Assembly (NCBI GenBank): GCA_017460085.1 | Contig: JAFUBQ010000003.1 | Coordinates: 187,142 to 251,141, forward strand | DNA from: Alphaproteobacteria bacterium | Lineage (GTDB): Bacteria > Pseudomonadota > Alphaproteobacteria > RF32 > CAG-239 | Direction: 5' to 3' | Length of the DNA stretch: 64,000 nt | In this document: positions 1 through 64,000 of the stretch, piece after piece | How the letters are laid out: each line of letters begins with the position of its first letter | Position numbering within the stretch: position 1 is the stretch's first letter | Notes under the pieces: generated by a model | What the model saw: the letters and a program-made list of their open reading frames with translations, nothing else | What the model was told of the DNA's origin: nothing | Databases searched by the model: none | Position numbers and translations under genes: made by a program

Positions 1-186
1 CGTAAGTTAATTACCAAAATTGATGAAGCATTGGACCGCATTGAAGACGGCAGCTATGGTTATTGCGAAGAAACCGGTGAACCGATTGGTTTGGAGCGTT
101 TGGAAGCACGTCCGGTTGCAACGCTTTCAATTGAAGCGCAAGAGCGCCATGAACGCATGGAAAAAACTTTTGACGACGAAAATTAA
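1..186 (+). CDS. dksA: RNA polymerase-binding factor DksA, C-terminal fragment (the 5' end lies outside the window)
   Basis: Frame 1 translates to ...ALDRIEDGSYGYCEETGEPIGLERLEARPVATLSIEAQERHERMEK, stop at 184-186. This matches the DksA C-terminal region; the Cys4 zinc finger is mostly replaced, as in the alphaproteobacterial type. Confidence 0.6.
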   Translation, partial: RKLITKIDEALDRIEDGSYGYCEETGEPIGLERLEARPVATLSIEAQERHERMEKTFDDEN

Positions 187-759
187 ATGGCCGACGTTAA
201 GGATTATATTTTAGCATCGGGGTCGCCGCAGCGTATTGCTTTGTTGCGGCAGGTGGCATATGAACCTAAGGAAATTTTGCCGGCCGATATTGATGAAAGT
301 TGCCTGCAATATGAAAAGGCACTGCCTTATGTGCGGCGTATGGCCCTAAACAAAGCGCGCCATGTGGCAGAGATGCGACCAAACGAAAATGTTTTAGCCT
401 GCGATACAATTGTGGTGGTTGGGCAAAAAATTTTGCATAAATCTAAAGATGAGGAAGAACAGCGCCGCGTGATGAAAATGTTGTCAGGGAAAACGCATCG
501 GGTTATCAGCTCGGTGTGTTTAATCAATAAAAACGGCCGAGTTTCTCAGCGCACCGTTAGCACAAAAATGACAATGAAGCTTTTGACACCGCAGGAAATT
601 GAGGACTATGTGGCTTGCGGTGAATGGCACGGCGTTTGCGGATATAAAATTGAGGGGCGGCTTGCTGGCTTGGTTAAGCGCATGGTCGGTTCATATTCCG
701 GTGTGGTAGGCTTGCCGTTATACGAAACACTGAATATATTAAAAGGAGAGGGTATTTAG
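187..759 (+). CDS. maf: Maf-like nucleoside triphosphate pyrophosphatase / septum-formation protein
   Basis: 190 aa with the ILASGSPQR...D(T)IVV motif. ATG abuts the dksA stop. Confidence 0.85.
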   Translation: MADVKDYILASGSPQRIALLRQVAYEPKEILPADIDESCLQYEKALPYVRRMALNKARHVAEMRPNENVLACDTIVVVGQKILHKSKDEEEQRRVMKMLSGKTHRVISSVCLINKNGRVSQRTVSTKMTMKLLTPQEIEDYVACGEWHGVCGYKIEGRLAGLVKRMVGSYSGVVGLPLYETLNILKGEGI

Positions 760-1923
760 ATGTTAGCACAAAGAATAGTTTATGACCATAATGATACTTC
801 TTTCGGCATTGCCGTTTTTGATGAAAAGGGTTTGGCTGAAGTTGATATTTATAATGAAAAACGTGCCTTAGAAGGCAATGTTTATTTAGCGCGAATCGTT
901 AAAAAAATTAATTTAGCGCACGACAAGGTCGGTTTTATGGTTAATATTGGTGATGATACAGAAGCTTTTTTGAACGCATATGAGCCGGCTTTGAAAGAAG
1001 CCAATATGAATGAAGGGCAAAGCGTGGTGGTGCAGGTGGCGCAGGAAAAACACGCTGAAAAAGGTGCGAAAGTTGTGCGTAATATACAGTTGGTTGGAAC
1101 AAATTTAGTATATTGTCCGTTTAAATATGATGTGGAATATTCGCGCAAAATTGCCGATGTGGCTAAAGCTGAAAAATATCAGCGTTTGGTGCGGGAAAAA
1201 TGCGTTGGACAAGAAGGTTGGATTTTACGCACGGCAGCCGTTGAAGCCGAGGAAGCGGATATTGTTGCGGAAATGACTAAACTGCGTGATATATATGAAG
1301 ATATTCGCAAAAAAGCACGCACGCTGAATGCGCCGGCGCTGCTTTATGCTAAGGAAAATCCGTTGCTTGAGTATGTTCGTCGCTACAAAGACAGTTTGCG
1401 CGAAGTTGTGGTGGATTCTCCGAATTTGGTTGAAGAAGTTAAAAGCGTGTTTAGCGGAGAAATTAAACAAGAGCGTGAGGGGTTTGAAGCTTATGGTGTT
1501 GATGATGCTATTATTGAAGCGTTAGACCGTACGGTTAAGCTAAAAAGCGGCGGTTCGCTGCAAATTGAAGAAACCAGAGCTTGTGTTGCCATTGATGTTG
1601 ATAGCGGCGGTGCGCATAATGTGGGTGAAATTGATGAAGTTAATTTAGAAGCGGCGCGTGAAATTGCTCGGCAAATTCGCTTGCGTAATTTAGCCGGAAA
1701 AATTGTGATTGACTTTGCCGGTTCGTCCGAATATCGCTTTATGAAAGCGGTGATTGATGTTTTAAGCGAAGAACTGGCCGATGATGCGGCACATAGCCGA
1801 GTTTTAGGTTTAAGCCGCGGCGGAAATATTGAAATTGTGCGGCAACGGCGCAGACCAACTTTGCGTGATTTATATACGGTTGAATGTCCGACATGTAGCG
1901 GCACAGGAAGGGTGGAACCGTGA
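760..1923 (+). CDS. RNase E/G-family ribonuclease, short form at 387 aa
   Basis: N-terminal S1-like region followed by an IVIDFAGSSE catalytic-core motif typical of Rne/Rng. Starts directly after the maf stop. Shorter than canonical RNase G (about 490 aa). Confidence 0.7.
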   Translation: MLAQRIVYDHNDTSFGIAVFDEKGLAEVDIYNEKRALEGNVYLARIVKKINLAHDKVGFMVNIGDDTEAFLNAYEPALKEANMNEGQSVVVQVAQEKHAEKGAKVVRNIQLVGTNLVYCPFKYDVEYSRKIADVAKAEKYQRLVREKCVGQEGWILRTAAVEAEEADIVAEMTKLRDIYEDIRKKARTLNAPALLYAKENPLLEYVRRYKDSLREVVVDSPNLVEEVKSVFSGEIKQEREGFEAYGVDDAIIEALDRTVKLKSGGSLQIEETRACVAIDVDSGGAHNVGEIDEVNLEAAREIARQIRLRNLAGKIVIDFAGSSEYRFMKAVIDVLSEELADDAAHSRVLGLSRGGNIEIVRQRRRPTLRDLYTVECPTCSGTGRVEP

Positions 1924-2132
1924 GCGAAGTTATTGTAACACATCGTTGTTCAATTTGCAAAAAACTCTATAGCGATACGACCTATGCGCCGTTTTGTTCA
2001 AAGCGTTGCGCCGATGTGGATTTGGCACGTTGGTTTAACGGCAGCTATGCGGTAGCATCTGAGGACTTAGATGAACTGGAAACAGAGGAATTAAGCGAGG
2101 CGCTTGAGCATGCACAGCAATCAGAGCAATAA
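1920..2132 (+). CDS. yacG: DNA gyrase inhibitor YacG (zinc-ribbon)
   Basis: 70 aa with CSICKK...CSKRC, i.e. two CxxC pairs. Overlaps the rng stop by 4 nt; the maf-rng-yacG order is conserved. Confidence 0.7.
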   Translation: MSEVIVTHRCSICKKLYSDTTYAPFCSKRCADVDLARWFNGSYAVASEDLDELETEELSEALEHAQQSEQ

Positions 2133-3237
2133 TCCTGTGGAAGTTTTAACCGATGGAACAGCACTAAAGGTGTTGTTGCAAGGTGATATTGTAGGTTATA
2201 GCAGCGATGATGTGCTTAAAAAAATTAATAACATAAGTTCGGAGATTAAAAAAGTTGTTTTTGTACCAGATGACTTGCAAAATTGGGATTCGTCACTGAT
2301 TTTGTTGGTTTATAACACTGTGCGAATTGGAAAGGCAAAAAATGTTGACGTGCAAATAAATAAATTGCCGAAAAATTTACAAGAGTTGGTAAATATGGCC
2401 TTTGCGGTGGATAGAAAACCTGAAAAAGGCGGTAAAACCATGCTGAGTTTTTTGGAGCGAATCGGGCGGAAGATTATAGGAGAATTTAATATAATCGGTG
2501 ATGTTATAGGTTATATTGGTGAAGTGTTCGTCGGATTACTTCGCTTTTTAAGTTTTCGTTCTATTATGCGGCGTGTTGATTTTTACGCTGCTTTAGAAGA
2601 TTGCGGACCTAAGGCGCTTGCAATTGTTTCTTTAATTAGCTTTTTAGTTGGGCTAATTTTGGCCTTTGTCGGTGCGGTGCAACTGCAAACATTCGGCGCA
2701 CAAATTTATGTGGCAAGCCTTGTTACAATTGGTATGTGTCGGATTATGGGGGCAATTATGGTGGGCATTATTATGGCTGGCCGCACCGGTTCGGCATATG
2801 CGGCAACCATTGGCACCATGCAGGTGAACGAGGAACTTGATGCATTGCAAACAATGGGTTTGTCGCGGGTAGATTTTTTGGTGCTACCGCGCTTGTTGGC
2901 GATGATTTTGGCAATGCCTATTTTGACGATGTTGGCTGATATTATGGGAATGATAGGTGGTGCATTTATTGGTGTTTTTTTAATGAATTTACCTTATCAG
3001 GAATATTGGAAATATGCTTTTAATGCTTTTACATTGAACAATTTTTTAGTTGGAGTTTTTCACGGTTTTTGCTTTGGATTTATTATTGCCTTATGCGGTT
3101 GCTATAGTGGTTTAACCTGCGGACGCAATGCCGACAGTGTTGGTGCAGCGACAACGCGTTCCGTAGTTAATGCCATTGTCTTGATGATTGTTGTTACGGG
3201 TATTATTACCGTTATTTGTCAGGAGATTGGCATATGA
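2104..3237 (+). CDS. mlaE: MlaE-family ABC permease with an N-terminal STAS (MlaB-like) domain fused
   Basis: C-terminal 260 aa is the MlaE/Ttg2B permease core with multiple TM segments. The N-terminal 110 aa (GDIVGYSSDDV...VVFVPDD) looks like a STAS/anti-sigma-antagonist domain. True start may be a few codons downstream. Confidence 0.8.
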   Translation: MSMHSNQSNNPVEVLTDGTALKVLLQGDIVGYSSDDVLKKINNISSEIKKVVFVPDDLQNWDSSLILLVYNTVRIGKAKNVDVQINKLPKNLQELVNMAFAVDRKPEKGGKTMLSFLERIGRKIIGEFNIIGDVIGYIGEVFVGLLRFLSFRSIMRRVDFYAALEDCGPKALAIVSLISFLVGLILAFVGAVQLQTFGAQIYVASLVTIGMCRIMGAIMVGIIMAGRTGSAYAATIGTMQVNEELDALQTMGLSRVDFLVLPRLLAMILAMPILTMLADIMGMIGGAFIGVFLMNLPYQEYWKYAFNAFTLNNFLVGVFHGFCFGFIIALCGCYSGLTCGRNADSVGAATTRSVVNAIVLMIVVTGIITVICQEIGI

Positions 3238-3989
3238 AAGAGCAAGTTATCATTAAGGCGGAAAATTTGTCGGTGGGTTATGGTGATTATGTGTTGTTGC
3301 ACGATGCCGACTATGAAGTGAATAAAGGTGACGTTTTTATTATTATGGGCGGAAGCGGTTGCGGCAAAAGCAGTATGTTGCGCGTTTTAACCGGTCTGTT
3401 GCCGCCGCTTAAAGGAAGCGTGGATATTGACGGGGTCAATATAGTGACGGCTTCTGCCGAAAAAATGCAGCAAATACGCGAAAAATCGGGGATTTTGTAT
3501 CAAAGCGGGGCATTGTTCAGCTCTATGACATTGGCAGAAAACATTATGCTTCCGTTACAGCAATATTCTGATTATTCGCCGCAAACCATGCGTGAGTTAG
3601 CATCATTAAAACTGGCATTGGTAGGTTTGAAAGGATTTGATGATTTTTATCCTTCGGAAATTTCCGGCGGTATGAAAAAAAGAGCCGGTTTGGCGCGGGC
3701 CTTGGCGTTAGACCCTGATATTGTGTATTTTGATGAGCCTTCTGCCGGTTTAGACCCTGTTAGTTCGCATAATTTAGATGAGCTGATTTTGGAAATTAAC
3801 CGCAGTTTAGGGACAACGATTGTGGTGGTTACGCACGAGTTGAGCTCTATTTTTACCATTGGCAACAATTCTATTTTTTTAGATGCTGAAACCAAAACAA
3901 TTTTAGCGCGCGGAAATCCAAAGGAATTATTAAAAAATCCGCCGAATGAAAAAGTATATGAGTTTTTAACACGAGGAGAAAAAAAGTAA
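3234..3989 (+). CDS. mlaF: MlaF-family ABC transporter ATP-binding protein
   Basis: Walker A GGSGCGKSS, signature LSGGMKKRAGLARAL, Walker B IVYFDEP. ATGA overlap with mlaE. Confidence 0.85.
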   Translation: MKEQVIIKAENLSVGYGDYVLLHDADYEVNKGDVFIIMGGSGCGKSSMLRVLTGLLPPLKGSVDIDGVNIVTASAEKMQQIREKSGILYQSGALFSSMTLAENIMLPLQQYSDYSPQTMRELASLKLALVGLKGFDDFYPSEISGGMKKRAGLARALALDPDIVYFDEPSAGLDPVSSHNLDELILEINRSLGTTIVVVTHELSSIFTIGNNSIFLDAETKTILARGNPKELLKNPPNEKVYEFLTRGEKK

Positions 3990-3990
3990 G

Positions 3991-4767
3991 ATGCAGCAGA
4001 AAACAACATATAAGATGGTCGGTTTGTTTGTAGTTGTCGGTTTATTGGCTTTTGCCGGCATTATTTTGAAATATGCTGGAGGCCAATTTACAACTGATAA
4101 AAATGATATGGTGGTAATGTATTTTGAAGAATCTATACGCGGATTGAGCGTTGGCTCGTCGGTAGTGTTCAAGGGGGTTGAAGTTGGTAAAGTGGCCGAT
4201 ATAAGTTTATTGGCGAATTTTAAAGAAGGCACATTTAAAACACCGGTTTGGGTATTATTTAATATGGAAGATAATATAGATGCAATTGACCGCGCCGAGT
4301 TAGATAATAAGCAAATGCTGGATAACTTAATTGCCAAGGGTTTGCGGGCGCGGCTTATTTCAGCCAATTATTTAACCGGTCAATTAATGATTGAATTGGT
4401 GATGGATGCAAAAGCACCGGCCGTGCTGCGCGGAACCGGAAGATATTGGGAAATTCCGACTGAACTTTCCTCATTTGCTATGTTATCGCAAGATTTGGAA
4501 GAAGTGCCGCTGCGAGAAATTCTTTCACGCTTTGGCAACATTATTCAAGATTTGGAAGAAAATTTGCCGCAAATTATGGAAAATACAACGCAAATTACGC
4601 AAAAGCTGGATAAGGCACTTGACAAGAACACTGGCGAGGCTTCAAAGTCTATGAAGAGCTTTAATGCAGCAATGGAAGAAGTTAGCAAGGCAAGTCGGTC
4701 TATTAATAATTTAACCGATTATTTAGAGCGGCATCCGGAAGCTTTGCTTAGGGGAAAGGAGAAATAA
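3991..4767 (+). CDS. mlaD: MCE-domain protein (MlaD-like periplasmic substrate-binding component)
   Basis: N-terminal TM, an MCE domain, and a C-terminal helical extension. Lies in the operon with mlaE/mlaF. Confidence 0.8.
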   Translation: MQQKTTYKMVGLFVVVGLLAFAGIILKYAGGQFTTDKNDMVVMYFEESIRGLSVGSSVVFKGVEVGKVADISLLANFKEGTFKTPVWVLFNMEDNIDAIDRAELDNKQMLDNLIAKGLRARLISANYLTGQLMIELVMDAKAPAVLRGTGRYWEIPTELSSFAMLSQDLEEVPLREILSRFGNIIQDLEENLPQIMENTTQITQKLDKALDKNTGEASKSMKSFNAAMEEVSKASRSINNLTDYLERHPEALLRGKEK

Positions 4768-4768
4768 A

Positions 4769-5335
4769 ATGAAAAAATGGATTATCGGACTTTTTTTAGT
4801 TTTATGTGCTTGCAGTTGGCGCACGCCAAATTCGACTTTTTATATGATGAGCAGTGAAAATTTGGAGCCGATGTCGAATCGGAAAATCAGTGTGGCGGTG
4901 GCAAGAGTTAAAGTGCCTGATTTGTTGGACCGACCGCAGATGGTGATTTATGAACCGAACAGCGATGTGGTAAAAATTGAAGAATTTAGCCGCTGGGGAG
5001 AAGTTTTTCCTGATGTAATACAAGCTACGGTTACCAATGATTTGATGGCGTTTTTACCGAATGCATTTGTGAAACGCACATATTTTGATAGTGGCAATAT
5101 GAACTACAGTGTTAATATTGAAATTAATAAAATGGCGGCATATTTAGACGATAAGGTTGTTTTGAGTGCGTGGTGGAACATTACTAATTCAGGTGGCAGA
5201 GTTTTGCGGCGCGGGCAAGAGAGTTTTGAAACAAAAGTTAAGGGCAATTCTTTGACAGATTTGGTTGAAGCGCAAACACAGGCAATTCATTTACTTTCAA
5301 AAGCTATTGCTAAACAGTTAATTAGCGGAACTTAA
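4769..5335 (+). CDS. ABC-transport auxiliary lipoprotein (PqiC/DUF330-like)
   Basis: Signal peptide with a lipobox Cys (LVLCAC). Placed right after the MCE gene, which is typical of PF03886 partners. Confidence 0.65.
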   Translation: MKKWIIGLFLVLCACSWRTPNSTFYMMSSENLEPMSNRKISVAVARVKVPDLLDRPQMVIYEPNSDVVKIEEFSRWGEVFPDVIQATVTNDLMAFLPNAFVKRTYFDSGNMNYSVNIEINKMAAYLDDKVVLSAWWNITNSGGRVLRRGQESFETKVKGNSLTDLVEAQTQAIHLLSKAIAKQLISGT

Positions 5336-5379
5336 AAATATATGGCTCGTTTTTTTTACTTGACATTGTTTTATATATA

Positions 5380-5394
5380 GAACTAAACTAGAAC
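5380..5394 (+). promoter_or_regulatory. LexA operator (alphaproteobacterial SOS box, GAAC-N7-GAAC direct repeat)
   Basis: GAACTAAACTAGAAC lies 18 nt upstream of the lexA ATG, with a TTGACA hexamer at 5360-5365 upstream of it. Confidence 0.6.
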
Positions 5395-5411
5395 AAATGT
5401 AAGGAGAAAAA

Positions 5412-6068
5412 ATGTTAACGCAAAAACAGTATAATTTATTGATGTTCATCAATAAGGTAAATCGTGAAACAGGTAGTTGCCCTTCTTTTGATGAAATGAA
5501 AGACGCGGTTGGATTGAAGTCAAAATCTGGAATTCACGCCTTAATCAGTTCTTTGGAAGAACGTAATTTTATTCGACGTATTCCACATAAAGCACGGGCA
5601 TTGGAAGTGGTGAGAATGCCACGCTTTAAACCGCATGCAATTATGGAAGAAGAAAAAAAACGCGAAGAAGCTTTGCAAAATGCTAATGCAATAATACCTC
5701 TTTATGGCAAAATTGCTGCCGGCACGCCAATTGAAGCTATTGCTGATGGAACTGAGACTGTTTCTGTTCCCTTTAATATGGTTGCTCTTGGGCAATATTA
5801 TGCGCTCAAAATTGAGGGTGATTCAATGATAGAAGCCGGAATTATGGATGGAGATACGGCAATTATTCGTAAGCAGGAACAAGCAGATAATGGGAAAATA
5901 GTGGTTGCTTTGGTTGATAATAACGAGGCAACGCTGAAAATTCTGAAAAAAGAAAATTCTTTGGTTCATTTAATTCCGTGTAATAAAGACTATAAGGTGA
6001 GAACATTGCCGTCAGAACGCGTGAAAATTCAGGGTATTTTATCCGGAATAATTCGGCAATATAAATGA
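5412..6068 (+). CDS. lexA: LexA repressor
   Basis: 218 aa with an N-terminal winged HTH and a C-terminal S24 peptidase domain (Ala-Gly cleavage region, Ser/Lys dyad context GDSM...K). Confidence 0.9.
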   Translation: MLTQKQYNLLMFINKVNRETGSCPSFDEMKDAVGLKSKSGIHALISSLEERNFIRRIPHKARALEVVRMPRFKPHAIMEEEKKREEALQNANAIIPLYGKIAAGTPIEAIADGTETVSVPFNMVALGQYYALKIEGDSMIEAGIMDGDTAIIRKQEQADNGKIVVALVDNNEATLKILKKENSLVHLIPCNKDYKVRTLPSERVKIQGILSGIIRQYK

Positions 6069-6084
6069 TATACGGGAGTTTTTT

Positions 6085-6777
6085 ATGCCGTATAAAAATT
6101 TTGAAAGCCTAAAAGGATTTTTACTTTTATATTCAATTTTAGCTATGTTCATCGGGATTGGGATTTATTTGTATTTTAAAATCTCGCAACGCAATAATAT
6201 AAACCAAACAATAGAAGATATTATGCTTATGGTGCAAAATATTTCCGAAGACGAAGCAAAGAACAGGTATAGTGGTTTTAATACTGATGTTGCTGTTTTA
6301 GGCGAATATTTTCCTTTTGACTTGCAAATTGAAGAAAAGCAAGAGCATTATTCGGTAAAAAATCGTTTTGGCGGAGAAATTCAAATATATGAATCGTTTG
6401 CCGATAAAGAGGCGCGAAATAAATATTTTCAATTTTCTCAGGACACACACACTTATGAAAAAATGTCGTCCGGCGGTGGAGCATATATTATATTGTTAAC
6501 TGAATTAAGCGGGCGCGTGTGCCGTGTTTTAGCGCAAGTTGATTGGAAAAACAAAATGCCGAATTTTTTGGGTTTGGAAGCGGGTTACACAACACCGCGA
6601 AATCAGAACAACGGTTTATATAATCTACATTATTATGTTTTGAAAGATAATTTGGGAGAAAAGTTTTTAACCGATGATGCCGGTAAACAATCTTATGATG
6701 CGCTTACAACGGAAGACGCAAGAAAGGCGTGTGGCTGTATGTGGCGTAGTTGTTCGTTGGCTTTGAAATTTTTGTAG
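6085..6777 (+). CDS. Hypothetical single-pass membrane protein co-transcribed with lexA
   Basis: 230 aa. N-terminal TM helix (FLLLYSILAMFIGIGIYLYF). GGGAG RBS 9 nt upstream of the ATG. 16-nt gap to lexA with no terminator between. Confidence 0.5.
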   Translation: MPYKNFESLKGFLLLYSILAMFIGIGIYLYFKISQRNNINQTIEDIMLMVQNISEDEAKNRYSGFNTDVAVLGEYFPFDLQIEEKQEHYSVKNRFGGEIQIYESFADKEARNKYFQFSQDTHTYEKMSSGGGAYIILLTELSGRVCRVLAQVDWKNKMPNFLGLEAGYTTPRNQNNGLYNLHYYVLKDNLGEKFLTDDAGKQSYDALTTEDARKACGCMWRSCSLALKFL

Positions 6778-6867
6778 AAGTGTAAAAAAAACTGATTTAT
6801 TTATAACTTTTTAACACTTAATGCATACAATAACAGTGATTTAATTGTCAATAGTGGAGAAATAAAA

Positions 6868-7275
6868 ATGGCAAAAGAAAATAAGACAGAAACAAATACA
6901 CCTAAATTTGGTATTGTTAACGTACAAGCCGTTGTGGCTCAAACACCTGGAGTTGTTGATTTGCGTAATGAACAAGAAGCAAAACGCAGAGAAGTGCAAG
7001 AATGGATTAATGCACGTAATGCAGAAATTGCTGCTGCTGAAGAAGCCAAAAAAGCAGAATTAACAAAAAAATATCAAGGTGAACTGAATGAACGTCAGCA
7101 GAAAATGCAAGCAGAATATGCGCAAAAAGTGCAGGCTCTTGATGCTAATTTAAATAAGTTGATTACTGAAATAGCAGAAAAAGAACATTTAAATTATGTT
7201 TTCAATGTTGGCTCGTTAGTGTTTGGCGGAATGGATATTACGTCACAAGTTCTTGAAAAATTAAATGCAAAATAA
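6868..7275 (+). CDS. OmpH/Skp-family chaperone-like protein, copy 1
   Basis: 135 aa with an Skp-like heptad/coiled-coil core and a C-terminal Y[VF]F..G.VVFGG.DIT motif. No obvious signal peptide. Confidence 0.65.
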   Translation: MAKENKTETNTPKFGIVNVQAVVAQTPGVVDLRNEQEAKRREVQEWINARNAEIAAAEEAKKAELTKKYQGELNERQQKMQAEYAQKVQALDANLNKLITEIAEKEHLNYVFNVGSLVFGGMDITSQVLEKLNAK

Positions 7276-7287
7276 GGAATTAAAAAT

Positions 7288-7755
7288 ATGATAAAAAAAG
7301 TAAGTAAAAAAAATGCGGTAAAAGAAAATAAAGCAACTATTGTTGAGAGTAGTAACACTACAGCCCATGTTTTGGGTGATGCTAAAATTGCCGTTGTAGA
7401 TGTGCAATTTTTGGTTAATCAAACGCCGTCTGTTTTAGCTTTGCGCGCAGAACAACAGCAAAATGCATCGATTATTCAAAATTGGATTAATGGTGTTAAT
7501 AGCCAGCTTAGCCAAATTGCAGACCAAAACACTCGTAATGCAACGGCACAACAATATCAAATTGAGCTGAATAAGCGTCAACAAATGCTGCAAAGTCAAT
7601 ATGCTATGAAAATTCAGGCAATTGATGCTGAGCTTTCAAAATTGATTTCTGATGTGGCAAATGAGAAAAAATTAGATTATGTTTTTGCTAAAGGTATGGT
7701 TGTTTTTGGCGGTACCGATATTACCGAAGATGTAGCAAAACTTTTGAAAAAGTAG
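7288..7755 (+). CDS. OmpH/Skp-family chaperone-like protein, copy 2 (tandem paralogue)
   Basis: 155 aa with the same C-terminal motif, DYVFAKGMVVFGGTDIT. 12-nt gap from copy 1. Confidence 0.65.
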   Translation: MIKKVSKKNAVKENKATIVESSNTTAHVLGDAKIAVVDVQFLVNQTPSVLALRAEQQQNASIIQNWINGVNSQLSQIADQNTRNATAQQYQIELNKRQQMLQSQYAMKIQAIDAELSKLISDVANEKKLDYVFAKGMVVFGGTDITEDVAKLLKK

Positions 7756-7775
7756 GTTTTTTAATAACTCCTCCC

Positions 7776-7858
7776 GGCATTGCTGAAGCGTTTGGTTTGG
7801 CAATGCCTTTTTAGTATAAAAAATCCGCAGAATTATGTTCCTGCGGATTTCTTTTATT
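7776..7858 (+). terminator. Two tandem rho-independent terminators after the skp-like pair
   Basis: First: GGCATTGC...GCAATGCC followed by TTTTT. Second: ATCCGCAG-N10-CTGCGGAT followed by TTCTTTT. Confidence 0.6.
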
Positions 7859-7950
7859 GGCTTGACCTAAAATGATACCACCGGCGTAAGCCGGTGGAGT
7901 TTCATAAAGCAAGCCAACGGTCAAATTTCCGGTTAAGCTCTGCTTGTTGC

Positions 7951-8772
7951 TTATTCTTTAGACTGCTCAATAGTTGTTGAGTTTGCCATTTTCTTTTCTC
8001 GCATAAAACGCCATACGGTTAAAGGAACGGTAAACAAATAGCATAGTGTGAATAGTCCTAATGTGAGCCATGGTTTAGTCAGCAAGCAGCTGATAAATAA
8101 AACAAACAACACCATTAGAGGTACAAACCAATCGGCGCTGATTTTAGTTTTCTTTAACGACAGTGTCGGAATGCGGCTAATCATTAAAAATGCCACAATC
8201 AGCATAAGTGCACTGCAGATATAGCGATTGCGCAGCAGATATGCCATTTCTTCGTTATCAAACCAAATTAATATCGGCATCATGGCAATTGCTGCAGCCA
8301 TTGGAGCAGGCACGCCTACAAAATAGTGTGACCAATATTCCGGCACGCTTTCATCTTCCAGCATAGTGTTGAAACGAGCCAAGCGCATAGCCATTGCCGA
8401 AGCAAACATAAGGGAAAAAATCCATCCCCAGTGTGTTAAATCGTGTAAACACCATTGATACATTAAAATTGCCGGAGCTACGCCAAAACTAACAAAATCA
8501 GAAAGCGAATCCAGTTCTGCCCCAAATTTTGATGAAGCCTTCAGCTTGCGAGCAACTCGGCCATCAAGTCCGTCGAATATACAGGCTAAAAAAATGCAGC
8601 CTATTGCATACATCCAATTGCCGATAATTGCAAAACGAATCGTTGTCACACCTGCGCAAAGAGCCATTAACGTGACAATATTCGGTGCCATTTTACGGAA
8701 CGGAACTTCTTTGAGTTTACCCATTGCTTTTTTCTTTATTATATGCCTTGTCGGCATTGTTTTTCTTACCAT
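7951..8772 (-). CDS. pssA: CDP-diacylglycerol--serine O-phosphatidyltransferase
   Basis: CDP-alcohol phosphatidyltransferase motif DGLDGRVAR...G..LDSLSD and multiple TM segments. TAATG overlap with psd. Confidence 0.8.
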   Translation of the reverse strand: MVRKTMPTRHIIKKKAMGKLKEVPFRKMAPNIVTLMALCAGVTTIRFAIIGNWMYAIGCIFLACIFDGLDGRVARKLKASSKFGAELDSLSDFVSFGVAPAILMYQWCLHDLTHWGWIFSLMFASAMAMRLARFNTMLEDESVPEYWSHYFVGVPAPMAAAIAMMPILIWFDNEEMAYLLRNRYICSALMLIVAFLMISRIPTLSLKKTKISADWFVPLMVLFVLFISCLLTKPWLTLGLFTLCYLFTVPLTVWRFMREKKMANSTTIEQSKE

Positions 8773-9476
8773 TATCTGATTTCTCCTTCAATTCGGGGAG
8801 CGTCGGACCTTATGTTGGCAACAATAGTTTCTCCGGCAATCATCTGCTGCCCGATGCAAACCTGCGGTTCAATCTTATCAGGTAAAAATAAATCAACATA
8901 TCCGCCATATCTGATAAAACCGAAACGTTGCCCAGTGGTATATTCATCACTGATTTTAACTTTATTAATAACACGCTTATTGCAAATAAGAGCTGTTTGC
9001 TGTATTGCAAGCTCATAATTAGCATTGCGCCATGAAAACATTGCTTTTTCATTATGCAAATCATTTTTATGCCAGTTATCGGAAAAATTTTTACCTTCAG
9101 TGTAGAAGGTTTTATGAATTTTACCTTTCAAAGGGATTCGATTTATATGCGAATCGAACAAACTGGAATATATGCACACGCGCGTAAAATTTCTATTGCC
9201 AAGACCAAGCGCATCAGGGCCTTTTTCTCGGCTTATGGAAACCACCAAGCCATCTGCCGGTGCCACAATGGCATCAGAGAGTATGGGGGTTATGCGTTGC
9301 GGGTCACGAAAACAATAAAATGTTAAAATTGTTACCAAAAACGAAAGAAAACCAAGTGGTATCCACAACATTGCTAAAACGATGGAAACTAGCGCCAAAG
9401 CACTTATAAATTTCCATCCGTCCTCATTAATATTGGGAAACAGATAGCGGCGCAGTGAAATATCAACAGCTTTCAT
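8772..9476 (-). CDS. psd: Phosphatidylserine decarboxylase, short-type proenzyme
   Basis: 234 aa. N-terminal membrane anchor and a Psd-like core. Operon with pssA. Confidence 0.75.
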   Translation of the reverse strand: MKAVDISLRRYLFPNINEDGWKFISALALVSIVLAMLWIPLGFLSFLVTILTFYCFRDPQRITPILSDAIVAPADGLVVSISREKGPDALGLGNRNFTRVCIYSSLFDSHINRIPLKGKIHKTFYTEGKNFSDNWHKNDLHNEKAMFSWRNANYELAIQQTALICNKRVINKVKISDEYTTGQRFGFIRYGGYVDLFLPDKIEPQVCIGQQMIAGETIVANIRSDAPRIEGEIR

Positions 9477-9601
9477 TTCAGTTCTCCCCTAAGAATGCCG
9501 AAACGCTGTTTCTGCCGCATTCTTAACGTTACTTAGAGGGATGTTTTCCCCCTTTCCGAAAATTAATTAAGCATATTTTGTAAAAAAAGACAAGTTTTAT
9601 G

Positions 9602-9630
9602 TTGCATTTGTAAAAAAAATTATGTATATA
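9602..9630 (+). promoter_or_regulatory. Sigma70-type promoter for tRNA-Leu
   Basis: TTGCAT-N17-TATATA ends about 13 nt before the tRNA 5' end. Confidence 0.55.
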
Positions 9631-9643
9631 ACTTATCAGCAAT

Positions 9644-9730
9644 GCGCTTGTGGCGGAATCGGTAGACGCTGCAGACTTAAAATCTGTTGGGATTTATCCC
9701 GTGCCAGTTCAAGTCTGGCCTAGCGCACCA
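9644..9730 (+). tRNA. tRNA-Leu (anticodon UAA), class II with a long variable arm and encoded CCA
   Basis: GCGCTTGTGGCGGAATCGGTAGACGC D-arm. Anticodon loop CTTAAAA. Long variable arm. TPsiC GTTCAAGTC. 3' ...GCGCACCA. Confidence 0.85.
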
Positions 9731-9741
9731 ATAGTAAAATA

Positions 9742-9780
9742 AAGGCTTTCACTATTTTGGGTGAGAGCCTTATTTTTTTT
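9742..9780 (+). terminator. Rho-independent terminator after the tRNA
   Basis: AAGGCTTTCAC-loop-GTGAGAGCCTT followed by T9. Confidence 0.7.
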
Positions 9781-9871
9781 GAGCAAAGCTTAATGTTAAT
9801 AAAAAAAAGTCTTATTCTTGACATTTAGGCGTAAATGCTTATACATTCGCGAATATAAAGGAGTGATATTG

Positions 9872-10816
9872 ATGAAATATGCTTTTGTATTTCCGGGGCA
9901 GGGTGCACAGTTTGTCGGTATGGGTAAAGAGCTGGCCGATAATTTTGTGACAGCACGTGAGGTTTTTTCCGAAGTTAATGAAGCATTGTCCCAAGATTTA
10001 CTTAAAATCATGATCGAAGGGCCAGATGCTGAATTGACCATGACGGCAAATACACAGCCGGCTTTGATGGCTTTTTCTATGGCTATTGTACGTGTTTTGG
10101 AACACGATTTTGGGCTTAAGCTTAAAGATAAGGCCGCATTTGTTGCCGGTCATTCATTGGGTGAATATTCGGCAGCTTGTGCCGCAGGTGTTTTTTCTCT
10201 TGCAGATACGGCAAAACTCTTACGCATACGCGGGCAAGCCATGCAAAATGCCGTGCCGTTAGGTAAGGGCGGTATGGCTGCAATTATCGGATTGTCGTAT
10301 CAAGATGTCGGTGCATTGGTTGATGCTTGCTCAAACGGGCAGGATATTTGCGTTGCCGCCAACGATAATTCTGATGGACAAGTAGTTCTTTCCGGAGCAA
10401 TAGGAGCAATTGACCGTGCTATGGAAATTGCAACGGAATTTGGGGCGCGGAAGTGCGTTAAATTAGCGGTTAGTGCGCCGTTTCACAGCCCTTATATGGC
10501 GCCGGCTGCCGATGTTATGGCGCGGGCTTTTATGGAAATTGAAGCAAATGATGCACAAATTCCGCTGATTGCTAATGTTTTAGCAGAGCCTATTACACAG
10601 CATAAAGAAATTATTAAACAGCTGATTGCTCAGGTGACCGGTACCGTGCGTTGGCGTGAGACGATGGACTTTTTACATAAACAAAACGTAACTGACGTGG
10701 TTGAGCTTGGTGCCGGTAAAGTTCTTTCCGGGCTTGTTAAACGCAGTTACAAAGATATTAACGCAATCTCGGTCGGTTCAATTTCAGAAATTGAAGAACT
10801 GGCTAAAAATTTATAA
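9872..10816 (+). CDS. fabD: Malonyl-CoA--ACP transacylase
   Basis: MKYAFVFPGQGAQ..., active-site GHSLGE, AAGGAG RBS. The track ORF starts earlier at an in-frame codon. Confidence 0.9.
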   Translation: MKYAFVFPGQGAQFVGMGKELADNFVTAREVFSEVNEALSQDLLKIMIEGPDAELTMTANTQPALMAFSMAIVRVLEHDFGLKLKDKAAFVAGHSLGEYSAACAAGVFSLADTAKLLRIRGQAMQNAVPLGKGGMAAIIGLSYQDVGALVDACSNGQDICVAANDNSDGQVVLSGAIGAIDRAMEIATEFGARKCVKLAVSAPFHSPYMAPAADVMARAFMEIEANDAQIPLIANVLAEPITQHKEIIKQLIAQVTGTVRWRETMDFLHKQNVTDVVELGAGKVLSGLVKRSYKDINAISVGSISEIEELAKNL

Positions 10817-10831
10817 AGAAAGGATGAAAAT

Positions 10832-11569
10832 ATGTTCAGATTAGATGGAAAAGTTGCCTTAATTACCGGTGCTGCCGGTGGCTTAGGGCATAAAATTGCT
10901 CACACATTGCACGACCAAGGTGCAATTTTGGCTTTGACGGATATGAATGCTGAGCGTTTAGAAGCTCTTAAGCAAGAGTTAGGCAGTAATGCTGAGTGTT
11001 TTGTGGCAAATTTAACCGATGCTGAAGCCGTTAAAAATTTAGTGGCTGAAGTAGAAGAAAAAATGGGGCGCATAGATATTTTGGTAAATAATGCTGGTTT
11101 AACTCGCGATAATTTATTTATGCGGATGAGCGACGAAGATTGGCAGTTGGTTTTAGATGTGAACCTTTCAGCCGGTTTCAAATTAGCACGTGCGGCAGTT
11201 CGCGGAATGATTAAGCGCCGTTTCGGCCGCATTATCGGTATTGCTTCTGTTGTTGGTGTTATGGGTAATGCCGGTCAAGCCAACTATTCGGCTTCTAAGG
11301 CCGGTATGATTGCCATGAACAAATGTTTAGCTCAAGAAGTCGGCTCACGCGGGGTAACTGTTAACTCAATTGCACCGGGGTTCATCAGAACGCCAATGAC
11401 AGATGTTTTGCCTGATGATGTTAAAGCTGCTTTGCTTGCTAAAATTCCAGAACAAAAATTGGGCGAGGCACAAGATATTGCTAATGTTGTTGCATTTTTG
11501 GCCTCTGACGAAGCGCAATATATTACCGGCCAAACAATTCATGTTAACGGCGGTATGGCAATGATTTAA
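10832..11569 (+). CDS. fabG: 3-oxoacyl-ACP reductase (SDR)
   Basis: TGAAGGLG Rossmann motif, catalytic YSASKAG, and a NAG motif. Confidence 0.9.
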   Translation: MFRLDGKVALITGAAGGLGHKIAHTLHDQGAILALTDMNAERLEALKQELGSNAECFVANLTDAEAVKNLVAEVEEKMGRIDILVNNAGLTRDNLFMRMSDEDWQLVLDVNLSAGFKLARAAVRGMIKRRFGRIIGIASVVGVMGNAGQANYSASKAGMIAMNKCLAQEVGSRGVTVNSIAPGFIRTPMTDVLPDDVKAALLAKIPEQKLGEAQDIANVVAFLASDEAQYITGQTIHVNGGMAMI

Positions 11570-11592
11570 CGCCATTTAACTGCTTATCAACG

Positions 11593-11630
11593 AAAAACTG
11601 CTGAGTGCTTTTTACTCGGCAGTTTTTTTT
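11593..11630. terminator. Bidirectional intrinsic terminator between fabG (+) and acpS (-)
   Basis: AACTGCTGAGT-loop-ACTCGGCAGTT flanked by an A-run and T8. Confidence 0.65.
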
Positions 11631-11643
11631 GTGGAGTGTATAA

Positions 11644-12036
11644 TTATTGTTCAATAACCACCATAGCTTGAGCGAACGGATAGTCATCACTTAAACTGAT
11701 GTGTAATTTAGCTTCAGGTGCAAATTTATATAAATGTTCAGCCGCAGAACCGCATATTTTAAGAAAGGGTTTGCCCAAGTCATTATGTAAAATTTGAATG
11801 TCGTGCAAAAAAATTCCTTCAATAAAACCGGTACCTAATGCTTTGGCAAACGCTTCTTTAGCGGCGTAATATTTTGCGAGGGTGCAAGCAAGAGTGCGTT
11901 CATCGGCAATTTTTTTTTGTTCTAATTCCTGCATTTCTTCAGCACCTAAAATTTTGTTTTGAAAATGCTGCAGAAAATCTGGCGTCTGTTTGATGCGCTC
12001 AATATTAACAATGTCACAACCTAAGCCGATAATCAT
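11644..12036 (-). CDS. acpS: Holo-ACP synthase (4'-phosphopantetheinyl transferase)
   Basis: MIIGLGCDIVNIERI... at 130 aa. Confidence 0.85.
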   Translation of the reverse strand: MIIGLGCDIVNIERIKQTPDFLQHFQNKILGAEEMQELEQKKIADERTLACTLAKYYAAKEAFAKALGTGFIEGIFLHDIQILHNDLGKPFLKICGSAAEHLYKFAPEAKLHISLSDDYPFAQAMVVIEQ

Positions 12037-12047
12037 TACATTTTTCC

Positions 12048-14192
12048 CTATCTGGTTGCACGCGCCACATAGCTGATGAGTTTTGATGATTTCAAGCTCA
12101 TAATTAACGTGTTCAGCTGCTCCACGTTTTTTACCTCAATATCAAGCAAAATTTCATAATAGCTCATTGTGCGGTAAGTTATGTTCAAATTCATAATATT
12201 TGCTTCGGCTTTGGCCACAATGTTTGCAACATCGGCTAATGCCCCAGGTTCATTGCTGAGCATAAGTTTTAAGCGGGCCACGTGTTTTTCATGTTCAGCT
12301 TCATCACCCCAATCAATATCCAGCCAACGTTCCGGTTCTTTTTCATAATTTTTCAATGAAGGGCATTCAACCGTATGTACAGTTACGCCTTTACCGGTGG
12401 TTACAATACCGACAATTCTATCACCCGGCAACGGGTGGCAGCAACCGGCAAAATGCACCGCCATACCGTCTATTAAGCCTTTAATTTTCAGAGCATCTTT
12501 TTTGTTTTCTTTTTTAAACGTAGGCAATTTTATGGAGCTGACCATTTTTTCCAATTTGGTCTGTTGTTTATATGCCGGATGAACTGCGCGCAGAACGTCC
12601 CAACCGGTAACTAAGCCTTCGCCGACTTTGGCATATATGTCATCTACTGTTTCTGCTTCAAATCGGCTGAGAACATTTACCAAATCTTTTTCTGTATAAG
12701 TTTGGTCTTCTGATTTGAATAATTTTTCTAAGATTTCTTTGCCGAGGGTTATAAACTGCTCACGTTTATTTATACGCACATAGCGTCGAATTGCCGCTTT
12801 TGCTTTGCCGGTAACAACAAATCTATCCCATTCAAGCGATGGATGCTGATTTTTGGCGGTAAGCACCTCAACTTGGTCACCATTTTGCAAAATAGTACGC
12901 AGTGGTTTAATTTCGCCATTAATGCGAGCACCAACACAAGTGTCACCAACATTGGAGTGCACAGCATAAGCAAAATCTACCGGTGTAGAACCGACAGGCA
13001 AACCGATTAAATCTCCTTTTGGGGTAAAGCAAAACACTTGGTCATTATACATTTCCAGTTTTGTGTTTTCTAAAAATTCATCAGGATTTTGCGCTTGTTC
13101 CAAAATTTCCAACAGCTCGCGAATCCAGCGGAAATTTTTACCTTCAGTGCGTTGCCCTTGTTTATAGGCCCAGTGGGCAGCCACACCTTTTTCGTTAACT
13201 TCATGCATTTCATAGGTTCTGATTTGCACTTCAATGCGCACATCTAAAGGGCCGATAACGCCGGTATGTAACGACTGATAACCATTTGGTTTTGGCGTGG
13301 AAATATAGTCTTTAAAGCGCCGCGGTACCATATGATATTTGCTGTGAATTATACCTAAGGCCTGATAGCAATCGGCAACCGTATCAACACAAATGCGAAA
13401 AGCCATAATATCGGAAAGCTGTTCAAACGAAGCATTGCGCAGCTGCATTTTGCGCCAAATGGAATAAGGCGATTTTTCACGGCCGGTAATGGTGCATTTT
13501 ATGCCGTTATCTGCCATATCTTTTTCCAATTGCTGTATAATTTGCGGCACAACATTGCTGCCTTGTTCGCGCAAAAAGTTTAAGCGTGCCACAATAGAGT
13601 CGTGAGCTTCTTTATAGAGTTCGGCAAAGGCAATTTCATCCATTTCCGACTTTACTTCTTCCATGCCTAAACGTTCAGCCAACGGGGCATAAATATCCAG
13701 CGTTTCTTTAGCAATGCGTGCGCGTTTATCTACGGGGCAAAAATGCAATGTGCGCATATTATGTAGGCGGTCTGCCAATTTTATCAGCAAAACGCGGATG
13801 TCTTCCGACATTGCAAGTAATAATTTACGGAAATTTTCTGCTTGCTTACTGGAGCCTGATTTGTGTTCAATCATTGCCAATTTAGTTAACCCGTCTACCA
13901 ACTGAGCAACTTGTTCTCCGAACAAATCTTTAATTTCTTCCAGTGTGGTATCGGTATCTTCTACCGTATCATGCAGCAAAGCAGCAATAATTGATGCGCT
14001 GTCGAGTTTGTATTTTGTTAAAATACCCGCCACTTCAATTGGGTGAGAATAATAAGGGTCTCCGGAAGTACGTAATTGTGAACCGTGTTTTTTAAGCGCA
14101 AAGACATATGCCCTGTTTAATGCATCTTCATCCGCATAGGGGTCATAAGACTTAACTAAATCAACAAGTTCATATTGCCGTAGCATTGCCAT
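12048..14192 (-). CDS. spoT: Bifunctional (p)ppGpp synthetase/hydrolase (RelA/SpoT family)
   Basis: 714 aa with an HD domain (HDTVEDT), synthetase domain, TGS and ACT regions. Confidence 0.9.
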   Translation of the reverse strand: MAMLRQYELVDLVKSYDPYADEDALNRAYVFALKKHGSQLRTSGDPYYSHPIEVAGILTKYKLDSASIIAALLHDTVEDTDTTLEEIKDLFGEQVAQLVDGLTKLAMIEHKSGSSKQAENFRKLLLAMSEDIRVLLIKLADRLHNMRTLHFCPVDKRARIAKETLDIYAPLAERLGMEEVKSEMDEIAFAELYKEAHDSIVARLNFLREQGSNVVPQIIQQLEKDMADNGIKCTITGREKSPYSIWRKMQLRNASFEQLSDIMAFRICVDTVADCYQALGIIHSKYHMVPRRFKDYISTPKPNGYQSLHTGVIGPLDVRIEVQIRTYEMHEVNEKGVAAHWAYKQGQRTEGKNFRWIRELLEILEQAQNPDEFLENTKLEMYNDQVFCFTPKGDLIGLPVGSTPVDFAYAVHSNVGDTCVGARINGEIKPLRTILQNGDQVEVLTAKNQHPSLEWDRFVVTGKAKAAIRRYVRINKREQFITLGKEILEKLFKSEDQTYTEKDLVNVLSRFEAETVDDIYAKVGEGLVTGWDVLRAVHPAYKQQTKLEKMVSSIKLPTFKKENKKDALKIKGLIDGMAVHFAGCCHPLPGDRIVGIVTTGKGVTVHTVECPSLKNYEKEPERWLDIDWGDEAEHEKHVARLKLMLSNEPGALADVANIVAKAEANIMNLNITYRTMSYYEILLDIEVKNVEQLNTLIMSLKSSKLISYVARATR

Positions 14193-14204
14193 TCCTTAAT
14201 ATTG

Positions 14205-14251
14205 ATACAAAAAAAGCAAAACATATATTTAGGCGTATCATGTTTTGCTTT
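14205..14251 (-). terminator. Intrinsic terminator/attenuator between rpoZ and spoT
   Basis: On the minus strand: AAAGCAAAACAT-N15-ATGTTTTGCTTT followed by TTTTTTTG. It sits in the 84-nt rpoZ-spoT spacer. Confidence 0.5.
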
Positions 14252-14276
14252 CATAAAAGTTAATTTTTAATGATAA

Positions 14277-14732
14277 TTATTCTAAATCATCATCAAAATC
14301 ATCATCGCCTAAATCAGCTTCTTCATCCATATCAAAATCGGCATCTTCATCTAAATCCATGGCATCATCATCACCGCCGTGAATTTGCATTGAGCCTGTC
14401 AAGTCTTCATCACTGAGCATATCGCTGGAAAAAGTTTCGCCCAAATCAGCTAATTCTTTTTGCGCTGACATAATTTCAACTTCTTCATTATCGGTTTCAT
14501 CAGTTTCAACAAACTTTTGCAGCCCCATGACCAATGAATGCTGTAAATTTTCAATACTGACTTTATTTTCGGCAATTTCGCGTAAGGCTACAACCGAATT
14601 TTTATCATTATCGCGTTCAACGCAAAGTGGTGCGCCGGCAGAAATATCGCGGGCGCGCTGTGCCGCAATCAGAACCAAATCATAACGATTAGGAATTTTA
14701 TCAACACAATCTTCAACAGTAACTCTTGCCAT
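14277..14732 (-). CDS. rpoZ: RNA polymerase omega subunit with a long acidic C-terminal tail
   Basis: [30 protein letters not shown]... matches RpoZ. The last 45 aa are D/E-rich ([26 protein letters not shown]). Confidence 0.85.
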
Positions 14733-14811
14733 TTTTATCCCTTTTATAGAAGTTATACATTGATGACTTTATACAAACTATCTTCAATAAATGCAAGTGT
14801 TTTTTTGTTTT

Positions 14812-15918
14812 TTATTTATGCTGAGCCAAATGTTCTAAAAACTTAATTTGAATATCGGCAATTTGTTTGACGCTGTTCAAATTAACAAATTCATCAGATG
14901 CATGCATGCCGTCGCCGCTGCCTGAGTGCATAATCACTGTTGAACCTTTAAGAGCAAATGTTCGCGAATCGGTAGCTCCGCCGATATGTTCAAATTCAAT
15001 CGGCTGGCCCAAAATATGTTCGGCAAAGCGTTTATAATCTAAAATATAGGGATTATTTTCATCTATAACTACCGGTGTGGAAGCTGAAACAATTTTATAT
15101 TCAACGCCTTTTACCAAACATTTTTGCAAATTTTTTTCTAAATCTTCAACGGTAGAGTTTTCGGTTAAGCGAAAATCGAGCAGAGCTTCGGCATAATTAG
15201 AGATAATATTGGAAACTTGCCCGCCCTCAATTTTTGCCATATGCACCGTATCAAACCAAGTGTTTTGCGGCTGCGGTAAATCTGCGGCATAATAAGGATA
15301 AATTTGGCGAATATTTTGCCATGTTTGCAGCAATATTTCGTTAGCATCTATGCCGGACCAAGGCGTTGAACTGTGGGCTTCTTTGCCGGTTGCAATTAAT
15401 TTTACAAAAACCGGATTTTTGCACTTTGTAACTATTTTGGTAATATCGCCGCCAACATCATTATCAAGCACAATTTTTGCCTTAATTTGAGGATATGCGG
15501 TTAAAAACGAATCGGTTGATTTGCTGCCTTTTTCTTCATCGGTGGAAAGAATAACTCCGAATTTAAGCGGCAATTTATGAGTAGAAACATATTCCATGGA
15601 ATTAAGTGCAACAGCGGCAAATGATTTCATATCCAAAGTGCCGCGGCCATACATATTTTCTCCTTTAATTACAGGTTCAAACATTGCATCATCGGCAGGA
15701 ACAACATCAATATGCCCCAAAACAAGCACATCAAATTCCAGCGAATCGGTATTACGCAAAAATATTACCGGTGAAGCTGTAGATTGAAAAATTTCTACTG
15801 AAACATCGGTAGCGGTGAATTTGTTTTTTATATAGTCGCAAGCTTGTTTAATTTCCTTAGCATTACCGGTGATGGTGCGGAAACGGATTAAATCTTGAAT
15901 TGTTGCTACTAAGTCCAT
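14812..15918 (-). CDS. M20-family metallopeptidase (ArgE/DapE-like)
   Basis: 368 aa. HIDVVP metal-binding motif and a dimerisation domain. Confidence 0.7.
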   Translation of the reverse strand: MDLVATIQDLIRFRTITGNAKEIKQACDYIKNKFTATDVSVEIFQSTASPVIFLRNTDSLEFDVLVLGHIDVVPADDAMFEPVIKGENMYGRGTLDMKSFAAVALNSMEYVSTHKLPLKFGVILSTDEEKGSKSTDSFLTAYPQIKAKIVLDNDVGGDITKIVTKCKNPVFVKLIATGKEAHSSTPWSGIDANEILLQTWQNIRQIYPYYAADLPQPQNTWFDTVHMAKIEGGQVSNIISNYAEALLDFRLTENSTVEDLEKNLQKCLVKGVEYKIVSASTPVVIDENNPYILDYKRFAEHILGQPIEFEHIGGATDSRTFALKGSTVIMHSGSGDGMHASDEFVNLNSVKQIADIQIKFLEHLAQHK

Positions 15919-15989
15919 ATGTTTTTTTACCTTTCATTTTGCTGAATTTTTACCATTTATTTAATATATGTACGGCATATTGATTTAAA

Positions 15990-16517
15990 ATGAGTAAAAG
16001 GATGTATAAAATGAAAATTATCGTAAAGATATTGATGGCAACTCTTTTTTGTTGCGGTATGGCGGGGGTGGCGCAGGCTGAAGACGAGAGCGAAACGGGT
16101 TTAGCTTTGCCGCGCATGGTTTCTTTGCGCTCCAGTTTAATTAATGCGCGTTCCGGTCCGGGAAGCCGTTATCCGATTGATTGGGTTTATAAACAAAAAG
16201 GCGCTCCGGTGGAAATTATTGCCGAGTTTGAACTGTGGCGTAAAATTAAGGACTGGGAAGGTTCTGAAAGCTGGGTGCATAAGGCAATGCTTTCGGGACG
16301 AAGATTTGTGAGAGTTAATAATGCCGGTAAAAATAACCTATATGCCGAACCTAGTGAAGAAGCAAATATTTCAGCTTATGTTGAAGACGGTGTAGTTGGT
16401 GAGGTTGATAAATGTCCGGCTCCTAAAAGTATGTGCTTAATCAAATTTGATAATGTCAGCGGGTGGATGCCGCGAGATGTTTTGTTTGGCGTTTATGCCG
16501 ATGAGGTAATTAAGTAG
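15990..16517 (+). CDS. Secreted SH3-like domain protein (DUF1058-type)
   Basis: Signal peptide ending AQA, and an SH3b-like fold. Position upstream of the xer gene is conserved in alphaproteobacteria. Confidence 0.55.
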   Translation: MSKRMYKMKIIVKILMATLFCCGMAGVAQAEDESETGLALPRMVSLRSSLINARSGPGSRYPIDWVYKQKGAPVEIIAEFELWRKIKDWEGSESWVHKAMLSGRRFVRVNNAGKNNLYAEPSEEANISAYVEDGVVGEVDKCPAPKSMCLIKFDNVSGWMPRDVLFGVYADEVIK

Positions 16518-16519
16518 TT

Positions 16520-17464
16520 GTGAAACAAACAATAAAATTTTTTGCCGATGACAGCTTGTTGCCGCTGATTAAGCGGTGGCAAGATTATCTGTTGAAAGAA
16601 CGTTTATATTCTGAGCATACTCTTGATGCATATTCGCGTGATTTAGCTATATTTTTGCAAAAAATCAGCCAAGATGAAAAAATTGGGTTAGAATATTTAG
16701 AAAAGCTTGATGTTCGTGATTTTCGCCGTTTTTTAAGCAAACGCGCGGCACAAAATATTAACAAGTCATCTGTTGGGCGCGAGCTTTCGGCTGTTCGCAG
16801 TTTTTTTAAGTGGCTTGATACAAATAATATTATGAAAAACAGCGCTATAAGCGTTATTTCTACACCGCGACAAGCTAAAATTTTACCGAAAGCATTAGAT
16901 GCCAAAGATTCGTTTGCGTTGCTTGACGAAGTGCAGGATATTGCGGCTTCCGCGTGGCAAGGGCTGCGTGATAAAGCAATTTTTATGCTGCTTTATGGCT
17001 GCGGATTACGCATTTCTGAAGCCCTTGCCATAAATGTTGGTGATATTTCTGCTCAAAGCACTTTTTTGCGCATTAGAGGTAAAGGAAACAAGGAACGGAT
17101 TGTTCCTCTTTTACCGATTATCTGGCAGAATATCGAAGCTTACCTTGCCAAATGCCCATATGCTCCCGTTGAGGGGGAAGCCTTGTTTTTGGGCGCTCGA
17201 GGCGAGCGGTTAAGTCCGCGGATTATACAGCGGCAGATGCAAAAATTACGTTTGCTTCTGGGCCTTTCCGATAATTTGACGCCCCATGCCTTACGTCACT
17301 CTTTTGCAACTCAGCTGTTGGCTGCAGGAGTTGATTTACGCTCAATTCAACAATTGTTAGGTCATTCATCCTTAATCACAACCCAGCGCTATACTGATGT
17401 TCAAACTGAAACTTTGCAAAAAGAATATGATAAAGCTCATCCGCTTGAAAAGGCTGAACATTAA
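16520..17464 (+). CDS. Tyrosine site-specific recombinase, XerC/XerD family
   Basis: R...HxxR...Y catalytic set (RHSFATQLL, LGHSSLITTQRYT). No flanking mobile-element genes, so it is read as a chromosomal dimer resolvase. Confidence 0.8.
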   Translation: MKQTIKFFADDSLLPLIKRWQDYLLKERLYSEHTLDAYSRDLAIFLQKISQDEKIGLEYLEKLDVRDFRRFLSKRAAQNINKSSVGRELSAVRSFFKWLDTNNIMKNSAISVISTPRQAKILPKALDAKDSFALLDEVQDIAASAWQGLRDKAIFMLLYGCGLRISEALAINVGDISAQSTFLRIRGKGNKERIVPLLPIIWQNIEAYLAKCPYAPVEGEALFLGARGERLSPRIIQRQMQKLRLLLGLSDNLTPHALRHSFATQLLAAGVDLRSIQQLLGHSSLITTQRYTDVQTETLQKEYDKAHPLEKAEH

Positions 17465-17527
17465 AATAAAAAAAGGTTCGGGCAACTGCCAAAACCTCTT
17501 TCTTTGCAATCGTATATCAGAAAAAAA

Positions 17528-17695
17528 TTATTTTAATTTCTTTTCAACGAACTCTTCGTGTTTGCGAGACTTTTTATCAAACTTTTTCATAGTCATCTTT
17601 TCCGGATGAGTACGCGGATTTTTTTCTGCGATGAAGAAAGTGCCGGTTCCGGCTGTGCTTTCCATTTTTACTTTAATCTTTACTGCTTTTGCCAT
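17528..17695 (-). CDS. rpmG: 50S ribosomal protein L33
   Basis: Hand translation of the minus strand gives MAKAVKIKVKMESTAGTGTFFIAEKNPRTHPEKMTMKKFDKKSRKHEEFVEKKLK (55 aa). It is absent from the ORF track because it is under 60 aa. Confidence 0.85.
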   Translation of the reverse strand: MAKAVKIKVKMESTAGTGTFFIAEKNPRTHPEKMTMKKFDKKSRKHEEFVEKKLK

Positions 17696-17816
17696 TTTTT
17701 TACTCTTTTCAAAAGTTATTCATTAAAACATTTAGGCGCAGTATACATATTTTACGGCGCTTGTCAATAGACTTTTTCAGACTTTTTAAGTTTTTTTAAT
17801 TCTGCAAAATATATTG

Positions 17817-19127
17817 TTATGTCACTTTATGCATAATTGGAGATTTTATTGTTGGTTGTGTATCGCTTATTATAATAGCTTTATTAAATACAGTAGCCGC
17901 TTTTTCATATTGTTCTTCCGTTTGGTAGTGGACAATAGCCAGCGGTGTTTTGACATCAACTTTTGCTCCTATTTGCACAAAATCGGTATAGCCGGTGGCC
18001 AAATCTAAAGGCTGATTAGGCACAGTGCGTCCGCCGCCGAGTTCAATAATGCTCAAGCCAATGGCACGGGTGTCCATAGCCGCAACAAAACCTTCACCTT
18101 CGGCAAATATCGGTTTTTGGTGCAAAGATTGCGGCAGATATGCATCGGCTTTTTCCACAAAGTCTGTCGGCGCACCCAAAGCCGCGGCCATTTGCGCAAA
18201 TTTTTCTAAAGCACGGCCGGAAGACAAAGAGCTATCAATAACTTTTGTTGCTTCTTCCTCAGAATTACAGCGGCCGCAGCGGCACAACAGGTCAGCACAC
18301 AGGGCGCGGGTAATTTTATCTAAACGCGGGTCAATGTTTTTTTGCTGCAGATAGGCAAGGGCTTCTTTAATTTCAAGGGCATTGCCGACGGCGTTTCCCA
18401 AAACCTGATTCATATCCGTTAGAATTGCCGCGGTTTTTGTGCCGGCACCATTTGCTACGGCAACAATGGATTCGGCCAAAGCTTTAGCATCGGCAAAATT
18501 GCTCATAAAAGCACCATTGCCGCATTTTAAATCCATAACCAAATATTGCAGACCGGCCGCTAATTTTTTGGAAAGAATCGAGGCGGTAATCAGCGGAATT
18601 GATTCTACGGTGGCGCATACATCGCGAACGGCATAAATTTTTTTATCGGCAGGTGCTAAGTTTCCGGTTTGTCCAATAATGGCGCAGCCAATGTTTTTAA
18701 CAACTTGCTGAAATAAATCGGTATTTGCCGCAGTGTTATAGTTAGGAATGGATTCCAGTTTATCAATAGTGCCACCGGTATGTCCTAAGCCGCGGCCGGC
18801 AATCATCGGAACATATACATCGCATGCCGCTAAAATTGGCGCCAGCATAAGGCTTACTTTGTCACCGACACCGCCGCTGGAATGCTTATCAACAATCGGT
18901 TTATTAAAACCTTTCCACGATAAAACTTCACCGGAATTACGCATAGCCAAGGTTAAGTCTATGGTTTCTTGAGGCGTGAGCCCGTTCAAAAATATTGCCA
19001 TTGTCATTGCTGCCACTTGTTCATCGGAAACTTTGTGTTGGCACATACCATTGATAAAATCTTCAATTTCGGCACGCGAAAGTTGTTTTTTATCACGCTT
19101 ATGGCGAATAATTTCCTGCGGTAACAT
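17817..19127 (-). CDS. deoA: Thymidine/pyrimidine-nucleoside phosphorylase
   Basis: 436 aa. HSSGGVGDKVSLMLAPILAAC phosphate-binding region. Confidence 0.85.
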   Translation of the reverse strand: MLPQEIIRHKRDKKQLSRAEIEDFINGMCQHKVSDEQVAAMTMAIFLNGLTPQETIDLTLAMRNSGEVLSWKGFNKPIVDKHSSGGVGDKVSLMLAPILAACDVYVPMIAGRGLGHTGGTIDKLESIPNYNTAANTDLFQQVVKNIGCAIIGQTGNLAPADKKIYAVRDVCATVESIPLITASILSKKLAAGLQYLVMDLKCGNGAFMSNFADAKALAESIVAVANGAGTKTAAILTDMNQVLGNAVGNALEIKEALAYLQQKNIDPRLDKITRALCADLLCRCGRCNSEEEATKVIDSSLSSGRALEKFAQMAAALGAPTDFVEKADAYLPQSLHQKPIFAEGEGFVAAMDTRAIGLSIIELGGGRTVPNQPLDLATGYTDFVQIGAKVDVKTPLAIVHYQTEEQYEKAATVFNKAIIISDTQPTIKSPIMHKVT

Positions 19128-19131
19128 CGTC

Positions 19132-19932
19132 TTAGTCCTCTTCTAAAAATTTTTGCAGCAGATAAGATAATTTTTTGCCGGCTGTTTCAACAATTTGCAG
19201 CACATCATTATGACTCAAATTTTCCGAGCTTAATCCGGCGCCTAAATTAGAAATTACCGAAATACCCAAAACTTTAAGATTTGACTGCACGGCGGTAATA
19301 ACTTCCGGAACGGTTGACATACCGACGGCATCGGCGCCGAATTGGCGAAACATACGCACTTCTGCCGGTGTTTCATAATTAGGACCAAGCGCCATAATAT
19401 ATACCCCGCTAAACAAACGGATATTTTCTTTTGCAGCAATATCGAGCATTTTTTGCCGCATACCGACATCATAGGCGGAACTCATATCCGGAAAATTTGG
19501 GGTTTTCATAGCCCCAACCAGCGGATTTTTGCCGCTGAAATTAATGTGATCTTCAATCAGCATCAAACTGCCGGCCGGCATATCGGTGCGCAGCGAACCG
19601 GCGGCATTTGTGGCAATAAAACGTTTGGCGCCTAAATCTTTTAATTGCTGGGTAGAAACTAAAATGGTGCGCGGATCCATGCCTTCATAGAGGTGAGTTC
19701 GTCCTTGCAGGCAGATAACTTTATGCTTACCGATAATACCGGCGCATAAACGTCCTTGATGCCCTTTAACTGTTGGTTTTGGGGCGCCGGGAATATCAGA
19801 ATAAGGAATGATAATCGGGTTTTTAATTAAATCGGTGAAATTTCCCAAACCGGAACCAAGAACAATGGCCGTATCCGGTATAAAACCATTGAGCTTTGTT
19901 TTTAAAAAATCAAGTGTGTCATTATTTATCAT
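19132..19932 (-). CDS. Purine nucleoside phosphorylase (PNP-I/PunA type)
   Basis: Start MINNDTLDF with GGAG RBS; the track ORF is extended upstream. PNP family motifs are present. 11-nt overlap with the cdd 3' end. Confidence 0.85.
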   Translation of the reverse strand: MINNDTLDFLKTKLNGFIPDTAIVLGSGLGNFTDLIKNPIIIPYSDIPGAPKPTVKGHQGRLCAGIIGKHKVICLQGRTHLYEGMDPRTILVSTQQLKDLGAKRFIATNAAGSLRTDMPAGSLMLIEDHINFSGKNPLVGAMKTPNFPDMSSAYDVGMRQKMLDIAAKENIRLFSGVYIMALGPNYETPAEVRMFRQFGADAVGMSTVPEVITAVQSNLKVLGISVISNLGAGLSSENLSHNDVLQIVETAGKKLSYLLQKFLEED

Positions 19933-20326
19933 TTTTATTTGGCTCCAAAGAAAAATTTTGCGGCAACAGTTCGCCAAGACGATAGCGGCGGACAATTCCG
20001 CTGAGATTAGCGCTTATAACGGTGGTATTCGGCATGGCAAACTCGGCAATTTTTTGCAAACAATTACCGCAAGGTAAAATGTTTTCGGTGTCTGCTAATA
20101 CTAAAATTGCGGCAATTTCTCGTTCTCCGGCGGCAATCATTGCCGATATGGCACCGGCTTCGGCGCATGTTCCGCAAGGAAAAGAGGCATTTTCTACATT
20201 GCAACCGCTGAAAATTTTATTATTTGCAGTTAATATTGCCGCACCGACTGCAAAACAAGAATATGGAGCATAGGCATTTTCACGTGCTTGCCGAGCAAAT
20301 TTTAAGAGTTGTTCTTCCGCGCTCAT
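19922..20326 (-). CDS. cdd: Cytidine deaminase
   Basis: CAEAGAI...PCGNCLQ zinc-binding motifs. 134 aa. Confidence 0.85.
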   Translation of the reverse strand: MSAEEQLLKFARQARENAYAPYSCFAVGAAILTANNKIFSGCNVENASFPCGTCAEAGAISAMIAAGEREIAAILVLADTENILPCGNCLQKIAEFAMPNTTVISANLSGIVRRYRLGELLPQNFSLEPNKNDK

Positions 20327-20421
20327 TTTTAAACCTCAAACTTCTAAAAAAATGTTGATTTCCTGTTTAAATATTATACACTAAAAGTTAAGTTTATATT
20401 TATTTTTATGGGAGACATACC

Positions 20422-23400
20422 GTGTTTAAAAAAGTTCTGTTAATATCTTTGGCCGTAATTGTGCTGATTGCTGCCTGTTTGACGGTTTATGTATCTAATA
20501 TGGATTGGAATACTTATAAAAACGACATTGCCGCCAGATTTTCCAACACATTGGGAAAAAAAATAGAATTTAGCGGAAATTTAAATGTTTCTTTGTGGCC
20601 GAAGCCGCACCTTTCAGTTAAAAACGTTAATATTTTAAACACGGCAACTTCCGAAAAAATTGCCTCTGTTAAAAATTTGGAAGCGCAACTGTCATTGCGG
20701 GCGCTCTTGGAAGGAACGCCGGAAATTGAAAGCTTGTCGCTTAACGGAACGGAAATATGGTATGTGGTAGATGAAAACGGTGTTTCTAATTGGCGGCAAC
20801 AGCAAAAAGGTATGTTTTTAGATTCTAATATTGAGTTTAACCGCCAAACGATAAGCATTCAAAATTCGTGGGTTCACTATCAAAACAGAAAATATGAGCT
20901 GAATATTGATTTTTCACAGGTTAATGCCGATATTGTTGCAGAGAGCTTGGTCGGGCCATATCGAATTGATGGCAATTTTATGTATGCTGAAGATAATTTC
21001 GGGTTTGCCGTAGGTATGGGGGATATATCGCAAACCGATGATATTTTCTTAAATTTTGCCGTGACACATCCGAGTTCAAACAGCTATATTTTATATGATG
21101 GCAGCTATAATATGACCAGTGGGGCTTTTAAGGGAAATTTTAGCGGTGAATTTCAGTTGTTGGCAACATTGGTTAATAGCTTAAGTCAAAAAGAAACATT
21201 GGCAGAAATGTTTAATGTACCGTTTGTTTTTTCAGTGGTTTTAGATGCTAACAGCCAAATGGTGACAATGAATAGTTTGGCTTTAAAATATGCCAATGCC
21301 ATTGAAGGTTCCGGTAATATTAAACTCCCGTTGACAGTTTCTGAAGGAAAAAAACCGATTGTAGATATTCAGTATCAATTTTTGAATTTAGACGGACGTC
21401 CTTTGTTGATGGTGGCAGAAATGGCATTAAACGCATTGAAAGCAGGGGAATTGCAATATAAACCGCAAACAGAATTTGATGTAAATTATGATGTTTCGGT
21501 TCAGCATATGGCAATTAGCGATGCGGCAGACGGTGCCTTAGAAAATATGTCAATAAAAGGAACATGGAAAGATAATGAGTTGGATATTGATGAGTTTTAT
21601 GCTGCTTGTCCTGGGAATATTGTTTGGACTATGTCGGGAAGTTTGCTGGCTGAAGAAAACGTGCCGAGTCTGTTTTTGAAAAACCGCATTCAGGGTAAAA
21701 ATGTGGGGGCTTTAATTAGAGCCTTTGGTTTTGCGCTTAATGCACCAAGTCAGGCGGCATATCGCAACATTGATATAAATTTCAATTTGTCGGCAGAACC
21801 GCAGACATTAATTTTCAGTGATTTAGAAGCCATGATGGATAAAGGACGATTGTCCGGTACATTTAGCGCCGATTTTTCACAACCACGAACAAAATATGAG
21901 CTAAGCGGCGAAATTGACAGTATAAATTTTGATAATTATGTTGAGCCGGCAGAGGCAAGTGAAAAGCTGACAAATACACTCAAACACTATTTGAACATGT
22001 TGCATGGTTTGCAAGCCGCAGACTGGATAATTGATGTAACAGCTGACCAAGCAATATTTAAAAGCATTCCTCTTAAAGATTTGGCAGTTGCACTGAAAAC
22101 AGATGAAAATAAAATTGTAGTAAAAAATTTATCTTTGGCAGATGTTTTAGGAGCAAAAATTATATTAAATGGTGAGATTTACGGTTTAGAAACGGGAGAA
22201 CCTGTGTTTTCAGGTTTAGAATATAATATGAGCACCGGAAATGTATCACCGTTAATTGCCAAATTGAATTTATTGTTGCCGCAATGGAATATATTCAAAG
22301 ATAAACCGATGCAGGCCAGCGGTTTGCTTTCAGGCAATTTGCAAGAAGCGGAAATTGATACGTCGACTACGCTGAAAAACACCATTTTAACATACAAAGG
22401 CAAAGTAGCGCAGAAAGAACAATTTGAATTTGACGGCAACGGTAATTTAAAATCAACCGGTTTTAGCGAATTAGTTAATGATTTAGGTGGTAAATGGGGT
22501 AAATTAAAAAATAACAGCGCCATAAATTGCGGCGGCCATATAAAAGGAAATGCAAAAAATTGGGAGTTCGATAATGCCGAGTGCGTTTTAGGTACGGCAA
22601 AATATTCAGGAAAACTACATTTACAGCAAGAAAAAAATATGTCGTATATTGATGGTAAAATTGCGGCAAGCGAATTTGATTTAGCTAATGTTTTAGATGT
22701 TCAACGCTCTAAAACCGGTGCTGAAAATAATTTATTGTATGCTGACGATTTTATAGCGCGTCCTATTTTCAGCCGTGATGTTTATGATTTTGACAGCTAT
22801 CGCAATTTAGATGTTGATGTTGAATTTTCGGCAGCACAAGTTTTATTTAATAATAAGGCATTGCAAAATGTTGCGACTAGTATAAAAAACGAGCAAGGTT
22901 TGCTTGGTCTGAATGATTTAACTTTTGGGTATCAAAATGCGCAATATGTAGGGCAAATACAAGTTGACTACACGCAAGAACCAAAAATTAAAAGCAAATT
23001 GAAAGCGGAAAATTTTGCTCTGAACGATGTCGGCGGTAAAATATATAAATTAAACTCCGGCATGGCGCAGTTAGCAATAGATGTTCAATCATCTGCTGTT
23101 TCTGAAGAAAAGATGATGCAGAATATGATGGGTACAATTGATTTTAAAATTGATAATTTGAGAGTTGACGGTTTAAATTTCGGCGCAATTGCAGAAGATT
23201 TGCAAACCAGAGTATATTCCAAGGGTCTATTTCAAAATGTGCGGGATAACTTGCAGCAGGGGCATACCGATTTCAGAGAATGCGCAGGGCAAATTAAAAT
23301 TCAACAAGGTACTTGGAATTTTGAGAACACGGTTTGTAAAAATGACGATGTAAGTCTTACATTGCAAGGAAAAGATGATGTCGGAGAATGGCAAATGAAT

Positions 23401-24606
23401 AATAATTTGTCGGCTAAATTTGCGGCATTGCCGAATGTGGCACCGATAGATCTTACTTTCAGCGGAATGATTAATAAGCCGACATTGGAAGTTAATGTTG
23501 AAAAAGTTGTTAAGCAATATGATGAACATTGGGCGCAAATAGAAAAACAGCGGCAAGAAGAACAAGATAAAAAGCAGCGTGTCATAAATGCCAACATGGA
23601 GCAAGCGCAGAAAAAAGTGGAAGATTTAGCACGGCAAATTGATGACATTTCTGCTTTATTAGAGAGTTATGTTGCGGCAACAAAAGAGGAAAATTATGTT
23701 GGTTGGTACAATAAAAAAATAGAATATTTGAAATATTTAAGTAAAAAAACAGATGAAATGTCATCTGTTGAGCGGCAGGCACAATGGACAGATGATGATG
23801 TGAAACAAATTGAGGATAAATGCACGGAGTTTAACTTAGAGCTTAGTAAATTAAGCGATGATATAAAGAAAGAACATCAGGCAGATTTAGAAGCTCAAAT
23901 TAAAACTTTGCAAGAAAATGTGCGGCAAATTAAAGCTGATAACAGCAAGGCATATAATGACTATCAGCTACAGCTACAAGATAAATTTTCTCAGCTAATT
24001 CGCTATGATGCATCGCAAAATCCGGCTGAAGATGAAAATATACTGAAAATACAGGAAGAAATTGCCGAACAACGAGATTTATTTTGGAATGAAAGTTATA
24101 AAATAAGTGATGCGTTTATGCAAATATATAATATCAGTGGAACTGAAAATTTGCGTAATGCCTTAGATAATTTGCAGCAACAGGCAAATAAATTAAAAGA
24201 TTTATCTGCGCAAACTTCTGAGAGATATTCTGCTGCGTTTTTGATATTAGATAAACAAATAGAGCAGAAAAAAGCCATTTATGATGCCGAAAGGGAACGT
24301 TTGCGTGAGGAAAAACAGCAAGAGCGTGAAGAAAATAAAGATAATTTATTAGCAAATGACGATGGCAAAAATGAAGATGTATCGGTTCAGCAAAAAGAAA
24401 ATGAAAAATCAGAAACAGCGCCGAAAGCAAGTCAATCAACACTGCGTGAAATAGATGAATCGGTTGTTTTAGGAGAGGTAAGCGGAAAAATTGCTAAATC
24501 TTACGATGAGAAAAAGCCAACGGCTATAGAGCCGAAAGCCACAGGTCTGTTGCGAGCCACCGATGGAGATATCGGCGAAGCCAGCGGGTCTATCAGTGTT
24601 AAGTAA
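20422..24606 (+). CDS. AsmA-family outer-membrane biogenesis protein with a roughly 400-aa C-terminal coiled-coil extension
   Basis: GTG start with GGGAG RBS. N-terminal signal-anchor plus an AsmA-like N-domain (NL.VSLWPKPHLSVKNV). About 1000 aa predicted beta-rich. The last 390 aa or so are Q/E/K-rich heptad repeats. Confidence 0.6.
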   Translation: MFKKVLLISLAVIVLIAACLTVYVSNMDWNTYKNDIAARFSNTLGKKIEFSGNLNVSLWPKPHLSVKNVNILNTATSEKIASVKNLEAQLSLRALLEGTPEIESLSLNGTEIWYVVDENGVSNWRQQQKGMFLDSNIEFNRQTISIQNSWVHYQNRKYELNIDFSQVNADIVAESLVGPYRIDGNFMYAEDNFGFAVGMGDISQTDDIFLNFAVTHPSSNSYILYDGSYNMTSGAFKGNFSGEFQLLATLVNSLSQKETLAEMFNVPFVFSVVLDANSQMVTMNSLALKYANAIEGSGNIKLPLTVSEGKKPIVDIQYQFLNLDGRPLLMVAEMALNALKAGELQYKPQTEFDVNYDVSVQHMAISDAADGALENMSIKGTWKDNELDIDEFYAACPGNIVWTMSGSLLAEENVPSLFLKNRIQGKNVGALIRAFGFALNAPSQAAYRNIDINFNLSAEPQTLIFSDLEAMMDKGRLSGTFSADFSQPRTKYELSGEIDSINFDNYVEPAEASEKLTNTLKHYLNMLHGLQAADWIIDVTADQAIFKSIPLKDLAVALKTDENKIVVKNLSLADVLGAKIILNGEIYGLETGEPVFSGLEYNMSTGNVSPLIAKLNLLLPQWNIFKDKPMQASGLLSGNLQEAEIDTSTTLKNTILTYKGKVAQKEQFEFDGNGNLKSTGFSELVNDLGGKWGKLKNNSAINCGGHIKGNAKNWEFDNAECVLGTAKYSGKLHLQQEKNMSYIDGKIAASEFDLANVLDVQRSKTGAENNLLYADDFIARPIFSRDVYDFDSYRNLDVDVEFSAAQVLFNNKALQNVATSIKNEQGLLGLNDLTFGYQNAQYVGQIQVDYTQEPKIKSKLKAENFALNDVGGKIYKLNSGMAQLAIDVQSSAVSEEKMMQNMMGTIDFKIDNLRVDGLNFGAIAEDLQTRVYSKGLFQNVRDNLQQGHTDFRECAGQIKIQQGTWNFENTVCKNDDVSLTLQGKDDVGEWQMNNNLSAKFAALPNVAPIDLTFSGMINKPTLEVNVEKVVKQYDEHWAQIEKQRQEEQDKKQRVINANMEQAQKKVEDLARQIDDISALLESYVAATKEENYVGWYNKKIEYLKYLSKKTDEMSSVERQAQWTDDDVKQIEDKCTEFNLELSKLSDDIKKEHQADLEAQIKTLQENVRQIKADNSKAYNDYQLQLQDKFSQLIRYDASQNPAEDENILKIQEEIAEQRDLFWNESYKISDAFMQIYNISGTENLRNALDNLQQQANKLKDLSAQTSERYSAAFLILDKQIEQKKAIYDAERERLREEKQQEREENKDNLLANDDGKNEDVSVQQKENEKSETAPKASQSTLREIDESVVLGEVSGKIAKSYDEKKPTAIEPKATGLLRATDGDIGEASGSISVK

Positions 24607-24672
24607 ATTAAATAAGATAGAATCTTTATTTATTATAAAAATAAAATATATAATTATAAAAGGAGAAATAAA

Positions 24673-25560
24673 ATGAAACAAAAACCAGAAGTTTGTATTT
24701 TGCCGGTAGCCGGTTTATCAACCCGCAATTTGCCCACCACAAAAGTTTTGCATAAAGGGTTTATGACTTTGAACAATCTACCGGTTATTCAATATGCCGT
24801 GAACAGTTGTGCCGAAGCTGGTATTAAGGAAATTGTTTTTATTTATAGTGATGATGCTTGCAAAAATATGTTTGCGAAATATTATGCACCGGCGCCAGAT
24901 TTGGAGGCACGTTTAACTGCACCGAGTAAGGCTGATTTATTAAAATCTGTGCAAAAAATTATCCCTGCCGGTATGAAATTTTCGTTTGCCTGCCAAAGTG
25001 AGCCAAAAGGCAATGGTCACGCAATTTTAATGGCCAAAGATATTGTGGGTGAGCGTGATTTTGCGGTGATGTGGGTGGATGATGTTTATATCAATAAACA
25101 CGGTGCCGGCATTATGAAGCAGCTTTGTGATGTTTATGAAAAAAACGGCGGCATTGTGGAAAATATTATGGAGTGCAAGCGCGAAGATATGGTGCGCTAT
25201 GGTGCTTTAGTTGGTGCTGAGCGCGAGGGAAATATTGTGCGTGCTAAAGGTTTAGTGGAAAAGCCTAAATTAGAAGAAGTGCCGTCTAATTATGCTTCTA
25301 TGGGACCATATATTATTCCTAATGAGGTGATGAAAATTTTGCCGGAAGTTACTAAAGGTTCAAACGGCGAAATTAATTTGACCGATGCTTTAAATTTAGC
25401 GGCTCAGCGCGGTATGCCGATATATGGCGTATTAACCGAAGGTAATCGTTATGATTGTGGAACAAATGCTGATTTGCTTAAAGCAAATATTAAATTAGCT
25501 TTGGAAACATCGCCGGAAATGCGCAAATATGCTAAAGATATTTTGCAAACATTAAGCTGA
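24673..25560 (+). CDS. galU: UTP--glucose-1-phosphate uridylyltransferase
   Basis: ILPVAGLSTRNLPTTKVLHK...NLPVIQY nucleotidyltransferase fold, with AAGGAG RBS. Confidence 0.8.
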   Translation: MKQKPEVCILPVAGLSTRNLPTTKVLHKGFMTLNNLPVIQYAVNSCAEAGIKEIVFIYSDDACKNMFAKYYAPAPDLEARLTAPSKADLLKSVQKIIPAGMKFSFACQSEPKGNGHAILMAKDIVGERDFAVMWVDDVYINKHGAGIMKQLCDVYEKNGGIVENIMECKREDMVRYGALVGAEREGNIVRAKGLVEKPKLEEVPSNYASMGPYIIPNEVMKILPEVTKGSNGEINLTDALNLAAQRGMPIYGVLTEGNRYDCGTNADLLKANIKLALETSPEMRKYAKDILQTLS

Positions 25561-25571
25561 ATTAAAATATT

Positions 25572-26153
25572 TTAATCTGCGGGATAAAATTTATCTGTCC
25601 AGTCGCTTAGCATATTTTGTAAGCGTGTGTTTTTTACACTTTCGCCGCGGCTGATATGTTGCAAATCAACAATATATTCTTGAAGAATGCGTGTATGAAT
25701 GTCAGTGCTTTCATCAATGTCGAATGTTGGTATATTATTTAATGGTGATGAAATTACAGACTCGGTATTTTCTTCAGCTGCAGTTTCTTTGGTAGATGCA
25801 GTAACAGTTGCTTTTTTATCTAAGCGCTGCTTAGTTATTTTGGCTTTTTCTGCTTTAATTCTTTCGTAGCGCTCTTTTTTGGCTTTAGCTTCCTGTTCTT
25901 CAATCTTTTTTTGTTTTTCTGCTGCTTGCTTAGCCAAACGTTCTTGTTCCATTTGGGTAACTATCGGTGCTTTTTGCCCTTGATATTGCATTTGCTTAAT
26001 ATCGGGTAGTTTTTCGGGAGCAGGTTGAGTTCTTAAAACTCCTGTCGGCACAAAAAAATTTGGAATTTTATCAGTGCGGCGAAAACTTTGTGCGCTTTCA
26101 GGCATACAAAGAAACAAGATAAAAATGAACGATAATTCTAATATTTTTCGCAC
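25572..26153 (-). CDS. Hypothetical secreted K/E-rich coiled-coil protein
   Basis: Signal peptide, followed by QEAKAKKERYERIKAEKAK repeats. Confidence 0.4.
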   Translation of the reverse strand: MRKILELSFIFILFLCMPESAQSFRRTDKIPNFFVPTGVLRTQPAPEKLPDIKQMQYQGQKAPIVTQMEQERLAKQAAEKQKKIEEQEAKAKKERYERIKAEKAKITKQRLDKKATVTASTKETAAEENTESVISSPLNNIPTFDIDESTDIHTRILQEYIVDLQHISRGESVKNTRLQNMLSDWTDKFYPAD

Positions 26154-26244
26154 AGCTGAAAACCTCCTTAATCTAGGATATATAAAAATAATTAACGCAG
26201 ATTTAACAAATAAATAATATTATTATTTTGCTTGAGAGGAAAAA

Positions 26245-26943
26245 ATGCGTTTAGGATTAATTTTAGGAGTTTTGGCAGTGTTGCAGTCGCAGGTTGTTTG
26301 CGCTGCTTCATATGAATCTTTACAGCGTAAGTGCCAACAGAAAATGGCAGAAAATCCGCCGCAAATTACGGTAGAATATAGTTTTGGTAAATTAAATATT
26401 GACACTTCTAAAACACCGGAAGAACTGATAAAAATTGCAAAACAGTTCAACCCTAAGGCTAAGGCCGATGAACATATTCAAGGCCTTACCGGATTAAAAT
26501 TTGCTACTAAATTAAACGTTGAAACACTGGTAGAAGAAATAGATGAGCAAGATGTTTGTGTTATGCCTCAAAATGTTAATTTGCGTGTTTTTTATGAAAA
26601 GCCTACAATTTATTTGATTAATTCGCTGAAACCTAACAGTTGCCGCTATAATTTGGTGTTGCGGCATGAGCAAACTCATTTAGATATAGGGCACACGTTT
26701 TTATTGGAATTAGCCGGCGCTCTCAAACAGAAATTGATAAAAACAGTGAACGAATATGGGGCTAGAGCAGTGCTTAAAAATATTTATATACAAGATGATA
26801 CTGCCATTATACAGAAAATGCTTAAAGATTATGAAAACAGCCTAAAACCGATAATGAATAGCTATAAGGAAAAACTTTTAGACGAGCAGGCGCAATTAGA
26901 TACGCCGGATAATTATCGCTACGAAACATCTCTTTGTCAGTAG
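26245..26943 (+). CDS. Hypothetical secreted protein with an HExxH motif; putative Zn-metallopeptidase, DUF922-like
   Basis: Signal peptide (LAVLQSQVVCAAS). LVLRHEQTHLDIGH contains HExxH plus a downstream His. Confidence 0.4.
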   Translation: MRLGLILGVLAVLQSQVVCAASYESLQRKCQQKMAENPPQITVEYSFGKLNIDTSKTPEELIKIAKQFNPKAKADEHIQGLTGLKFATKLNVETLVEEIDEQDVCVMPQNVNLRVFYEKPTIYLINSLKPNSCRYNLVLRHEQTHLDIGHTFLLELAGALKQKLIKTVNEYGARAVLKNIYIQDDTAIIQKMLKDYENSLKPIMNSYKEKLLDEQAQLDTPDNYRYETSLCQ

Positions 26944-27033
26944 AAAGCTGTTTTTCCACATATAAATTTTTATATTTTTGACTTAGTAAAACATATAATA
27001 TATTCTGCAAGAAATATTTTTTAGGAAAGTTAT

Positions 27034-27657
27034 ATGTTTGATATAGATTATAAAAAAGTTTATTTAAGTGCTTTGCGCCAGTTTTGTTATTTTGCAGGCA
27101 TATTCGCTTTTGTTTTCTGTATTCATTATTTGGCTGACCGGTTTAAGGCGGAAACATTTGCCGAATTTGGTGTAGTAGAAAATATGCAGTTAGGGCTTTT
27201 GGTGATAAGTGGTTTTATTTTTACTATACAAGCAATTGCCTATAAAGACTATCGTGAACTGCTGTTTTTGCTAGCTTCTGTGTGTTTTTTGGCATCGTGT
27301 CGCGAATTGGATAGTTGGTTTGATAAGCGCATTCCGCTGATAAGTTGGCGGGTTGGTTTTGTGTTTCCTTTTGTGGCACTTTTGCTTGCTTTTATAAATC
27401 GCAAAAACATTATGAAACAGCTAATACCATTTTTGGGAAGTCCGGCTTTTTATATGATGGTCAGTGTGCTGATTTTGGTTCTTCCGATTGCGCAGTGCAT
27501 TGGTCATCGTTCGTTTGTGGAAGATATATTAGGGGCCAACAATGTGCGTGAAATTAAAGAATTTATTGAAGAAACTGTCGAATGTTTAGGATATATGCTT
27601 TTACTGTTTTCCACCTTTGAAATTTATTGTAATTTACTGAAACATCAACATTCTTAA
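27034..27657 (+). CDS. Hypothetical polytopic membrane protein (paralogue of 48231..48842)
   Basis: At least 5 TM segments, with conserved F-x-E-x-G-[VI]-VEN-[MI]-QL and RE/EE motifs. Confidence 0.4.
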   Translation: MFDIDYKKVYLSALRQFCYFAGIFAFVFCIHYLADRFKAETFAEFGVVENMQLGLLVISGFIFTIQAIAYKDYRELLFLLASVCFLASCRELDSWFDKRIPLISWRVGFVFPFVALLLAFINRKNIMKQLIPFLGSPAFYMMVSVLILVLPIAQCIGHRSFVEDILGANNVREIKEFIEETVECLGYMLLLFSTFEIYCNLLKHQHS

Positions 27658-28310
27658 ATTAGGACACAACCGTAAAGCACGGCAAAAAAATGCATAATTG
27701 TTCCCGTTAAAACAAAAAAGTGCCAAATTGCGTGAGTATATTTTCTACTTTTCCACACATAAAAGAATATACCGAAAGTATAAAATAATCCGCCCAAAAC
27801 CAAAAACACCAACCCTGTGGTGCTGATATGCACATAAAGGCTTTTAGATGCAAACACAATCATCCAGCCCATCAGTAAATATAGTCCGATTGACCAAATT
27901 TTTGTTCCACTGCCGGAAGTTACTAGTTTTAAGACAGTTCCCAAAAGCGCCAAACCCCATATAATGCCGAAAATAGTCCACCCCAATGCACCGCGCAGAT
28001 TAACCAGCAAAAACGGTGTATATGTACCGGCAATTAAATAATAAATTGCAATGTGGTCAAATTTTTTCAAAATCTTCTTGGCTTGCGCATTCGGTATGGC
28101 ATGATACAGCGTTGAAGCCGTATAAAGAATAATCATCGAGGCACCGAACAAAGCGGTTGAAACAACAGTCCATGCATTGCCGTAAACCGATGAAAACGCC
28201 GCTAATATAACTAAGCCGGCAATACTTAAAATAATACCTAAGCCGTGAATAGTGCAATGACAAATTTCTTCTGTTAAAGTATATGCGTGCGGTAATGCTG
28301 CAGATTTCAT
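27654..28310 (-). CDS. Hemolysin III-family (PAQR/YqfA) channel protein
   Basis: 7-TM protein of 218 aa with conserved His residues in the Hly-III pattern. Confidence 0.8.
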   Translation of the reverse strand: MKSAALPHAYTLTEEICHCTIHGLGIILSIAGLVILAAFSSVYGNAWTVVSTALFGASMIILYTASTLYHAIPNAQAKKILKKFDHIAIYYLIAGTYTPFLLVNLRGALGWTIFGIIWGLALLGTVLKLVTSGSGTKIWSIGLYLLMGWMIVFASKSLYVHISTTGLVFLVLGGLFYTFGIFFYVWKSRKYTHAIWHFFVLTGTIMHFFAVLYGCVLI

Positions 28311-28399
28311 AACATTTCTCCTTGTTCTGCATCAAAGCATATAAGATATTATTACGCTTGTCCAGCTAAAAAACATTGCAGTTTTTTCCAGATATGGTG

Positions 28400-29836
28400 T
28401 TAACGGCGCCAAAACGAAGGCACGAAAAGTGCTAATACGGTAATAATTTCTAAACGGCCGAGAAACATTGAAAACATTAAAATATATTTGGTGCTTGGCG
28501 TGAAAAAAGCAAAATTTCCTTCAGGGCCTATTGTGCTGACCGCCCCCATGCCAACGTTAGTGATGCAAGCGGTAACTGCTGCCAATGCAGTTAAAAAATC
28601 AACCCCGCACAGGCTTAATAACAAAGTTAGCAGTGCGAGGCTGATAAAAAATGAAAACAAGTAAACAAAAACAGATAATGAAACTTTATCCGACAAGTTC
28701 ATAATGCCTATTTTGAGCGGTACCACGCGGTTTGTATCAATAGCGATTAGCAATGATTTACGCAAAAAAGCATAGACAGCCTGCCAGCGGAATATTTTAA
28801 CCGAGCCACTGGTAGAGCCGGTGCAACCGCCGAAAAATGATAAAAATAAAATCAGTGCCGTTGCCCAAGAACCCCATGAAATATAATTAGAAGATACCAG
28901 TCCGGTGGTGGTAATTGTGGCAATGACCGTGAAAAATCCGTTGCGTATTGCCGTAAAAAAAGGCATTTTCATTGCAAGATATAAATAAAAAACCAAGCCG
29001 CAACTAATATAAAACACTAATTTTAAAAAAGTTCTAACCTGATGATTTTTATCGGCACTTGCTCCGCGGAAAAACAAAATATAAAAAGTCATAGGCAGTG
29101 CGCCGGTGAGCATAAACAACATTGTTGTCAGTTCAATCGGAATACTTTGAAATGCGGCGATTGAATTGTTTTTAGTTGAAAAACCGCCGGTACCGATGAC
29201 AGAAATTGCGTGATTTATGGCATCAAACCAGTTCATTCCGCACAGAATATATGCGGCACAGCAAATTCCTATCAGTAAAAAATAAACAGCCACAATGCGC
29301 TTAGCAATATAACTGAATTTGGGCATAAATTTTCCGTTAGAATCGGAATTTTCACGTTGAAACATTTGCATACCGCCAATACCTAATATGGGAAGCAAGG
29401 CAACCGCAAAAATGACAACTCCCAAACCGCCGATACCATTTAAAAGCGAGCGCCACAGCAATATGGATTTCGGTAGGGCTTCTACATCGGAAATTATCGT
29501 GGCTCCGGTGCCTGTTATACCAGACATTGATTCAAACAAAGCATCGGTTAAATTATTAACCGAGCCGAACAGTGTGAACGGCAAGGCAGCAAATATGCAA
29601 ACTAAGAGCCAACTGAGTACCGTAATCAAATATGCCTGTTTAATGCCAATACGCTCAACTTTAGTATTATTTGATAAGAAGAGGGAAAAACCGAAAAAAA
29701 TGCTAATTGCGGCAGCAGTTAAAAACGGTGACCAATCAAGATTTGTCTGCCAAATATCAAAACTTGCCGGTATCAGCATAAGCAAGCCTAATATGCCTAA
29801 AATATATCCGCTGACAGTTAGAACCGGTTGCCACAT
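28400..29836 (-). CDS. trkH: TrkH/KtrB-family potassium uptake protein
   Basis: 478 aa with repeated M-P-M selectivity-filter-like G(T/S)GG motifs. Confidence 0.85.
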   Translation of the reverse strand: MWQPVLTVSGYILGILGLLMLIPASFDIWQTNLDWSPFLTAAAISIFFGFSLFLSNNTKVERIGIKQAYLITVLSWLLVCIFAALPFTLFGSVNNLTDALFESMSGITGTGATIISDVEALPKSILLWRSLLNGIGGLGVVIFAVALLPILGIGGMQMFQRENSDSNGKFMPKFSYIAKRIVAVYFLLIGICCAAYILCGMNWFDAINHAISVIGTGGFSTKNNSIAAFQSIPIELTTMLFMLTGALPMTFYILFFRGASADKNHQVRTFLKLVFYISCGLVFYLYLAMKMPFFTAIRNGFFTVIATITTTGLVSSNYISWGSWATALILFLSFFGGCTGSTSGSVKIFRWQAVYAFLRKSLLIAIDTNRVVPLKIGIMNLSDKVSLSVFVYLFSFFISLALLTLLLSLCGVDFLTALAAVTACITNVGMGAVSTIGPEGNFAFFTPSTKYILMFSMFLGRLEIITVLALFVPSFWRR

Positions 29837-29848
29837 TTTTTTTCTCGC

Positions 29849-30751
29849 TTATTTTAGAGCAATGTTAGCGGCATATTGAGCATCAACCAACTCTTGATTA
29901 ATTAATTTACCGTCGATAAAGCACAATGCCGTTGGTGTTTGTGATTGTACAGAATATGCCACCACATCACAATGCACTGCTTTGTTATCTATAAGCTTTT
30001 CTAAATATAAGCGTGCGGCCTGCTCGTTATAAATATTAGGATTTGTATATATTCCGTATAAATAGATATAAGTATTATTTATATATAAGCTGTTAGCACC
30101 AACAACATCAACTTGACCGTAAAGCTTTTCAGATTCGGTTAAATAAATTAAATCTAAATCGCGGCGAACGGTGTAATAGTCAGCTAAATTTCCGTCATAA
30201 TACGGTTTGGTTGGTGCTTCTTGCTCATCTTCGTTTATAATTGGCTCTGCCATTTTTTCTTGTTTTGAAGCTGTTTCTTCTTTTAGCTCGGCAAAAGTCG
30301 GAGATTTGAGCGTTATCTTTTGCTTTTTAGATTTTGGCTGCTGATATTTTGTTTTATTAAATTTTGCCACATTCCATGCGGTGAAACGAATTTTTTCTTT
30401 TTTATTTTCTTCTTCTGCCTCTGTTTTTATAATTTCAGGGGCAATTTGCTCAACTTTGTCTTTAACCGAATTAACCGACTCGTTTATTTTTTGTTCTGTA
30501 GATTGGGTGATGTTTGTAACATTATTTTTAAGAACCGTTAAAAACGGATGAGTCATTTTTGCCTTATACCAAGACGGAATTTCAACAAATTTGGTGCCGG
30601 AAATAAGTGGTACGGCAATTACTATGGCTGCAACTATTAACAAACTTATAAGCAAAAATTTCCAATGCCGCAGCGGCCATGTAATAAACATAACCAGTTT
30701 ATGTATAAACCCTAAAAAACCGCTAACACGCATTTGCGCCCATTCTTTCAT
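29849..30751 (-). CDS. Membrane-anchored protein with a C-terminal thermonuclease (SNase)-like domain, probably degenerate
   Basis: N-terminal TM, then a K/E linker. C-terminal ...DGKLINQELVDAQYA resembles the SNase DGKMVNEALVRQGLA, but the catalytic D/E/R positions are not all recognisable. Confidence 0.4.
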   Translation of the reverse strand: MKEWAQMRVSGFLGFIHKLVMFITWPLRHWKFLLISLLIVAAIVIAVPLISGTKFVEIPSWYKAKMTHPFLTVLKNNVTNITQSTEQKINESVNSVKDKVEQIAPEIIKTEAEEENKKEKIRFTAWNVAKFNKTKYQQPKSKKQKITLKSPTFAELKEETASKQEKMAEPIINEDEQEAPTKPYYDGNLADYYTVRRDLDLIYLTESEKLYGQVDVVGANSLYINNTYIYLYGIYTNPNIYNEQAARLYLEKLIDNKAVHCDVVAYSVQSQTPTALCFIDGKLINQELVDAQYAANIALK

Positions 30752-32445
30752 TTTGCACCTCCGTATTTTTGTTGCAATTCTGCTGTTTTTTCCGGTGTGA
30801 TGCGTTCAAACAAAGCATCTCCAGCCACAAATTTGTGACCTGCCGGCAAAGCATTTATTTGTTCTGCCACATTAAAATTTTTCAGCGACGGTATATCTTT
30901 TTCATTTAAGCCGAATTTTGCCATTATTTTAGATGCCGTATCAGGCAATAACGGTGCGCTCAATATAGCATAAATGCGCACTAAATTTAAGCATAAGCGC
31001 AAAATGGTGGCAGCACGGGTTTCATCTTCTTTAATAACTGTCCAAGGCTCAGTTTTAGTAATATAGTTATTGCCTTCCACCCAAATAGCGCGCAGTTCGT
31101 TAACCGCTTTTCTAAATTCAAGCTCATTAAGATATTTGAAATAGTCATTAGTGCGGTTTTGAATTGCGGCAATCATTTCTTCATCAACCGGTTGCAAATC
31201 ATCGCCTACCGGAACAGCTTCGCCTAATTTTGATGCCGTCATTTTCATAACGCGTTGTGCAAAATTGCCTAAAACGCCGTTTAAATCTTTATTGATTGTA
31301 TTAACAAAACTTTCAATGGTAAATGACGAATCCGATGCTTCCGGAGCATTAGCCATTAGCCAATAGCGCCAATAGTCTGCCGGAAACTCGCTGATGGCAT
31401 CTTCGGCAAAAATGCCGCGATGTTCTGATTTGGAAAATTTTCCGCCTTCAAAAGTGAGATAACTGAAACCTTTCAAATAATCCACCTTCGTCCAATTTTC
31501 TCCGGTGCCGATCATGGTTGCCGGAAAAGTGATGGAATGGTATGGAACGTTATCTTTACCCATAAATTCCACATAGCGTATATCTTTGGCATCAACCCAC
31601 CAATCTTTCCAGTTGCGTTCAGAAGGTTTTTCATCGGACCATTGCTTAGTAATACCGATGTAGCCGATTGGAGCATCAAACCACACATAAAAAACTTTGT
31701 CTTCATAACCGGCTTTATTAACCGGAAAACCCCACTTCAAATCGCGCGTAATGCAACGTGGCTGCAAGCCCTCTTTGAGCCATTTTTTGGCAATGGAATA
31801 AGCAACATCAGGCCAAAAAGCCTCTTTAGTTTTAAGCCATTCTTCCAGTTGCGGCTCTATTTTCGGTAGGTTCAAAAACAGGTGCTTTGTTTCACGCACT
31901 TCCAAATTAGTGCTGCCGGAAATGGTGCTACGAGCATTGATTAAATCGGTAGGTTCTAAAACTTTAGTGCAGTTTTCGCATTGGTCGCCGCGGGCTTTTT
32001 CGTAGCCGCAATGCGGACAGGTTCCGGTAATAAAACGGTCAGCCAAAAACATCTTATCATCTATCGAATATATTTGTTTCATGGTTTTTTCGGTGATAAA
32101 GCCGTTTTTATCAAGCTGTTCAAAAATGTGATAAACTATTTCTTGGTTTTGCTTGCTTGAAGTGCGGCCAAAATAGTCAAAAGAAAGATTAAAATCTTTA
32201 TATGTCTGCGCATGGTTGGTGTGATATTTATTGCAATATTCTTCCACCTGCATACCTTCTTTCAAAGCGCCGACTTCAGAAGCAGTACCATGTTCGTCGG
32301 TTCCGCAAATGTATAAAACCTCATTACCCATCATTCGCATATAGCGCGCATAAACATCAGAGGGCAACAAACAGCCGACCATATGCCCTAAATGCGGGAC
32401 ACCGTTAATATACGGCAGAGCGGAAGTAATTAAGATTTTAGACAT
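30748..32445 (-). CDS. metG: Methionyl-tRNA synthetase, short form without the C-terminal tRNA-binding domain
   Basis: HLGH (HIGH) and KFSKS motifs and zinc knuckle cysteines (CPHCG...CENC). GGAGG RBS. Confidence 0.9.
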   Translation of the reverse strand: MSKILITSALPYINGVPHLGHMVGCLLPSDVYARYMRMMGNEVLYICGTDEHGTASEVGALKEGMQVEEYCNKYHTNHAQTYKDFNLSFDYFGRTSSKQNQEIVYHIFEQLDKNGFITEKTMKQIYSIDDKMFLADRFITGTCPHCGYEKARGDQCENCTKVLEPTDLINARSTISGSTNLEVRETKHLFLNLPKIEPQLEEWLKTKEAFWPDVAYSIAKKWLKEGLQPRCITRDLKWGFPVNKAGYEDKVFYVWFDAPIGYIGITKQWSDEKPSERNWKDWWVDAKDIRYVEFMGKDNVPYHSITFPATMIGTGENWTKVDYLKGFSYLTFEGGKFSKSEHRGIFAEDAISEFPADYWRYWLMANAPEASDSSFTIESFVNTINKDLNGVLGNFAQRVMKMTASKLGEAVPVGDDLQPVDEEMIAAIQNRTNDYFKYLNELEFRKAVNELRAIWVEGNNYITKTEPWTVIKEDETRAATILRLCLNLVRIYAILSAPLLPDTASKIMAKFGLNEKDIPSLKNFNVAEQINALPAGHKFVAGDALFERITPEKTAELQQKYGGAK

Positions 32446-32621
32446 TTAAGCAAGCCTCCTTAACAATTGAATTTTTCTATTTTGATGCAATGGATTTTAT
32501 CTTATTTTTGTAAAAGCGCAAGCAAAAAAGCATAATAGCGCAAATTTTGATGCTGTTTTTTGGGATATATTGGCAGTTTTTTAGGTTATTTAAATGTTAC
32601 AATTTAGTAACTTTTTGTGTG

Positions 32622-32650
32622 TTGCGCTACGTTTAAAAGCGCAGTATATT
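32622..32650 (+). promoter_or_regulatory. Putative sigma70 promoter for the DegT-family gene
   Basis: TTGCGC-N17-TATATT sits 40 nt upstream of the ATG. Confidence 0.45.
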
Positions 32651-32689
32651 CTTTTGCAGTTGAACATTTTTTGAAAAGGATTTTTTAAT

Positions 32690-33850
32690 ATGACAAATAA
32701 ACCGAGTGAACCGATTATGCTGTTTGATTGCGCAACCACACAAAAGAAAATCGGACAAGAAAAATTTTTAGATGCTTTTAAAAATATATTAAATCACGGT
32801 GCTTATTGCCAAGGGCCGGAAACTAAAGAGTTGGATGTAAAACTTGCCGAATATGCCGGAACTAAATATTGTTCCACTTGCGGTTCAGGTACTGATGCCT
32901 TAACTTTGGCTTTAATGGCTTGGGATGTTAAGGCAGGCGATGCTGTTTTTGTTTCTTCGTTTACCTTTGTAGCTTCGGCTGAAGCACCGGTTTTGTTAGG
33001 TGCAACTCCGATTTTTGTTGATTCGGATCCGAATACATACAATATGGATGTTAATGATTTGAAACGTGCCATTGCAGCTGTTAAAGCTGAGGGAAAATTG
33101 AATTTGAAAGCCGTTATTGCCGTAGATATTTTCGGTTCTCCGTGCGATTATGATGAAATTATCAAAATTGCACATGAAAACGGTATGAAAGTTCTTTCCG
33201 ATTCTTGTCAGAGTTTCGGCTCAATATATCATGGTCATAATGCCGGTTCTATTGCTGATATGAGCGCAACTTCATTTTATCCTACAAAACCATTAGGCGG
33301 ATATGGTGATGGCGGCGCCGTGTTCACCAATTCTGAAGCAGAAAACGCGTTAGTACAATCTTGTCGTGTTCATGGAATGAGTCCGGAAGACCACTACGAT
33401 AATGTTCGTTTAGGTATGACCGGTCGTATGAATTCGTTCCAAGGAGCAGTTTTGCTGTTGAAGCTTACTCAATTTAAGCAAGAATTAGAAAATCGTTATA
33501 AAGTGGCTAAGCGCTATGATAATGAACTCAGCTCATATTTCGGCAAACAAAAAGTTTTAGATAATTGCCGTTCGGCTTATGCGCTTTATACCATTACCTG
33601 CGAAGATCGTGATGAGCTGATGACCTATCTGAAGGCAAACGGAATTCCTTGCGGTGCATATTATCCGCGTCCGGTAAATACACAAACAGCTTATGCAAAA
33701 TGGAATACACGTTCATTGCCAGTTTGTGAAAAACTTTCTAAAACAGTATGCAGCTTGCCGATGACACCGTATTTGACCGACGAACAAATGAGCTACATTA
33801 TTGAAAAAATGAATGAATTTGCCGCTACTAAAATGAATAAGGCCGCATAA
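32690..33850 (+). CDS. DegT/DnrJ/EryC1/StrS-family PLP-dependent sugar aminotransferase
   Basis: 386 aa with the family fold and a PLP-lysine region. It stands alone, with no partner sugar-modifying genes nearby. Confidence 0.8.
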   Translation: MTNKPSEPIMLFDCATTQKKIGQEKFLDAFKNILNHGAYCQGPETKELDVKLAEYAGTKYCSTCGSGTDALTLALMAWDVKAGDAVFVSSFTFVASAEAPVLLGATPIFVDSDPNTYNMDVNDLKRAIAAVKAEGKLNLKAVIAVDIFGSPCDYDEIIKIAHENGMKVLSDSCQSFGSIYHGHNAGSIADMSATSFYPTKPLGGYGDGGAVFTNSEAENALVQSCRVHGMSPEDHYDNVRLGMTGRMNSFQGAVLLLKLTQFKQELENRYKVAKRYDNELSSYFGKQKVLDNCRSAYALYTITCEDRDELMTYLKANGIPCGAYYPRPVNTQTAYAKWNTRSLPVCEKLSKTVCSLPMTPYLTDEQMSYIIEKMNEFAATKMNKAA

Positions 33851-34004
33851 ATTATTTTTTTGTGATGTTTTACTATCTGCAACAGCTTGTTTATACAGGC
33901 TGTTGTATTTTTAATGATTTTTTTTGCATGCACTTATTGACTTTAGATTTTTGCAACACTAACTAAACAATTAGTCTAATAAATTTTTGATGGAGTTAAA
34001 ACAA

Positions 34005-35952
<1,948 letters not shown>

Positions 35953-35978
35953 TCGGAAATTAAATAAAATACAGAAAA

Positions 35979-36017
35979 ATATCCCTTCAAAGCTGTGGGT
36001 TTTGAGGGGATATTTTT
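35979..36017. terminator. Bidirectional intrinsic terminator between groEL and tadA
   Basis: ATATCCCTTCAAA-N9-TTTGAGGGGATAT followed by TTTTT. Confidence 0.7.
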
Positions 36018-36477
36018 AGCTTTTCTTTCTCTTTTTTGCAAAAAAATCTTTTAAAATGCGACCGCATAAATCAGCGCAAATTCCTCCTTCAACCGTTGGG
36101 CGGTGATGACATGTTGCCGCTTCATAAAATTTGACGCCGCTGATAATTGCCCCACCTTTGGTATCGGCTGCGCCAAAATAAACATGCTCTATACGGGCAA
36201 ATGAAATTGCCGCTGCACACATAGTGCAGGGTTCAAGTGTAATATACATATCCATACCCCACAAACGATTGGTTTTAAGTTTGCGGCAAGCTTGCTGAAT
36301 GGCTAAAATTTCAGCATGAGCTGTTGCATCACCGTTATGGGCACTTTGGTTAGAGGCAGAGGCAATAATTTCGCCGTTTTGCGGATTAACTATCAGAGCG
36401 CCTACGGGGACTTCATCGGCAGCCGCGGCAATATTAGCCAATTTTATTGCTTCAAGCATATAATCTTCTTTATTCAT
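36016..36477 (-). CDS. tadA: tRNA-specific adenosine deaminase
   Basis: HAE...PCxMC zinc motifs (HAEILAI, EPCTMCAAAI). Confidence 0.85.
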   Translation of the reverse strand: MNKEDYMLEAIKLANIAAAADEVPVGALIVNPQNGEIIASASNQSAHNGDATAHAEILAIQQACRKLKTNRLWGMDMYITLEPCTMCAAAISFARIEHVYFGAADTKGGAIISGVKFYEAATCHHRPTVEGGICADLCGRILKDFFAKKRKKS

Positions 36478-36542
36478 AAATTCACCTTTTTTTCACATTT
36501 TGCGGTTATTGTAACAATAAAACAGTTTAAATGGAAGTAAAA

Positions 36543-37265
36543 ATGGCGGAAAGATTAGCAAAATTTATGGCACGATGCGGTGTTTGTTCACGTCGTGATG
36601 CCGAAGAAATGATAAAACAAAAACGTATTACGGTTAATGGTGAAATTGTTGAAACGCCGGCATTTAATGTGTCGGGAGAAGAAAAAATTTTGCTTGATGG
36701 CGAAAATTTGCCGGTTATACCAAAAACCAGATTGTGGCTTTATCATAAACCGGTTGGCCTTTTAACAACGCATAAAGACAGTGCCAACCGTGCTACGGTT
36801 TTTGAAAATTTGCCGCAGGATATGCCAAGAGTTATCAGTGTGGGACGCTTGGATTTGAATTCGGAGGGTTTGCTTTTGCTAACAAATAACGGCGAGCTTT
36901 CGCGCCAACTTGAATTGCCGCAAAATGCGTGGAGCCGCCGCTATAAAGTTCGGGTACACGGTTATGTTGATTCCAAAAAATTAGCAAAGCTGGCACAAGG
37001 AGTGGAAATTGACGGTGTGCAATATGGTTCGGTGCAAGCACAGCTTGAAAGCCAAAACGGGACAAACAGCTGGATTTTGGTGACATTAAGCGAAGGGAAA
37101 AATCGTGAAGTTCGCAAATTAATGAAGTTTATCGGCTTGGAAGTTGCAAGACTTATTCGCTTATCATATGGTCCGTTTCAGCTAGGAAGTTTGAAAAAAG
37201 GCGAAGTAAGAGAAGTGCCGCAAAAAGTTTTAAGAGAACAGCTTGGAAGTAAATTTAAATTATGA
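36543..37265 (+). CDS. Pseudouridine synthase, RsuA/RluB family with an S4 domain
   Basis: ERLAKFMARCGVCSRR S4 motif and an RLDxxSEGLLLLTNNGEL catalytic Asp region. The track ORF starts 4 codons earlier. Confidence 0.8.
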   Translation: MAERLAKFMARCGVCSRRDAEEMIKQKRITVNGEIVETPAFNVSGEEKILLDGENLPVIPKTRLWLYHKPVGLLTTHKDSANRATVFENLPQDMPRVISVGRLDLNSEGLLLLTNNGELSRQLELPQNAWSRRYKVRVHGYVDSKKLAKLAQGVEIDGVQYGSVQAQLESQNGTNSWILVTLSEGKNREVRKLMKFIGLEVARLIRLSYGPFQLGSLKKGEVREVPQKVLREQLGSKFKL

Positions 37266-37819
37266 GAATAGTCGGAGGAAAATATCGCGGAAAAAAGCTG
37301 TGGTCGCCAGATGGAAAACTTGTGCGTCCCACGGCAGAGCGAGCGCGAGAAGCTGTTTTTAATATTTTATATTCATATTGGCAAGGGGAGTATGAAAATT
37401 TTGATATGGCCGATATCTTTGCCGGTACCGGTGCTTTTGGATTAGAAGCTGTTTCGCGCGGTTTTCGCAGCGCCACATTTGTTGATATTGAGCCAAAAAT
37501 CGTGCAGCGCAATGCCGAATTATTTCCGGCAGAACAGGAAAAATTTTTTATTATTAAAGCAAATGCTTTGAATTTGCCGCGTTTGCCACGGCAGTTTAAA
37601 CTTATTTTTATGGATGCTCCTTATAACAAGGGATTAAGCGAAAATGTTTTAGCGGAATTAATTGCAAAAAATTGGCTAAATGATGACGCACTTTGTATTG
37701 TTGAAGTTCAGGAAAACGAAGATTTGATGTTGCCGCCGGAATTACAAATTGCAGATATTCGCCGCTATGGTTTGGCAAAAATTTTGTTTTTACAAAAGCA
37801 AGTGAAGAAAGGAATTTAA
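37262..37819 (+). CDS. rsmD: 16S rRNA (guanine966-N2)-methyltransferase
   Basis: DIFAGTGAFGLEAVSRG SAM motif and a DAPY motif. Confidence 0.8.
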   Translation: MRIVGGKYRGKKLWSPDGKLVRPTAERAREAVFNILYSYWQGEYENFDMADIFAGTGAFGLEAVSRGFRSATFVDIEPKIVQRNAELFPAEQEKFFIIKANALNLPRLPRQFKLIFMDAPYNKGLSENVLAELIAKNWLNDDALCIVEVQENEDLMLPPELQIADIRRYGLAKILFLQKQVKKGI

Positions 37820-37821
37820 TT

Positions 37822-38976
37822 ATGCAAGAGGAAAATACTTTAGTGATGAATATGGGAACAAATGCTGAAAAAAAATCGGCATGGCGATATTTTGTGGAAT
37901 GTATCAGCAAAAAATATTGCTGCTTTAAGGGAAGGGCAAATCGCAAGGAATTTTGGGGATTTGTTTTTTATTGTTTTTTGTTTACGCTGATTGTATCGGC
38001 GGCGCTTAATTTGCTATTAAAAGACGATACAATCATCGGCTATGCTGAAAATGTATGGTCTTTTGCTTTATTGTTGCCTTATTTAGGTGTTATTGTTCGG
38101 CGTTTGCATGATGTCGGATTTTCCGGTAAATGGTTTTTAGGATTTTTGCTTCTTGTATTTATGGTTGCCATTTTTACCGCAGCATTTTCCGTAATGAAAA
38201 AAATGGGGTCGGAAGTTTCTAGCAATGCAAATTTTGTTAAAACAGCAAGTTTTGGTGTTTTGAGTATTGTGATGCTTGGCATGTTTATATTCTTGCTGGT
38301 ATGTATGTTTTTACCGGGGCAAAAAAAGGTCAACAAATATGGAGCAATATCAGAGAGCGGAGAAAAACATTGGTTTTGGTATATGCTTGCATACATACTT
38401 TTTGTTTGGGGTTTTGTTTTTAGTGTAGGTTTTATCAGCGGGTATTCAAAAGCTACGTTTCGCATACGCTTAAATGGTATAATTGACCAAACTGCATTTT
38501 TGGTTGACGGAGCAAGAACTTTATATAGCGGAAAAACAAGCTATGCGGGAATTAATATGGAAAAACTGGCTGCTGCCGGAGGTATAAGTGAGCAACTTGT
38601 GCAAAATTCTGAAGGAAATTTTGCTCTGATTAATCCTTATGGCGGTTTGACCGAAATTATGGTTGGTAATAAAGCTGAAAATGGAGATGATAAAGCAATT
38701 TTAGTTAAGTTTACCGAAGTTCCAGCAGCAAGTTGTATGGCTTTGAGCAAATTCTCTTGGGGTAATTTGCAAACTGGATTTATAGCTTTGCTGGCAGATG
38801 ACGGAACGCCAATGTATGATAAATACATTGATTTTGCTACGATAAACAGTTGTCAAAGTGTTGCTCAATTCAAATATATGTTGGTTTGCGGCGACGATGC
38901 TGATTTTAGGGCAAAAATAGATGAAAATGCAGCTTGTCAGGGAGATAAAAACACCATAATTCTCAAATTTTTCTAA
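37822..38976 (+). CDS. DUF805 (YhaH-like) inner-membrane domain fused to a TM-anchored Cys-containing C-terminal domain, possibly pilin-like
   Basis: N-terminal half shows GRANRKEFWGF...RRLHDVGFSGKW...KVNKYG DUF805 signatures. It is followed by an extra TM and a 180-aa soluble domain with two Cys pairs. Confidence 0.5.
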   Translation: MQEENTLVMNMGTNAEKKSAWRYFVECISKKYCCFKGRANRKEFWGFVFYCFLFTLIVSAALNLLLKDDTIIGYAENVWSFALLLPYLGVIVRRLHDVGFSGKWFLGFLLLVFMVAIFTAAFSVMKKMGSEVSSNANFVKTASFGVLSIVMLGMFIFLLVCMFLPGQKKVNKYGAISESGEKHWFWYMLAYILFVWGFVFSVGFISGYSKATFRIRLNGIIDQTAFLVDGARTLYSGKTSYAGINMEKLAAAGGISEQLVQNSEGNFALINPYGGLTEIMVGNKAENGDDKAILVKFTEVPAASCMALSKFSWGNLQTGFIALLADDGTPMYDKYIDFATINSCQSVAQFKYMLVCGDDADFRAKIDENAACQGDKNTIILKFF

Positions 38977-40295
38977 TGCTGCAAAAAAAGGAATACGAAG
39001 TGAATAATAAAGTTTTGCTATATTGTCGTTTTGTAATTGCGCTGGCGGTTGCTGTTGTTTGCGGATTGGCTTTTTGGGGGCATATTTATCCACTGCATAT
39101 TTTTGATGCACAGTTTACTGCGGCGCTGCAAAGCGGCATTGTTTCCGGTTTGGGATTAAGCGTAGTTTTGTTGCTGTTGGTGGTTTTGTTCACCTTGCTG
39201 TTCGGGCGAATTTATTGCTCAACATTATGTCCGTTGGGAATATATCAGGAATTGCTGACAATTTTATTTAAGCCGTTTTATAAAAAACGCAAATTTGCGG
39301 TGCAAAAACATTATGTTTGGGCATATACTTTAGCGGCAGTATTGTTTGGAACATTGTTTGGCGGCACTGCTGTTTTGCTAAGAATGCTTGATCCGTATTC
39401 TGTTGTCGGAAATGCAATGAGCGGGGCAATCTTCGGATTAGGATTTATACTGGCCTTAACGGTTTTAGTGTTTTTTAAAAAACGTTTTTTTTGCACAAAC
39501 ATTTGTCCGGTCGGAGCAATTTTAGGTTTTATTTCCCGCTTTTCCTTATTTAAAATCCGCATTGATGCAGATAAATGCAAAATGTGTAGTTTATGCGCCA
39601 GTTCTTGCCCGTGCGGCTCAATAGATTTTAAAAATCGGTCGGTTAATAATGAAACTTGTGTGAAATGTTTTAAATGTTTGGTACATTGTAGCCACGGAGC
39701 TTTATATTACGGTTTGCCTAAAGCCAAAAAAGTTGAGTTCAATGCAAGCCGCCGGCAAATAATTAAGGCCGGATTGGTTTTAGCAATTTTTGGAGCGGCA
39801 TTTAGAGGCGGAATTGATTTATCTAAAAAAGCGGCGGCAAAAGTTAAACAAGCTATTTTACCGGCAGGGAGCAGAAATGCGGCAGATTTTGCTAATCGCT
39901 GCCTAAATTGTAATTTATGTGTACAAAATTGCCCGATGAAAATTATTAAGCCGGCAACAGCGGAAACGCCGTTTGTGCATTTGGATTATAACGGCTATTT
40001 TTGCGATTATAATTGTCATCAATGTTCTTTAAGCTGCCCAAGCGGCGCAATTGAACATATTACATTGGCGCAAAAACAAAACACTAAAATTGCTAATGCG
40101 GTTGTCGATGAAGATATGTGCGTCAAATGCGGTTTGTGTGCGGGAGAATGTCCGCGGCATATTATTATTAAGGAAGACGGAAAATATCCGCTGATTCGTT
40201 TTGATGAGTGTATTGGTTGCGGGGCATGTGCTGCCGTATGTCCGGTGAAAGCCATTAAAATTGAACCGGTGGCAAAGCAAGTTAAATTATATTAA
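38976..40295 (+). CDS. Membrane-bound polyferredoxin (NapH/MauN/CcoG/YccM-like) with 2 CxxxCP plus 6 [4Fe-4S] motifs
   Basis: TM-embedded CSTLCPLG and CTNICPVG, then six CxxCxxCxxxC(P) clusters. Its start overlaps the stop of the upstream gene. Confidence 0.6.
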
Positions 40296-40305
40296 GGAGG
40301 AAAAA

Positions 40306-40572
40306 ATGTCATTAGGTGTAACAGAAATAATTTTAATTTTAGTAGTGGTTTTGGTGCTTTTCGGCGGTAAAAAAATACCGGAGTTAGCGCGCGGTTTGGG
40401 CAAAGCGCAGGCTGAATATAAAAAAGCCAAAGAAATGATAGAAAATGAAGTAAGCGAATTTAAGGCAGAAGCCGAAAAAGCCGCAACTGAAGAAACAAAG
40501 AAAAAAACGGTTAGAAAAACTGCAACAAAAAAGCCGGCAATAAAAAAGACAAGCGCAAAATCTAAAAAATAA
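40306..40572 (+). CDS. tatA: Twin-arginine translocase subunit TatA
   Basis: [46 protein letters not shown]-rich tail. Confidence 0.8.
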
Positions 40573-41288
40573 TGGCAGAAGCAAAAGAACAAACATTAAT
40601 TGAGCATTTGGAAGAACTGCGGGCAGTATTAATTAGATGTCTGTTGGCCTTAGCCTGCGGTTTGGTGCCAATGTTTTTGCTTGCGCCATATGTTATGGAC
40701 GCACTGATAAATGTTATGATGGGAAAAAATGAAATTCAGCTCAATTTTTTTTCGCCGATGGAAGTTTTTATTTTGCAAATTAAAATGGCTTTGGTTTTGG
40801 ATATTCTGCTGTGTTTTCCTTATATGGCAAAGCAGATATGGAACTTCATTTTACCGGCGCTGTATGAGAATGAGCGTAATTTTATAAAATCTATCATTTT
40901 GGCATCAAGCGGGCTTTTTATAGTCGGTGTGTTATTTTGCTTGTTTTTTATTTTACCATCGCTCATTCGTTTCGGTATGAGCTTTGTTACTGAAAATATT
41001 CAGGCAATGTTTGGCATTGGCAATGTTATTTCTCTTGCTTTGTGGCTGTCATTGGTTTTTGGCATAATGTTCCAGTTTCCGCTTATTACATATGCCTTAA
41101 TACGTTCAGACATAGTGTCATATGAAACAATAAAATCTAAACGCACTTATATATTTGTCGGCATTTTGATTTTATCCGGCTTATTAACCCCGCCGGATAT
41201 TGTGAGCCAAATAATGTTGACAATTCCAACTTACAGCCTGTTTGAAATAGGCTTATTTTGCGGAAAAAAACAACGTAAAATTTATTAA
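40572..41288 (+). CDS. tatC: Twin-arginine translocase subunit TatC
   Basis: 238 aa with 6 TM segments. LIEHLEELR N-terminal motif. Start overlaps the tatA stop. Confidence 0.9.
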   Translation: MAEAKEQTLIEHLEELRAVLIRCLLALACGLVPMFLLAPYVMDALINVMMGKNEIQLNFFSPMEVFILQIKMALVLDILLCFPYMAKQIWNFILPALYENERNFIKSIILASSGLFIVGVLFCLFFILPSLIRFGMSFVTENIQAMFGIGNVISLALWLSLVFGIMFQFPLITYALIRSDIVSYETIKSKRTYIFVGILILSGLLTPPDIVSQIMLTIPTYSLFEIGLFCGKKQRKIY

Positions 41289-41312
41289 TAATGCGTTTTT
41301 TATAAAAGTTGA

Positions 41313-41341
41313 TTGACAAATTTTAAGCAAAGAAGTATAAG
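41313..41341 (+). promoter_or_regulatory. Near-consensus sigma70 promoter for the ORFan
   Basis: TTGACA-N17-TATAAG. Confidence 0.55.
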
Positions 41342-41382
41342 AGAAACGTAGATTCCTATTATTAACTAAAAAAATTACAATT

Positions 41383-41703
41383 ATGAAAAAGAAAATTTAT
41401 ATTGAGCCGTTGCGTGTGCATACGGCTACTGCAGACAAGCGAGTTAACTTGTTTGTACAAAAAGGTAAAGCGTTTTACGTTTGCTCAACACGGGTAAACG
41501 GCAAAGACACTAAAGAGGTAAAGCCACTTGCCATTCAGATGCCTGATGAAGTGGCCGCCGAGCTGAAAAAGTTGGCGAAGGTGAATGCCTCGTGTGTTTG
41601 GGTGGACTATGTGCCGCAGAAGTCGCGGCTTACGCCCAAGACCTATGAATTTATCTACAACTGCTGGGAGCAGATTGTAGCCGCAGAGCCTGACTGGTTC
41701 TGA
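41383..41703 (+). CDS. Hypothetical 106-aa protein (ORFan) with higher GC than its neighbours
   Basis: Clean ORF with its own promoter and terminator. No recognisable motifs. Confidence 0.4.
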   Translation: MKKKIYIEPLRVHTATADKRVNLFVQKGKAFYVCSTRVNGKDTKEVKPLAIQMPDEVAAELKKLAKVNASCVWVDYVPQKSRLTPKTYEFIYNCWEQIVAAEPDWF

Positions 41704-41714
41704 AATATAGAAAA

Positions 41715-41746
41715 AACCTTAGTGCATTTGCCCTAAGGTTTTTTTG
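41715..41746. terminator. Intrinsic terminator between the ORFan and the convergent S41 peptidase gene
   Basis: AACCTTAG-N10-CTAAGGTT followed by TTTTT, with an A-run on the other side. Confidence 0.65.
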
Positions 41747-41769
41747 TTGCTATACGTAATGCGAATCGG

Positions 41770-42831
41770 CTATTTTTGCAGCAAATCCAAAGCCGAAGAT
41801 ATATCTTCTTCATTGTCGGTGCGCGGTTGCGGAGCACATTCGTCGTGCATATCATATTCCGTGCAAATATCGGGCATAACTCCTTGTTCATGAATAATTC
41901 TACCCGACGGTGTAAAAAATTGCTCACCGGTCAAAACCAGCTTTCCACCATTGCTGATTTGAAATATATTCTGAATGGTGCCTTTTCCGAATGTTCGTGT
42001 GCCAACAATTTTGGCGCGTGATTGCTCTTGTAAACCGGCGGCCAAAACTTCCGCCGCCGAAGCTGTATTGCCGTCAACCAATATCACTAAAGGTTTTGTA
42101 AATATACATTCTTCTGAGGATGTATAATAATGCTTATTTTTACCTGCACGTCCTGCTGTTTGAGTGATAATTTCGTTTTCGGTAAAGAAATCTGCTGTTT
42201 TTAAGGCCTCGTCAAGCATACCTCCGCTATTGCCGCGTAGGTCTAATATTGCGCCGCTTACTTGTGGATTTTCTTTTAGTGCTCGCTCAACTTGTTTTGC
42301 TGTTTGCTTATTAAATATACGTATACGAATGTATAAAATATTATCGAGCAAGCGTTCGCTGAAATTGCGGTGGAATATAGGGGATTCGTTTTCTTCCGCA
42401 TAATCAAACTGTGAATAGTAGTGAGAATATTTATCTAGGCTCTGGGTAATTTTTTGCAGCATTAAATCAGGAAGTTCATAGTCATGCAATGCAAGGTTTG
42501 GAGAAATTTTTCCGGCGGCGATCAGTGTATCGGAAATATTTTCGCTCCAAGAGTTTATGTCATCTGTTTTTTGCGGAAACGGTAAAACTGCGGTAATTTT
42601 GCCGTTGTAATAAACATATATGCGGTCCGGACCTTTAGAAACCGTAAACTGCGGGTCAAAATTTTGCAAAATTTGCAGCCCGTCAGTAATAAGCTGCGCA
42701 TTATCCACTTCATACAAATATTCGCTATTAATTGTTGTTAGCATTTCATTGAGCAACTGGGTATCCACTTTCATGGCATGTGCTGTTAAGGCGTAGTTGC
42801 AAAAAAGTAAAGCAAGTAATATTTTTTTCAT
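41770..42831 (-). CDS. S41-family C-terminal processing peptidase
   Basis: Signal peptide MKKILLALLF.... Family motifs LDLRGNSGG and TFGKGTIQ. The track ORF is extended upstream. Confidence 0.8.
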   Translation of the reverse strand: MKKILLALLFCNYALTAHAMKVDTQLLNEMLTTINSEYLYEVDNAQLITDGLQILQNFDPQFTVSKGPDRIYVYYNGKITAVLPFPQKTDDINSWSENISDTLIAAGKISPNLALHDYELPDLMLQKITQSLDKYSHYYSQFDYAEENESPIFHRNFSERLLDNILYIRIRIFNKQTAKQVERALKENPQVSGAILDLRGNSGGMLDEALKTADFFTENEIITQTAGRAGKNKHYYTSSEECIFTKPLVILVDGNTASAAEVLAAGLQEQSRAKIVGTRTFGKGTIQNIFQISNGGKLVLTGEQFFTPSGRIIHEQGVMPDICTEYDMHDECAPQPRTDNEEDISSALDLLQK

Positions 42832-42835
42832 TTTA

Positions 42836-43630
42836 TTAATCCTTAAACGAGGCCCAAAGCGCCGTGTGATCGGACGATTTTTCCTGTTGGCGCAAATCAC
42901 GTTCTACATGGCAATTTTCTAATTTATCGGTTACTGCAGGCGAGGTAAATATGTAATCTATTCTTAAACCTAAATCATTGGTAAAAGCTGTTGTTCCATA
43001 GTCCCAATATGTGTAGCCTGATGCTTTAGGATATAGTTGGCGAAAAGCATCGGTATAGCCGATAAATTGTAAACGATTTATTTTATTCCAAACTTCGGGA
43101 CGATAAAGCGCTCCTCCAGCAAAAAGTTCGGGATTATATACATCAAGCGGAGATAACATAACATTAAAGTCACCGCATATAACAACGTTTTGCCCGCTTT
43201 TAAGCAAATTTTCCGCATGTTGCAAAAATGCATCAAGCCAAGATAATTTATAGCTGAAGCGAGATGTGTCTTGAGGTGATGTTGCCGGTGGATTGCCGTT
43301 TGGAACATATACGGATGCAAAAATATATTTTTGCCCGCTAATCAGTGCTTCAACTTCCAAATAGCGTGCCTGTTCATCAGTAAATTGCGGCAAATTTTCC
43401 TGCCTTGTTTGCAGTGGTTGACGGCTTAAAACCGCTACACCGTTATAACTTTTTTGCCCCAAAATTTTTGCCTCATATCCGGCCATTTGCAAATCTAAAA
43501 AAGGAAAATTATTAAATTCACATTTAATTTCTTGCAGCAAAACAACATCGGGGTTGTTTTTTTGCAACCAAGATGTTAATTGCGGCAAACGGGCATTAAT
43601 TGAATTTATGTTTAAGGTGGCAATTTTCAT
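42836..43630 (-). CDS. xth: Exodeoxyribonuclease III
   Basis: MKIATLNINS... EEP nuclease motifs; 264 aa. Confidence 0.9.
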   Translation of the reverse strand: MKIATLNINSINARLPQLTSWLQKNNPDVVLLQEIKCEFNNFPFLDLQMAGYEAKILGQKSYNGVAVLSRQPLQTRQENLPQFTDEQARYLEVEALISGQKYIFASVYVPNGNPPATSPQDTSRFSYKLSWLDAFLQHAENLLKSGQNVVICGDFNVMLSPLDVYNPELFAGGALYRPEVWNKINRLQFIGYTDAFRQLYPKASGYTYWDYGTTAFTNDLGLRIDYIFTSPAVTDKLENCHVERDLRQQEKSSDHTALWASFKD

Positions 43631-43755
43631 TTGTTATATCCTTTTAGCCTATTATAAAAATATTTTTATGAAATAAAAGATTTTTTTTGCATCGTTAAGC
43701 TATTTTAAAACATTATCGTTTAAGCTTAAAATGTAAATTTGTATGAGAGGCTGTT

Positions 43756-44622
43756 ATGTATCAAGATTTTTTTAATCGCAACGACGATTATTTAGATGAG
43801 TTTCGGCAAAAGGTGGCGCAGCAAAAAATTGCAACAATTGAAGAACGTCGCTCGGAGCTGGCGCGGTCGCGTAATAATTTTTTAGGCACATTTGCCGGCA
43901 TTGCCTTGGCCGCAGTTGTCGGTTGGTTTATTCTTTCGCCGCAATATATTGAAAAAAGCAAAGAAATTCCGACTATTCGCCGTCCGCAAACAGCCGTGAA
44001 AATTAAGCCGGAAAATCCGGGAGGAATGGAAATTCCGAATCAAGATAAAGATGTATATAATTTAGTTGACAAGAAAAATGTTGATAACACGGTGGTTGAA
44101 AATTTACTTCCGGCTCCGGAAAAACCAAAGCTTCCGGATATTGTGCCGGAGGTGACGGATATTGACCCTAATGCCGGCAATTTAGATGAAATTGTAGACG
44201 AAGTAACAGAGCCGGAATCCACTGTTGCCAGTGTTCAGGAAAAACCGCAAGACGTGTTAGAAACACCTGCTAAAGAGCAAAAAATACAAACTAAATCGGC
44301 TGAAGTAAAAACAAATGAAGTTAAAACAAATATTGAAGAAAAGCCGAAAGAAGTTGAAAAATTGGCACAAAACGGAAAATGGCAAATTCAGCTTATTGCC
44401 TCCAAAAACAAAGATGCCGTGGCAAAAACATGGACAACATTGTCGGTAAAATATGCTGATTTGCAGAAATATGGCCACGAAATTCAAACAACTGATTTAG
44501 GGGCGCAAGGCATTTTTTATCGTTTGCGTGCCGGCAGTTTTGCCACTCGCGATGAAGCGGCAAAAGCCTGCACAGCCCTTAAAGCAAAGGGTTTGCAAGA
44601 TTGCATTGTTAAAGAACGATAG
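43756..44622 (+). CDS. SPOR-domain cell-division/peptidoglycan-binding protein
   Basis: N-terminal TM, a low-complexity linker, and a C-terminal SPOR domain (WQIQLIASKNKDAV...YRLRAGSFATRDEA). Confidence 0.7.
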   Translation: MYQDFFNRNDDYLDEFRQKVAQQKIATIEERRSELARSRNNFLGTFAGIALAAVVGWFILSPQYIEKSKEIPTIRRPQTAVKIKPENPGGMEIPNQDKDVYNLVDKKNVDNTVVENLLPAPEKPKLPDIVPEVTDIDPNAGNLDEIVDEVTEPESTVASVQEKPQDVLETPAKEQKIQTKSAEVKTNEVKTNIEEKPKEVEKLAQNGKWQIQLIASKNKDAVAKTWTTLSVKYADLQKYGHEIQTTDLGAQGIFYRLRAGSFATRDEAAKACTALKAKGLQDCIVKER

Positions 44623-44630
44623 GCTGCCAA

Positions 44631-45686
44631 ATGAAACCGATTTTACCGGCATTTTTATCGGTGCAGGGAGCTGAGCTTTCAGAAGGCGAAAAGCATTTAT
44701 TGGCTAAATATAATCCTTTGGGCGTGTGCATGTTTGCCATTGGCTGTGCTAATGTGCAAAACAAAGGGCAATTACAACAGCTGACAAAGCAAATTAAAGA
44801 AACAATCGGCCGTGACAATGTTTTGATTGCCGTTGACCAAGAAGGCGGCAGAGTGCGGCGTTTGACAGAGCCGGAATGGACGCCGGTGGCATCTCAAGCG
44901 CAAATAAAATCGGTTGAAACGGCGGTTTTGCATGCAAAATTAATTAGCCGTGATTTGAAACAATGCGGCATAAATGTTAATTTTGCGCCGGTTTTAGATG
45001 TTTTATATCCCGAAACAAATGCTGTTTTAAAAAGCCGTTGTTTTAACGGAACCCCCGAAAAAGTTGCTAAATGGGGTGCGGCTATGGTAAAAACATATGA
45101 AAAATGCGGCATTTGCCCTTGTGTTAAACATTTGCCGGGGCATGGGCGCGGTTTGGTTGACCCGCATTTGCAACTGCCTATAATTGATGCAACGCTTGCA
45201 GAATTAGCCACAGATTTTTATCCGTTTGAGCAATTGAAAAATGCGCCGATGGGTATGGCTGCCCACATCATTTTGAAAGCTGTTGATACAAAAAATCCGG
45301 CCACATGTTCCGCCAAAGTTATTAAAAATATCATTCGGCAGAAAATTGGCTTCGGCGGTTTTTTGGTATCTGATGCCATTGTTATGCGGTCATTAAAAGG
45401 TTCGATTATTGAGCGAGCACAAAAATGTTTGGCTGCCGGTTGTGATGCCGTTTGCTTAGGAAATGCAGATTTTGCCGCCAACGAGGCTCTATGCGAAAGC
45501 GGTATAACTTTAAGCGAGGAGGCATTAGAACGGTTGCAAAAGGTAGAAAAAATTATTGCGCGCCCATTGCCAAGGGCAAATTATGAATATTTGCAAAATA
45601 AATATTGTCGTCGCCTAAAAAATATTATATCTTACAACAGTGAATATGATGCGACGGAAGTCTTAAGCCGTTTGCGTAAAAAATAA
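44631..45686 (+). CDS. nagZ: Beta-N-acetylhexosaminidase (GH3)
   Basis: IAVDQEGGRVRRL and KHLPGHG motifs. Confidence 0.85.
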   Translation: MKPILPAFLSVQGAELSEGEKHLLAKYNPLGVCMFAIGCANVQNKGQLQQLTKQIKETIGRDNVLIAVDQEGGRVRRLTEPEWTPVASQAQIKSVETAVLHAKLISRDLKQCGINVNFAPVLDVLYPETNAVLKSRCFNGTPEKVAKWGAAMVKTYEKCGICPCVKHLPGHGRGLVDPHLQLPIIDATLAELATDFYPFEQLKNAPMGMAAHIILKAVDTKNPATCSAKVIKNIIRQKIGFGGFLVSDAIVMRSLKGSIIERAQKCLAAGCDAVCLGNADFAANEALCESGITLSEEALERLQKVEKIIARPLPRANYEYLQNKYCRRLKNIISYNSEYDATEVLSRLRKK

Positions 45687-45700
45687 TAAAGGAGATAAAA

Positions 45701-46072
45701 ATGTTCGGATGGATATTGGTCATTATCGTTGTATTAGCAATTTTCAATGCTGAAAGATTGCCGGCTTTAAGGCAGCAATTAGAAGAAAAATTAAAAGGCA
45801 GCGTGGTTGCGGCTAAAGAAGGTTCTAAATTAGCTAAAGATAAAATTCAAAAAGTTAAAACCGATATTGAAAATAAAAAAACAACCGTTGCTCAAGCAGA
45901 AGCAGAAGAAAATACACCGGAAGAAATTGCCGAATCGATGGAATTTATGGGTACATTTGTGCAGGAACACGAAAATAAAAAATCGGCAAAATCACAACCT
46001 AAAAAAACTGAAAAAAAAGTTGAAACAGAAGAAAAACAAGATTCTGCTGACGATGGTAAAGTTACTTTGTAG
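45701..46072 (+). CDS. TatA/TatB-like protein, divergent (hinge Gly replaced)
   Basis: N-terminal TM helix followed by NAERLPAL, an amphipathic helix and a K/E tail. It lacks the canonical FG(P/T)K hinge. Confidence 0.4.
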   Translation: MFGWILVIIVVLAIFNAERLPALRQQLEEKLKGSVVAAKEGSKLAKDKIQKVKTDIENKKTTVAQAEAEENTPEEIAESMEFMGTFVQEHENKKSAKSQPKKTEKKVETEEKQDSADDGKVTL

Positions 46073-46105
46073 ATTTTGGCTGCAGTTGCAAAAATGTAAA
46101 AAAAA

Positions 46106-46146
46106 ACATCCCTTATGCATTGGTTTGCATAGGGGATGTTCTTTTA
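46106..46146. terminator. Bidirectional intrinsic terminator
   Basis: ACATCCCTTATGCA-N6-TGCATAGGGGATGT (14-bp stem), with A-rich and T-rich flanks. Confidence 0.7.
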
Positions 46147-46154
46147 TATATCTG

Positions 46155-46379
46155 CTACTTGCCGAAAATCAGCGTTAGCAGAACTATTGAACATAGCGCC
46201 GGAAAAATCCAAGCTGCTATGCCGACTCCAAAGAGCCCCAATAAACTTGGTGCGCCAAAGCTTACTATTAAGCTTAAGATACCAAGCCAAAACCCGGTAG
46301 CGAAATCAATTTTGATTGTACCGGCAACAAAGATTCCAATGGCGATGAGCCATGGGATACATGTTATAATATTTTCCAT
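46155..46379 (-). CDS. GlsB/YeaQ/YmgE-family small stress membrane protein
   Basis: 74 aa with two TM segments, glycine-zipper-rich. Confidence 0.55.
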   Translation of the reverse strand: MENIITCIPWLIAIGIFVAGTIKIDFATGFWLGILSLIVSFGAPSLLGLFGVGIAAWIFPALCSIVLLTLIFGK

Positions 46380-46493
46380 AATCCTTATTTTTTATACTTA
46401 TATTGTAGTGCAATTAGCGGTTAGAAGCAAGCATTTTTTATAAATCTGCGAAAATTTGCGCTATAAGCGGTTTATTATGTGCATTTGGTAACT

Positions 46494-47012
46494 TTATATT
46501 TTTAAAACAATACCGATGCATGCGCTTAATATAATATAAACAACAGCATTTTTATTATAGAAGTGCATAGCAGATATGAAAAAAACAAACAATGCAACGG
46601 AAATCGCATTGAAGGAGATTTCTTTTGCCACTGCCCCTGCAGCAAATAAAATCAGCGCTAAAACCGCCGGCTTTATACCATTTAAAACCATCTGCACATA
46701 TTTATTTTCGTGCCACTTGTTCAGCAGACGGACAATAATATAAATAATCAGCATAGACGGCAATGCTTCGCACAGCGGCGCTAATATGCCTCCGCCTAAA
46801 TTTGCGGCATAAAAACCGGCATACGCCGCCATATTAATTCCAACCGGCCCCGGCAAAGAACCAGCTATGGCAATTATATCGGTCAATTCCTGATTATTGA
46901 ACCATCCATATTGTTCAGCCAAATCAAACAAAAAAGGCACGGTTACCAAACCACCGCCAATGGCAAACAACCCGATTTTTAAAAAGGCCCAAGCTACTAA
47001 TAAGTAAATCAC
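46494..47012 (-). CDS. chrA: Chromate transporter ChrA, C-terminal half (split form)
   Basis: ChrA repeat motif FGGGL.TVP.L. Confidence 0.75.
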   Translation of the reverse strand: MIYLLVAWAFLKIGLFAIGGGLVTVPFLFDLAEQYGWFNNQELTDIIAIAGSLPGPVGINMAAYAGFYAANLGGGILAPLCEALPSMLIIYIIVRLLNKWHENKYVQMVLNGIKPAVLALILFAAGAVAKEISFNAISVALFVFFISAMHFYNKNAVVYIILSACIGIVLKI

Positions 47013-47563
47013 GGCTTTTTTCTCCGAGAATAGTTCGGAATAAATGCCGCTATTGCGGCCAGCAAAACAACAGATATTGCCGATAAATTGAAAACAAACA
47101 GCAATATAGCCGCTCCTGCAAAAACAATGTAGCCGCGCACGTTTTTAATGCTGCTTTGCCACATATTCCAAACCGTGTTCACAATCAGGGCCAAAACACA
47201 TATGCGAATACCACCGAATGCCTGTTGCACATACACATTTTCCATATATTGATTAAGAATTGTTGCAACTAATAAAATTAAAGAAACGGAAGGGGTAATC
47301 AACCCTAATGTTGCGCAAATTAAACCGGCTAGCCCACGCAGCTTATACCCGATAAACGAAGCCGCATTAACCGCAATAATTCCGGGTGTGCATTGACCTA
47401 TTGCGTAATAATTTAGTAAATCTTCTTCTGTTGCCCAATGCCTTTTTTCAACAACTTCACTTTGCAGCAACGGTAACATAGCATAACCGCCGCCGAAAGT
47501 AAAAAGCCCCATTTTAAAAAACGTAAAAAAAATCTGCAGAAAAGTTACTTTATTCGTGTTCAT
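47009..47563 (-). CDS. chrA: Chromate transporter ChrA, N-terminal half (split form)
   Basis: FTFGGGYAMLPLL motif. 4-nt overlap with the partner half. Confidence 0.75.
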   Translation of the reverse strand: MNTNKVTFLQIFFTFFKMGLFTFGGGYAMLPLLQSEVVEKRHWATEEDLLNYYAIGQCTPGIIAVNAASFIGYKLRGLAGLICATLGLITPSVSLILLVATILNQYMENVYVQQAFGGIRICVLALIVNTVWNMWQSSIKNVRGYIVFAGAAILLFVFNLSAISVVLLAAIAAFIPNYSRRKKP

Positions 47564-48194
47564 ACGTCAATTTTTCCGCTGTTAACAGTTTTTCTTTTTG
47601 CAAATAGTCATAAACTTCTTCCGCAATCATCTTATGACCGATTTCATTTGGGTGTATGGCATCAAAATACAGCTTTTCCAAATCTCGCCGTTGCCACCGC
47701 GGATAGCGGGCAAAAAATTTAATTTGTCGCTCGGCGCAAATTTTGCTAATTTGTTTATTATAATCTTCAACATCGGAATTGCGGCGGATTAATGTTGCTT
47801 GCGGTGCATAGCGTTTTTCTATTATCGGCAACAAATCCGTTACCACAATTTGTGCACCGGTTAATGATAAAATATCTAGAAGTTTATTCCAATACATTTC
47901 TCGTGCGCCGGCAGAAAAATCAAGTTCCAAATTACACATTTTGCGCCGCCGTAGGTCATTTATGCCGGTTGAAACCAATAATAAATCAAATTTGCGCGAC
48001 AAAACCTCACTCGTTGCCCGAAAAGCGGTATCGGCAATATTATCCCCTGCTTGCGATAAATTATTAAAAAAATATGCTTCGGAATAATTGCATAAAATCT
48101 GCTTTCCTAAGCGTGCAAACCAGCCTAAATCTTCATGGTCAAAAAAACCATGGCCGATACTGTCACCAATTAAACCGACTATTTTTGCCATCAA
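47550..48194 (-). CDS. SGNH/GDSL-family hydrolase
   Basis: GDSIGHG block I, with Asp/His near the C-terminus. Confidence 0.65.
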   Translation of the reverse strand: MMAKIVGLIGDSIGHGFFDHEDLGWFARLGKQILCNYSEAYFFNNLSQAGDNIADTAFRATSEVLSRKFDLLLVSTGINDLRRRKMCNLELDFSAGAREMYWNKLLDILSLTGAQIVVTDLLPIIEKRYAPQATLIRRNSDVEDYNKQISKICAERQIKFFARYPRWQRRDLEKLYFDAIHPNEIGHKMIAEEVYDYLQKEKLLTAEKLTYEHE

Positions 48195-48230
48195 TATTTC
48201 CTTTCTTTATATAAATAGCGTCAAAAAGGC

Positions 48231-48842
48231 TTAATTCAATGATAACTTACTATATCCGTATCGCCAAATTAAATTAAACAAAGCCAAATAGAATAATGTT
48301 TCTGCCATTTCTTCCATAATTTCATTATCAATCGGCTTTTCTGCCAATAAGGCTAAGATAACCCCTGCAGCTAAAAACAAAAATTCCCAAACAAAAATCG
48401 GAGCCTTTTTTATGTATTGCCATAAAGATTTATAAACTTTATACCATAAAAAATAAACGAGAGTAAATATTGCAAATAAATTACGTCCCCAATATAAGAC
48501 CAACCCATACGGAATATCTTTCCATTTGCTCTCTTGCGGCAAATTGTAATATGAGCAAAGCCAATGCCGCCCCGTGCTAATTTCACGAAAAACAATTAAA
48601 ATTATCACCAATGCAAAAAACCTAAACAGAGTTTTATCGCGTGGTGCAAACCACGCTGCGGCAAAACAGCAAAAACAAATTGCAAGCTGAATATTTTCAA
48701 CTATGCCATCTTCAAAAAACCATTGCGGATTGGCATATTTTATTGCCGGATATACAGACAACAAAATTAACATTTGTAAAAACGTAAAAGCATTTGCTTG
48801 CCAATTAAGTCTTTCAAACAGGCTTTTTATAATATTTGTCAT
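48231..48842 (-). CDS. Hypothetical polytopic membrane protein (paralogue of 27034..27657)
   Basis: Shares FFEDGIVENIQL, ...FREIS..., and ...EEMAETLFYL motifs with the gene at 27034. Confidence 0.4.
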   Translation of the reverse strand: MTNIIKSLFERLNWQANAFTFLQMLILLSVYPAIKYANPQWFFEDGIVENIQLAICFCCFAAAWFAPRDKTLFRFFALVIILIVFREISTGRHWLCSYYNLPQESKWKDIPYGLVLYWGRNLFAIFTLVYFLWYKVYKSLWQYIKKAPIFVWEFLFLAAGVILALLAEKPIDNEIMEEMAETLFYLALFNLIWRYGYSKLSLN

Positions 48843-48853
48843 AATCTAAATCC

Positions 48854-49315
48854 TTAGTAGTTGTAGTCTGCAAACGGTACTGTATCGCTTGGTTTTTGCG
48901 GTTTATATACAAAGATATTTGTCACTGTCGGAATATTATATTTGCGGTGCCAATAACCCTTCTTTTCCATACATAAACGATATGCTTTAGGGTCAGAACG
49001 TGCCGAATCTCGAATTGAATTAACCATTATCGGCGAAGCGCCGCGATATGGAACATAGCTGGCCCAAATTCCTTTTTCTTTGTGCCAATCAACATGAATA
49101 TCATAACGATATTCTTCTGAATAGAACCAATTGGAAAAATCTGGAATATAAAACCAGCCTTCAGCCTCACGCAAGCATTCTGAATGGTCACGCGAAAACT
49201 TAGCAACACCGGTGTTTTCTTTTTCCCAATTATAAATAACTTGTCCTTTTCCTTTTGAACAAGCGCTTAAAATTGAAACAGCACATAACAAAAAAACGTA
49301 AAAAATATTTTTCAT
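48854..49315 (-). CDS. Hypothetical lipoprotein
   Basis: MKNIFYVFLLCAVSILSACS lipobox. The track ORF is extended upstream. Confidence 0.45.
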   Translation of the reverse strand: MKNIFYVFLLCAVSILSACSKGKGQVIYNWEKENTGVAKFSRDHSECLREAEGWFYIPDFSNWFYSEEYRYDIHVDWHKEKGIWASYVPYRGASPIMVNSIRDSARSDPKAYRLCMEKKGYWHRKYNIPTVTNIFVYKPQKPSDTVPFADYNY

Positions 49316-49316
49316 C

Positions 49317-49982
49317 TTAAAAATCCAAATTTGCATAATTTTTTGACGGATAAATGCCCTTAATGCGGTCATTAAGAATTTCTTTGAAACTCGGACGAGA
49401 TTTAATTTTGGAATACCATAATTTAGCATTTTTATAGTCTTCCCATGGCACATCTCCCAAATAATCTATTAACGAAAGCTGGGCTGCCGCGCTGATATCT
49501 GCCATAGTCAGTTCACTTCCGGCTAAATAATTATTGCGTTCTACTAACCAATCGATATATTCTAAATGAAAGCGCAAATTATTTATTCCGGCTTTAATTC
49601 GCTTATTGTCCGGTGACAATTTTAAAGCAAATCGTTTATAAATTTTTTCTCCGCCGATATATTGATAAACGTCACGATAAAATTTATTATCAAACCAATC
49701 AATCAAGCGGCGAATTTCCGCCCGCTGTTTATTGTTGCCGCTAATCAACCTATTTTGCGTATATGTTTCTTCTAAAAATTCGGTAATGGCATAGTTTCCG
49801 GCAATAATGTTGCCATCATATATAAAAATAGGCAATTCACCCGCCGGATTAATTTTCATAATATCTGCAGAAAGATGCCACGGATTTTCTTCTTTCAAAA
49901 CGAACAGCATCTTTTTTTCTGACATCAAAATTCTAATTTTCCGACAATGCGGCAAAACACTGTTATGTACCAAAAGAACCAT
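49317..49982 (-). CDS. Glutathione S-transferase-family protein
   Basis: N-terminal thioredoxin-like half (INPAGELP) and a C-terminal helical half. Confidence 0.6.
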   Translation of the reverse strand: MVLLVHNSVLPHCRKIRILMSEKKMLFVLKEENPWHLSADIMKINPAGELPIFIYDGNIIAGNYAITEFLEETYTQNRLISGNNKQRAEIRRLIDWFDNKFYRDVYQYIGGEKIYKRFALKLSPDNKRIKAGINNLRFHLEYIDWLVERNNYLAGSELTMADISAAAQLSLIDYLGDVPWEDYKNAKLWYSKIKSRPSFKEILNDRIKGIYPSKNYANLDF

Positions 49983-49992
49983 AATTCCCCTC

Positions 49993-50979
49993 CTATATTC
50001 CCTCTAACACTTCATCAAACGATTTTTGCTCATTTTTCTTTTCAATAATATGTCCGAGCGGTTGTTTATTTTCCTGAACGTCTTCTGCCGGTTTTTCTTC
50101 CGTTTTATTTTCAGCATGAGCAAACGACGGCGGTACAATTCCGGCATTTTGCGCCACCACGTTTTCAACCATTCTTAAAATTTCAGCTTTAACGGCATTT
50201 CCAAATTCCGGATTGCTAAAAGCTTGTTGAAATGCTTTTTCATAAAGCGAAAATTTTGGCGTTGTCTTAGACATAGCAATAAAAACCGGAATTTTAAACA
50301 ATGGTTTTTTAGAATAGCTTAAAAACGAATCCAAGCCATATTTACTGGACGTAATTCGATGATAATATAATCCGCCGATAATATAATCGACTTGTTCGGT
50401 GAAAAGTTTTTCATATGCATCTAGAGGTGCAGCCACATGCTCCACATTAAGTTCTTTAATTTTTCGTGCGCTGAAGTCATTATAAATTTCCGTATCAACA
50501 ACAATTCCGTGCAATTTTTTTAATGTTTCATAATCGCCGATTTTTTGCGCATTTTCTGGTAAAGTAATAATATGTATTGGGTTGGAAACAACTGCCGGAT
50601 AAATCAGGCTCAATCCTTTATATATTTTAGTATCGGCATAAGCTCCTATGTATAAGTTATATTCACCAAATTGGGTTTGAAAAGATAATTTATCTAAATC
50701 AGGGTGTGAAGTATAATTAAATTCCACTGCTTCTAATTTTGCCGGATGCGCTTTAAATGCGTCACGCAACGGTGCCAAAAATGCACTCTCTAAATAAATA
50801 TTCCCTTTTGATACTTCATAATCGGCAAAAGGCGGAAAATCATTATGTCCGACAATTGTCAGTTTATCGCTTAAATAGTCTATACGCTGAACCATTGAGT
50901 TATGCTGAGCGACGGCTATTGTGGCCACATTAAATGCCAATGCCGTTAAAAACACCCAAATTAAGCTTTTTTTCCACAT
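49993..50979 (-). CDS. Periplasmic solute-binding-protein-like (family 3) protein with no transporter partner nearby
   Basis: Signal peptide and a two-lobed SBP-like length and composition. No permease or ATPase genes nearby. Confidence 0.4.
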   Translation of the reverse strand: MWKKSLIWVFLTALAFNVATIAVAQHNSMVQRIDYLSDKLTIVGHNDFPPFADYEVSKGNIYLESAFLAPLRDAFKAHPAKLEAVEFNYTSHPDLDKLSFQTQFGEYNLYIGAYADTKIYKGLSLIYPAVVSNPIHIITLPENAQKIGDYETLKKLHGIVVDTEIYNDFSARKIKELNVEHVAAPLDAYEKLFTEQVDYIIGGLYYHRITSSKYGLDSFLSYSKKPLFKIPVFIAMSKTTPKFSLYEKAFQQAFSNPEFGNAVKAEILRMVENVVAQNAGIVPPSFAHAENKTEEKPAEDVQENKQPLGHIIEKKNEQKSFDEVLEGI

Positions 50980-51091
50980 TCTTCATACCCCTTTGGCTTA
51001 TTGTAAATAAATTGTGTTAAAAAGATTTTAATTCTTTGCATAAAAACAATAGTTTTGTATCATTATATAAACATAAAAGTAAAAACTCAAG

Positions 51092-51889
51092 ATGATAAAT
51101 ATAGATAAAAATTTATTTTTACAACATCCAAAAAACATTATTGCCATAACATCAGGTGTTGGCAGTATGGGTAAAACTTGGCTCGCAACCACCTTGGCTC
51201 AAGCACTTAATATGCATAAGCGCAGTGTGCTTTTAGTTGATGGCGGGGGAGGTTTGGCAAATTTAGACTATCAACTTAATCTTTCAGCAAAACAAACTAT
51301 TAACGAGGTTGTTGATGGTGCCATAACCATTAATCAAGCGCTTATTCCTATCAATAAGCGTAAATTTGATGTTTTAACCGCTTCTTCCGGCAGCGATTTA
51401 TTGGAAGGTCTTTCGGTTGGGCAATTGCAGATTCTGCGAGAAGATTTGTTAGCCGTGGCGCAAAATTATCAATATACAATTATTGATTTGCCGTCATCAG
51501 AAAAAATTATTAAGCAACTGATGCCGCCACAAATTAATTTGCTGGTGGTTTGTACCGATGACCCGTCAAACTTGGTTGCCACATATAATTTTTTGCAAAG
51601 TGATAATATTAATAATAATTATGCAAATTTGCAAATTGTGGTAAATTATGCTTCTTCTTATGAAGGGGGGTTAAGAACATATAATACATTGCGTCAGGCG
51701 TGCGAGCAATTTGTGCGTCAAACTCCGCCTTTATGCGGTGTTATACGGCGCGATACACGGGTTCGTGATGCTATTCGTAATAATGTGTTGTTGCTTAATC
51801 GCTATCCGAATGCCGAAGCCGCCGAAGATGTTATGAAGATTGCCGCCCAATTTATAGAACAGGAGAAAGAAGATGGATTTTCCTTTTGA
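51092..51889 (+). CDS. ParA/MinD-superfamily P-loop ATPase with a degenerate deviant Walker A
   Basis: IIAITSGVGSMGKTWLAT instead of the canonical xKGGxGK[ST]. Overall fold and length are like MinD/FlhG/ParA. Confidence 0.6.
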   Translation: MINIDKNLFLQHPKNIIAITSGVGSMGKTWLATTLAQALNMHKRSVLLVDGGGGLANLDYQLNLSAKQTINEVVDGAITINQALIPINKRKFDVLTASSGSDLLEGLSVGQLQILREDLLAVAQNYQYTIIDLPSSEKIIKQLMPPQINLLVVCTDDPSNLVATYNFLQSDNINNNYANLQIVVNYASSYEGGLRTYNTLRQACEQFVRQTPPLCGVIRRDTRVRDAIRNNVLLLNRYPNAEAAEDVMKIAAQFIEQEKEDGFSF

Positions 51890-53021
51890 CCCGCTGGGAT
51901 ATTATAAAGCTTTAGAAGCAGATATAGATGCCGATGCAGAGACCATCAAAAAGCAGTATTATGAACGTGCAAAATTTTGGCATCCTGACCACAATGAAAA
52001 TAAAAATGCGTTGGAAATGTTCCAAAAAGTTTCTGTTGCATATGATATTTTGAAAGATGTCAAATTGCGCCGTTGGTATGATTTATTGGCTATAGTTTAC
52101 CGAAGTTGCGATTTTCCTATGTTGGGCTCATTAAAGGTGTATAAAAATCAGCATGGTAAAGAAGATAAAGCTTTGCGGGTTTTAAAACAAAGACGTGTAC
52201 AACCGAGCATTAAAGGTTCAAAAGTGGTTGAAACCAAAGATGTTTGCAATTTTAAGGAAGCGATGTCTTTAGTTGGTAAAACCTCTCGGGCAAACTGGCT
52301 GGGCGGATGGTGGGCGCCTGACGCGTTTTTCAAAAATATTTCCGCCATACAATATAACCGCCGTGCCGCTAAAGCCGAAAATATGGATAATTTGCAGCTG
52401 CTCATACATAATGCTGTTGCCTATGAGCAAGAAAATAATGTTGAAATGGCATGGCTTTATGCTAATCAAGCATATATATTGGCCGAAAAACTACAGCATA
52501 ACCGTGCTTTAACTTTATTAACACATTACATTAAAGAATTAAATTTTCGACCGACGAAGATTGTAAAACTGCCAACATGGCAAGTTCGTGAGCTGAAATG
52601 GCGGCAAAACATTATGCCGATTATTGTATTTTTGATATTGGCAATTTTTGTTGCTACCAAAATTACTACCGAATATCTGCCGCAAGGGTATTTTTCTACG
52701 TTTGAAATGGATAACGGGCAGCTTATGGCATATGATATGATTGATAAGCATGTGATGAAAGTTAGTAGTGATATAACAAGTCGGGAATATTTATACCACA
52801 TTACCGAAGATTGTTTGCTTTATCACGGACCTGATGAGCGCTATCAGCCTATGGCTTACGGCATTGCTGGACAAACCGTGCGCATATATGGTTATATGCC
52901 TGATAAAACTTGGTATAAAGTTATTACAGATAATGGTGAAATGGGGTTTATATCGGCAAAAATGTTACAAAAAGGAATTGGCAAACCGGTGCCTTATGGC
53001 AGCCATGTTTATAAAGAATAA
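51873..53021 (+). CDS. J-domain (DnaJ-like) membrane protein with a C-terminal SH3-like domain
   Basis: HPD motif in a J-domain (KKQYYERAKFWHPDHN), a central TM (IMPIIVFLILAIFVA), and a C-terminal SH3b-like region. 17-nt overlap with the upstream ATPase gene. Confidence 0.65.
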   Translation: MDFPFDPLGYYKALEADIDADAETIKKQYYERAKFWHPDHNENKNALEMFQKVSVAYDILKDVKLRRWYDLLAIVYRSCDFPMLGSLKVYKNQHGKEDKALRVLKQRRVQPSIKGSKVVETKDVCNFKEAMSLVGKTSRANWLGGWWAPDAFFKNISAIQYNRRAAKAENMDNLQLLIHNAVAYEQENNVEMAWLYANQAYILAEKLQHNRALTLLTHYIKELNFRPTKIVKLPTWQVRELKWRQNIMPIIVFLILAIFVATKITTEYLPQGYFSTFEMDNGQLMAYDMIDKHVMKVSSDITSREYLYHITEDCLLYHGPDERYQPMAYGIAGQTVRIYGYMPDKTWYKVITDNGEMGFISAKMLQKGIGKPVPYGSHVYKE

Positions 53022-54161
<1,140 letters not shown>

Positions 54162-54164
54162 ACA

Positions 54165-55160
54165 ATGAAACATGACCGCACTGATGAAATGATGCCGCGC
54201 CATTTGGTAAAATCTACTCCCAATGCGCCAAAAGATGAAGATAAAGTAATTAAAAAATTTAAGGAACAAAACAGCAAAGACGGAATTCGTGTATTTGTTG
54301 CCGGAGGTTCGCGTTCCGGTAACGACTCGCAATATATTGAAGAAGCATACCGCTTAGGGCAAAAAATTGTTAAAATGGATTTTAAGCTGGATTTCGGACT
54401 TTCTAACAGCGGTATTATGGGAGCGGTGGCACGCGGCGTTTTAGACAGTTGGAATGCCAAAGAAAACAAAGAAAGTGCACCAATCCAAGGTATTACCACA
54501 GAAGAATATATAAAGCTCTATCCCAGCGATGATGAATTAATCGCCAAAATGGAAGTGGTTGTGGCGCGCACTTTGGAAGAACGCAAACAAAAGCTGCTTA
54601 ATGCCGACTATGTGGTGTTTGCTCCCGGCGGCGTAGGCACTTTGGATGAATTGGCATATGATTGCGTGGCAATGCAAGATGGTTTGCTGCCTATAAAACC
54701 TTTTATTATTTTTAATATAAACGGATACTTTTATCACCTTTTGGAATTTTTAAAAATCATAACCCATGAAGGTTTTGCCGATCCGGTCCCGTTTATTGTG
54801 GTTGATAATGCCGAAGAACTTGAAATTGCCTTTCGCTTGCTGAAAAAAATGTGCTATAAATGTTCCGGAAGCAAAGAAAATTATGCCAATGCCCGTTTGC
54901 TCATTTATAAACTTCCATATTACATTAAGCAAAAAAATATTTATAACCGCAATGTGGAAGATTGTTTGACTGAGGTTCAAAACATTGAAAAAAACGGCAC
55001 CGCAGAAGAAAAACAAGCTTTGGTTGCCGATATTGAAACCGCCTTCTTAGAACGCGAAATAGAAAAAATGTATGCCCGCTTGGTGGTTGCAGGCAAAGAC
55101 ACCGGAATTGTTAGTGATAAACTGACTAAAATGAAAAAACGCCATCGGGAGATTTTATAA
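54165..55160 (+). CDS. LOG-family (TIGR00730) Rossmann protein with a roughly 130-aa C-terminal extension
   Basis: GIMGAVARG and PGGVGTLDEL motifs. Confidence 0.55.
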   Translation: MKHDRTDEMMPRHLVKSTPNAPKDEDKVIKKFKEQNSKDGIRVFVAGGSRSGNDSQYIEEAYRLGQKIVKMDFKLDFGLSNSGIMGAVARGVLDSWNAKENKESAPIQGITTEEYIKLYPSDDELIAKMEVVVARTLEERKQKLLNADYVVFAPGGVGTLDELAYDCVAMQDGLLPIKPFIIFNINGYFYHLLEFLKIITHEGFADPVPFIVVDNAEELEIAFRLLKKMCYKCSGSKENYANARLLIYKLPYYIKQKNIYNRNVEDCLTEVQNIEKNGTAEEKQALVADIETAFLEREIEKMYARLVVAGKDTGIVSDKLTKMKKRHREIL

Positions 55161-55162
55161 GA

Positions 55163-56902
55163 GTGAACGTTTTTGCTTTTATTTTCAAATATTTACGCAA
55201 AACAAAAATGCTGGCAACCATTATTATGCTTTCGGTTATCGGTCACGCGGTCATTTTGCGCTTTGAATCTTTTTATATGGCGCGTGCCTTGGGCTTGTTG
55301 CCGGAATATCTTAAAGATTCCGGTGTTTTGCGGCACATCATTATCGCTTTAGCAATTTATATGACGCTAATTGCTATTGATAGCCTGCTTGATTTAACCG
55401 TCCGCATTGCACAAGCAAAGTTTCTGCCATATTTTAACAGCCTTATTTTTAAGGATTTATTCAAAACCGTTCACCATCATTCCATAACATTTTTTCAAGA
55501 AGAAATGTCCGGTAAAATTGCGGCTAAAGTTAAAAATGTGGTCAGCGGCACGGCGCAAATTTGCCGCATGACAGCCTTTGCGCTGGTTAATCCGCTTATT
55601 GGTGTTATGGTCAGCATTGTGTTTATTATGTGTGTTAATATTTTGCTCGGACTAATTTTCGCCGTGATGAATATCATCTTTATTATATTGGCATGTTTTA
55701 TTCGCTACCGTGTTGGCAAATATGCCTATAATCGTGCGCACCTAATGACTGAAACCGAAGGGATTTTTATTGATACGGTTACCAACAGTGATTTATTAAA
55801 AAGTTTTGCCAATTATTTTTATGAAAAGCACTATTTTTATCGCAGTTTACGCCAAGCCGTGCGTGCTGAACAAGTGGAAAATCGCCAAGATTCGGTTTAT
55901 AACTGGATTGGTAACAGTTGTTTTGATTTTATGCGCATAATCTATATAGGGTTGATTTTTTATTTTTGGTTCAAATTTAATTTACCTTTAGAAGGCGTAT
56001 TGCTCTGCTTCACGCTCATCAGCCGTATGGTGCACGATATGTATGGCTTCGGCTGGTTAGCCGGTGAATTTTCACGCGCTTGCGGTCAAGTTAAAGACGG
56101 CTTGGAGATGATATATACGCCATGCACAGTGGTCGATTGTAAAAACGCTAAACCGCTTAAAATGCGCGGCAAAACCATTATTTTTGATAATATTACTTAT
56201 CACTATAATCATAAAGAAAATTTATTCAATAAATTCACGCTTAAAATAAAATCAGGCGAAAAAGTTGGTTTGGTCGGCCATTCCGGCAGCGGAAAATCTA
56301 CATTGATTAAACTTTTAGTGCGCTATTATGATTTGCAAAGCGGCAAAATTAGCGTGGGCGGCCAAGATATATCTCAAGTACGGCAGGAAAGTTTGCGCGC
56401 GCATATTGCCGTTATTCCGCAAGATACAGCTTTATTCAACCGTACCATTATGGAAAACATACGCTACGGTAATGTCAAAGCCACTGATGAAGAAGTGATA
56501 AAGGCAGCAAAAATGGCATATGCCGACGAGTTTATCCTCAAACTTCCGCACGGATATCAAAGTAAAGTCGGCGAGCGCGGTGTTATGCTTTCAGGCGGTG
56601 AACGCCAGCGCATTGCCATTGCCCGCGCTATTTTGAAAAATGCACCAATTCTAATCTTAGATGAAGCCACATCTGCGCTTGATAGCGAAAGTGAGCAATA
56701 CATTCAAAAATCGCTCAAAAAACTGATGCAGGGCAAAACCGTTATTGCTATTGCCCACCGGCTGTCTACCTTGAAAGAAATGGATCGTCTTGTGGTCATG
56801 GATAATGGTAAAATTATAGAAGAAGGAGCGCATGATAAATTGCTGCAAACACAAGGTGCATACGCTCAATTCTACCAAATGCAAAATCTTTCTAAATTTT
56901 AA
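55163..56902 (+). CDS. ABC exporter, fused TMD-NBD (MsbA-like family)
   Basis: GTG start. 6-TM domain followed by Walker A GHSGSGKST, LSGGERQR and ILILDEATS. Confidence 0.8.
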   Translation: MNVFAFIFKYLRKTKMLATIIMLSVIGHAVILRFESFYMARALGLLPEYLKDSGVLRHIIIALAIYMTLIAIDSLLDLTVRIAQAKFLPYFNSLIFKDLFKTVHHHSITFFQEEMSGKIAAKVKNVVSGTAQICRMTAFALVNPLIGVMVSIVFIMCVNILLGLIFAVMNIIFIILACFIRYRVGKYAYNRAHLMTETEGIFIDTVTNSDLLKSFANYFYEKHYFYRSLRQAVRAEQVENRQDSVYNWIGNSCFDFMRIIYIGLIFYFWFKFNLPLEGVLLCFTLISRMVHDMYGFGWLAGEFSRACGQVKDGLEMIYTPCTVVDCKNAKPLKMRGKTIIFDNITYHYNHKENLFNKFTLKIKSGEKVGLVGHSGSGKSTLIKLLVRYYDLQSGKISVGGQDISQVRQESLRAHIAVIPQDTALFNRTIMENIRYGNVKATDEEVIKAAKMAYADEFILKLPHGYQSKVGERGVMLSGGERQRIAIARAILKNAPILILDEATSALDSESEQYIQKSLKKLMQGKTVIAIAHRLSTLKEMDRLVVMDNGKIIEEGAHDKLLQTQGAYAQFYQMQNLSKF

Positions 56903-56909
56903 TTATAGC

Positions 56910-58127
56910 TTAAAGTGCTCGTAAAAGTTCATCGCGTGTTAAACGAAAACCGCTGTCTATCCATTGTTGCTCCAGCGCATTTAAAACTCTGCCGACATGT
57001 TCGCCGTTACCGATACGGCCGATTAAGTCGCGTCCGCGCAAAGGAAAAATCGGCACAACCGTATCTTCAATTTCGCGCAAAATAGAATTAAGTGTAGGTA
57101 TTTGAACTCCATCAATAGCGGCTGAAAGCAGAATTTTATCAATGGTAAATTGTTTGCCGTAACGATACACAAATTTCAAGCGCTCATAAGCCGATGCGGC
57201 TATGTTTGTATTAAGTGAAATTTTAGCCCATTTAATAAATGTTTCTTTTTGTTTTTTGGTAAAACGCAATGTATTGGCAATATTTTCTGCCTCAGATACA
57301 TTAGGCTGATATAATACAAACAAGCGTCGTAAAAAATTGCCTTCATATTTTGCATCGGCAACAATTTTGGTTAAACGTTCAAGAGCATATAAGTGCTGTG
57401 ATGGCGGCAAAAAAAATCCTAAAATATCATTATCATAAATAAGTTTTAGTGCCATACAAACATTCGGAGTAACTAAAAGCTTGAATAATTCATCACGCAC
57501 TTGCTCAATAGCCACACATCGCAACTTATTTTTAAATTTAATGCAGGCATTTAAAGATGGTATATCAAGCGGAGCTTTACCGAATTTTGCATAAAAACGG
57601 AAAAAACGCATAATGCGCAGCGGGTCTTCTTTAATACGTTCTTCAGCGTTGCCGATAAAGCGTACAATGCCTTTTTCCAAATCGTCAATACCATTATAAT
57701 AGTCAAAAATATTGCCGTGCAAATCGGCATATACGGCATTTATGGTTAAATCGCGTGTAGCAGCGTCAGCACTCCAATCATCGGTAAAAACCTCGGAATA
57801 TTGACCGTTAACCAAAATACGCCGTTTTAGTGAAGCAACCTCTAAAATTTGGTTATCAATAACAACACCGGTGGTTGCCGTTTTTAAACCGATGGGAACA
57901 GTTTTCAGATGAAAATCTAAACATGCCTCCATAAGTTCATCAGGCGATAAATCGGTTGCCAAGTCTAAGTCGAAACCACTTAATCCTGCCAAAGTATCAC
58001 GCACGGCACCGCCAACAAAGCGTATGGTTCCGCCGTGGTCTTCCACCGCCTGAAAAAGCTTGGCAACATTCTTTGTGCGCACCAAAGGTGAAACATCTAA
58101 ATATTCCGATTTCATCATTGTTAACAA
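56910..58127 (-). CDS. CCA-adding enzyme / poly(A) polymerase-family nucleotidyltransferase
   Basis: GGAVRD...DLDLAT head-domain motif. Confidence 0.75.
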   Translation of the reverse strand: MLTMMKSEYLDVSPLVRTKNVAKLFQAVEDHGGTIRFVGGAVRDTLAGLSGFDLDLATDLSPDELMEACLDFHLKTVPIGLKTATTGVVIDNQILEVASLKRRILVNGQYSEVFTDDWSADAATRDLTINAVYADLHGNIFDYYNGIDDLEKGIVRFIGNAEERIKEDPLRIMRFFRFYAKFGKAPLDIPSLNACIKFKNKLRCVAIEQVRDELFKLLVTPNVCMALKLIYDNDILGFFLPPSQHLYALERLTKIVADAKYEGNFLRRLFVLYQPNVSEAENIANTLRFTKKQKETFIKWAKISLNTNIAASAYERLKFVYRYGKQFTIDKILLSAAIDGVQIPTLNSILREIEDTVVPIFPLRGRDLIGRIGNGEHVGRVLNALEQQWIDSGFRLTRDELLRAL

Positions 58128-58213
58128 ACTTTCATATTTTTTTGCAATTTTTTAACTGTTTATATATAATTTTTTTATATAATCCAAGTAAATTAATTTA
58201 AAAGGATACAAAA

Positions 58214-58723
58214 ATGTTGAGATTTTTATGCATAGTGAGCGCTTTAGTTTTAACCTTTGCCACAACAGCATCGGCCGCACAGCCGCAAGTTTTAAGCGAA
58301 TCCGGAGATTGGACTGCATGGACTTACAGCGATGGAGGAAATTTGATTTGCTATATGTCATCAACCCCGAAAAAAGATGAGGGGAAATACACTAAGCGCG
58401 GAGATATATATGTTATTATTACGCACCGTCCGGCAGAAAAATCGTTTGATGAGGTAAGTTTTATTGCCGGATATCAATTTAAATCAGGTGCGCCGATGAC
58501 TATTAAAATCGGTAACAAAACTTTCAAAAATACCTTTACTGAAGGTGATAAAGCATGGATGGTCAGCGCCACCGAAGATAAAAATTTAATTGCTGAAATG
58601 AAGCGCGGCAGCCGTATGATTGTTGATGGTGTATCAAGCCGCGGCACTGCCACCAAAGATACTTATTCGCTTAAAGGTTTTACTTCGGCGTATAATACCA
58701 TTACGGCTAAATGCAAAAAATAA
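58214..58723 (+). CDS. Invasion-associated locus B (IalB)-family periplasmic protein
   Basis: Signal peptide ...ASA. Size and motif spacing are typical of IalB/PF06776. Confidence 0.45.
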   Translation: MLRFLCIVSALVLTFATTASAAQPQVLSESGDWTAWTYSDGGNLICYMSSTPKKDEGKYTKRGDIYVIITHRPAEKSFDEVSFIAGYQFKSGAPMTIKIGNKTFKNTFTEGDKAWMVSATEDKNLIAEMKRGSRMIVDGVSSRGTATKDTYSLKGFTSAYNTITAKCKK

Positions 58724-59787
58724 TGGCAGATAAAACAGAACTTATAGGTCTTGATAAAGACGAATTGCAAAAGGCTTTAACCGCTATCGGTGAAAAGCCT
58801 TTTCGCGCAAAACAGCTATGGCAATGGCTATATTATTTTGGTGAAACAGATTTTGATAAGATGACGAACTTATCAAAGAATTTGCGCCAAAAGCTCAAAG
58901 AAAATTTTACCATTACACGCCCGAAAATTATTACCGAGCAACTTTCAAGTGATAAAACGCGTAAATGGCTTTTAGAATTTGCGGACGGTGAGCGGGTGGA
59001 GATGGTTTACATTCCGGAAGAAGACCGTGGTGCGGTTTGTATTTCTACCCAAGTTGGTTGCGCGGTTGGATGTAAATTTTGCCACACCGGCAGCCAAAAG
59101 CTAACGCGTAATTTAAGCGCGGCGGAAATTGTCAGCCAGTTTATGGTGGCACGTGATACTTATGGCGAATGGCCGAGCCCTACACAAGAAACACGCTATT
59201 TATCCAATATTGTGGTAATGGGTATGGGTGAACCTTTGCATAACAGAGAAAATGTCATTAAGGCACTAAATATTATAACCGACGGTGATGGTATTGCCAT
59301 ATCGCGCCGGCGGGTAACGCTTTCAACATCGGGAATTGCGCCGCACATTGTTTCAACCTTGCAGGCAACCGGTGTGCGTTTAGCGGTTTCTCTTCATGCC
59401 CCTAATGATAACTTGCGCTCAACAATTATGCCAATTAACCGGCGCTACTCAATAGATGAAGTTTTGAGTGCGTGTCGTGAATATCAGGCCGGTGACGGTA
59501 GCCGCTATATTACATTTGAATATTTGCTGCTTGATGGAATAAACGACTCGGCAGAGTGCGCTCAGCAATTAATTGCTTTGATGAAAAAATATGGTCTGCG
59601 GGCAAGTTTTAATTTAATACCGTTTAATCCGTGGCCGGGGAGTGCATTTAAGCCAAGCTCAAACAGCAAGGTGCGTGCGTTTGCAAAAATTTTGGCTGAT
59701 GCCGGATTTGCTGCTCCAATACGAGTAGCACGCGGTCAAGATATCCTCGCCGCGTGCGGTCAGTTAAAATCAGCAAATAAGCAGTAA
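58723..59787 (+). CDS. rlmN: 23S rRNA/tRNA m2A methyltransferase, radical SAM
   Basis: CAVGCKFCHTG radical-SAM cluster. TAATG overlap with the upstream gene. Confidence 0.9.
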   Translation: MADKTELIGLDKDELQKALTAIGEKPFRAKQLWQWLYYFGETDFDKMTNLSKNLRQKLKENFTITRPKIITEQLSSDKTRKWLLEFADGERVEMVYIPEEDRGAVCISTQVGCAVGCKFCHTGSQKLTRNLSAAEIVSQFMVARDTYGEWPSPTQETRYLSNIVVMGMGEPLHNRENVIKALNIITDGDGIAISRRRVTLSTSGIAPHIVSTLQATGVRLAVSLHAPNDNLRSTIMPINRRYSIDEVLSACREYQAGDGSRYITFEYLLLDGINDSAECAQQLIALMKKYGLRASFNLIPFNPWPGSAFKPSSNSKVRAFAKILADAGFAAPIRVARGQDILAACGQLKSANKQ

Positions 59788-59794
59788 AACACGC

Positions 59795-60109
59795 TTATTT
59801 ATGAGATTCTATCCACGATAATAGGGTAGATTCGGTGTTTAATCCCACTTTTGTATCAACTTGTTTTCCGTCTTTAAACAGGAACAAAGTAGGGATACTA
59901 CGAATGCCGAATTGGCTGGCAACTTGCGGCGAATCATCAACATTCATTTTATAAACTTTAACATCGCTGAGTTGGCTGTCAATTGACTCCAAAATTGGCC
60001 CCAGTTGACGACACGGACCGCACCATTCGGCCCAAAAATCTACTAAAACTAGACCTTTTGAATTTAATACATTTTCTGAAAATTGGCTGTCTGTTAACGG
60101 CTGCGTCAT
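59795..60109 (-). CDS. trxA: Thioredoxin
   Basis: WAEWCGPCR active site. Start MTQPLTD with AAGGAG RBS; the track ORF is extended. Confidence 0.85.
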   Translation of the reverse strand: MTQPLTDSQFSENVLNSKGLVLVDFWAEWCGPCRQLGPILESIDSQLSDVKVYKMNVDDSPQVASQFGIRSIPTLFLFKDGKQVDTKVGLNTESTLLSWIESHK

Positions 60110-60571
60110 TTTTTTCTCCTTTATATCCTTTATATATGTTAAAACCGTAAGCAATATATAAGTTGCTTTTTTATAGTATTAAAGGTTCTTTTGAAAAATA
60201 CAATACTTTTTTATAGATATGCTAACTTTGGCACATAAGTATAAAGCACTATAAATATAAAAAGATGTTAAAGGTTTGGCTTTATCTACTTATATTATAT
60301 ATAATATCGGAATGCTCTGCTGGATTTTATATGGCATCTATCTGCATTCTGCACAAATGATTATATTTAACAGTATTTCGTTTATTTTTTCTTCAATCAT
60401 TTTATATATGATTATAACACAGAAAAAGTAGCTTTCTTATATTTTTTGCTTGCTAATAAAATAATTTTTTGTTACAATATAGACAAATGGATAAAAAGTG
60501 CAATTTTTTGGTTGAGCAGAATATTCATTCAGAGCCAGAGGTGGTTTTAATTTTGCGCGGGAGTGATGAAA

Positions 60572-61813
60572 ATGAGCGAGTTACAGGAAAAAAGAGATTA
60601 TTATCCGGATAGGTCACTGAAATCAGTGTATTTTGTAGATGAGCAAGGAAGAAAACAAGGTAATTTAAGAAAATATAAAGAAAATTCTTCAGAACCTGAA
60701 TATATAGAAACTTACGTTGATAATAAAAGAACAAAAATAGCTTATGCCAATGGGGAATATGAAACATTTGATGAAAATGGCAATATCTTGCATAAAAAAC
60801 GTGTGGAAAGTTTCAGTTTCTTTGAAACAGGTAAAAAAATAATTACTGATATGTCATATAAAGATGAAAAAGAATGGACTGGGACTAAAGAAAAAGTAAA
60901 ATTGTCAGGATCGATGCTTTGGCCTGTATCTCACGAAAAATTTGAGTTACTTGAAGGCAAAATGCATGGTGAGTATAAATATTACTCAGTAGATAATGAA
61001 AAATATTCAGAAACAGCACATTTTGATAATGGTATTTTGCATGGATCGTATAACTGCGGTAGATTTCCGCCTAAGTTCTTAAATTTGGAAAAATTGGGGG
61101 TTAATTTAAGTAAAATACCTCAACTTTGCAAGAAACAGGGACATCACGGTATGTATTTCAGTGGTTGGGGTGTTATAAATGGTTATTTTGATAAAGGAAT
61201 TTTTAATGGAGAAGTTCGAGTTGGAGCAAATTGTGAAAGCAGAAGAAGTGTTGATAGTAAGGAAATAACTTATAAAATTATAGATAATCAATTAGCAGAA
61301 ATAAAATACAAGGGTAATACAATCAGAAAATACGACCAAGGAAATGAAATTTATAGACTGACAAAGAATGAAGAAATAAATCAACCACTAAATGGTCAAT
61401 GCTTTAAGAAAAAAAGATGGTTTGAAGAAATAAATTACCCAAGAGGATGGAAAGATACAATCTTAGAAGAATGGGAGCAAAAAGACGGTAAAAAGCATGG
61501 CTCTGCTAAAAAATATAATGAAAAAGGTTGGTTGGAAGTAGAAGCACAATATAAAAATGGTTTAAAACACGGATATGAAACCAAATATAACAGTGATGGA
61601 ACGATTGCTTCGCAGAAATATTACGAAAACGGCGTGAATTGCACAATGGTGCATAAGGCCTTGAAAAAGGTGTGGAACAAAGTAGCCTCTAAGCGGATTG
61701 AGAAAGAAAAAGCCATTGAGGCCAAAACCGGCGTTAAAACGCGTTTGCCGAAGATGAGTAAAGGCGCTAAAATTGCCGCTATGGTCAAGGAAAGCATCGG
61801 GCTGTCAAAGTAA
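60572..61813 (+). CDS. MORN-variant repeat protein (YwqK-like 'antitoxin/immunity' family), low GC, probably foreign
   Basis: Repeated G-x-(K/L)HG-x-(Y/E)-x-x-Y-x-(N/D)G units. Body is about 32% GC with AGA/ATA/GGA codons; the last 60 codons or so are about 48% GC. Confidence 0.55.
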   Translation: MSELQEKRDYYPDRSLKSVYFVDEQGRKQGNLRKYKENSSEPEYIETYVDNKRTKIAYANGEYETFDENGNILHKKRVESFSFFETGKKIITDMSYKDEKEWTGTKEKVKLSGSMLWPVSHEKFELLEGKMHGEYKYYSVDNEKYSETAHFDNGILHGSYNCGRFPPKFLNLEKLGVNLSKIPQLCKKQGHHGMYFSGWGVINGYFDKGIFNGEVRVGANCESRRSVDSKEITYKIIDNQLAEIKYKGNTIRKYDQGNEIYRLTKNEEINQPLNGQCFKKKRWFEEINYPRGWKDTILEEWEQKDGKKHGSAKKYNEKGWLEVEAQYKNGLKHGYETKYNSDGTIASQKYYENGVNCTMVHKALKKVWNKVASKRIEKEKAIEAKTGVKTRLPKMSKGAKIAAMVKESIGLSK

Positions 61814-61837
61814 TAAAATTCACTTCGCGCAATAACC

Positions 61838-61866
61838 CAAAAAAGAAAGCCTGTATAATAACAGGC
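61838..61866. terminator. Bidirectional intrinsic terminator between the MORN gene and parE
   Basis: GAAAGCCTGT-ATAATA-ACAGGCTTTC flanked by A-runs and T-runs. Confidence 0.7.
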
Positions 61867-61873
61867 TTTCTTC

Positions 61874-63901
61874 TTAAATATCCAAATTATCCACGAACTT
61901 GGCGCGTTCGATGATGAACTTAAAGCGCTGCTCAGGGTCTTTTCCCATTAAACGTTCCACCTGCCGGCGGGTTTCAAAATCTTCCGCCCTGCCTTCGTCG
62001 GTTGAGGTGTTCGGAATCATCACCCGCAGCAAAATACGGTTGTTTTTATCCATAGTTGTTTCTTTAAGCTGCGTTGGGCTCATCTCGCCTAAACCTTTGA
62101 ATCGGCTGATATCCGGTTTAGTGTTGCCCTTAACGACTTTAGCTAAAATCTTGTCTTTTTCTTCGTCATCAAGCGCGTAATAGTTCTTACCGCCCGCCAC
62201 AATTTTATACAGCGGCGGCGTAGCAATATACAAATGCCCGTTTTCTATCAGCTTTGGCATATGTTGATAGAAAAATGTCATCAACAGCGAGGTAATGTGT
62301 GCGCCGTCAACATCGGCATCGGTCATGATGATAATCTTTTCATAGCGCAGATTGTCTTCTTTATAATCGTCTTTAACACCGCAACCGAGCGCCTCTATCA
62401 TATCTTTAATTTCCTGATTTTGCCCGATGCGTTCCACCGAAGCACTGGCAACGTTCAAAATTTTGCCGCGCAAAGGCAAAATGGCCTGCGTTACGCGGTC
62501 ACGCCCCTGTTTGGCTGAACCGCCGGCAGAATCACCCTCAACAATAAAAATTTCCGTATCTTCGGCAGCTGCCTGCGAACAATCGGCTAATTTCCCCGGC
62601 AAGCGTAATCGCTTAGTCGGGCTTTTACGCGCCTGCGCTTTTTCTTCTTTTTTCTTTTTACGCGCTTCGGCACGGTCAATAACATATTCCACCAAAGCTT
62701 TGGCATTTTCTACATCGCTGGAAAGCCAGTGGTCAAATGAATCTTTTACCGCTGTTTCTACCAATTTAATGGCCTTAGTTGATGTCAGTTTATCTTTGGT
62801 TTGTCCTTGAAATTGCGGGTCTGTAATAAACACTGAAAGCATCAGGCACGCATCGCTCAAAAAATCTTCCGCCGTGGCATTGGCAATTTTTTTATAACCG
62901 GCCATATCGCCATATTCTTTTAAGCCGCGCAATAATGCTGAGCGAAAACCGGCTTCATGCGTGCCGCCGGCAGGGGTAATCACTGTGTTGCAATAAGAAT
63001 ATGCAAAGCCGTTTTCATCAACCGGCCATGTAATTGCCCATTCTACCCGTCCTTCATTATTAGCCATTTCTTGTTCGCCGGTGAATGGCGTGCGGTTAAT
63101 GGTGCTGCGTTCGCCAAGCTGCAAATTCAAAAAGTCTGCCACACCGTTCGGAAAGTTCAGCTCATCATTAAGCGGCGTGGAATCGCCTTCGCTAATCAGT
63201 TCTGCCGCGCAGTTCCAATTTATTTTTACCCCCTTGAACAAAAAGGCTTTAGAACGCGCCATGCGATATACACGGTTTGGAACAAAGGTGCTGTTGCCTT
63301 CAAAAATTTCAGCATCTGGTTTGAATGTAATCGAAGTGCCGCGGCGGTTTGGACAATTACCGATAAATTCCAGCTTGGTTAGCGGTTTGCCGCGTGAATA
63401 TTCTTGCCGATAGAGTTTTTTATCACGCGCCACTTCGACAACCAGTTTTTCTGCCAAAGCATTAACCACCGAAAGGCCTACACCGTGCAGACCGCCGGAA
63501 ACTTTATATGCTCCGCCGCCGAATTTGCCGCCGGAATGAAGCGTGGTTAAAATGACCTCAAGGGCAGAAGTCCCCGGATATTTCGGGTGTTCATCAATTG
63601 GAATACCGCGGCCGTTATCGGTAATGGTAACCGTGCCGTCTGCATTCATGGTCACATCAATATGGTTGGCATAGCCTGCAACCGCTTCGTCCATGGAATT
63701 ATCCAATATTTCAGCCACCAAATGGTGCATTGCCTGAATATCGGTGCCGCCGATATACATACCCGGCCGATGCCGCACCGGCTCTAGGCCTTCAAGCACT
63801 TCAATATCTCGCGCCGAATATTCAGCCTTTGCGCTGATTGACGATGTATTGTTCACGGGTTCAAATAAATCTTCTGCCATAGCTGCCTCAAAATGTTTCA
63901 A
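61874..63901 (-). CDS. parE: DNA topoisomerase IV subunit B
   Basis: 675 aa. GHKL ATPase, TOPRIM (EGDSAGG), and no GyrB-type insertion. Confidence 0.85.
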   Translation of the reverse strand: MKHFEAAMAEDLFEPVNNTSSISAKAEYSARDIEVLEGLEPVRHRPGMYIGGTDIQAMHHLVAEILDNSMDEAVAGYANHIDVTMNADGTVTITDNGRGIPIDEHPKYPGTSALEVILTTLHSGGKFGGGAYKVSGGLHGVGLSVVNALAEKLVVEVARDKKLYRQEYSRGKPLTKLEFIGNCPNRRGTSITFKPDAEIFEGNSTFVPNRVYRMARSKAFLFKGVKINWNCAAELISEGDSTPLNDELNFPNGVADFLNLQLGERSTINRTPFTGEQEMANNEGRVEWAITWPVDENGFAYSYCNTVITPAGGTHEAGFRSALLRGLKEYGDMAGYKKIANATAEDFLSDACLMLSVFITDPQFQGQTKDKLTSTKAIKLVETAVKDSFDHWLSSDVENAKALVEYVIDRAEARKKKKEEKAQARKSPTKRLRLPGKLADCSQAAAEDTEIFIVEGDSAGGSAKQGRDRVTQAILPLRGKILNVASASVERIGQNQEIKDMIEALGCGVKDDYKEDNLRYEKIIIMTDADVDGAHITSLLMTFFYQHMPKLIENGHLYIATPPLYKIVAGGKNYYALDDEEKDKILAKVVKGNTKPDISRFKGLGEMSPTQLKETTMDKNNRILLRVMIPNTSTDEGRAEDFETRRQVERLMGKDPEQRFKFIIERAKFVDNLDI

Positions 63902-64000
63902 AATTAGTGTTAAAATATCGGTTTTACTTCATAATAACAAGCAAAAACCCCGATTCATAAACAATAATTTTGTGAAAATGATGTCATAAAAATTTAACAC

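What the first reader, a model, noticed from the sequence alone, without database searches (positions are those of the whole stretch)
5380..6777. Membrane protein co-transcribed with lexA behind a GAAC-N7-GAAC SOS box: candidate SOS-induced division inhibitor
The only candidate LexA operator noted by eye in this window precedes lexA. A 230-aa single-TM protein follows 16 nt after the lexA stop, with its own RBS and no intervening terminator.

In many bacteria the SOS cell-division inhibitor is a small membrane protein encoded next to lexA (YneA, ChiZ, SidA-type). This gene has that architecture (N-terminal TM plus an extracytoplasmic domain) but no recognisable family motif.
Basis: inference. 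Interest (0 to 1): 0.5.

Follow-up and report, generated by a model that had tools for sequence, protein, structure and literature searches.

The report
Pilin-derived membrane protein in lexA operon
In an uncultured rumen or gut alphaproteobacterium, the DNA-damage repressor gene lexA is followed in the same operon by a membrane-anchored protein that is a degenerate type IVb pilin which can no longer be built into a pilus. This gene pair recurs across related genomes, so the protein is a credible but functionally untested damage-induced envelope factor.

Summary
A GAAC-N7-GAAC direct repeat (5380-5394) lies inside the lexA promoter. lexA (5412-6068) is a genuine LexA. A 230-aa gene, X (6085-6777), follows after 16 nt with its own RBS and no terminator-like site.

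One box per 64 kb is what chance gives. However, the -35 hexamer and the box are the only invariant blocks in seven diverged lexA promoters.

X sits directly downstream of lexA in six different flanking contexts, at X identities down to 31%. It is unlinked, and lacks a box, in two lineages.

X is a diverged type IVb pilin paralogue:
- hhalign probability against the clade's real pilins is 99.4%.
- The AlphaFold model has pLDDT 87.

X has lost the invariant Gly(-1) and Glu5 and the conserved assembly helix. It is therefore most likely an uncleaved inner-membrane protein with a disulfide-bonded periplasmic head.

SOS co-regulation is well supported. The proposed role as a division inhibitor rests on analogy only (about 0.3). 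This is a new variant of a known kind. Interest 0.5.

The parts
5360..5365 (+). -35 hexamer TTGACA of the lexA promoter
   Evidence: Promoter scan found TTGACA-18-TAAACT, 10 of 12 matches. CTTGAC is invariant in seven aligned lexA upstream regions.
5380..5394 (+). LexA operator GAACTAAACTAGAAC, the alphaproteobacterial direct-repeat type (GTTC-N7-GTTC on the other strand). Its spacer (5384-5389, TAAACT) is the predicted -10 hexamer.
   Evidence: Only exact match in the window. It overlaps the -10. AGAACTAA..TAGAACAAA is invariant across window, L001, L004, L006, L010, L011 and L015. The motif type is listed for Caulobacter in PMC9578287 Table 1.
5401..5406 (+). Ribosome-binding site AAGGAG of lexA
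   Evidence: Read from the sequence.
5412..6068 (+). lexA, 218 aa. Carries the Ala103-Gly104 cleavage site, Ser138 (GDSM) and Lys176.
   Evidence: TIGR00498 E 1.3e-47, 162 bits against a cutoff of 111. PF01726 and PF00717. Catalytic and cleavage residues read from the translation.
6069..6084 (+). 16-nt lexA-X spacer with the RBS GGGAG (6074-6078). It has no terminator and no room for a promoter.
6085..6777 (+). Gene X, 230 aa (NCBI MBQ9034717.1, annotated 'hypothetical protein'). It is an uncleaved type IVb pilin-fold membrane protein.
6118..6177 (+). N-terminal hydrophobic helix of X (residues ~12-31). It is homologous to pilin alpha1-N but lacks Gly(-1) and Glu5 and is poorly conserved. Predicted to be a membrane anchor.
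   Evidence: Alignments. Column analysis: X family has 0 of 20 members with G(-1) or E5, while the pilins are invariant at both; helix conservation is 0.48 against 0.99.
6178..6774 (+). Alpha1-C helix plus globular pilin-like head (residues 32-230). Predicted periplasmic. Has four invariant Cys (C146, C216, C218, C223) and an X-specific two-helix insert at about residues 105-130.
   Evidence: Invariant columns. Secondary structure of the model. Gap in the pilin profile opposite X residues 105-130.

Best explanation
lexA and X form a two-gene operon driven by one sigma-70-type promoter. The -10 hexamer of that promoter lies inside a GAAC-N7-GAAC LexA operator.

Proposed sequence of events:
1. 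In undamaged cells LexA sits on the -10 and throttles both genes.
2. After DNA damage, RecA-stimulated self-cleavage of LexA (Ala103-Gly104; Ser138/Lys176) frees the promoter, and X rises together with lexA.
3. X is a paralogue of the type IVb major pilins of this clade that has lost the prepilin-peptidase site (Gly-1), the assembly residue Glu5 and the near-invariant alpha1-N sequence.
4. X is therefore not cleaved and not polymerised. It stays as an N-in/C-out inner-membrane protein with a periplasmic pilin-like head, probably held by two disulfides (C146-C216 as in pilins, and C218-C223).
5. The head, including the X-specific helical insert, is proposed to bind a periplasm-exposed partner.

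My preferred target is the late divisome (the FtsW/FtsI/FtsN level), which would delay septation during repair in the way other lexA-linked single-TM proteins do.

Status of each step:
- Shown from sequence and comparison: gene order, the operator and promoter footprint, the conserved lexA-X linkage, pilin ancestry and fold, and loss of the processing and assembly motifs.
- Inferred: LexA binding, damage induction, topology, disulfides, and above all the target.

Rough likelihoods:
- LexA-controlled co-transcription: about 0.85.
- Uncleaved pilin-fold membrane protein: about 0.85.
- Division inhibition as the function: about 0.3.
For: - Operator and promoter: the box overlaps the -10. The only invariant blocks in seven diverged lexA promoters are the -35 hexamer and the box. 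In L015 the promoter is TTGACA-18-TAAAAT, 11 of 12 matches, with the -10 inside the box.
- Operon: the gap is 16 nt with an RBS and no terminator-like site. In relatives the gaps are 17, 22, 21, 69, 53, 18 and 66 nt, and no terminator-like site falls in any gap scanned.
- Linkage: lexA sits immediately upstream of X on the same strand in six flank contexts. These are pqiC...ompH (window, L001, L004, L006), secA-pilin-like (L008), ppdK(-)...ompH (L010), TPR...PQ-loop (L011), tandem X copies (L013) and ppdK...methyltransferase(-) (L015), at X identity of 31-52%.
- X is a real gene: dN/dS 0.11-0.23.
- Loss of pilin function: no G(-1) or E5 in any of 20 members, against invariance in 26 pilins. 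Helix conservation is 0.48 against 0.99.
- Precedent for lexA-adjacent single-TM SOS division inhibitors: PMC6851548 and PMC9578287.
Against: - There is no experimental datum, and the organism is known only from metagenome assemblies.
- The number of boxes in the window is what chance gives.
- One lexA-X lineage (L008) has no recognisable GAAC-N7-GAAC upstream of lexA, even with one mismatch allowed.
- X orthologues in L007 (43% identity) and L017 are not next to lexA and have no box within about 200 nt. SOS control of X is therefore not universal.
- X has no similarity to any known division inhibitor and is much larger.
- Co-transcription with lexA implies appreciable basal expression, which is awkward for a potent division inhibitor.
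- In L010 the 69-nt gap contains a TTGACA-like hexamer, so X could have a promoter of its own there.
Confidence: 0.45

Rival explanations
1. X is an SOS-induced modulator or decoy of the type IV pilus system. As an uncleavable pilin paralogue it would dock on the pilus assembly platform or on the membrane pilin pool. During DNA damage it would block or remodel pilus assembly, for example to limit phage adsorption, DNA uptake or adhesion.
For: X is clearly derived from the clade's own major pilins and keeps the whole fold. In L008 a second uncleaved pilin-like gene lies just upstream of lexA. LexA directly controls pilin-like operons in Synechocystis (PMC4759255).
Against: The alpha1-N helix mediates pilin-pilin and pilin-machinery contacts and is 99% conserved in the real pilins. 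It is the least pilin-like part of X, and within the X family it is conserved no better than the head (0.48). No pilus machinery gene was found among the roughly 40 window ORFs scanned against Pfam; the remaining long ORFs were not annotated. None lies within 10 kb of a real pilin gene of the clade either. The same window carries another exapted pilin domain fused to DUF805, which suggests the domain is used here as a general periplasmic module.
Confidence: 0.15
2. X is a housekeeping envelope protein whose place behind lexA reflects convenient co-expression or simple inheritance. It would have no dedicated role in the DNA-damage response.
For: Two lineages keep X away from lexA and without a LexA box. 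In the window, X lies among envelope genes: mlaEFD and a pqiC-like gene upstream, two ompH genes, then pssA and psd downstream. lexA operons are expressed at a basal level.
Against: The lexA-X adjacency survives at least five rearrangements of both flanks, while X itself diverges to 31% identity. That pattern is hard to explain without selection for co-regulation. The envelope neighbourhood is not conserved with X, whereas lexA is.
Confidence: 0.2
3. X is still a genuine pilus subunit, a minor or tip pilin processed at a non-canonical site.
For: It has the pilin fold, an N-terminal hydrophobic helix, and, in the window species only, a Gly at position 11 just before the hydrophobic stretch (KG|FLLLY).
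Against: That Gly is absent from the 51%-identical orthologue P0003 and from most family members. None has Glu5, and the helix is not conserved.
Confidence: 0.05

Closest known systems
Type IVb major pilins (Salmonella Typhi PilS, ETEC CofA/CFA-III, Vibrio cholerae TcpA, EPEC bundlin BfpA; Pfam PF08805 PilS_N and PF05307 Bundlin)
   Different: X has no Gly(-1), no Glu5 and no conserved alpha1-N. It has an extra two-helix insert and an extra Cys pair. The window protein does not reach either Pfam model. The gene sits in the lexA operon and not in a pilus locus.
lexA-adjacent single-TM SOS cell-division inhibitors of Gram-positive bacteria (YneA, ChiZ/Rv2719c, DivS, SosA)
   Same: They are encoded next to lexA, presumably under LexA control, and have one N-terminal TM segment with the C-terminal part outside the cytoplasm (PMC6851548; PMC9578287).
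   Different: Those genes are divergently transcribed from lexA, whereas X is downstream in the same operon. They are small (SosA is 77 aa), and several carry a LysM domain. X is 230 aa with a pilin fold, shows no LysM match in Pfam, and comes from a Gram-negative.
SidA of Caulobacter crescentus (alphaproteobacterial SOS division inhibitor acting on FtsW)
   Same: Same class of bacteria and the same operator type (GTTC-N7-GTTC). It is an inner-membrane SOS effector (PMC9578287).
   Different: SidA is a small inner-membrane protein (PMC9578287; about 29 aa, with no periplasmic domain and not lexA-linked, from my own knowledge). No homology to X is expected; none was tested.
lexA operons with a co-transcribed effector (Pseudomonas aeruginosa lexA-sulA, Escherichia coli lexA-dinF; from my own knowledge, not checked here)
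   Same: An effector gene lies directly downstream of lexA under the autoregulated lexA promoter.
   Different: SulA is a cytoplasmic FtsZ binder and DinF is a MATE transporter. X matches neither in Pfam or NCBIfam.
LexA-regulated pilin-like operons pilA7-8 and pilA9-11 of Synechocystis PCC 6803
   Same: LexA directly binds promoters of pilin-like genes (PMC4759255).
   Different: That LexA does not control an SOS response. The Synechocystis genes are described as pilA homologues (PMC4759255); whether they keep the processing motif was not checked here. They are not in the lexA operon.

Membership tests
LexA repressor (TIGR00498) | Whole-protein score above the curated equivalog cutoff; winged-helix LexA DNA-binding domain plus S24 peptidase domain | tested here: met
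   162 bits against a cutoff of 110.95. PF01726 at 1.1e-11 and PF00717 at 4.8e-30.
LexA repressor (TIGR00498) | Ala-Gly self-cleavage site and Ser/Lys catalytic dyad at the usual spacing | tested here: met
   Read from the translation: A103-G104, S138 (GDSM) and K176. The Ala-to-Ser spacing is 35 residues, as in E. coli A84/S119 (E. coli positions from my own knowledge).
Alphaproteobacterial LexA operator | Direct repeat GTTC-N7-GTTC (GAAC-N7-GAAC on the other strand) in the promoter of an SOS gene | tested here: met
   Exact match at 5380-5394, overlapping the -10. Conserved in seven lexA promoters. Motif as in PMC9578287 Table 1.
Alphaproteobacterial LexA operator | Bound by LexA; transcription induced by DNA damage | not testable with these tools
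   Needs EMSA or footprinting, and expression data.
Type IV pilin (class III signal peptide proteins) | Gly at -1 for prepilin peptidase cleavage | tested here: not met
   In the aligned column, 0 of 20 X-family members have Gly, against 25 of 25 pilins with a residue there. The window species has a Gly11, but the orthologue P0003 has none.
Type IV pilin (class III signal peptide proteins) | Glu at +5 and a conserved hydrophobic alpha1-N | tested here: not met
   0 of 20 have Glu, against 26 of 26 pilins. Majority-residue frequency of the helix is 0.48 against 0.99.
Type IV pilin (class III signal peptide proteins) | Lollipop fold: long N-terminal helix packed on an antiparallel sheet, with a C-terminal disulfide | tested here: met
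Pfam PF08805 PilS_N / PF05307 Bundlin | Score above the gathering threshold | tested here: not met
   The window protein has no hit. Only 4 and 2 of 20 family members give weak hits, best E 0.003 and 0.0065. Homology shows only at profile-profile level.
SulA (cytoplasmic FtsZ inhibitor) | Match to the SulA family model; cytoplasmic protein | tested here: not met
   No Pfam or NCBIfam hit at E up to 1. X has an N-terminal TM helix.
YneA / ChiZ type SOS division inhibitors | Single TM plus an extracytoplasmic LysM domain | tested here: not met
   A single TM is present, but there is no LysM hit and the outside domain has a pilin fold.
YneA / ChiZ / SosA type SOS division inhibitors | Encoded next to lexA and LexA-regulated | tested here: inconclusive
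   Adjacency is met and conserved, but the gene is co-directional and not divergent. Regulation is inferred from the operator only.
YneA / ChiZ / SosA / SidA type SOS division inhibitors | Overproduction blocks septation; binds late divisome proteins | not testable with these tools
   Needs expression and microscopy, and interaction assays.

The most novel reading that the evidence does not exclude
A type IVb pilin has been exapted, by loss of its processing and assembly signals, into a structurally new class of SOS effector. It would be a periplasm-facing, membrane-anchored checkpoint protein, either a division inhibitor or an envelope remodeller. It is hard-wired into the lexA operon of a clade of uncultured gut and rumen Alphaproteobacteria. 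In the same window another pilin head is fused to a DUF805 membrane domain.
Probability: 0.25. Interest if true: 0.7.

Novelty: new variant of a known kind. Interest (0 to 1): 0.5.

Why it matters
SOS-linked division inhibitors are notoriously non-homologous between lineages, and they are usually found by their position next to lexA. Among Alphaproteobacteria, the literature read here describes only the Caulobacter inhibitors SidA and DidA.

A conserved lexA-X operon gives a concrete, testable candidate for a whole clade of uncultured gut and rumen Alphaproteobacteria.

Independently of function, X is a clean example of a pilin that lost Gly(-1), Glu5 and the assembly helix yet stayed under purifying selection. 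This shows that the pilin head can be reused as a general periplasmic module.

If X instead acts on pili, it would link the DNA-damage response to surface-appendage control.

Tried and rejected
- Single-sequence scans of X gave nothing usable. This covers Pfam, NCBIfam, PADLOC and PHROGs. The only Pfam line (Sigma_reg_N, E 0.087) covers the TM segment and was dismissed.
- A first AlphaFold run on 4 close sequences was unusable (pLDDT 46). It was repeated with 48 sequences.
- The word-indexed protein search found only 3 close homologues. The exhaustive search was needed to find the family.
- P0022, P0026 and P0031 from that search are long repeat proteins with many weak stretches. They were rejected as spurious.
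- I looked for LexA boxes upstream of the unlinked X copies (L007, L017), upstream of the pilin-like P0030 (L021), and upstream of lexA in L008. None was found, even with one mismatch allowed.
- I looked for pilus machinery among the roughly 40 window ORFs scanned against Pfam and within 10 kb of a real clade pilin. None was found.
- P0029's contig was too short to show its upstream gene.
- The afdb50 fold library was unavailable.
- A count-based enrichment test of the box is not significant, so the argument rests on position and conservation.
- Literature searches found no paper describing a lexA-pilin-like operon.

Full report
**1. The observation**

- GAACTAAACTAGAAC occupies 5380-5394.
- An ORF of 218 codons runs 5412-6068.
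- After a 16-nt spacer containing GGGAG (6074-6078), a 230-codon ORF (X) runs 6085-6777.

The first ORF is a genuine LexA.
- It matches the TIGR00498 equivalog at 162 bits against a cutoff of 111.
- It matches LexA_DNA_bind and Peptidase_S24.
- The translation shows the Ala103-Gly104 cleavage site, Ser138 and Lys176.

The consensus scan finds no terminator-like site anywhere in 5200-7400. It finds one strong promoter-like site, TTGACA (5360)-18-TAAACT (5384-5389), whose -10 lies in the spacer of the box.

**2. Is the box more than chance?**

By count it is not. There is one exact GAAC-N7-GAAC in 64 kb on both strands, against 0.82 expected, and 57 of 100 shuffles have at least one.

By position and conservation it is.
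- The box lies 18 nt before the lexA ATG and on top of the -10. From the figures, I estimate that a chance hit on the + strand within 60 nt of that ATG has a probability of roughly 4e-4.
- I aligned 100-nt upstream regions of lexA from the window and six related contigs whose flanks have otherwise diverged. The only invariant blocks are CTTGAC and AGAACTAA..TAGAACAAA (raw sequences).
- In several relatives the spacer reads TAAAAT, an even better -10. In L015 the promoter scores 11 of 12.

GTTC-N7-GTTC is the operator type reported for Caulobacter LexA (PMC9578287, Table 1). With one mismatch allowed, only two other intergenic sites exist in the window. One lies 14 nt before the aminotransferase gene at 32690. 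The other is near no gene start.

**3. Is lexA-X a unit?**

X has few relatives. The word-indexed search found three. An exhaustive HMMER search of 1.8 billion representatives found 29 hits, about 20 of them full-length at 29-52% identity. Three long repeat proteins among the hits are spurious.

The window protein is identical to MBQ9034717.1, 'hypothetical protein', from an Alphaproteobacteria MAG. A 51%-identical copy lies in rumen MAG RUG560, labelled 'uncultured Rhodospirillaceae'.

I fetched the genomic context for nine lineages. In seven of them lexA lies immediately upstream of X on the same strand, while the outer neighbours differ. These fall into six flank contexts:

| Locus | Gene order |
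|---|---|
| window, L001, L004, L006 | pqiC-like / lexA-X / ompH-ompH |
| L008 | secA, pilin-like / lexA-X / opposite-strand genes |
| L010 | ppdK(-) / lexA-X / ompH-ompH |
| L011 | TPR / lexA-X / PQ-loop |
| L013 | lexA followed by two tandem X paralogues |
| L015 | ppdK / lexA-X / methyltransferase(-) |

Further points on the unit:
- The lexA-X gaps are 16-69 nt, and none contains a terminator-like site.
- X is under purifying selection, with dN/dS 0.11 against a 91%-identical orthologue and 0.23 against a 51%-identical one. At nonsynonymous sites it evolves about six times faster than lexA.
- There are two exceptions. In L007 (43% identity) X follows an ABC transporter. In L017 it follows a tRNA. 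Neither has a LexA box within about 200 nt, even with one mismatch allowed.
- In L008 the pair is present, but no GAAC-N7-GAAC is recognisable upstream of lexA.

**4. What X is**

Single-sequence scans give nothing, but the weakest significant phmmer hits were pilin-like proteins.
- A profile search with the family reached more than 2,500 proteins carrying PF08805 (PilS_N) and PF05307 (Bundlin). Some of these are named 'type 4 pilus major pilin [Alphaproteobacteria bacterium]'.
- To avoid circularity I built separate alignments of the X family (A3, 20 sequences) and of those real pilins (A4, 26 sequences). hhalign gave 99.4% probability, E 2e-21, over 205 columns from the N-terminal helix to the last strand.
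- An HMM built from the pilins alone hits X at 4e-13 among the window ORFs.
- The X-family profile has bundlin as its best PDB hit.
- With a 48-sequence alignment, AlphaFold gave pLDDT 86.8 and pTM 0.81. The model has a helix 5-57 followed by an alpha-beta head.
- The 13 best Foldseek hits are all type IVb pilins: PilS, CofA and TcpA.

**5. What X is not**

The clade's real pilins have an invariant G|RSMVEMLGVLAIIGVLSVGGIAGYSKAM. Gly(-1) and Glu5 are in every sequence, and the alpha1-N helix is 99% conserved. In the X family no member has Gly or Glu in those columns. The hydrophobic helix is conserved no better (0.48) than the head (0.52).

The window species has a Gly11 before the hydrophobic stretch, but its 51%-identical orthologue does not.

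Four Cys residues are invariant in the X family. C146 and C216 align with the pilin disulfide pair, and C218 and C223 are additional. About 25 residues (105-130) form an X-specific two-helix insert.

The simplest reading is an uncleaved, non-polymerising, N-in/C-out inner-membrane protein with a disulfide-bonded periplasmic head. Topology and disulfides are inferred.

**6. Function**

Three points are well supported:
- X is expressed from the LexA-controlled lexA promoter.
- Selection keeps it there.
- X acts from the membrane or periplasm.

The specific role is not shown. The alphaproteobacterial inhibitor SidA is also a membrane protein acting on FtsW (PMC9578287). I keep this as the favoured specific mechanism, at about 0.3.

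Several points count against it:
- X has no similarity to any known inhibitor.
- X is large.
- Expression from the lexA operon implies a basal level of X.
- Two lineages have X without lexA linkage or a box.

The rivals are as follows.
- A pilus decoy or modulator (0.15). It is attractive because of the ancestry and because Synechocystis LexA binds pilin-like promoters (PMC4759255). It is weakened by the degenerate helix and by the absence of pilus machinery nearby.
- A housekeeping envelope protein with no SOS-specific role (0.2).
- A real minor pilin (0.05).

**7. Novelty and score**

The operator, the autoregulated lexA gene and the idea of a lexA-linked membrane effector are all known kinds. 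New here is a conserved lexA operon whose second gene is a pilin that has lost its pilin-defining signals. The family is annotated only as hypothetical, and I found no description of it in the literature.

I rate it a new variant of a known kind, with interest 0.5. The regulatory half is solid and ordinary. The protein is unexpected. The functional claim is untested, and the hosts are uncultured.

Noticed in passing
window 37822-38976 (+): A 384-aa protein that fuses a DUF805 multi-pass membrane domain (residues 33-175) to a C-terminal PilS/Bundlin type IVb pilin head (residues ~224-384). It has no class III signal peptide. This is a second, independent case in this window of a pilin head anchored by a non-pilin N-terminus.
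   Followed up: partly
L008 3430-4239: A 269-aa PilS/Bundlin-like protein lies directly upstream of lexA. It has a long basic leader and also lacks Gly(-1) and Glu5. In that genome lexA is therefore flanked on both sides by uncleaved pilin-like genes, and its promoter lacks a recognisable GAAC-N7-GAAC box.
   Followed up: partly
L013 709-2161: lexA is followed by two tandem X paralogues of 220 aa and 233 aa. The 88-nt gap between them contains a TTGACG-type -35-like hexamer.
   Followed up: partly
window 6868-7275 and 7288-7755 (+): Two tandem OmpH/Skp-like chaperone paralogues (135 and 155 aa) lie directly downstream of X. The same pair follows X in L001, L004 and L010 but not in other lineages. 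Whether they belong to the same transcript as lexA-X was not examined. No terminator-like site lies between X and the first of them.
   Followed up: no
window 2104-5335 (+) and 7951-9476 (-): The window's lexA-X pair sits in an envelope-lipid neighbourhood: mlaE, mlaF, mlaD and a pqiC-like lipoprotein upstream, and pssA-like and psd genes downstream on the opposite strand. No terminator-like site separates the pqiC-like gene from the lexA promoter, so read-through from the mla operon is possible.
   Followed up: no
window 32662-32676 (+): A one-mismatch box, GAACATTTTTTGAAA, lies 14 nt upstream of the DegT/DnrJ-type aminotransferase gene at 32690-33850. It is probably chance.
   Followed up: no
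L018 10001-10690: A canonical major pilin of this clade (P0083) stands alone among hypothetical genes. No type IV pilus assembly gene lies within 10 kb. The clade holds thousands of such pilin genes, and where their machinery is encoded was not determined.
   Followed up: no

Follow-up and report, generated by a model that had tools for sequence, protein, structure and literature searches.

A polyferredoxin of the NapH-NapG fusion type encoded with tatA and tatC in gut Alphaproteobacteria: a predicted Tat client beside its translocase

Results and discussion

Organisation of the locus

The window considered here is the whole stretch of DNA that was analysed (64,000 nucleotides); its host is an uncultured alphaproteobacterium of the ruminant gut. 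The two open reading frames described in an initial annotation of the sequence, referred to below as ORF A and ORF B, are both present, and are located as it had stated between rRNA-modification genes (rluB and rsmD) and tatA-tatC (Table 1). ORF A follows rsmD after 2 nt. TatA was identified with TIGR01411 (56.1 bits, cut-off 53.9), and TatC matches both TIGR00945 (162.6 bits, cut-off 132.7) and PF00902 (E = 1e-56). A 123-aa ORF at 45701-46072 was considered as a candidate TatB: it has no Pfam match, BLASTP against TatA gives E = 0.73, and the resemblance is one seen by eye only. About 60 of the larger window ORFs were scanned against Pfam, some of them matching no family, and no genes for a reductase, an oxidase or pilus machinery were found among them, in line with the earlier remark that no reductase or oxidase genes are nearby. 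Promoter and terminator counts between 35.9 and 41.9 kb were not above the shuffled expectation, and operon structure was therefore read from spacing alone; the scan yielded only a promoter-like site ahead of rluB and, past groEL, a strong hairpin. Apart from one tRNA, an Rfam scan returned no riboswitch or other RNA element.

Table 1 Features of the locus (positions in the window; ORF B residue numbers refer to the 439-aa reading frame).
Feature	Position	Strand	Basis
rluB and rsmD, upstream of ORF A, co-directional and tightly packed	36531-37819	+	Pfam/NCBIfam
ORF A, 384-aa membrane protein, DUF805 and type IVb pilin-like head	37822-38976	+	ORF list, Pfam
DUF805 domain, ORF A residues 33-175, four predicted membrane helices	37918-38346	+	PF05656 (E = 3e-20), AF2
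Long helix, ORF A residues 183-234, fifth membrane helix running into a pilin alpha-1-like helix	38368-38523	+	AF2
Pilin-homologous part, ORF A residues 199-384	38416-38973	+	Prepilin alignment, PDB profile search, Foldseek
Cysteine pair of ORF A, C305 and C372	38734-38736 and 38935-38937	+	Conserved among relatives
ORF B, longest reading frame, 439 aa from ATG 38976	38976-40295	+	ORF list
ORF B, NapH-NapG fusion polyferredoxin, 431 aa from GTG 39000	39000-40295	+	Pfam, NCBIfam, homologues
Twin-arginine codons R259-R260	39750-39755	+	Conservation
Weakly hydrophobic TM5, residues 262-276, followed by a K/R-rich stretch	39759-39803	+	Hessa-scale dG
NapG-like domain, four 4Fe-4S motifs, predicted periplasmic	39858-40292	+	NF007012 alignment, Fer4 families, Cys conservation
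tatA, 88 aa, true start ATG 40306 after an AGGAGG RBS, 10 nt past the ORF B stop	40306-40572	+	TIGR01411
tatC, 238 aa, start sharing one base with the tatA stop	40572-41288	+	TIGR00945, PF00902

Architecture of the polyferredoxin

ORF B contains two Fer4_5 (CxxxCP) repeats and six four-cysteine sites according to Pfam and motif searches, and all 28 motif cysteines are at least 99% conserved among 79 species. Both counts had been given correctly before, but the description of all six sites as canonical CxxCxxCxxxCP holds for only four of them, since the cluster at C228-C238 ends in CS and the one at C343-C354 begins with CxxxC. Along the polypeptide, four helices with the two CxxxCP motifs are followed by two 4Fe-4S sites, R259-R260, TM5, the K/R-rich stretch and a four-cluster domain. 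Among known families, NapH/MauN and NapG match ORF B best. Its N-terminal half is covered by the NapH models of NCBIfam, which bears out the NapH-type assignment made earlier, and the NapG model NF007012 aligns to residues 252-430 from profile position 4, so that the alignment starts at NapG's own signal peptide. By its domain order, ORF B is thus best described as a fused NapH-NapG electron carrier. The scores are far under the equivalog cut-offs (93.0 bits against 213 for TIGR02163 and 90.6 against 234 for NF007013 on the NapH side, 42.8 against 269 for NF007012), so that quinol oxidation by ORF B is an analogy and not a matter of membership, and the protein is to be regarded as NapGH-like, not as NapGH proper. 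The reading frame is intact and conserved, and not the pseudogenised remnant of a nap or ccoG operon that had been held out as a possibility.

An internal twin-arginine signal-anchor spanning residues 256-276 had been overlooked in the initial annotation. The arginine pair is invariant in 19 of 19 homologue sequences and in all 80 species sequences covering the site, and ORF B is the only ORF of the window with an RR-plus-hydrophobic motif. In a hydrophobicity scan, R259-R260 comes after four hydrophobic segments and ahead of a single further one. The summed Hessa-scale dG of TM5 is +4.2 in ORF B and on average +4.1 ± 1.2 in 19 homologues, compared with -0.1 to -3.0 for TM1-4; the scale values were used without a position term, which makes the TM5 dG approximate. 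The AF2 model has helices at residues 2-31, 46-76, 114-138, 147-168 and 257-275, with a mean pLDDT of 54.8, and because of this low confidence the topology is based on sequence features. A PDB sequence search gave no match for the NapH-like membrane part, and for the C-terminal half only generic polyferredoxins (MvhB, FwdF, RnfB).

In the passages of Tooke et al. (2017, eLife, PMC5449189) that were examined, NapH-NapG fusions with an internal RR are shown to be dual Sec/Tat substrates, among them the polyferredoxin of MLMS-1, a fusion of this kind in which the RR lies ahead of TMD5 and for which Tat dependence was demonstrated with reporters. The polyferredoxin encoded by ORF B is therefore not of an undescribed type. 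ORF B shares the features on which those passages base the class: an even number of helices before the RR and a single helix after it, a conserved twin-arginine motif, a low-hydrophobicity helix (positive dGapp, the value being approximate) with C-terminal positive charges, and a C-terminal four-4Fe-4S domain preceded by a NapH-like part with cytoplasmic clusters. From its sequence, ORF B appears to match this class of dual-targeted polyferredoxins, and export of its C-terminal domain by Tat via the RR is predicted. Following the mechanism in the same passages and the homology to NapGH, helices 1-4 with the two CxxxCP motifs would be inserted by Sec, and two 4Fe-4S clusters would remain cytoplasmic. 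The SRRQIIK motif, the weakly hydrophobic TM5 and the trailing positive charges would make Sec let the segment go, after which TatA-TatC would export the pre-folded four-cluster NapG-like domain to the periplasm. In its mature form ORF B would span the membrane with a series of Fe-S clusters, along which electrons would pass between Fe-S enzymes of the periplasm and either the quinol pool or donors in the cytoplasm. An electron conduit leading through the membrane to an acceptor in the periplasm, the general idea put forward earlier, fits the evidence.

Conservation of the polyferredoxin-tatA-tatC order

The genes tatA-tatC directly follow the polyferredoxin in 60 of 76 species loci, and the same order is found in the related loci L002-L007, L088, L090 and L091. 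The gene upstream of the polyferredoxin varies (a glycosyltransferase, DUF362, cstA or ORF A), and the polyferredoxin, tatA and tatC remain a block when the genes on both sides are replaced, as happens even between relatives that are 94% identical. As the upstream gene varies while tatA-tatC persist, the conserved unit is polyferredoxin-tatA-tatC, a putative Tat client beside its translocase. The position of tatA-tatC after ORF B would be explained by the need of its outer half to be exported by Tat. All 80 polyferredoxin loci belong to one clade of gut Alphaproteobacteria, and part of the synteny may reflect inheritance and not selection.

This last point bears on a different topology, in which the four-cluster domain is cytoplasmic, ORF B is a membrane ferredoxin facing the cytoplasm, and the adjacency of tatA-tatC is meaningless inherited synteny. 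The origin of every locus in one clade would suit such a topology, as would the AF2 model, which is uninformative in this respect, and the 16 loci in which the RR motif is kept without adjacent tat genes; we nevertheless consider it very improbable, since the RR, invariant in 80 species, precedes the low-hydrophobicity helix with trailing positive charge that defines Tat-dependent helices in the examined passages of Tooke et al., the NapG alignment begins at the signal peptide, and the three genes remain together across changing flanks. Dual Sec/Tat-targeted membrane proteins have so far been known from a handful of reporter experiments. If the predicted export is correct, the locus is a natural case of a dual-targeted client kept with a minimal TatA-TatC in one operon in dozens of species, a linkage of client and translocase that supports the Sec/Tat mechanism and offers a compact system for studying it.

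The DUF805-pilin fusion protein

ORF A matches DUF805 (PF05656) with 73.1 bits against a gathering threshold of 25.7, and is also above threshold for PilS (PF08805, 34.5 against 22 bits) and Bundlin (PF05307, 32.1 against 22.3 bits). C305 and C372 are invariant among 21 relatives. The combination of a DUF805 domain with a pilin-like head carrying a cysteine pair, first noticed from the sequence by itself, is in this way confirmed. In the AF2 model the DUF805 part consists of helices 41-65, 69-97, 103-127 and 134-163, residues 183-234 form one continuous helix, and the head has the predicted features of a pilin (long alpha-1 helix, beta-sheet, conserved cysteine pair). The pilin part aligns end to end with residues 37-234 of a prepilin of locus L017 (E = 2e-15), and a PDB profile search retrieves BfpA (1zwt, 3.5e-13) as well as TcpA and PilS. 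The structural comparison that had been proposed for this domain gives the same picture, the top five Foldseek matches all being type IVb pilins (PilS, TcpA) with TM-scores of 0.56-0.66 by target.

When ORF A is compared with prepilins, the G(-1)/E(+5) prepilin site is not found, the prepilin leader and 'GRSMIEMLGVLAIIG' having been swapped out. The real prepilins of related genomes read G followed by RSMIEMLGVLAIIG..., and ORF A has W and L at the homologous positions, which were counted by eye, backwards from the GYSKA motif shared with the prepilins. About 180 residues of DUF805 domain precede the positions equivalent to the prepilin site. No ordinary prepilin gene was found in the window with a prepilin-leader motif scan. 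Because a class III signal peptide is missing, ORF A is taken to be pilin-like, yet no pilin subunit. Without a prepilin-peptidase site it should therefore remain in the inner membrane instead of entering a pilus, the four-helix DUF805 membrane domain leading through a fifth helix to what would be a periplasmic type IVb pilin head.

The clusters P0001-P0004 and about 15 further ones have the same fusion, which gives a family of about 20 clusters. Because these clusters retain it at 22-35% identity, the possibility that ORF A is an artefact joining two genes was rejected. ORF A is, judging from profile and fold matches, a true fusion of DUF805 and a type IVb pilin head belonging to a small family. 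It would illustrate the reuse of pilin heads as periplasmic modules on non-pilin membrane anchors and is among the few clues to the function of DUF805 proteins, for which a literature search gave passing mentions only and no function.

Relation between ORF A and the polyferredoxin

The initial annotation had regarded ORF A and ORF B as a unit, with the stop of the first and the start of the second sharing nt 38976. The one-base overlap (TAATG, 38974-38978) exists for the longest ORF B only. In homologues the reading frame begins at the site of GTG 39000, where a 94% relative has TTG and a 76% relative ATG, and an AGG/GAGG motif stands before each such start; this start removes the overlap, and the gap between the two genes is probably 23 nt. 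In the reading at stake here, the DUF805-pilin fusion and the polyferredoxin would be a translationally coupled pair, constituting together with Tat a new module that serves a surface or pilus-like acceptor. The two genes do adjoin, are co-directional and at most 23 nt apart, and both proteins would place a domain in the periplasm. The exact ORF A protein is found on 8 contigs, and the ORF A-ORF B order was seen on at least 4 of them, from different samples of this species, and also in a 96% relative. However, in 80 species loci the gene upstream of the polyferredoxin is never a relative of ORF A, a 94%-identical polyferredoxin has cstA in that place, and ORF A relatives at 34% identity have no adjoining polyferredoxin, P0002 and P0003 having other neighbours. 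The suggested check for co-occurrence of the two genes accordingly finds them not linked in other loci. The loss of the overlap with the homologue-supported start, and a pilin head with no haem or Cys-rich motifs beyond the structural disulfide, also speak against a coupled module, which we consider very improbable. Co-transcription and some functional tie of ORF A with the polyferredoxin are possible, given the short distance of at most 23 nt and the stable order on at least 4 contigs; the arrangement nonetheless appears specific to this species and ORF A a chance neighbour. We therefore favour, with a rough probability of 0.65, the reading in which ORF B is a NapH-NapG Tat client forming a unit with tatA-tatC and ORF A is an unrelated neighbour.

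Candidate redox partner in related genomes

A gene for an aldo-keto reductase (AKR) with a Tat signal and a Fer4 part with two Fe-S clusters (AKR-FeS) lies within 10 kb of the polyferredoxin in 45 of 80 loci, or 27 of the 37 with full flanks. An unbiased scan for Tat signals in the 80 loci yields mainly this protein (38 loci), then MBL-fold and flavodoxin-like proteins. LarB, LarC and LarE of the relatives' clusters score above their NCBIfam cut-offs. AKRs encoded beside larBCE use a nickel-pincer cofactor (Semersky et al. 2026, Nat Chem, PMC13524815), and the AKR-FeS of the relatives has the larBCE neighbourhood by which such AKRs are recognised. As judged from the gene neighbourhood of relatives alone, the partner of the polyferredoxin is likely to be a Tat-exported aldo-keto reductase with two 4Fe-4S clusters, encoded with larB-larC-larE. 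AKR-FeS, LarB/C/E, DUF362 and a 218-aa membrane protein have no tblastn match within the 64-kb window, and in this species the partner could be encoded elsewhere in the genome or have been lost.

A more familiar role has to be considered as well, that of an ordinary quinol dehydrogenase of the NapGH/NosGH/MauMN type serving a nitrate, nitrous oxide or nitrite reductase encoded elsewhere, the AKR-FeS of the relatives being coincidental. It is suggested by the best family matches of ORF B (NapH/MauN and NapG) and by NapGH itself, which in E. coli and Wolinella acts as a quinol dehydrogenase according to work cited in the examined passages of Tooke et al. (PMC5449189). We hold it to be unlikely: the scores are far under the NapH and NapG equivalog cut-offs, no molybdoenzyme or cytochrome families were found among the called genes of L002-L007, L088, L090 and L091 or the scanned window ORFs, and the Tat-signal scan points mainly to AKR-FeS.

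A bolder proposal, which we put forward tentatively and regard as rather unlikely, is that polyferredoxin-TatA-TatC forms the membrane core of a periplasmic redox system not yet described, in which a nickel-pincer AKR with two 4Fe-4S clusters is wired to the quinone pool. LarB, LarC and LarE next door would make the cofactor of the AKR, electron transport in the membrane would be linked to hydride chemistry performed on sugars or carbonyls outside the cytoplasm, and the species of the window would retain the core, with the enzyme gene located elsewhere. The neighbourhood of the relatives would then hold possibly the first periplasmic, Fe-S-wired nickel-pincer aldo-keto reductase; if true, a role would thereby be found for the 'orphan' NapGH-like polyferredoxins of gut bacteria.

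Comparison with known systems

The closest known counterpart of ORF B is Q1NSB0 of the delta proteobacterium MLMS-1. In the examined passages of Tooke et al., this protein is likewise a NapH-NapG fusion. Of its five membrane helices, the last has a conserved twin-arginine immediately ahead of it, is weakly hydrophobic and is followed by positive charges and then by four 4Fe-4S sites. ORF B has two cytoplasmic clusters where Q1NSB0 has three, is shorter (TM5 at about 262-276 versus 338-359) and comes from gut Alphaproteobacteria; a conserved place directly upstream of tatA-tatC is not mentioned in those passages. NapH of E. coli and Wolinella succinogenes, like MauN and NosH, has the four helices, two CxxxCP motifs and two cytoplasmic clusters of the N-terminal part of ORF B, and NapG, like MauM and NosG, has the Tat signal and four clusters of the C-terminal part. 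ORF B is, however, one polypeptide where NapG and NapH are two, and no nap, nos or mau genes are nearby in the window or the Pfam-annotated loci L002-L007, L088, L090 and L091.

BfpA (bundlin), PilS and TcpA resemble the head of ORF A both in their sequence profile and in the predicted fold, the cysteine pair included; they have a leader peptide, the G(-1)/E(+5) site and the first half of alpha-1, whereas ORF A has the DUF805 domain instead. The clusters of the relatives and those of NphT-type AKRs have in common an AKR gene beside larB, larC and larE, with no larA seen nearby. The AKR of the relatives differs in its twin-arginine signal, its C-terminal two-cluster ferredoxin domain and its polyferredoxin and tatAC neighbours, none of which is mentioned in PMC13524815. 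Known Tat substrates, for example phoD, are also found in tatC operons. The phoD-tatAd-tatCd arrangement of Bacillus subtilis is comparable to the ORF B locus in that a client is encoded directly with tatA and tatC in an operon without tatB; the phoD product is a secreted enzyme with an N-terminal signal, whereas ORF B would be a polytopic membrane client with an internal one.

Gene order and genomic context

The window comes from an uncultured ruminant-gut alphaproteobacterium, and contains a tightly packed run of six co-directional genes, from rluB to tatC (see table). The ORF A protein is found in identical form on eight contigs, and the gene order is unchanged in at least four of them, from ruminant metagenome samples. 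A Pfam scan of approximately 60 of the larger ORFs of the 64-kb window returned housekeeping families only (groES/EL, metG, relA/spoT, tgt, gyrB, fabD and others), with some ORFs matching nothing. No reductase, oxidase, cytochrome or pilus-machinery genes were found among them, in agreement with the initial annotation, which had reported no respiratory reductase or oxidase genes nearby. The only RNA element detected with Rfam was one tRNA. Gene calls on every contig of the species include an orphan ORF just 3' of tatC, which has no match in Pfam, NCBIfam or, using tblastn, the 80 related loci. Another ORF, 3' of nagZ, has a TatA/TatB-like N-terminal helix and hinge ("...FNAERLPALR..."); it has no Pfam match, and its BLASTP E-value against TatA is 0.73. 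In locus L025 its homologue is the gene immediately before a polyferredoxin.

Coordinates of genes in the window and of features in related loci (L-numbers)
Feature	Location	Coordinates	Strand	Remarks
rluB	window	36531-37265	+	
rsmD	window	37262-37819	+	
ORF A	window	37822-38976	+	384 aa
ORF B (longest ORF)	window	38976-40295	+	439 aa
tatA	window	40306-40572	+	ATG preceded by AGGAGG
tatC	window	40572-41288	+	
Orphan ORF	window	41383-41703	+	106 aa
TatA/TatB-like ORF	window	45701-46072	+	123 aa
Homologue of 123-aa ORF	L025	9463-9879		
fabD and next ORF (10832-11569)	window	9818-11569		
Region with the three-gene block after fabD-fabG-cstA	L088	1-6026		94% relative
AKR-FeS, LarB, LarC, LarE and 218-aa membrane protein, beside polyferredoxin-tatA-tatC	L005	10298-16125		
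Same set	L090	8865-13614		
Same set	L064	5864-9982		
MBL-fold Tat-signal protein	L008	8772-9869		365 aa
Flavodoxin-like Tat-signal protein	L043	3839-4477		212 aa
DUF362 protein with RR signal	L013	190-1173		single case
Polytopic metallophosphoesterase	L076	11290-12396		368 aa

ORF B is a polyferredoxin with a predicted internal Tat signal

The N-terminal half of ORF B contains two Fer4_5 repeats (CSTLCP and CTNICP) and two four-Cys sites, and is aligned by the NapH/MauN models; the NapG model aligns to the C-terminal half from profile position 4, which corresponds to the signal peptide of NapG itself. The 28 Cys that make up the two CxxxCP motifs and the six cluster sites are each conserved at 99% or more. 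The earlier description of a NapH-type polyferredoxin is borne out. ORF B is not NapGH proper, since its scores are far under the equivalog cut-offs. At the NapH/NapG junction, the R259-R260 pair is invariant in 19 aligned homologues and in 80/80 species sequences covering the site. The helix that follows is weakly hydrophobic, with a summed dG of +4.1 ± 1.2 compared to −0.1 to −3.0 for the other four (approximate Hessa-scale values, without a position term), and a K/R-rich stretch comes just after it. No second RR-plus-hydrophobic motif was seen in any window ORF. In Tooke et al. (2017, PMC5449189), an RR pair, a weakly hydrophobic helix and trailing charges define dual Sec/Tat-targeted membrane proteins. 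Because its features match, ORF B is, as predicted from its sequence, a six-cluster member of this already described class; the initial annotation had taken it as part of a module not described before.

A polytopic metallophosphoesterase (YaeI/LpxG-like, represented by the L076 copy) often adjoins the polyferredoxin or tatC, with homologues in L015, L016, L020, L038, L039, L077, L078 and L083. Polytopic YkuE-like phosphoesterases are another Sec/Tat family named in that paper (PMC5449189); in the L076 copy, however, inspection showed no RR pair ahead of the final helix.

The one-base overlap initially reported between ORF A and ORF B is real for the longest ORF (TAATG, 38974-38978), which is used by gene callers, but homologues start at the place of GTG 39000 (the 94% relative has TTG there and the 76% relative ATG), with an AGG/GAGG motif 7-9 nt upstream of each. 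The likely start is 39000, which would leave a gap of 23 nt to ORF A.

The conserved unit is polyferredoxin-tatA-tatC by gene order

The 80 related species-level loci are all from MAGs of gut or rumen Alphaproteobacteria and, as a caveat to the shared gene order, all belong to one clade. Among the 76 with enough downstream sequence, 60 have tatA and tatC directly 3' of the polyferredoxin, an arrangement also present on metagenome contigs of 54%, 74%, 76% and 94% relatives. In 16 loci the RR pair is kept and the tat genes are not adjacent, and one MAG has two polyferredoxin copies (L009 and L026), one with tat genes and the other without. The gene upstream varies (glycosyltransferase, DUF362, cstA, and ORF A in the window). 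In the 94% relative the block (39000-41288 in the window) follows fabD-fabG-cstA, while in the window it lies 28 kb from fabD and the ORF after it, and the three genes have therefore moved together, as a unit, between close lineages. The conserved unit, as read from gene order, is polyferredoxin-tatA-tatC, and the internal Tat signal would account for the position of the polyferredoxin in front of its translocase. We found no description of a client-translocase operon conserved in this clade in the literature examined.

ORF A is probably a chance neighbour: no relative of it lies beside the polyferredoxin in any of the 80 loci, nor in L001, L089 or the 94% relative. The initial annotation largely holds as a description; its module of ORF A and ORF B is unsupported.

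ORF A is a DUF805-pilin fusion

Residues 33-175 of ORF A match DUF805, and residues 224-330 (approximately) match PilS and Bundlin above the Pfam threshold. A prepilin of a related genome (residues 37-234) aligns end to end with ORF A 199-384 (E = 2e-15), and a profile search with ORF A matches BfpA (3.5e-13). In the AF2 model (pLDDT 78.6) the four helices of DUF805 are accompanied by a helix of 52 residues and a head built on a beta-sheet; type IVb pilins take all five top places among its PDB matches. Both the DUF805 domain and the pilin-like head proposed for the first protein are confirmed by these results, the C-terminal part having a predicted pilin fold.

Prepilin paralogues are numerous in related genomes, with the N-terminus G|RSMIEMLGVLAIIGVLSVGGIAGYSKAM. 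Where these have a leader and the N-terminal half of alpha-1, ORF A has its DUF805 domain and another helix. Counting by eye from the GYSKA motif that they share, the homologous positions of ORF A hold neither Gly(-1) nor Glu(+5). The Cys pair is invariant in both fusions and pilins, consistent with a periplasmic, disulfide-bonded head. ORF A should be an inner-membrane-resident pilin mimic, predicted to be unable to polymerise. About 20 clusters carry the same fusion (search of 1.84 billion representatives), so the possibility of an artefact was rejected and the architecture represents a small family. Pilin heads are also found on other large N-terminal non-pilin domains (P0163, 869 aa; P0205, 706 aa). 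The literature gave no functional study of DUF805 and, as far as examined, no description of the DUF805-pilin architecture.

Paralogous prepilins with a near-identical N-terminus (GRSMIEMLGVLAIIGVLSVGGIAGYSKAM) and divergent heads occur in L017 (four copies, at about 1245, 9549, 16524 and 20618), L029 and L054. Two prepilin genes of related genomes adjoin a polyferredoxin, probably by chance.

A candidate redox partner in relatives

AKR-FeS, a 412-aa protein in which a typical Tat signal (MNRREFLMSTLAAFAFAALP) is combined with an aldo-keto reductase domain and a ferredoxin domain of two clusters, is encoded within 10 kb of the polyferredoxin in 45 of the 80 loci (27/37 among those with full flanks). 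It is usually followed by LarB, LarC and LarE, all exceeding NCBIfam cut-offs, and then by the 218-aa membrane protein, which has no family match; a DUF362 gene, of the same Pfam clan as LarA, is often near. In an unbiased Tat-signal scan of the 80 loci, AKR-FeS was the commonest by far (38 loci), before the MBL-fold protein (7 loci) and the flavodoxin-like protein (3 loci). None of the AKR-FeS, LarB/C/E, 218-aa membrane protein or DUF362 genes is present in the 64-kb window. Judged by gene neighbourhood, and in the relatives only, AKR-FeS is a likely partner of the polyferredoxin. This neighbourhood suggests that it could be a nickel-pincer enzyme of the periplasm with an electron link to the polyferredoxin, and that this Tat-exported, Fe-S-bearing, lar-linked AKR, the NapHG-type conduit and the translocase could form one periplasmic redox system. 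No description of this neighbourhood was found in the literature examined.

The records of L050, L054, L055, L064, L065 and L075 are titled Bacteroidaceae, [Ruminococcus] gnavus, Limosilactobacillus gorillae or Lachnospiraceae despite the alphaproteobacterial locus, and are probably mislabelled or contaminated bins.

Comparison with known systems

Semersky et al. (2026, PMC13524815) demonstrated use of the nickel-pincer cofactor by AKRs whose genes adjoin larBCE, in a paper that makes no mention of Fe-S domains, Tat or the periplasm; the AKR of the relatives has both an Fe-S domain and a Tat signal. In Bacillus, phoD-tatAd-tatCd sets a precedent for an operon that joins a client gene to tatA and tatC. 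For ORF B, the closest parallel, from PMC5449189, is the "polytopic polyferredoxin" of the delta proteobacterium MLMS-1, explicitly a NapH-NapG fusion with RR ahead of TMD5, in which reporters placed after TMD5 required Tat and the RR pair; ORF B is likewise a NapH-NapG fusion with RR before a weak helix.

Follow-up and report, generated by a model that had tools for sequence, protein, structure and literature searches.

FlhG (also known as FleN, YlxH or MinD2) is a MinD-like ATPase that works with the GTPase FlhF in determining how many flagella are made and where they are placed. To our knowledge, there is no settled account of how FlhF and FlhG do this, and the sole hint that chaperones take part comes from SflA, a protein believed to be genus-specific. 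In Vibrio alginolyticus, SflA is a single-TM protein of the DnaJ family that represses flagellation in an flhFG deletion strain (PMC7226244). It consists of a periplasmic N-terminal TPR/SLR domain, a TM helix, and a cytoplasmic C-terminal J domain, and has been reported to be specific to Vibrio. HubP, a LysM-anchored landmark protein, recruits FlhG (PMC7226244). Apart from SflA, we found no report in the literature tying FlhG to a J-domain protein, and likewise no report of flagella in RF32-type gut Alphaproteobacteria.

The window (the whole 64-kb stretch of DNA that was analyzed) contains two overlapping genes, the first encoding a MinD-like P-loop protein, hereafter the FlhG-like protein, and the second a membrane protein with a J domain, hereafter the J protein (Table 1). 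The original prediction had described both open reading frames and their overlap, as well as an N-terminal J domain with an HPD motif, one TM helix, and a C-terminal SH3-like domain in the second product; all of these features are present, and a TPR-like domain was also seen. The assignments presented below correct the labels under which both proteins are deposited, for a gene pair that is widespread in gut and rumen bacteria.

Table 1. Positions of the two genes in the window and of the features encoded by them.
Feature	Positions	Strand	Remarks
FlhG/FleN-derived MinD-like P-loop protein, 265 aa	51092..51889	+	MBQ9034767.1, labelled 'AAA family ATPase' (exact-sequence look-up)
N-terminal tail MINIDKNLFLQ, specific to the window's family	51092..51124	+	replaces DQAxxLR of classical FlhG
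Degenerate deviant Walker A motif SGVGSMGKT	51152..51178	+	signature Lys to Val, GG to GS; P-loop GKT intact
Switch-I 'DxD' motif, here D-G-G	51239..51247	+	second Asp to Gly (alignment)
Overlap of FlhG-like stop and J-protein start, 17 nt	51873..51889	+	
J domain, TPR-like domain, TM helix and SH3b, 382 aa	51873..53021	+	MBQ9034768.1, labelled 'DnaJ domain-containing protein'
J domain, cytoplasmic, residues 10-70	51900..52082	+	HPD at 51981-51989
Cytoplasmic middle region, ~residues 100-225	52170..52547	+	beta hairpin and helical repeats (TPR-like); conserved NWLxGWW
Single TM helix, residues 247-266	52611..52670	+	predicted topology N-in, C-out
SH3b-type domain, periplasmic, ~residues 305-367	52785..52973	+	probably peptidoglycan-binding

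The first product had initially been described as a ParA/MinD-like ATPase. This description holds for its MinD/ParA fold, but not for a generic ParA or MinD identity, since the best sequence and structure matches are to FlhG/FleN. A profile search of the PDB returned FleN (5j1j, E = 1.5e-32) and FlhG (4rz2, E = 5e-28), with MinD at ~1e-13, and a Foldseek search with the AlphaFold model of the protein (pLDDT 86) ranked FlhG and FleN at the top (TM 0.80-0.84). MinD and ParA models gave scores far under their cut-offs, and BcsQ was one of the lower-scoring matches in Pfam and Foldseek. Moreover, the nearest outgroups in a profile search of 1.8 billion proteins were proteins with the motif SGKGGVGKTW, natural FlhF-FlhG fusions among them. 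The preference of the profile and Foldseek searches for FlhG/FleN rules out a generic MinD, ParA, or BcsQ identity, and, as judged from profiles and the predicted structure, the protein is specifically a derivative of FlhG/FleN rather than a ParA or a MinD.

Compared to FlhG/FleN, the protein has altered ends. The FlhF-activating N-terminal helix with the motif DQAxxLR, which opens the classical FlhGs in a representative search, is absent from the window protein, and it is likewise absent from the canonical alphaproteobacterial FlhG of the related locus L046. The C-terminal amphipathic membrane-targeting helix is also missing, as far as the sequence and model indicate: the chain stops 5 residues past the last core helix (residues 242-260), which leaves no room for it, and ends in an acidic tail, EQEKEDGFSF, while the alignment to FleN reaches profile position 254 of 263.

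The Walker A motif SGVGSMGKT noted in the original prediction was confirmed in the DNA, which reads tca ggt gtt ggc agt atg ggt aaa act. A sequencing error or frameshift in a copy whose homologues have an intact KGG was rejected as its source, given that the motif is read directly from the DNA and is conserved across the family, the members of which also lack the KGG. The signature lysine is missing in 114 of 119 family members (the position is occupied by V in 45, I in 26, F in 13, L in 9, A in 9, and K in 5), and its loss is therefore a fixed trait of the family and not an error. The P-loop lysine K28 is kept in 118/119 members, and T29 and the Walker B aspartate D132 in 119/119, although some sister lineages have lost these residues; as GKT of the P-loop and the Walker B aspartate are intact in the window copy, it may still bind ATP. 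The switch-I region reads DGGGGL in the window protein versus DADNGL in the family. The second aspartate of the DxD motif, the equivalent of the catalytic residues D40 of MinD and D44 of Soj and catalytic in FlhG as well, is retained in 91 of the 119 members and replaced by N in 20 and by G in 8, such that 24% of the family has Asn or Gly at this position. Since both the signature lysine and the catalytic aspartate are lost in this genome, ATP-driven dimer cycling has probably ended, and the window protein is probably hydrolysis-dead.

These substitutions have to be weighed against the possibility that the protein is an active ParA/MinD-like positioning ATPase in which an McdA-like substitute takes the place of the signature lysine and the J protein serves as partner or activator. 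McdA is an active ATPase by way of a lysine located elsewhere (PMC6582323), and the window's family resembles McdA and BcsQ in having a MinD/ParA fold that departs from KGGxxGK[ST]. Its P-loop GKT and Walker B aspartate are conserved, as is a lysine at position 138, just past Walker B. However, the affinity of the family is to FlhG/FleN, not to McdA, BcsQ, or cargo-positioning ParA proteins; glycine replaces the catalytic aspartate in the window protein; and in sister lineages that carry both genes even the P-loop lysine is gone. In contrast with cargo-positioning ParA/MinD systems, the protein lacks the signature lysine, the genes next to the pair include none resembling those for ParB, MinE, MinC, or McdB, and no ParB-like or McdB-like adaptor or cargo genes are linked to the pair. 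We consider this explanation improbable. The loss of the signature lysine and catalytic aspartate, together with the existence of sister lineages without the P-loop lysine, indicates that the conserved function of the FlhG-like protein probably requires no ATP turnover. Thus, while a membrane-tethered Hsp70 co-chaperone and a MinD-like protein acting in positioning or assembly, as originally proposed, is a fair description of a conserved pair, a role for the window protein as an active ParA-like motor is unlikely.

The J protein matches the Pfam DnaJ model (E = 3.5e-17), with no matches to DnaJ_C or DnaJ_CXXCXGXG, and the matches to NCBIfam DnaJ models are confined to residues 10-71. It fits class III/C, having an HPD-containing J domain without a G/F region, zinc finger, or DnaJ C-terminal domains, and the HPD is kept in 88 of 89 J proteins. 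The hydrophobic stretch IMPIIVFLILAIFVATKITT falls inside a helix of the model (residues 238-268), and an N-in, C-out topology is predicted because the J domain must be cytoplasmic and a cluster of K/R residues precedes the TM helix. The SH3_3 score of the protein lies just under the Pfam cut-off, and it is therefore from the similarity of the modeled fold that the SH3b domain is taken as probably peptidoglycan-binding. A sequence search of the PDB with the part of the protein outside the J domain gave no matches, and Pfam gave no match to LysM.

Like SflA, this protein is bitopic, places its J domain in the cytoplasm, carries a protein-binding domain of the repeat type, and has a tie to the FlhF/FlhG system. 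In contrast, the domain order and topology are reversed, the J domain of the window protein being N-terminal, its TPR-like domain cytoplasmic, and its SH3b domain periplasmic, and sflA lies outside the flagellar cluster and is not adjacent to flhG. No sequence similarity beyond the J domain was detected, in a comparison that drew on the published description of SflA, and the window protein is an analogue of SflA, not an orthologue. With HubP/FimV it shares a single TM helix, a predicted periplasmic peptidoglycan-binding anchor, and a cytoplasmic region, which in HubP/FimV recruits FlhG and other ParA-like ATPases. HubP differs in having LysM rather than SH3b, a length of ~1400 aa, acidic repeats, a periplasmic N-terminus, and no J domain, and no homology was detected between HubP/FimV and the window protein. 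By analogy, then, the window pair resembles Vibrio SflA and HubP combined. Such a constant J-domain membrane partner is no part of the described FlhG systems.

The pairing of the two genes extends well beyond this genome. The original prediction had put forward their co-occurrence as a check, and both genes were present at all loci with flanking sequence in both directions (~90 loci, found from either gene), so that no relatives were found in which they are unlinked. The J gene was the next gene in 42/42 loci with downstream DNA in a genome scan centered on the FlhG-like gene, and a metagenome scan centered on the J gene found an FlhG-like gene upstream of every full-length J homologue having upstream DNA. 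This linkage persists across five different neighborhoods, and the two open reading frames overlap by 1-17 nt in 59 of the 66 loci without an intervening gene, a count confined to those loci and dependent on heuristically chosen start codons. The 17-nt overlap in the window suggests translational coupling there, and across the family the two genes are a real conserved pair, probably with coupled translation. A promoter and terminator scan at the window locus gave counts not above those of shuffled sequence, with no terminator between the gene pair and tgt.

It had also been observed that no flagellar, Min, or par genes lie nearby. This is correct for the window, since none are found in its 64 kb or in the 10 kb upstream (74 kb), but it does not hold for relatives, in which the orthologous pair sits in a flagellar cluster after flhA-flhF. 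The order (sigma54 activator)-flhA-flhF-flhG-X-J is present in L046, L064, L069, L071, and L074, and linkage of the orthologues to flhF and flagellar genes was seen in these loci and in L072; the flhA-flhF-flhG-X-J arrangement occurs in related gut and rumen Alphaproteobacteria, and other orthologues are fused to FlhF. The J proteins of the flagellar clusters align over their full length with the window J protein at 30-35% identity, and the pair arose inside the flagellar cluster of this gut/rumen alphaproteobacterial clade. Gene X (490-535 aa), which separates flhG from J, is always present in the flagellar clusters and has no Pfam or NCBIfam match; a possible resemblance to FliK found no support. 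In the window lineage, the pair adjoins tgt, apart from the flagellar cluster, with no adjacent flhF and no gene X. An anti-phage defense module was rejected as well, as PADLOC gave only insignificant matches.

Given this origin, the pair might still be a working flagellar regulator that does without FlhF or ATP cycling, with the flagellar regulon located elsewhere and chromosomal position alone having changed. Type A2 relatives (L044, L050, L089, and L095) have a full flagellar cluster, no adjacent flhF, and a degenerate Walker A motif, and a decayed FlhG is therefore compatible with flagella; the strong purifying selection described below also fits this explanation. It is, however, at odds with the lack of flagellar genes in the 74 kb around the pair and within 8-9 kb in ~58 tgt-linked (type B) loci, with the loss of gene X, otherwise constant in flagellar clusters, and with the loss of the P-loop lysine itself in some type B lineages. 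Additionally, the flagellar clusters of L072 and L062 have been reduced in place while the FlhG-J pair was spared. On balance, we regard a working flagellar regulator as rather unlikely.

The state of the catalytic motif follows the presence of flhF. Where flhF is present, the FlhG motif is the canonical SGKGGVGKTW in 10/10 loci, and where flhF is absent, the Walker A motif is canonical in no locus; within the flagellar-type clade, motif decay with flhF absence appears to have occurred at least three separate times. Even the P-loop lysine is lost in L068, L075, L083, L085, L087, L090, and L096, lineages that keep both the FlhG-like gene and its J partner; the open reading frame is intact in six of these (252-274 aa) and truncated at 156 aa in L085. 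The dN/dS values, which are rough because dS is near saturation, were ~0.13 for the FlhG-like gene and ~0.16 for J, compared to 0.025 for tgt, and both genes evolve under purifying selection. The partial correlation of FlhG-like and J distances given tgt was 0.685, a value reached by 0/2000 permutations, although such mirror-tree correlations can be inflated by shared lineage-specific rates. Midpoint-rooted NJ trees did not decide whether the tgt-linked arrangement is monophyletic.

The progressive decay of catalytic motifs across lineages, and an evolutionary rate ~5-7x faster than that of tgt for both genes (protein distance and dN), could be taken to mean that the pair is a functionless relic of a lost flagellar system in the course of becoming pseudogenes. 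However, full-length, intact open reading frames persist in nearly all of the ~90 loci in spite of deep divergence, down to ~30% identity, and the low dN/dS, the near-universal HPD, the many invariant residues in both proteins, and the conserved gene overlap all argue against it. The selection data largely refute this interpretation, which we consider highly improbable.

We favor, with moderate confidence, the explanation that the pair is a conserved module derived from a flagellar cluster, in which an FlhG-derived adaptor operates with a J protein that is anchored to peptidoglycan and brings in DnaK. Binding between the two proteins and the recruitment of DnaK are both inferred. In such a module, the FlhG-like protein would act as a static adaptor that the J protein retains at the membrane through its cytoplasmic TPR-like domain, and attachment of the complex to the wall would come from the SH3b domain. 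At the anchored site, DnaK would be activated by the J domain and could remodel or hold the client of the adaptor. In flagellated relatives, a component of flagellar assembly or regulation is the most likely client, and in the window lineage the client may or may not be flagellar.

A more far-reaching proposal, possible but tentative, is that the FlhG-like protein and the J-TM-SH3b protein constitute a nucleotide-independent, wall-anchored DnaK module that outlived the flagellum and was co-opted, and that the membrane J protein is the ancestral integral partner of FlhF/FlhG in this clade. If true, Hsp70 would be a general and overlooked player in flagellar placement, and SflA would exemplify a wider rule. 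Throughout the clade, flhF-flhG are directly accompanied by a gene for a J-domain membrane protein, which remains with FlhG as flhF, the flagellar cluster, and the catalytic residues of FlhG are lost step by step. These loci provide a natural series for separating the ATPase-independent role of FlhG from its switch function, the pair offers a testable connection between DnaK and flagellar assembly, and the window protein would illustrate how an ATPase of the ParA/MinD family can become a pseudo-enzyme adaptor.

Two candidate surfaces of the FlhG-like protein could dock on the TPR-like domain, the N-terminal tail MINIDKNLFL or the conserved C-terminal surface RRDTRVRDAIRN. The tail looks like a disordered linear motif in the model, with pLDDT <50 at residues 1-8. 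Its residues L8 and F9 are invariant in an alignment of 30 sequences and at least 90% conserved in an alignment of 119, and for N3, K6, and L10 conservation among the 30 sequences is 90% or higher.

The original prediction described a ParA/MinD-like ATPase without the signature Walker A lysine and, overlapping it by 17 nt, a gene for a membrane-bound J-domain protein, and both open reading frames are present in the window with exactly this overlap (Table). Direct translation of the DNA at 51152-51178 gives S-G-V-G-S-M-G-K-T. The second protein has a J domain with HPD, one transmembrane helix and a C-terminal SH3-like domain; its Pfam matches are DnaJ (strong, E 3.5e-17, residues 10-70) and SH3_3 (E 5e-5, residues 318-365). 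The ATPase-like protein gave only weak Pfam matches (CbiA, AAA_31 and BcsQ), and its scores against the NCBIfam MinD, ParA and BcsQ models were all far under the cut-offs. Both NCBI records come from an Alphaproteobacteria MAG. The window is ordinary alphaproteobacterial chromosome (GC ~39%), carrying maf, rng, mlaEFD, lexA, pssA/psd, fabD/G, spoT, xerC, groEL, metG, tatA, tgt, a LOG-family gene, an ABC exporter and a CCA-adding enzyme.

Table. Positions and content of the gene pair, its neighbours and related loci (window coordinates unless a locus is named)
Feature	Location	Strand	Content
ATPase-like ORF	51092-51889	+	265 aa; MBQ9034767.1, labelled 'AAA family ATPase'
J-protein ORF	51873-53021	+	382 aa; MBQ9034768.1, labelled 'DnaJ domain-containing protein'
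tgt and LOG-family gene	53037-55160	+	downstream of J gene
Secreted protein gene	49993-50979	-	328 aa; divergent from pair; no Pfam or NCBIfam match
GST gene	49317-49982		upstream of pair
Very large ORF	20422-24606	+	1394 aa; N-terminal membrane anchor
Upstream locus	L131:1-9500		10 kb upstream of window start
Gene X	L046:8800-10407, L044:8794-10281, L050:8794-10266		490-535 aa; no Pfam or NCBIfam match
Remnant cluster	L072:5065-10149		flanked by thrS, glycosyltransferase, hydrolase, autotransporter
Type A1	L046, L064, L069, L071, L074		(sigma54 activator)-flhA-flhF-flhG-X-J
Type A2	L044, L050, L066, L089, L095		flhA-flhG-like-X-J, without flhF
Type A1'	L072 in full		remnant: truncated FliF-FliG fusion, FliH-like, flhF, flhG, J; housekeeping flanks
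Type A3	L062		FliG-like, flhG, J, ymdB
Type B (window's)	~58 loci		GST(-), periplasmic protein(-), ATPase, J, tgt

The family profile of the ATPase-like protein matched Pseudomonas aeruginosa FleN (5j1j, E 1.5e-32) and Geobacillus FlhG (4rz2, E 5e-28) far better than MinD structures (E ~1e-13), and Foldseek with the AlphaFold model (pLDDT 86) returned the same order (TM 0.80-0.84). When 1.84 billion representatives were searched exhaustively with the profile, the scores formed a graded series, with the window's family at 350-450 bits, a mix of degenerate motifs and canonical SGKGGVGKTW proteins at 190-280 bits, and classical FlhGs with an N-terminal DQAxxLR at ~135-150 bits; the near tier holds several natural FlhF-FlhG fusions of ~600 aa that join an SRP54 GTPase domain to a MinD-like domain. 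Based on these rankings, the graded series and the fusions, the protein is an FlhG derivative, so that the MinD-like character originally proposed holds but is specifically that of FlhG. Identity as ParA or MinD itself is ruled out by the affinity to FleN/FlhG. We class the window copy as a divergent FlhG-family derivative, since several features that define FlhG are absent from it: the signature Lys, the catalytic Asp, the motifs at both termini and the linkage to flhF. The closest outgroups to the window's family include FlhF-FlhG fusions in a single chain, 600-700 aa long (P0252, P0268, P0280, P0295 and P0387 of the representative search), in which the SRP54 GTPase domain comes first and the MinD-like part has a canonical KGG; Pfam was used to check the domain content of P0252, P0268, P0295 and P0387.

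A search of 5.8 billion proteins recovered 243 relatives of the ATPase, mostly ~260 aa long and 46-97% identical. The signature position in an alignment of 119 sequences is occupied by V (45), I (26), F (13), L (9) or A (9) and by K in only 5, so loss of the signature lysine is a family trait and not a sequencing error in one copy of an otherwise canonical protein. The GG after this position reads GS in 106 sequences, and the P-loop Lys (118/119), P-loop Thr and Walker B Asp (each 119/119) are retained. The window copy has DGGGGL in place of the consensus DADNGL of the family; the consensus residue that is its second Asp (D in 91, N in 20, G in 8) corresponds to MinD D40 and Soj D44, the catalytic Asp of those proteins. 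At the N terminus, the window's family has a conserved and disordered tail of its own, MINIDKNLFLQ.

Scanning one genome per species for the ATPase yielded 43 loci, every one of them in an Alphaproteobacteria MAG from gut or rumen. Downstream DNA was present for 42 of these, and all 42 keep the order periplasmic protein (-), ATPase, J, tgt, LOG. Because synteny within one clade says little by itself, sampling was widened to contigs carrying relatives of the degenerate outgroup ATPases and to metagenome contigs scanned for the J gene. Wherever DNA upstream of a full-length J homologue was available, it contained an FlhG-like gene, in five different neighbourhoods, which disposes of the possibility that the two genes are never linked in related genomes and bears out the pairing described in the original prediction; the J-TPR-TM-SH3b protein is a universally linked partner of the FlhG-derived protein. 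Among the 66 loci lacking an intervening gene X, 59 have an ATPase gene whose end overlaps the beginning of the J gene. J proteins of flagellar clusters align with the window's end to end (30-35% identity) and share its architecture, and type B includes lineages with an ATPase only ~30% identical. The pair originated in a flagellar cluster. The original observation that no flagellar, min or par genes lie nearby holds for the 64-kb window; relatives of types A1 and A2 carry the pair among flagellar genes. The pair could still be a flagellar regulator in the window's organism, whose flagellar genes may lie elsewhere in its genome, a reading that we consider rather unlikely; in the window's lineage, its client may instead be non-flagellar.

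In full flagellar clusters, flhG and the J gene are always separated by gene X, which is absent from the window's arrangement; it is conserved, with 37% identity between lineages over the C-terminal ~300 residues. The L072 remnant encodes a 466-aa protein composed of a truncated FliF (matched over a short stretch of the mid-region and over the C-terminal domain), FliG_M and FliG_C, together with a 173-aa FliH-like protein, FlhF, a canonical FlhG and a J-TM-SH3b protein, and no flhA, fliN, sigma54 activator or X was found within 9 kb on either side. This type of remnant suggests that a subset of flagellar proteins has been retained for a non-motility role. The same flhF-flhG-J core occurs in L060, L061, L091 and L093.

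Where flhF is adjacent, Walker A reads SGKGGVGKTW in 10 of 10 loci; where it is not, all type-B loci included, the motif is never canonical (e.g., SGCRGSGKTW, SGAQNIGKTF, SGHHGSGKTW, SGKSGAGKTW and SGKPGVGKTW). In NJ trees, one clade contains all A-type sequences, and adjacent flhF and the canonical motif appear to have been lost jointly within it on no fewer than three separate occasions (in the A2 cluster, in L066 and in L062). Several type-B lineages (L068, L075, L083, L085, L087, L090 and L096) are missing the P-loop Lys as well, with GKT replaced by GVS, GTS, GVT or GSS (AGAEHIGVSW, SGADNIGTSW, AGNRGAGVTW, SGAERIGTSW, SSANGLGVTW, SAVPQVGTSW and SGSEHIGSSW). The ORF of L085 is truncated (156 aa) whereas the other six are intact (252-274 aa), and a J gene with HPD still comes next after each; these FlhG-like proteins look like pseudo-ATPases. 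Sister lineages lack the P-loop lysine and the window copy lacks the catalytic Asp, which makes a positioning ATPase kept active by a lysine at another place very unlikely. The original interpretation is partly supported: the conserved pair with a membrane J protein stands, and an active ATPase motor is unlikely; the active site of the FlhG-derived protein is impaired, and ATP turnover is probably dispensable in the window's lineage.

Closely related genome pairs gave dN/dS of ~0.13 for the ATPase, 0.16 for J and 0.025 for tgt, values that are rough because dS is ~1.5. Pairwise ATPase and J distances are correlated (r = 0.92), and the partial correlation given tgt, 0.685, was reached by 0 of 2000 label permutations. 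Together these data indicate that both genes are functional, with covarying rates, and the selection values make a functionless relic scarcely credible. The rate covariation is consistent with a physical partnership without proving it.

The J-protein family (227 matches from the same kind of samples as the ATPase family) has invariant H37, P38 and D39 in a 114-sequence alignment, and HPD is present in 88 of 89 J proteins. From N to C terminus, the AlphaFold model (pLDDT 87) comprises the J domain, a beta hairpin (102-125), five helices (127-223), a long helix (238-268) with a hydrophobic segment (247-266) and a C-terminal beta domain. As the J domain must face the cytoplasm and K/R residues stand before the transmembrane helix, the SH3b domain is most likely periplasmic. 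FlhG of this alphaproteobacterial clade seems to lack both the FlhF-activating motif at the N terminus and a membrane helix at the C terminus, and the J protein would be a plausible membrane tether for the FlhG-like protein: its TPR-like domain could hold that protein, SH3b could attach the complex to peptidoglycan, and the J domain could activate DnaK on a client presented at that site.

In Vibrio, SflA is a single-transmembrane DnaJ-family protein that represses flagellation in an flhFG deletion strain, and HubP is a single-transmembrane, LysM-anchored landmark that recruits FlhG (PMC7226244). While the J protein looks like both ideas fused, its domains differ and its topology is opposite, making it an analogue rather than a homologue. 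SflA is reported as Vibrio-specific and is not linked to flhG, and literature searches found no description of another J-domain partner of FlhG. We class the FlhG-like/J pair as a new version of flagellar-placement machinery.

The J stop lies 15 nt from the tgt start and tgt 3 nt from the LOG-family gene, with no terminator-like site between the three genes; the pair and tgt probably share a transcript. The J-tgt junction is kept in all type-B lineages, as are the upstream secreted-protein and GST genes (25-74% identity). Elsewhere in the window, the C-terminal third of the very large ORF is long, charged and coiled-coil-like. The upstream locus L131 encodes a VirB8-domain protein, a 1407-aa protein without a Pfam match and three more Pfam-less ORFs, one cut by the locus end; these genes may belong to a surface system, of type IV secretion or another kind.

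Follow-up and report, generated by a model that had tools for sequence, protein, structure and literature searches.

The question raised by this locus is whether the AT-rich interval between trxA and parE was acquired recently from a foreign source or is native to the genome that carries it. The first-pass annotation of the window (the whole stretch of 64,000 nucleotides that was analysed) had described the interval as a low-GC island, comprising a spacer with a small, possibly toxin-like hydrophobic open reading frame (ORF) and a gene of the YwqK/MORN type, taken for an orphan immunity gene or a novel use of the repeat, whose tail suggested an in-frame fusion. Our analysis favours, at a probability of roughly 70%, the reading that the remnant of a SemiSWEET transporter gene lies beside a stand-alone, native MORN-repeat gene whose ends are conserved and whose middle recombines.

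Layout and composition of the trxA-parE interval

The features of the interval are collected in Table 1. Comparisons with near-conspecific genomes rest on metagenome assemblies; one of them, locus L095, matches the window at 100% and could be a re-assembly of the same sample. Locus L086 is related to the window through parE (2 kb), which is the sole comparable flanking gene for this pair and is about 96.5-96.7% identical. The spacer was originally placed at 60155-60562. The true start codons are the ATG of trxA at 60109, with the ribosome-binding site (RBS) GGAG read from the sequence 6 nt ahead of it (60116-60119), and the ATG of the MORN gene at 60572, the gap between them being 60110-60571 (462 nt). 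Every homologue of the MORN gene begins with MSELQ. The gene is called as 413/414 aa and trxA as 104 aa in L095 and L096, and parE is called as 668 aa in L086, L095 and L096. The candidate promoter of the MORN gene, TTGCTA-17-TACAAT with an upstream TG (60450-60478), is a consensus match only. The hairpin predicted between the MORN gene and parE has folding energies of -17.7 kcal/mol on the plus strand and -20.7 kcal/mol on the minus strand (z = -7.1 and -6.8), and Rfam returned sub-threshold terminator-type matches only at this position.

Table 1. Coordinates of features between trxA and parE in the window.
Feature	Coordinates	Strand	Remarks
trxA	59795..60109	-	104 aa; Pfam Thioredoxin, E 2e-31; left boundary of the non-coding gap
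AT-rich region upstream of trxA	60110..60260	.	ends at the putative rearrangement breakpoint 60260/60261
Putative 5'-truncated SemiSWEET pseudogene	60261..60431	+	codons 28-83 and stop; TM2-TM3 only
Conserved intergenic DNA with candidate promoter of the MORN gene	60432..60546	+	identity with L086
Single AGGTGGTT copy	60539..60546	+	site at which the leader RNA of relatives is missing
MORN-repeat family gene	60572..61813	+	413 aa; RBS GGGAG at 60559-60563, 8 nt before the ATG
Conserved 5' module of the MORN gene	60572..60661	+	first ~30 codons, MSELQEKRDYYPDRSLKSVYFVDEQGRKQG
Hypervariable AT-rich middle of the MORN gene	60662..61480	+	GC 0.30, GC3 0.205
Conserved 3' module of the MORN gene	61481..61813	+	last ~110 codons; MORN_2 repeats and basic tail
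Predicted bidirectional terminator hairpin between the convergent MORN gene and parE	61843..61872	.	RNA fold
parE	61874..63880	-	668 aa from MAEDLF; NCBIfam parE_Gneg, 789 bits

The deviant composition and codon usage that had drawn attention to the interval were reproduced. GC content is 25.7% in the 408 nt at 60155-60562, 31.2% in the ORF body (60563-61619) and 45.4% in the tail (61620-61813), with 39.2% for the whole 64-kb window, and the 1-kb bin at 60001-61000 is the lowest of 64 (29.6%, the other bins ranging from 34.1% to 46.6%). AGA accounts for 11 of the 16 Arg codons of the MORN gene against 9% in the 58 other window ORFs, an excess for which a binomial estimate from the counts gives about 1e-8, and ATA makes up 43% of the Ile codons against 22%. 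The bias also claimed for GGA is weak (31% of Gly codons against 22%), and the 42-45% GC given for the flanking genes is wrong for trxA (37.8%). Taken over its full length, the MORN gene (GC 0.334, GC3 0.278) sits close to the bottom of the range spanned by the window genes, and inside it, the whole-gene GC3 of the other ORFs being 0.19 to 0.49. Within the gene, GC3 is 0.205 in the middle versus 0.594 in the last 64 codons, and the tail value (0.59) exceeds the whole-gene GC3 of every window ORF. Middle GC3 is 0.15-0.23 in 9/9 alleles, and a low-GC3 middle is combined with a higher-GC3 tail in seven of the nine. Because the step in composition between body and tail recurs as a property of the family, it is not an insertion scar at this locus. 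GC-biased conversion during recombination may account for the higher GC3 of the conserved ends, as may stronger selection.

The small hydrophobic ORF

The 39-aa ORF at 60312-60431 is present as described, and it lengthens to 51 aa when read from a TTG at 60276. The segment that includes it, 60261-60431, matched NCBIfam SemiSWEET_2 (E 1.8e-9; 37.6 bits against a cut-off of 80) over profile positions 29-74 of 76, as well as Pfam MtN3_slv (E 9e-4). An intact SemiSWEET gene of 83 aa is located in L086 (5379-5630), and the window segment shares with it 55/56 amino acids and 169/171 nucleotides. The gene order in L086 is SemiSWEET, then the MORN gene, then convergent parE, and the remnant occupies the equivalent position in the window, where 60261-60546 is 97% identical to L086 5460-5746. 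SemiSWEET proteins are sugar transporters with three transmembrane (TM) helices and a PQ-loop motif in TM1; all three helices are needed, and the protein dimerises. The small ORF corresponds to residues 28-83 of such a transporter. TM1 and the PQ motif are missing from it (the intact L086 gene carries FLPQ), an in-frame TAA lies just upstream of the segment at 60258, and the profile score stays below the family cut-off. Judged by these comparisons, the small ORF is best regarded as a 3' pseudogene fragment of a SemiSWEET gene, and not as a member of the family.

One possible explanation for the missing 5' part is decay in place, and by eye the translation LAHKYKAL*I*KD did resemble a mutated PQ-loop. 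However, alignment of 60110-60260 with SemiSWEET codons 1-27 and the upstream DNA of L086 gave a local score of 15.0, the mean for shuffled sequences being 15.6 (p = 0.63). Because no similarity was detected upstream of 60261 in this test, we prefer a breakpoint over decay, such that the first 27 codons, encoding TM1 with the PQ motif, would have been lost in the rearrangement that brought trxA alongside. Chimeric assembly as the source of the trxA/SemiSWEET junction can be dismissed, since the identical junction is seen in L096, which comes from a second sample. The layout of trxA and remnant is found in both L095 and L096 (two other sample accessions of one study), and both are 100% identical to the window over 60110-60260.

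One could envision that the 39/51-aa ORF was kept after truncation as a functional small membrane protein or toxin. The frame is open, just 2 of the 171 nucleotides differ from the intact L086 gene, and the ORF is conserved in L095 and L096. Near-identity is, however, expected at this level of divergence (parE, 96.5%) and carries no information on selection; indeed, L096 differs from the window at 3 of 171 nucleotides in the remnant and at 0 of 2,007 in parE. The ORF is also exactly the TM2-TM3 part of the transporter, and no good RBS was seen by eye before either TTG 60276 or ATG 60312. We regard a retained function as highly improbable, and the toxin-like peptide of the earlier reading gives way to a sequence that is 55/56 identical to residues 28-83 of an intact SemiSWEET.

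Conserved ends and variable middle of the MORN-repeat gene

The identification of MORN repeats in the downstream gene holds. Pfam MORN_2 (PF07661) scored 32.4 bits against a cut-off of 29.6, with two repeats at residues 311-355, one of them at 61493-61558 and the second adjoining it; other alleles scored 17-23 bits, below the cut-off. The AlphaFold model (pLDDT 87.4) contains about 26 beta strands (residues 8-358) followed by two helices, and the protein is predicted to form an elongated sheet of about 13 beta-hairpins with a two-helix basic C-terminal cap. The predicted architecture is the tandem beta-hairpin array of PF07661, although Pfam recognises just 2 of the ~13 hairpins. Foldseek matched the model to MORN1, junctophilin and a radial-spoke MORN protein (probability 1.00), and also to OspA and Rhs, with the low TM-scores that are expected for long flexible repeat arrays. 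Members of the family range from 356 to 605 aa, and all homologues come from metagenome or MAG records.

The C-terminal tail had been described as K/A-rich and unstructured and attributed to an in-frame fusion at an insertion boundary. It is instead predicted to be helical (61643-61729 and 61760-61798), with a net charge of +10.8 over 64 aa, and it is kept to the last residue in every family member. In an exhaustive phmmer search of 1.84 billion representative proteins, the tail was located at the extreme C-terminus in 21/21 cluster representatives. The same tail closes the gene at the equivalent locus of the near-conspecific L086, and it also ends alleles at another conserved locus and at three loci seen once each. 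The tail in L086 and its family-wide C-terminal position refute the fusion. Third-codon-position identity between the tails of distant members is 0.34-0.6 while the protein is kept, and selection therefore acts on the tail at the protein level. The same values led us to reject a constraint at the DNA level, such as an RNA structure or an overlapping gene. An antisense ORF of 58 hydrophobic residues does lie beneath the tail (61621-61797); it was set aside as a candidate gene, since all alleles have long antisense open stretches in several reading frames, as K/E-rich codons on the other strand would lead one to expect.

At the other end of the gene, 60539-60661 is 97% identical to L086 at the nucleotide level, and the 5' module gives near-invariant columns in an alignment of 15 sequences. 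The 3' module is 92% identical to L086 and 100% identical in L096. In both modules, the first ~30 and the last ~110 codons, selection on the protein has kept the sequence constant.

In the middle of the gene (60662-61480), no nucleotide similarity to L086 was found, though parE is 96.7% identical. Two further pairs of loci gave the same result, the flanks being 98.7% identical for L088/L091 and 94.3% for L082/L093 and the middles of both pairs being without nucleotide similarity. L091 and L093, on the other hand, have tails that are 98% identical and flanks that are just 79% identical. L096 departs from the window at codons 18-51, where 19 codons and 1 indel make up a differing patch, with trxA, parE and the tail 100% identical, and in the 15-sequence alignment this patch reads largely like allele P0002. 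With 9 synonymous and 10 non-synonymous codon changes, the patch shows imported sequence; positive selection does not follow from it. These comparisons indicate that homologous recombination between alleles swaps or patches the AT-rich middle, and that the alleles circulate between strains and between species of the clade. In the mechanism that we propose, the conserved ends would anchor the protein at an invariant partner or site, and the variable hairpins would form a recognition surface under diversifying selection. We infer from this pattern that the protein may serve as a scaffold for recognition that recombination diversifies; a spacer-like repeat region under relaxed constraint could vary in the same way.

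Flagellin is one case of a gene with conserved ends and a recombining variable middle, and the MORN gene resembles it in its conserved termini, its hypervariable centre, its recombining alleles and the occurrence of divergent alleles at one locus. The fold is unrelated to that of flagellin, and no sign of surface exposure or filament assembly was seen. The repeats themselves are closer to those of other MORN_2 proteins, including the expanded MORN2 family of Fusobacterium, with which the window family has Y-x-x-G-x-x-x-G beta-hairpin repeats in common; both families occur in host-associated gut or oral bacteria and are without assigned function. Most of the Fusobacterium proteins are reported to have signal peptides and to cluster with autotransporters (bioRxiv 10.1101/534297), whereas the window family has no evident signal peptide, stands alone among housekeeping genes, and has an N-terminus that is conserved within the family and private to it, along with a basic helical tail found nowhere else.

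Comparison of trxA-parE synteny had been suggested as a check on the origin of the interval. At 80 species-representative parE loci, similarity mostly ends exactly at the parE stop codon, and at none of the 80 is parE adjoined by trxA, SemiSWEET or the MORN gene. With gene order as fluid as this, the comparison is uninformative, and the informative loci came instead from exact-protein look-ups of homologues. The MORN gene is in the same site in L086, L095 and L096, and the SemiSWEET-MORN-parE arrangement of L086 includes both the gene and its tail. A recently acquired low-GC island between trxA and parE, with its 3' end fused in frame to resident DNA, would fit the lowest GC of the window, the deviant usage of Arg and Ile codons, and the lack of a conserved order around parE in 80 related species. 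It is at odds, however, with the family gene and tail between SemiSWEET and parE in L086, and its fusion part is refuted by the family-wide tail. No integrase, tRNA-flanking structure or boundary repeat was seen at the locus, viral contigs gave no matches to the MORN protein, and the single match on plasmids was to one 51-aa MORN_2 repeat. Of the marks of a genomic island, neither absence from close relatives nor mobility genes or repeats was found, and those homologues that lie at conserved loci have housekeeping neighbours resembling those of these gut and rumen Alphaproteobacteria. We consider recent acquisition extremely improbable. The MORN gene is inherited with the chromosome and confined to this group of gut and rumen Alphaproteobacteria, and its "foreign" flavour has a real source in a variable core that is exchanged by recombination among related lineages.

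A leader RNA in relatives and the possible function of the gene

In relatives, the MORN gene is preceded by a structured leader RNA with covarying positions, at least 160 nt in length. In L086, L082, L088, L091 and L093, about 220 nt lie between two copies of AGGTGGTT, whereas the window has one copy and nothing between. A covariance model detected no copy of the leader in the window, and the remaining 5'UTR showed no significant fold (z = -0.43). Rfam searches of the spacer and of the relatives' leader returned sub-threshold terminator-type matches only, the leader being absent from Rfam. The leader is thus precisely missing in the window, and the window gene is probably expressed free of leader control. 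The leader is a candidate for a new class of cis-regulatory RNA. The MORN family is found in five different genomic contexts, and some mobility of the unit formed by leader and gene is conceivable.

YwqK of B. subtilis is the immunity partner of the LXG toxin YwqJ, and it shares with the window protein the MORN_2 repeat unit and variability at the strain level. One hypothesis is that the window gene is an orphan immunity gene of the YwqK type that protects against an incoming polymorphic toxin (LXG, Rhs or T6SS), its variable middle tracking toxin diversity. MORN_2 repeats do build proteins that NCBI names "YwqK family antitoxin" (P0025 and the plasmid match), and hypervariability between strains with exchange of alleles between species is typical of immunity repertoires. 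However, no NCBIfam model, that of YwqK included, matched at E <= 1, and similarity to the YwqK-named proteins is confined to 12-14% of the query (one or two repeat units), far from full length, with the conserved N-terminus and helical tail unaligned. The protein is also 2-3 times the size of YwqK. PADLOC and PHROGs gave 0 families at E <= 0.1 for three alleles. As the first-pass annotation had observed, no toxin gene is adjacent, the neighbours in the window being trxA and parE; across this and nine other distinct loci (10/10), no link to a toxin, defence genes, a phage or a plasmid was found, and the neighbours were housekeeping genes throughout. We therefore find the earlier designation as an orphan YwqK immunity gene unsupported and a role of this kind unlikely.

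Alternatively, the product might be an exported or surface-associated variable protein, in which the basic tail would serve as a type I or type IV secretion-like signal and the hairpins would face the host, phages or other bacteria. Consistent with this are the invariably C-terminal position of the tail in the 21 representatives and its charge of +10.8, the conserved-ends, variable-middle layout that recalls surface antigens, and the occurrence of the leader RNA in relatives at prepilin-type genes, glycosyltransferases and a putative secreted Cys-rich protein. In addition, the Fusobacterium MORN2 proteins have been reported in secretomes and outer-membrane vesicles (bioRxiv 10.1101/534297). 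Nevertheless, no signal peptide or TM segment was seen by eye in the sequence or the predicted secondary structure, and no secretion-system genes adjoin the gene at any locus. The tail is near-invariant, whereas the C-terminal secretion signals known to us are poorly conserved in sequence. Export seems to us rather doubtful.

A broader scenario, which we offer tentatively and consider rather improbable, is that the family is a class of recognition proteins, so far unrecognised, that recombination diversifies, whether for immunity or defence or exported to face host or phages, with constant N- and C-terminal modules that would connect swappable hairpins to an unchanging partner in the cell. A new structured leader, which type IV pilin-like, glycosyltransferase and small HTH genes also carry, would switch the gene in most lineages, and the window gene would have escaped this control by precise deletion of the leader. 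If this is true, then the leader would represent a riboswitch or antitermination regulon that is specific to the clade and serves variable surface and accessory functions.

For the annotation of this genome, an island with a toxin-like peptide and a fused gene is replaced by what are most probably a pseudogene fragment and a native, fast-recombining gene, and a false lead is thereby removed. The gene belongs to a rare, uncharacterised MORN-repeat family, with only 21 tail-bearing clusters in 1.84 billion representatives, and its architecture is unusually clear: the ends are conserved, the middle is cassette-like, and genomes that are nearly identical carry different alleles at the locus. Such loci are usually points of contact with phages, competitors or the host.

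Composition of the region and a truncated SemiSWEET gene

The MORN-repeat gene between trxA and parE encodes a product that matches MBQ9034776.1, annotated as hypothetical in an uncultured alphaproteobacterial MAG, at 100% identity. The deviant composition described in the first-pass annotation was borne out: against 39.2% GC for the whole window, values are 25.7% in the spacer (60155-60562) and 31.2% in the ORF body but 45.4% over the final 194 nt, and 60001-61000 has the lowest GC of the 64 1-kb bins. AGA accounts for 11 of 16 Arg codons in the MORN gene, as against 9% across the 58 other window ORFs, and ATA usage is 43% against 22%. GC3 rises from 0.205 in the middle of the gene to 0.594 over its final 64 codons; the whole-gene values of the other ORFs are 0.19-0.49. 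Taken whole, the MORN gene still belongs to the window's gene distribution, near its lower limit. The 408-nt gap proposed upstream is indeed AT-rich, but its boundaries did not hold; given the start codons of trxA and the MORN gene (see table), the gap is 462 nt.

The small hydrophobic ORF in this gap had been considered a possible toxin-like membrane peptide, or else noise. A 51-aa frame matches NCBIfam SemiSWEET_2 (E 1.8e-9) and Pfam MtN3_slv, in the C-terminal two-thirds of the profiles only. In L086, a 180-kb metagenome scaffold whose parE DNA is 96.5% identical to that of the window, an intact 83-aa PQ-loop SemiSWEET gene precedes a MORN-family gene, and parE comes next in convergent orientation. 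Window positions 60261-60431 match codons 28-83 of the L086 SemiSWEET (169/171 nt, 55/56 aa), a result that refutes the toxin-like reading and identifies the ORF as a SemiSWEET pseudogene fragment, lacking TM1 and the PQ motif. Upstream of 60261, no similarity to the L086 SemiSWEET locus is left (shuffle test, p = 0.63). Because the similarity stops so sharply, we reject decay in place; the gene was severed at a rearrangement breakpoint. The junction of trxA with the remnant is also present in L096, an assembly from another sample, which rules out an assembly chimera as its source.

Allele exchange and the conserved tail of the MORN gene

The window and L086 are 97% identical at 60539-60661 and 92% identical at 61481-61812, whereas the 819 nt in between show no detectable similarity, and the two MORN proteins are 39% identical overall. 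A second conserved locus, in which the MORN-family gene follows PBP5-tmk-holB-tatD-MBL-DHHA1, carries four differing alleles of 417, 463, 518 and 598 aa. There, the 5-kb flanks of L088 and L091 are 98.7% identical and those of L082 and L093 94.3% identical, with unrelated middles in both pairs, and the tails of L091 and L093 are 98% identical with flanks at 79%. Between L096 and the window, trxA, parE and the tail are 100% identical, but codons 18-51 form a divergent patch, with one indel and with 9 codons changed synonymously and 10 non-synonymously, that reads largely like allele P0002. Taken with this mosaic patch, the conflicting identities of flank, middle and tail show that homologous recombination replaces alleles and creates short-tract mosaics, both within species of the clade and between them. 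Allele exchange is the real basis of the "foreign" composition; the recombining alleles account for the foreign flavour of the proposed island, and an insertion at this site is refuted.

The K/A-rich tail had been read as an unstructured, in-frame fusion at an insertion boundary. An alignment of 15 members shows the strongest conservation in the last ~110 residues, which comprise two to three MORN_2 repeats and then NGVNCT...KRIEKEKAIEAETGVKTRLPKMSKGAK..GLSK, and the same tail closes members of 356-605 aa with wholly different bodies. A separate search with the tail only (exhaustive phmmer, 1.84 billion representatives) matched 21 cluster representatives, in all of which the match reaches within a few residues of the C-terminus; nearly all have MORN-like bodies. 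Among distant alleles, identity at third codon positions falls to 0.34-0.6 while the tail peptide is kept, and the tail is therefore conserved at the protein level. The GC3 step from middle (0.15-0.23) to tail (0.33-0.59) is a family trait, since 7 of the 9 alleles, at five kinds of locus, show it. The fusion is thus refuted. Nor is the tail disordered: in the AlphaFold model (pLDDT 87.4), residues 361-389 and 400-412 (416-aa form numbering) are predicted to be helical. The net charge of the tail is +10.8.

In P0031, a 151-aa protein, an N-terminal P-loop segment (IALVYGKNGSGNTTIS...), which by eye resembles AAA_13/PrrC-like ATPases, is joined straight to the tail. The P0031 gene may be truncated or a chimera, and it hints that recombination can attach the tail to other bodies.

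Surroundings and a leader RNA in relatives

As the first-pass annotation stated, no toxin gene is adjacent to the MORN gene; no toxin, secretion or mobility gene was found beside it in the window or in ten distinct loci. A gene of the same family, with the same tail, is present in L086. Synteny says little in the 80 closest parE loci (L001-L080, species representatives), all metagenome bins and mostly labelled Alphaproteobacteria from rumen, gut or faecal samples, among which the genes around parE have no conserved order. Nucleotide similarity to most of these loci ends on the parE stop codon (61874) or a few bases from it, and the genes 3' of parE vary from genome to genome; this side of parE is a recurrent rearrangement boundary in the clade. 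IalB and rlmN stay together in many relatives, including those in which the pair has shifted with respect to parE. In L086, the stretch from the MORN stop to the parE stop contains a ~225-nt repeat (GTCATCCTGAGGGCTTTACGCCCGTAAGGATCT...) in about two tandem copies, together with a related GTCATTCCGAGTGAGCGAAGCAACGAGGAATC unit, and resembles a small repetitive extragenic element; L004 gave one more match. The window lacks it, and the gap there is 60 nt. Rfam rpsB sRNA (RF01815) scores above gathering just upstream of parE in two relatives; the equivalent site would fall past the window end (>64000).

In L086 and the DHHA1-locus genomes, ~220 nt between two AGGTGGTT copies lie directly upstream of the RBS. 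This leader is 90-91% identical between the two loci, ends in a terminator-like hairpin and U-run, and folds with z = -4.6. With a covariance model built on its 3' 162 nt, 13 more copies were detected across 1.4 Mb of related loci; in 13 of 14 checked copies (the 13 and the L023 pilin copy), an ORF of 60 aa or more follows within 15-36 nt, the exception being L019, with a short frame only. The genes that follow are prepilin-type, GT2-like glycosyltransferases (by eye), small HTH-like and a putative secreted Cys-rich protein. In an alignment that was fitted to the model, compensatory changes occur at 37 of 47 base pairs, and the paired share of cells is 93%, compared with about 40% for slid controls. 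Rfam gave no match to the leader, which we regard as a candidate new cis-regulatory RNA. The model finds no copy in the window, where a single AGGTGGTT (60539-60546) remains as a scar and the rest of the 5'UTR shows no significant fold.

Positions of features in the window and in comparison loci
Feature	Locus	Position (strand)	Remark
IalB (invasion-associated locus B) family lipoprotein-like gene	window	58214-58723	upstream of rlmN; Pfam E 2e-14
trxA start	window	ATG 60109	left edge of gap
MORN gene start	window	ATG 60572	RBS GGGAG 60559-60563; MSELQ opens all homologues
Bidirectional terminator hairpin	window	61843-61872 (both)	strong, z about -7; between MORN gene and parE
Tandem repeat region	L086	7330-7940	
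rpsB sRNA	L023	9730-9826 (-)	
rpsB sRNA	L037	8428-8533 (-)	
Leader, MORN locus	L086	5748-5967	
Leader, MORN loci	L082, L088, L091, L093	about 5750-5967	
Leader copies	L023	15340-15503 (-); 16726-16926 (-)	
Leader copy	L037	9548-9692 (-)	
Leader copy	L077	7152-7281 (-)	
Leader copies	L038	12351-12460 (-); 6589-6699 (+)	
Leader copy	L021	7889-8018 (-)	
Leader copy	L080	16467-16592 (-)	
Leader copy	L004	2932-3078 (+)	
Leader copies	L039, L011, L019, L036, L027		

Fold and possible role of the MORN protein

The AlphaFold model has ~26 strands arranged as hairpins over residues 8-358. Foldseek matched Plasmodium and Toxoplasma MORN1, junctophilins and radial-spoke MORN proteins (probability 1.00 for MORN proteins), as well as other single-layer or hairpin-repeat sheets (OspA, Rhs), with low TM-scores, as expected with long repeat arrays. 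Only the SET7/9 MORN region was matched in a profile search of solved structures, and the Pfam MORN_2 cut-off was passed narrowly. NCBIfam, PADLOC and PHROGs profiles gave no match to the protein; no relative was found in viral contigs, and plasmids gave a one-repeat match only. For bacterial MORN2 proteins, the literature reports no function assigned (bioRxiv 10.1101/534297).

Attachment to a fixed partner or location is the probable role of the constant hairpins at the N-terminus and of the repeats and basic helices at the C-terminus, and the swappable hairpins would display a variable binding face. This idea has two concrete versions, both of low probability. In one, the protein would confer immunity against competitor toxins; in the other, it would be exported through a C-terminal signal. 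The region is composed of a pseudogene fragment and a native MORN-repeat gene that is rare and diversified by recombination.
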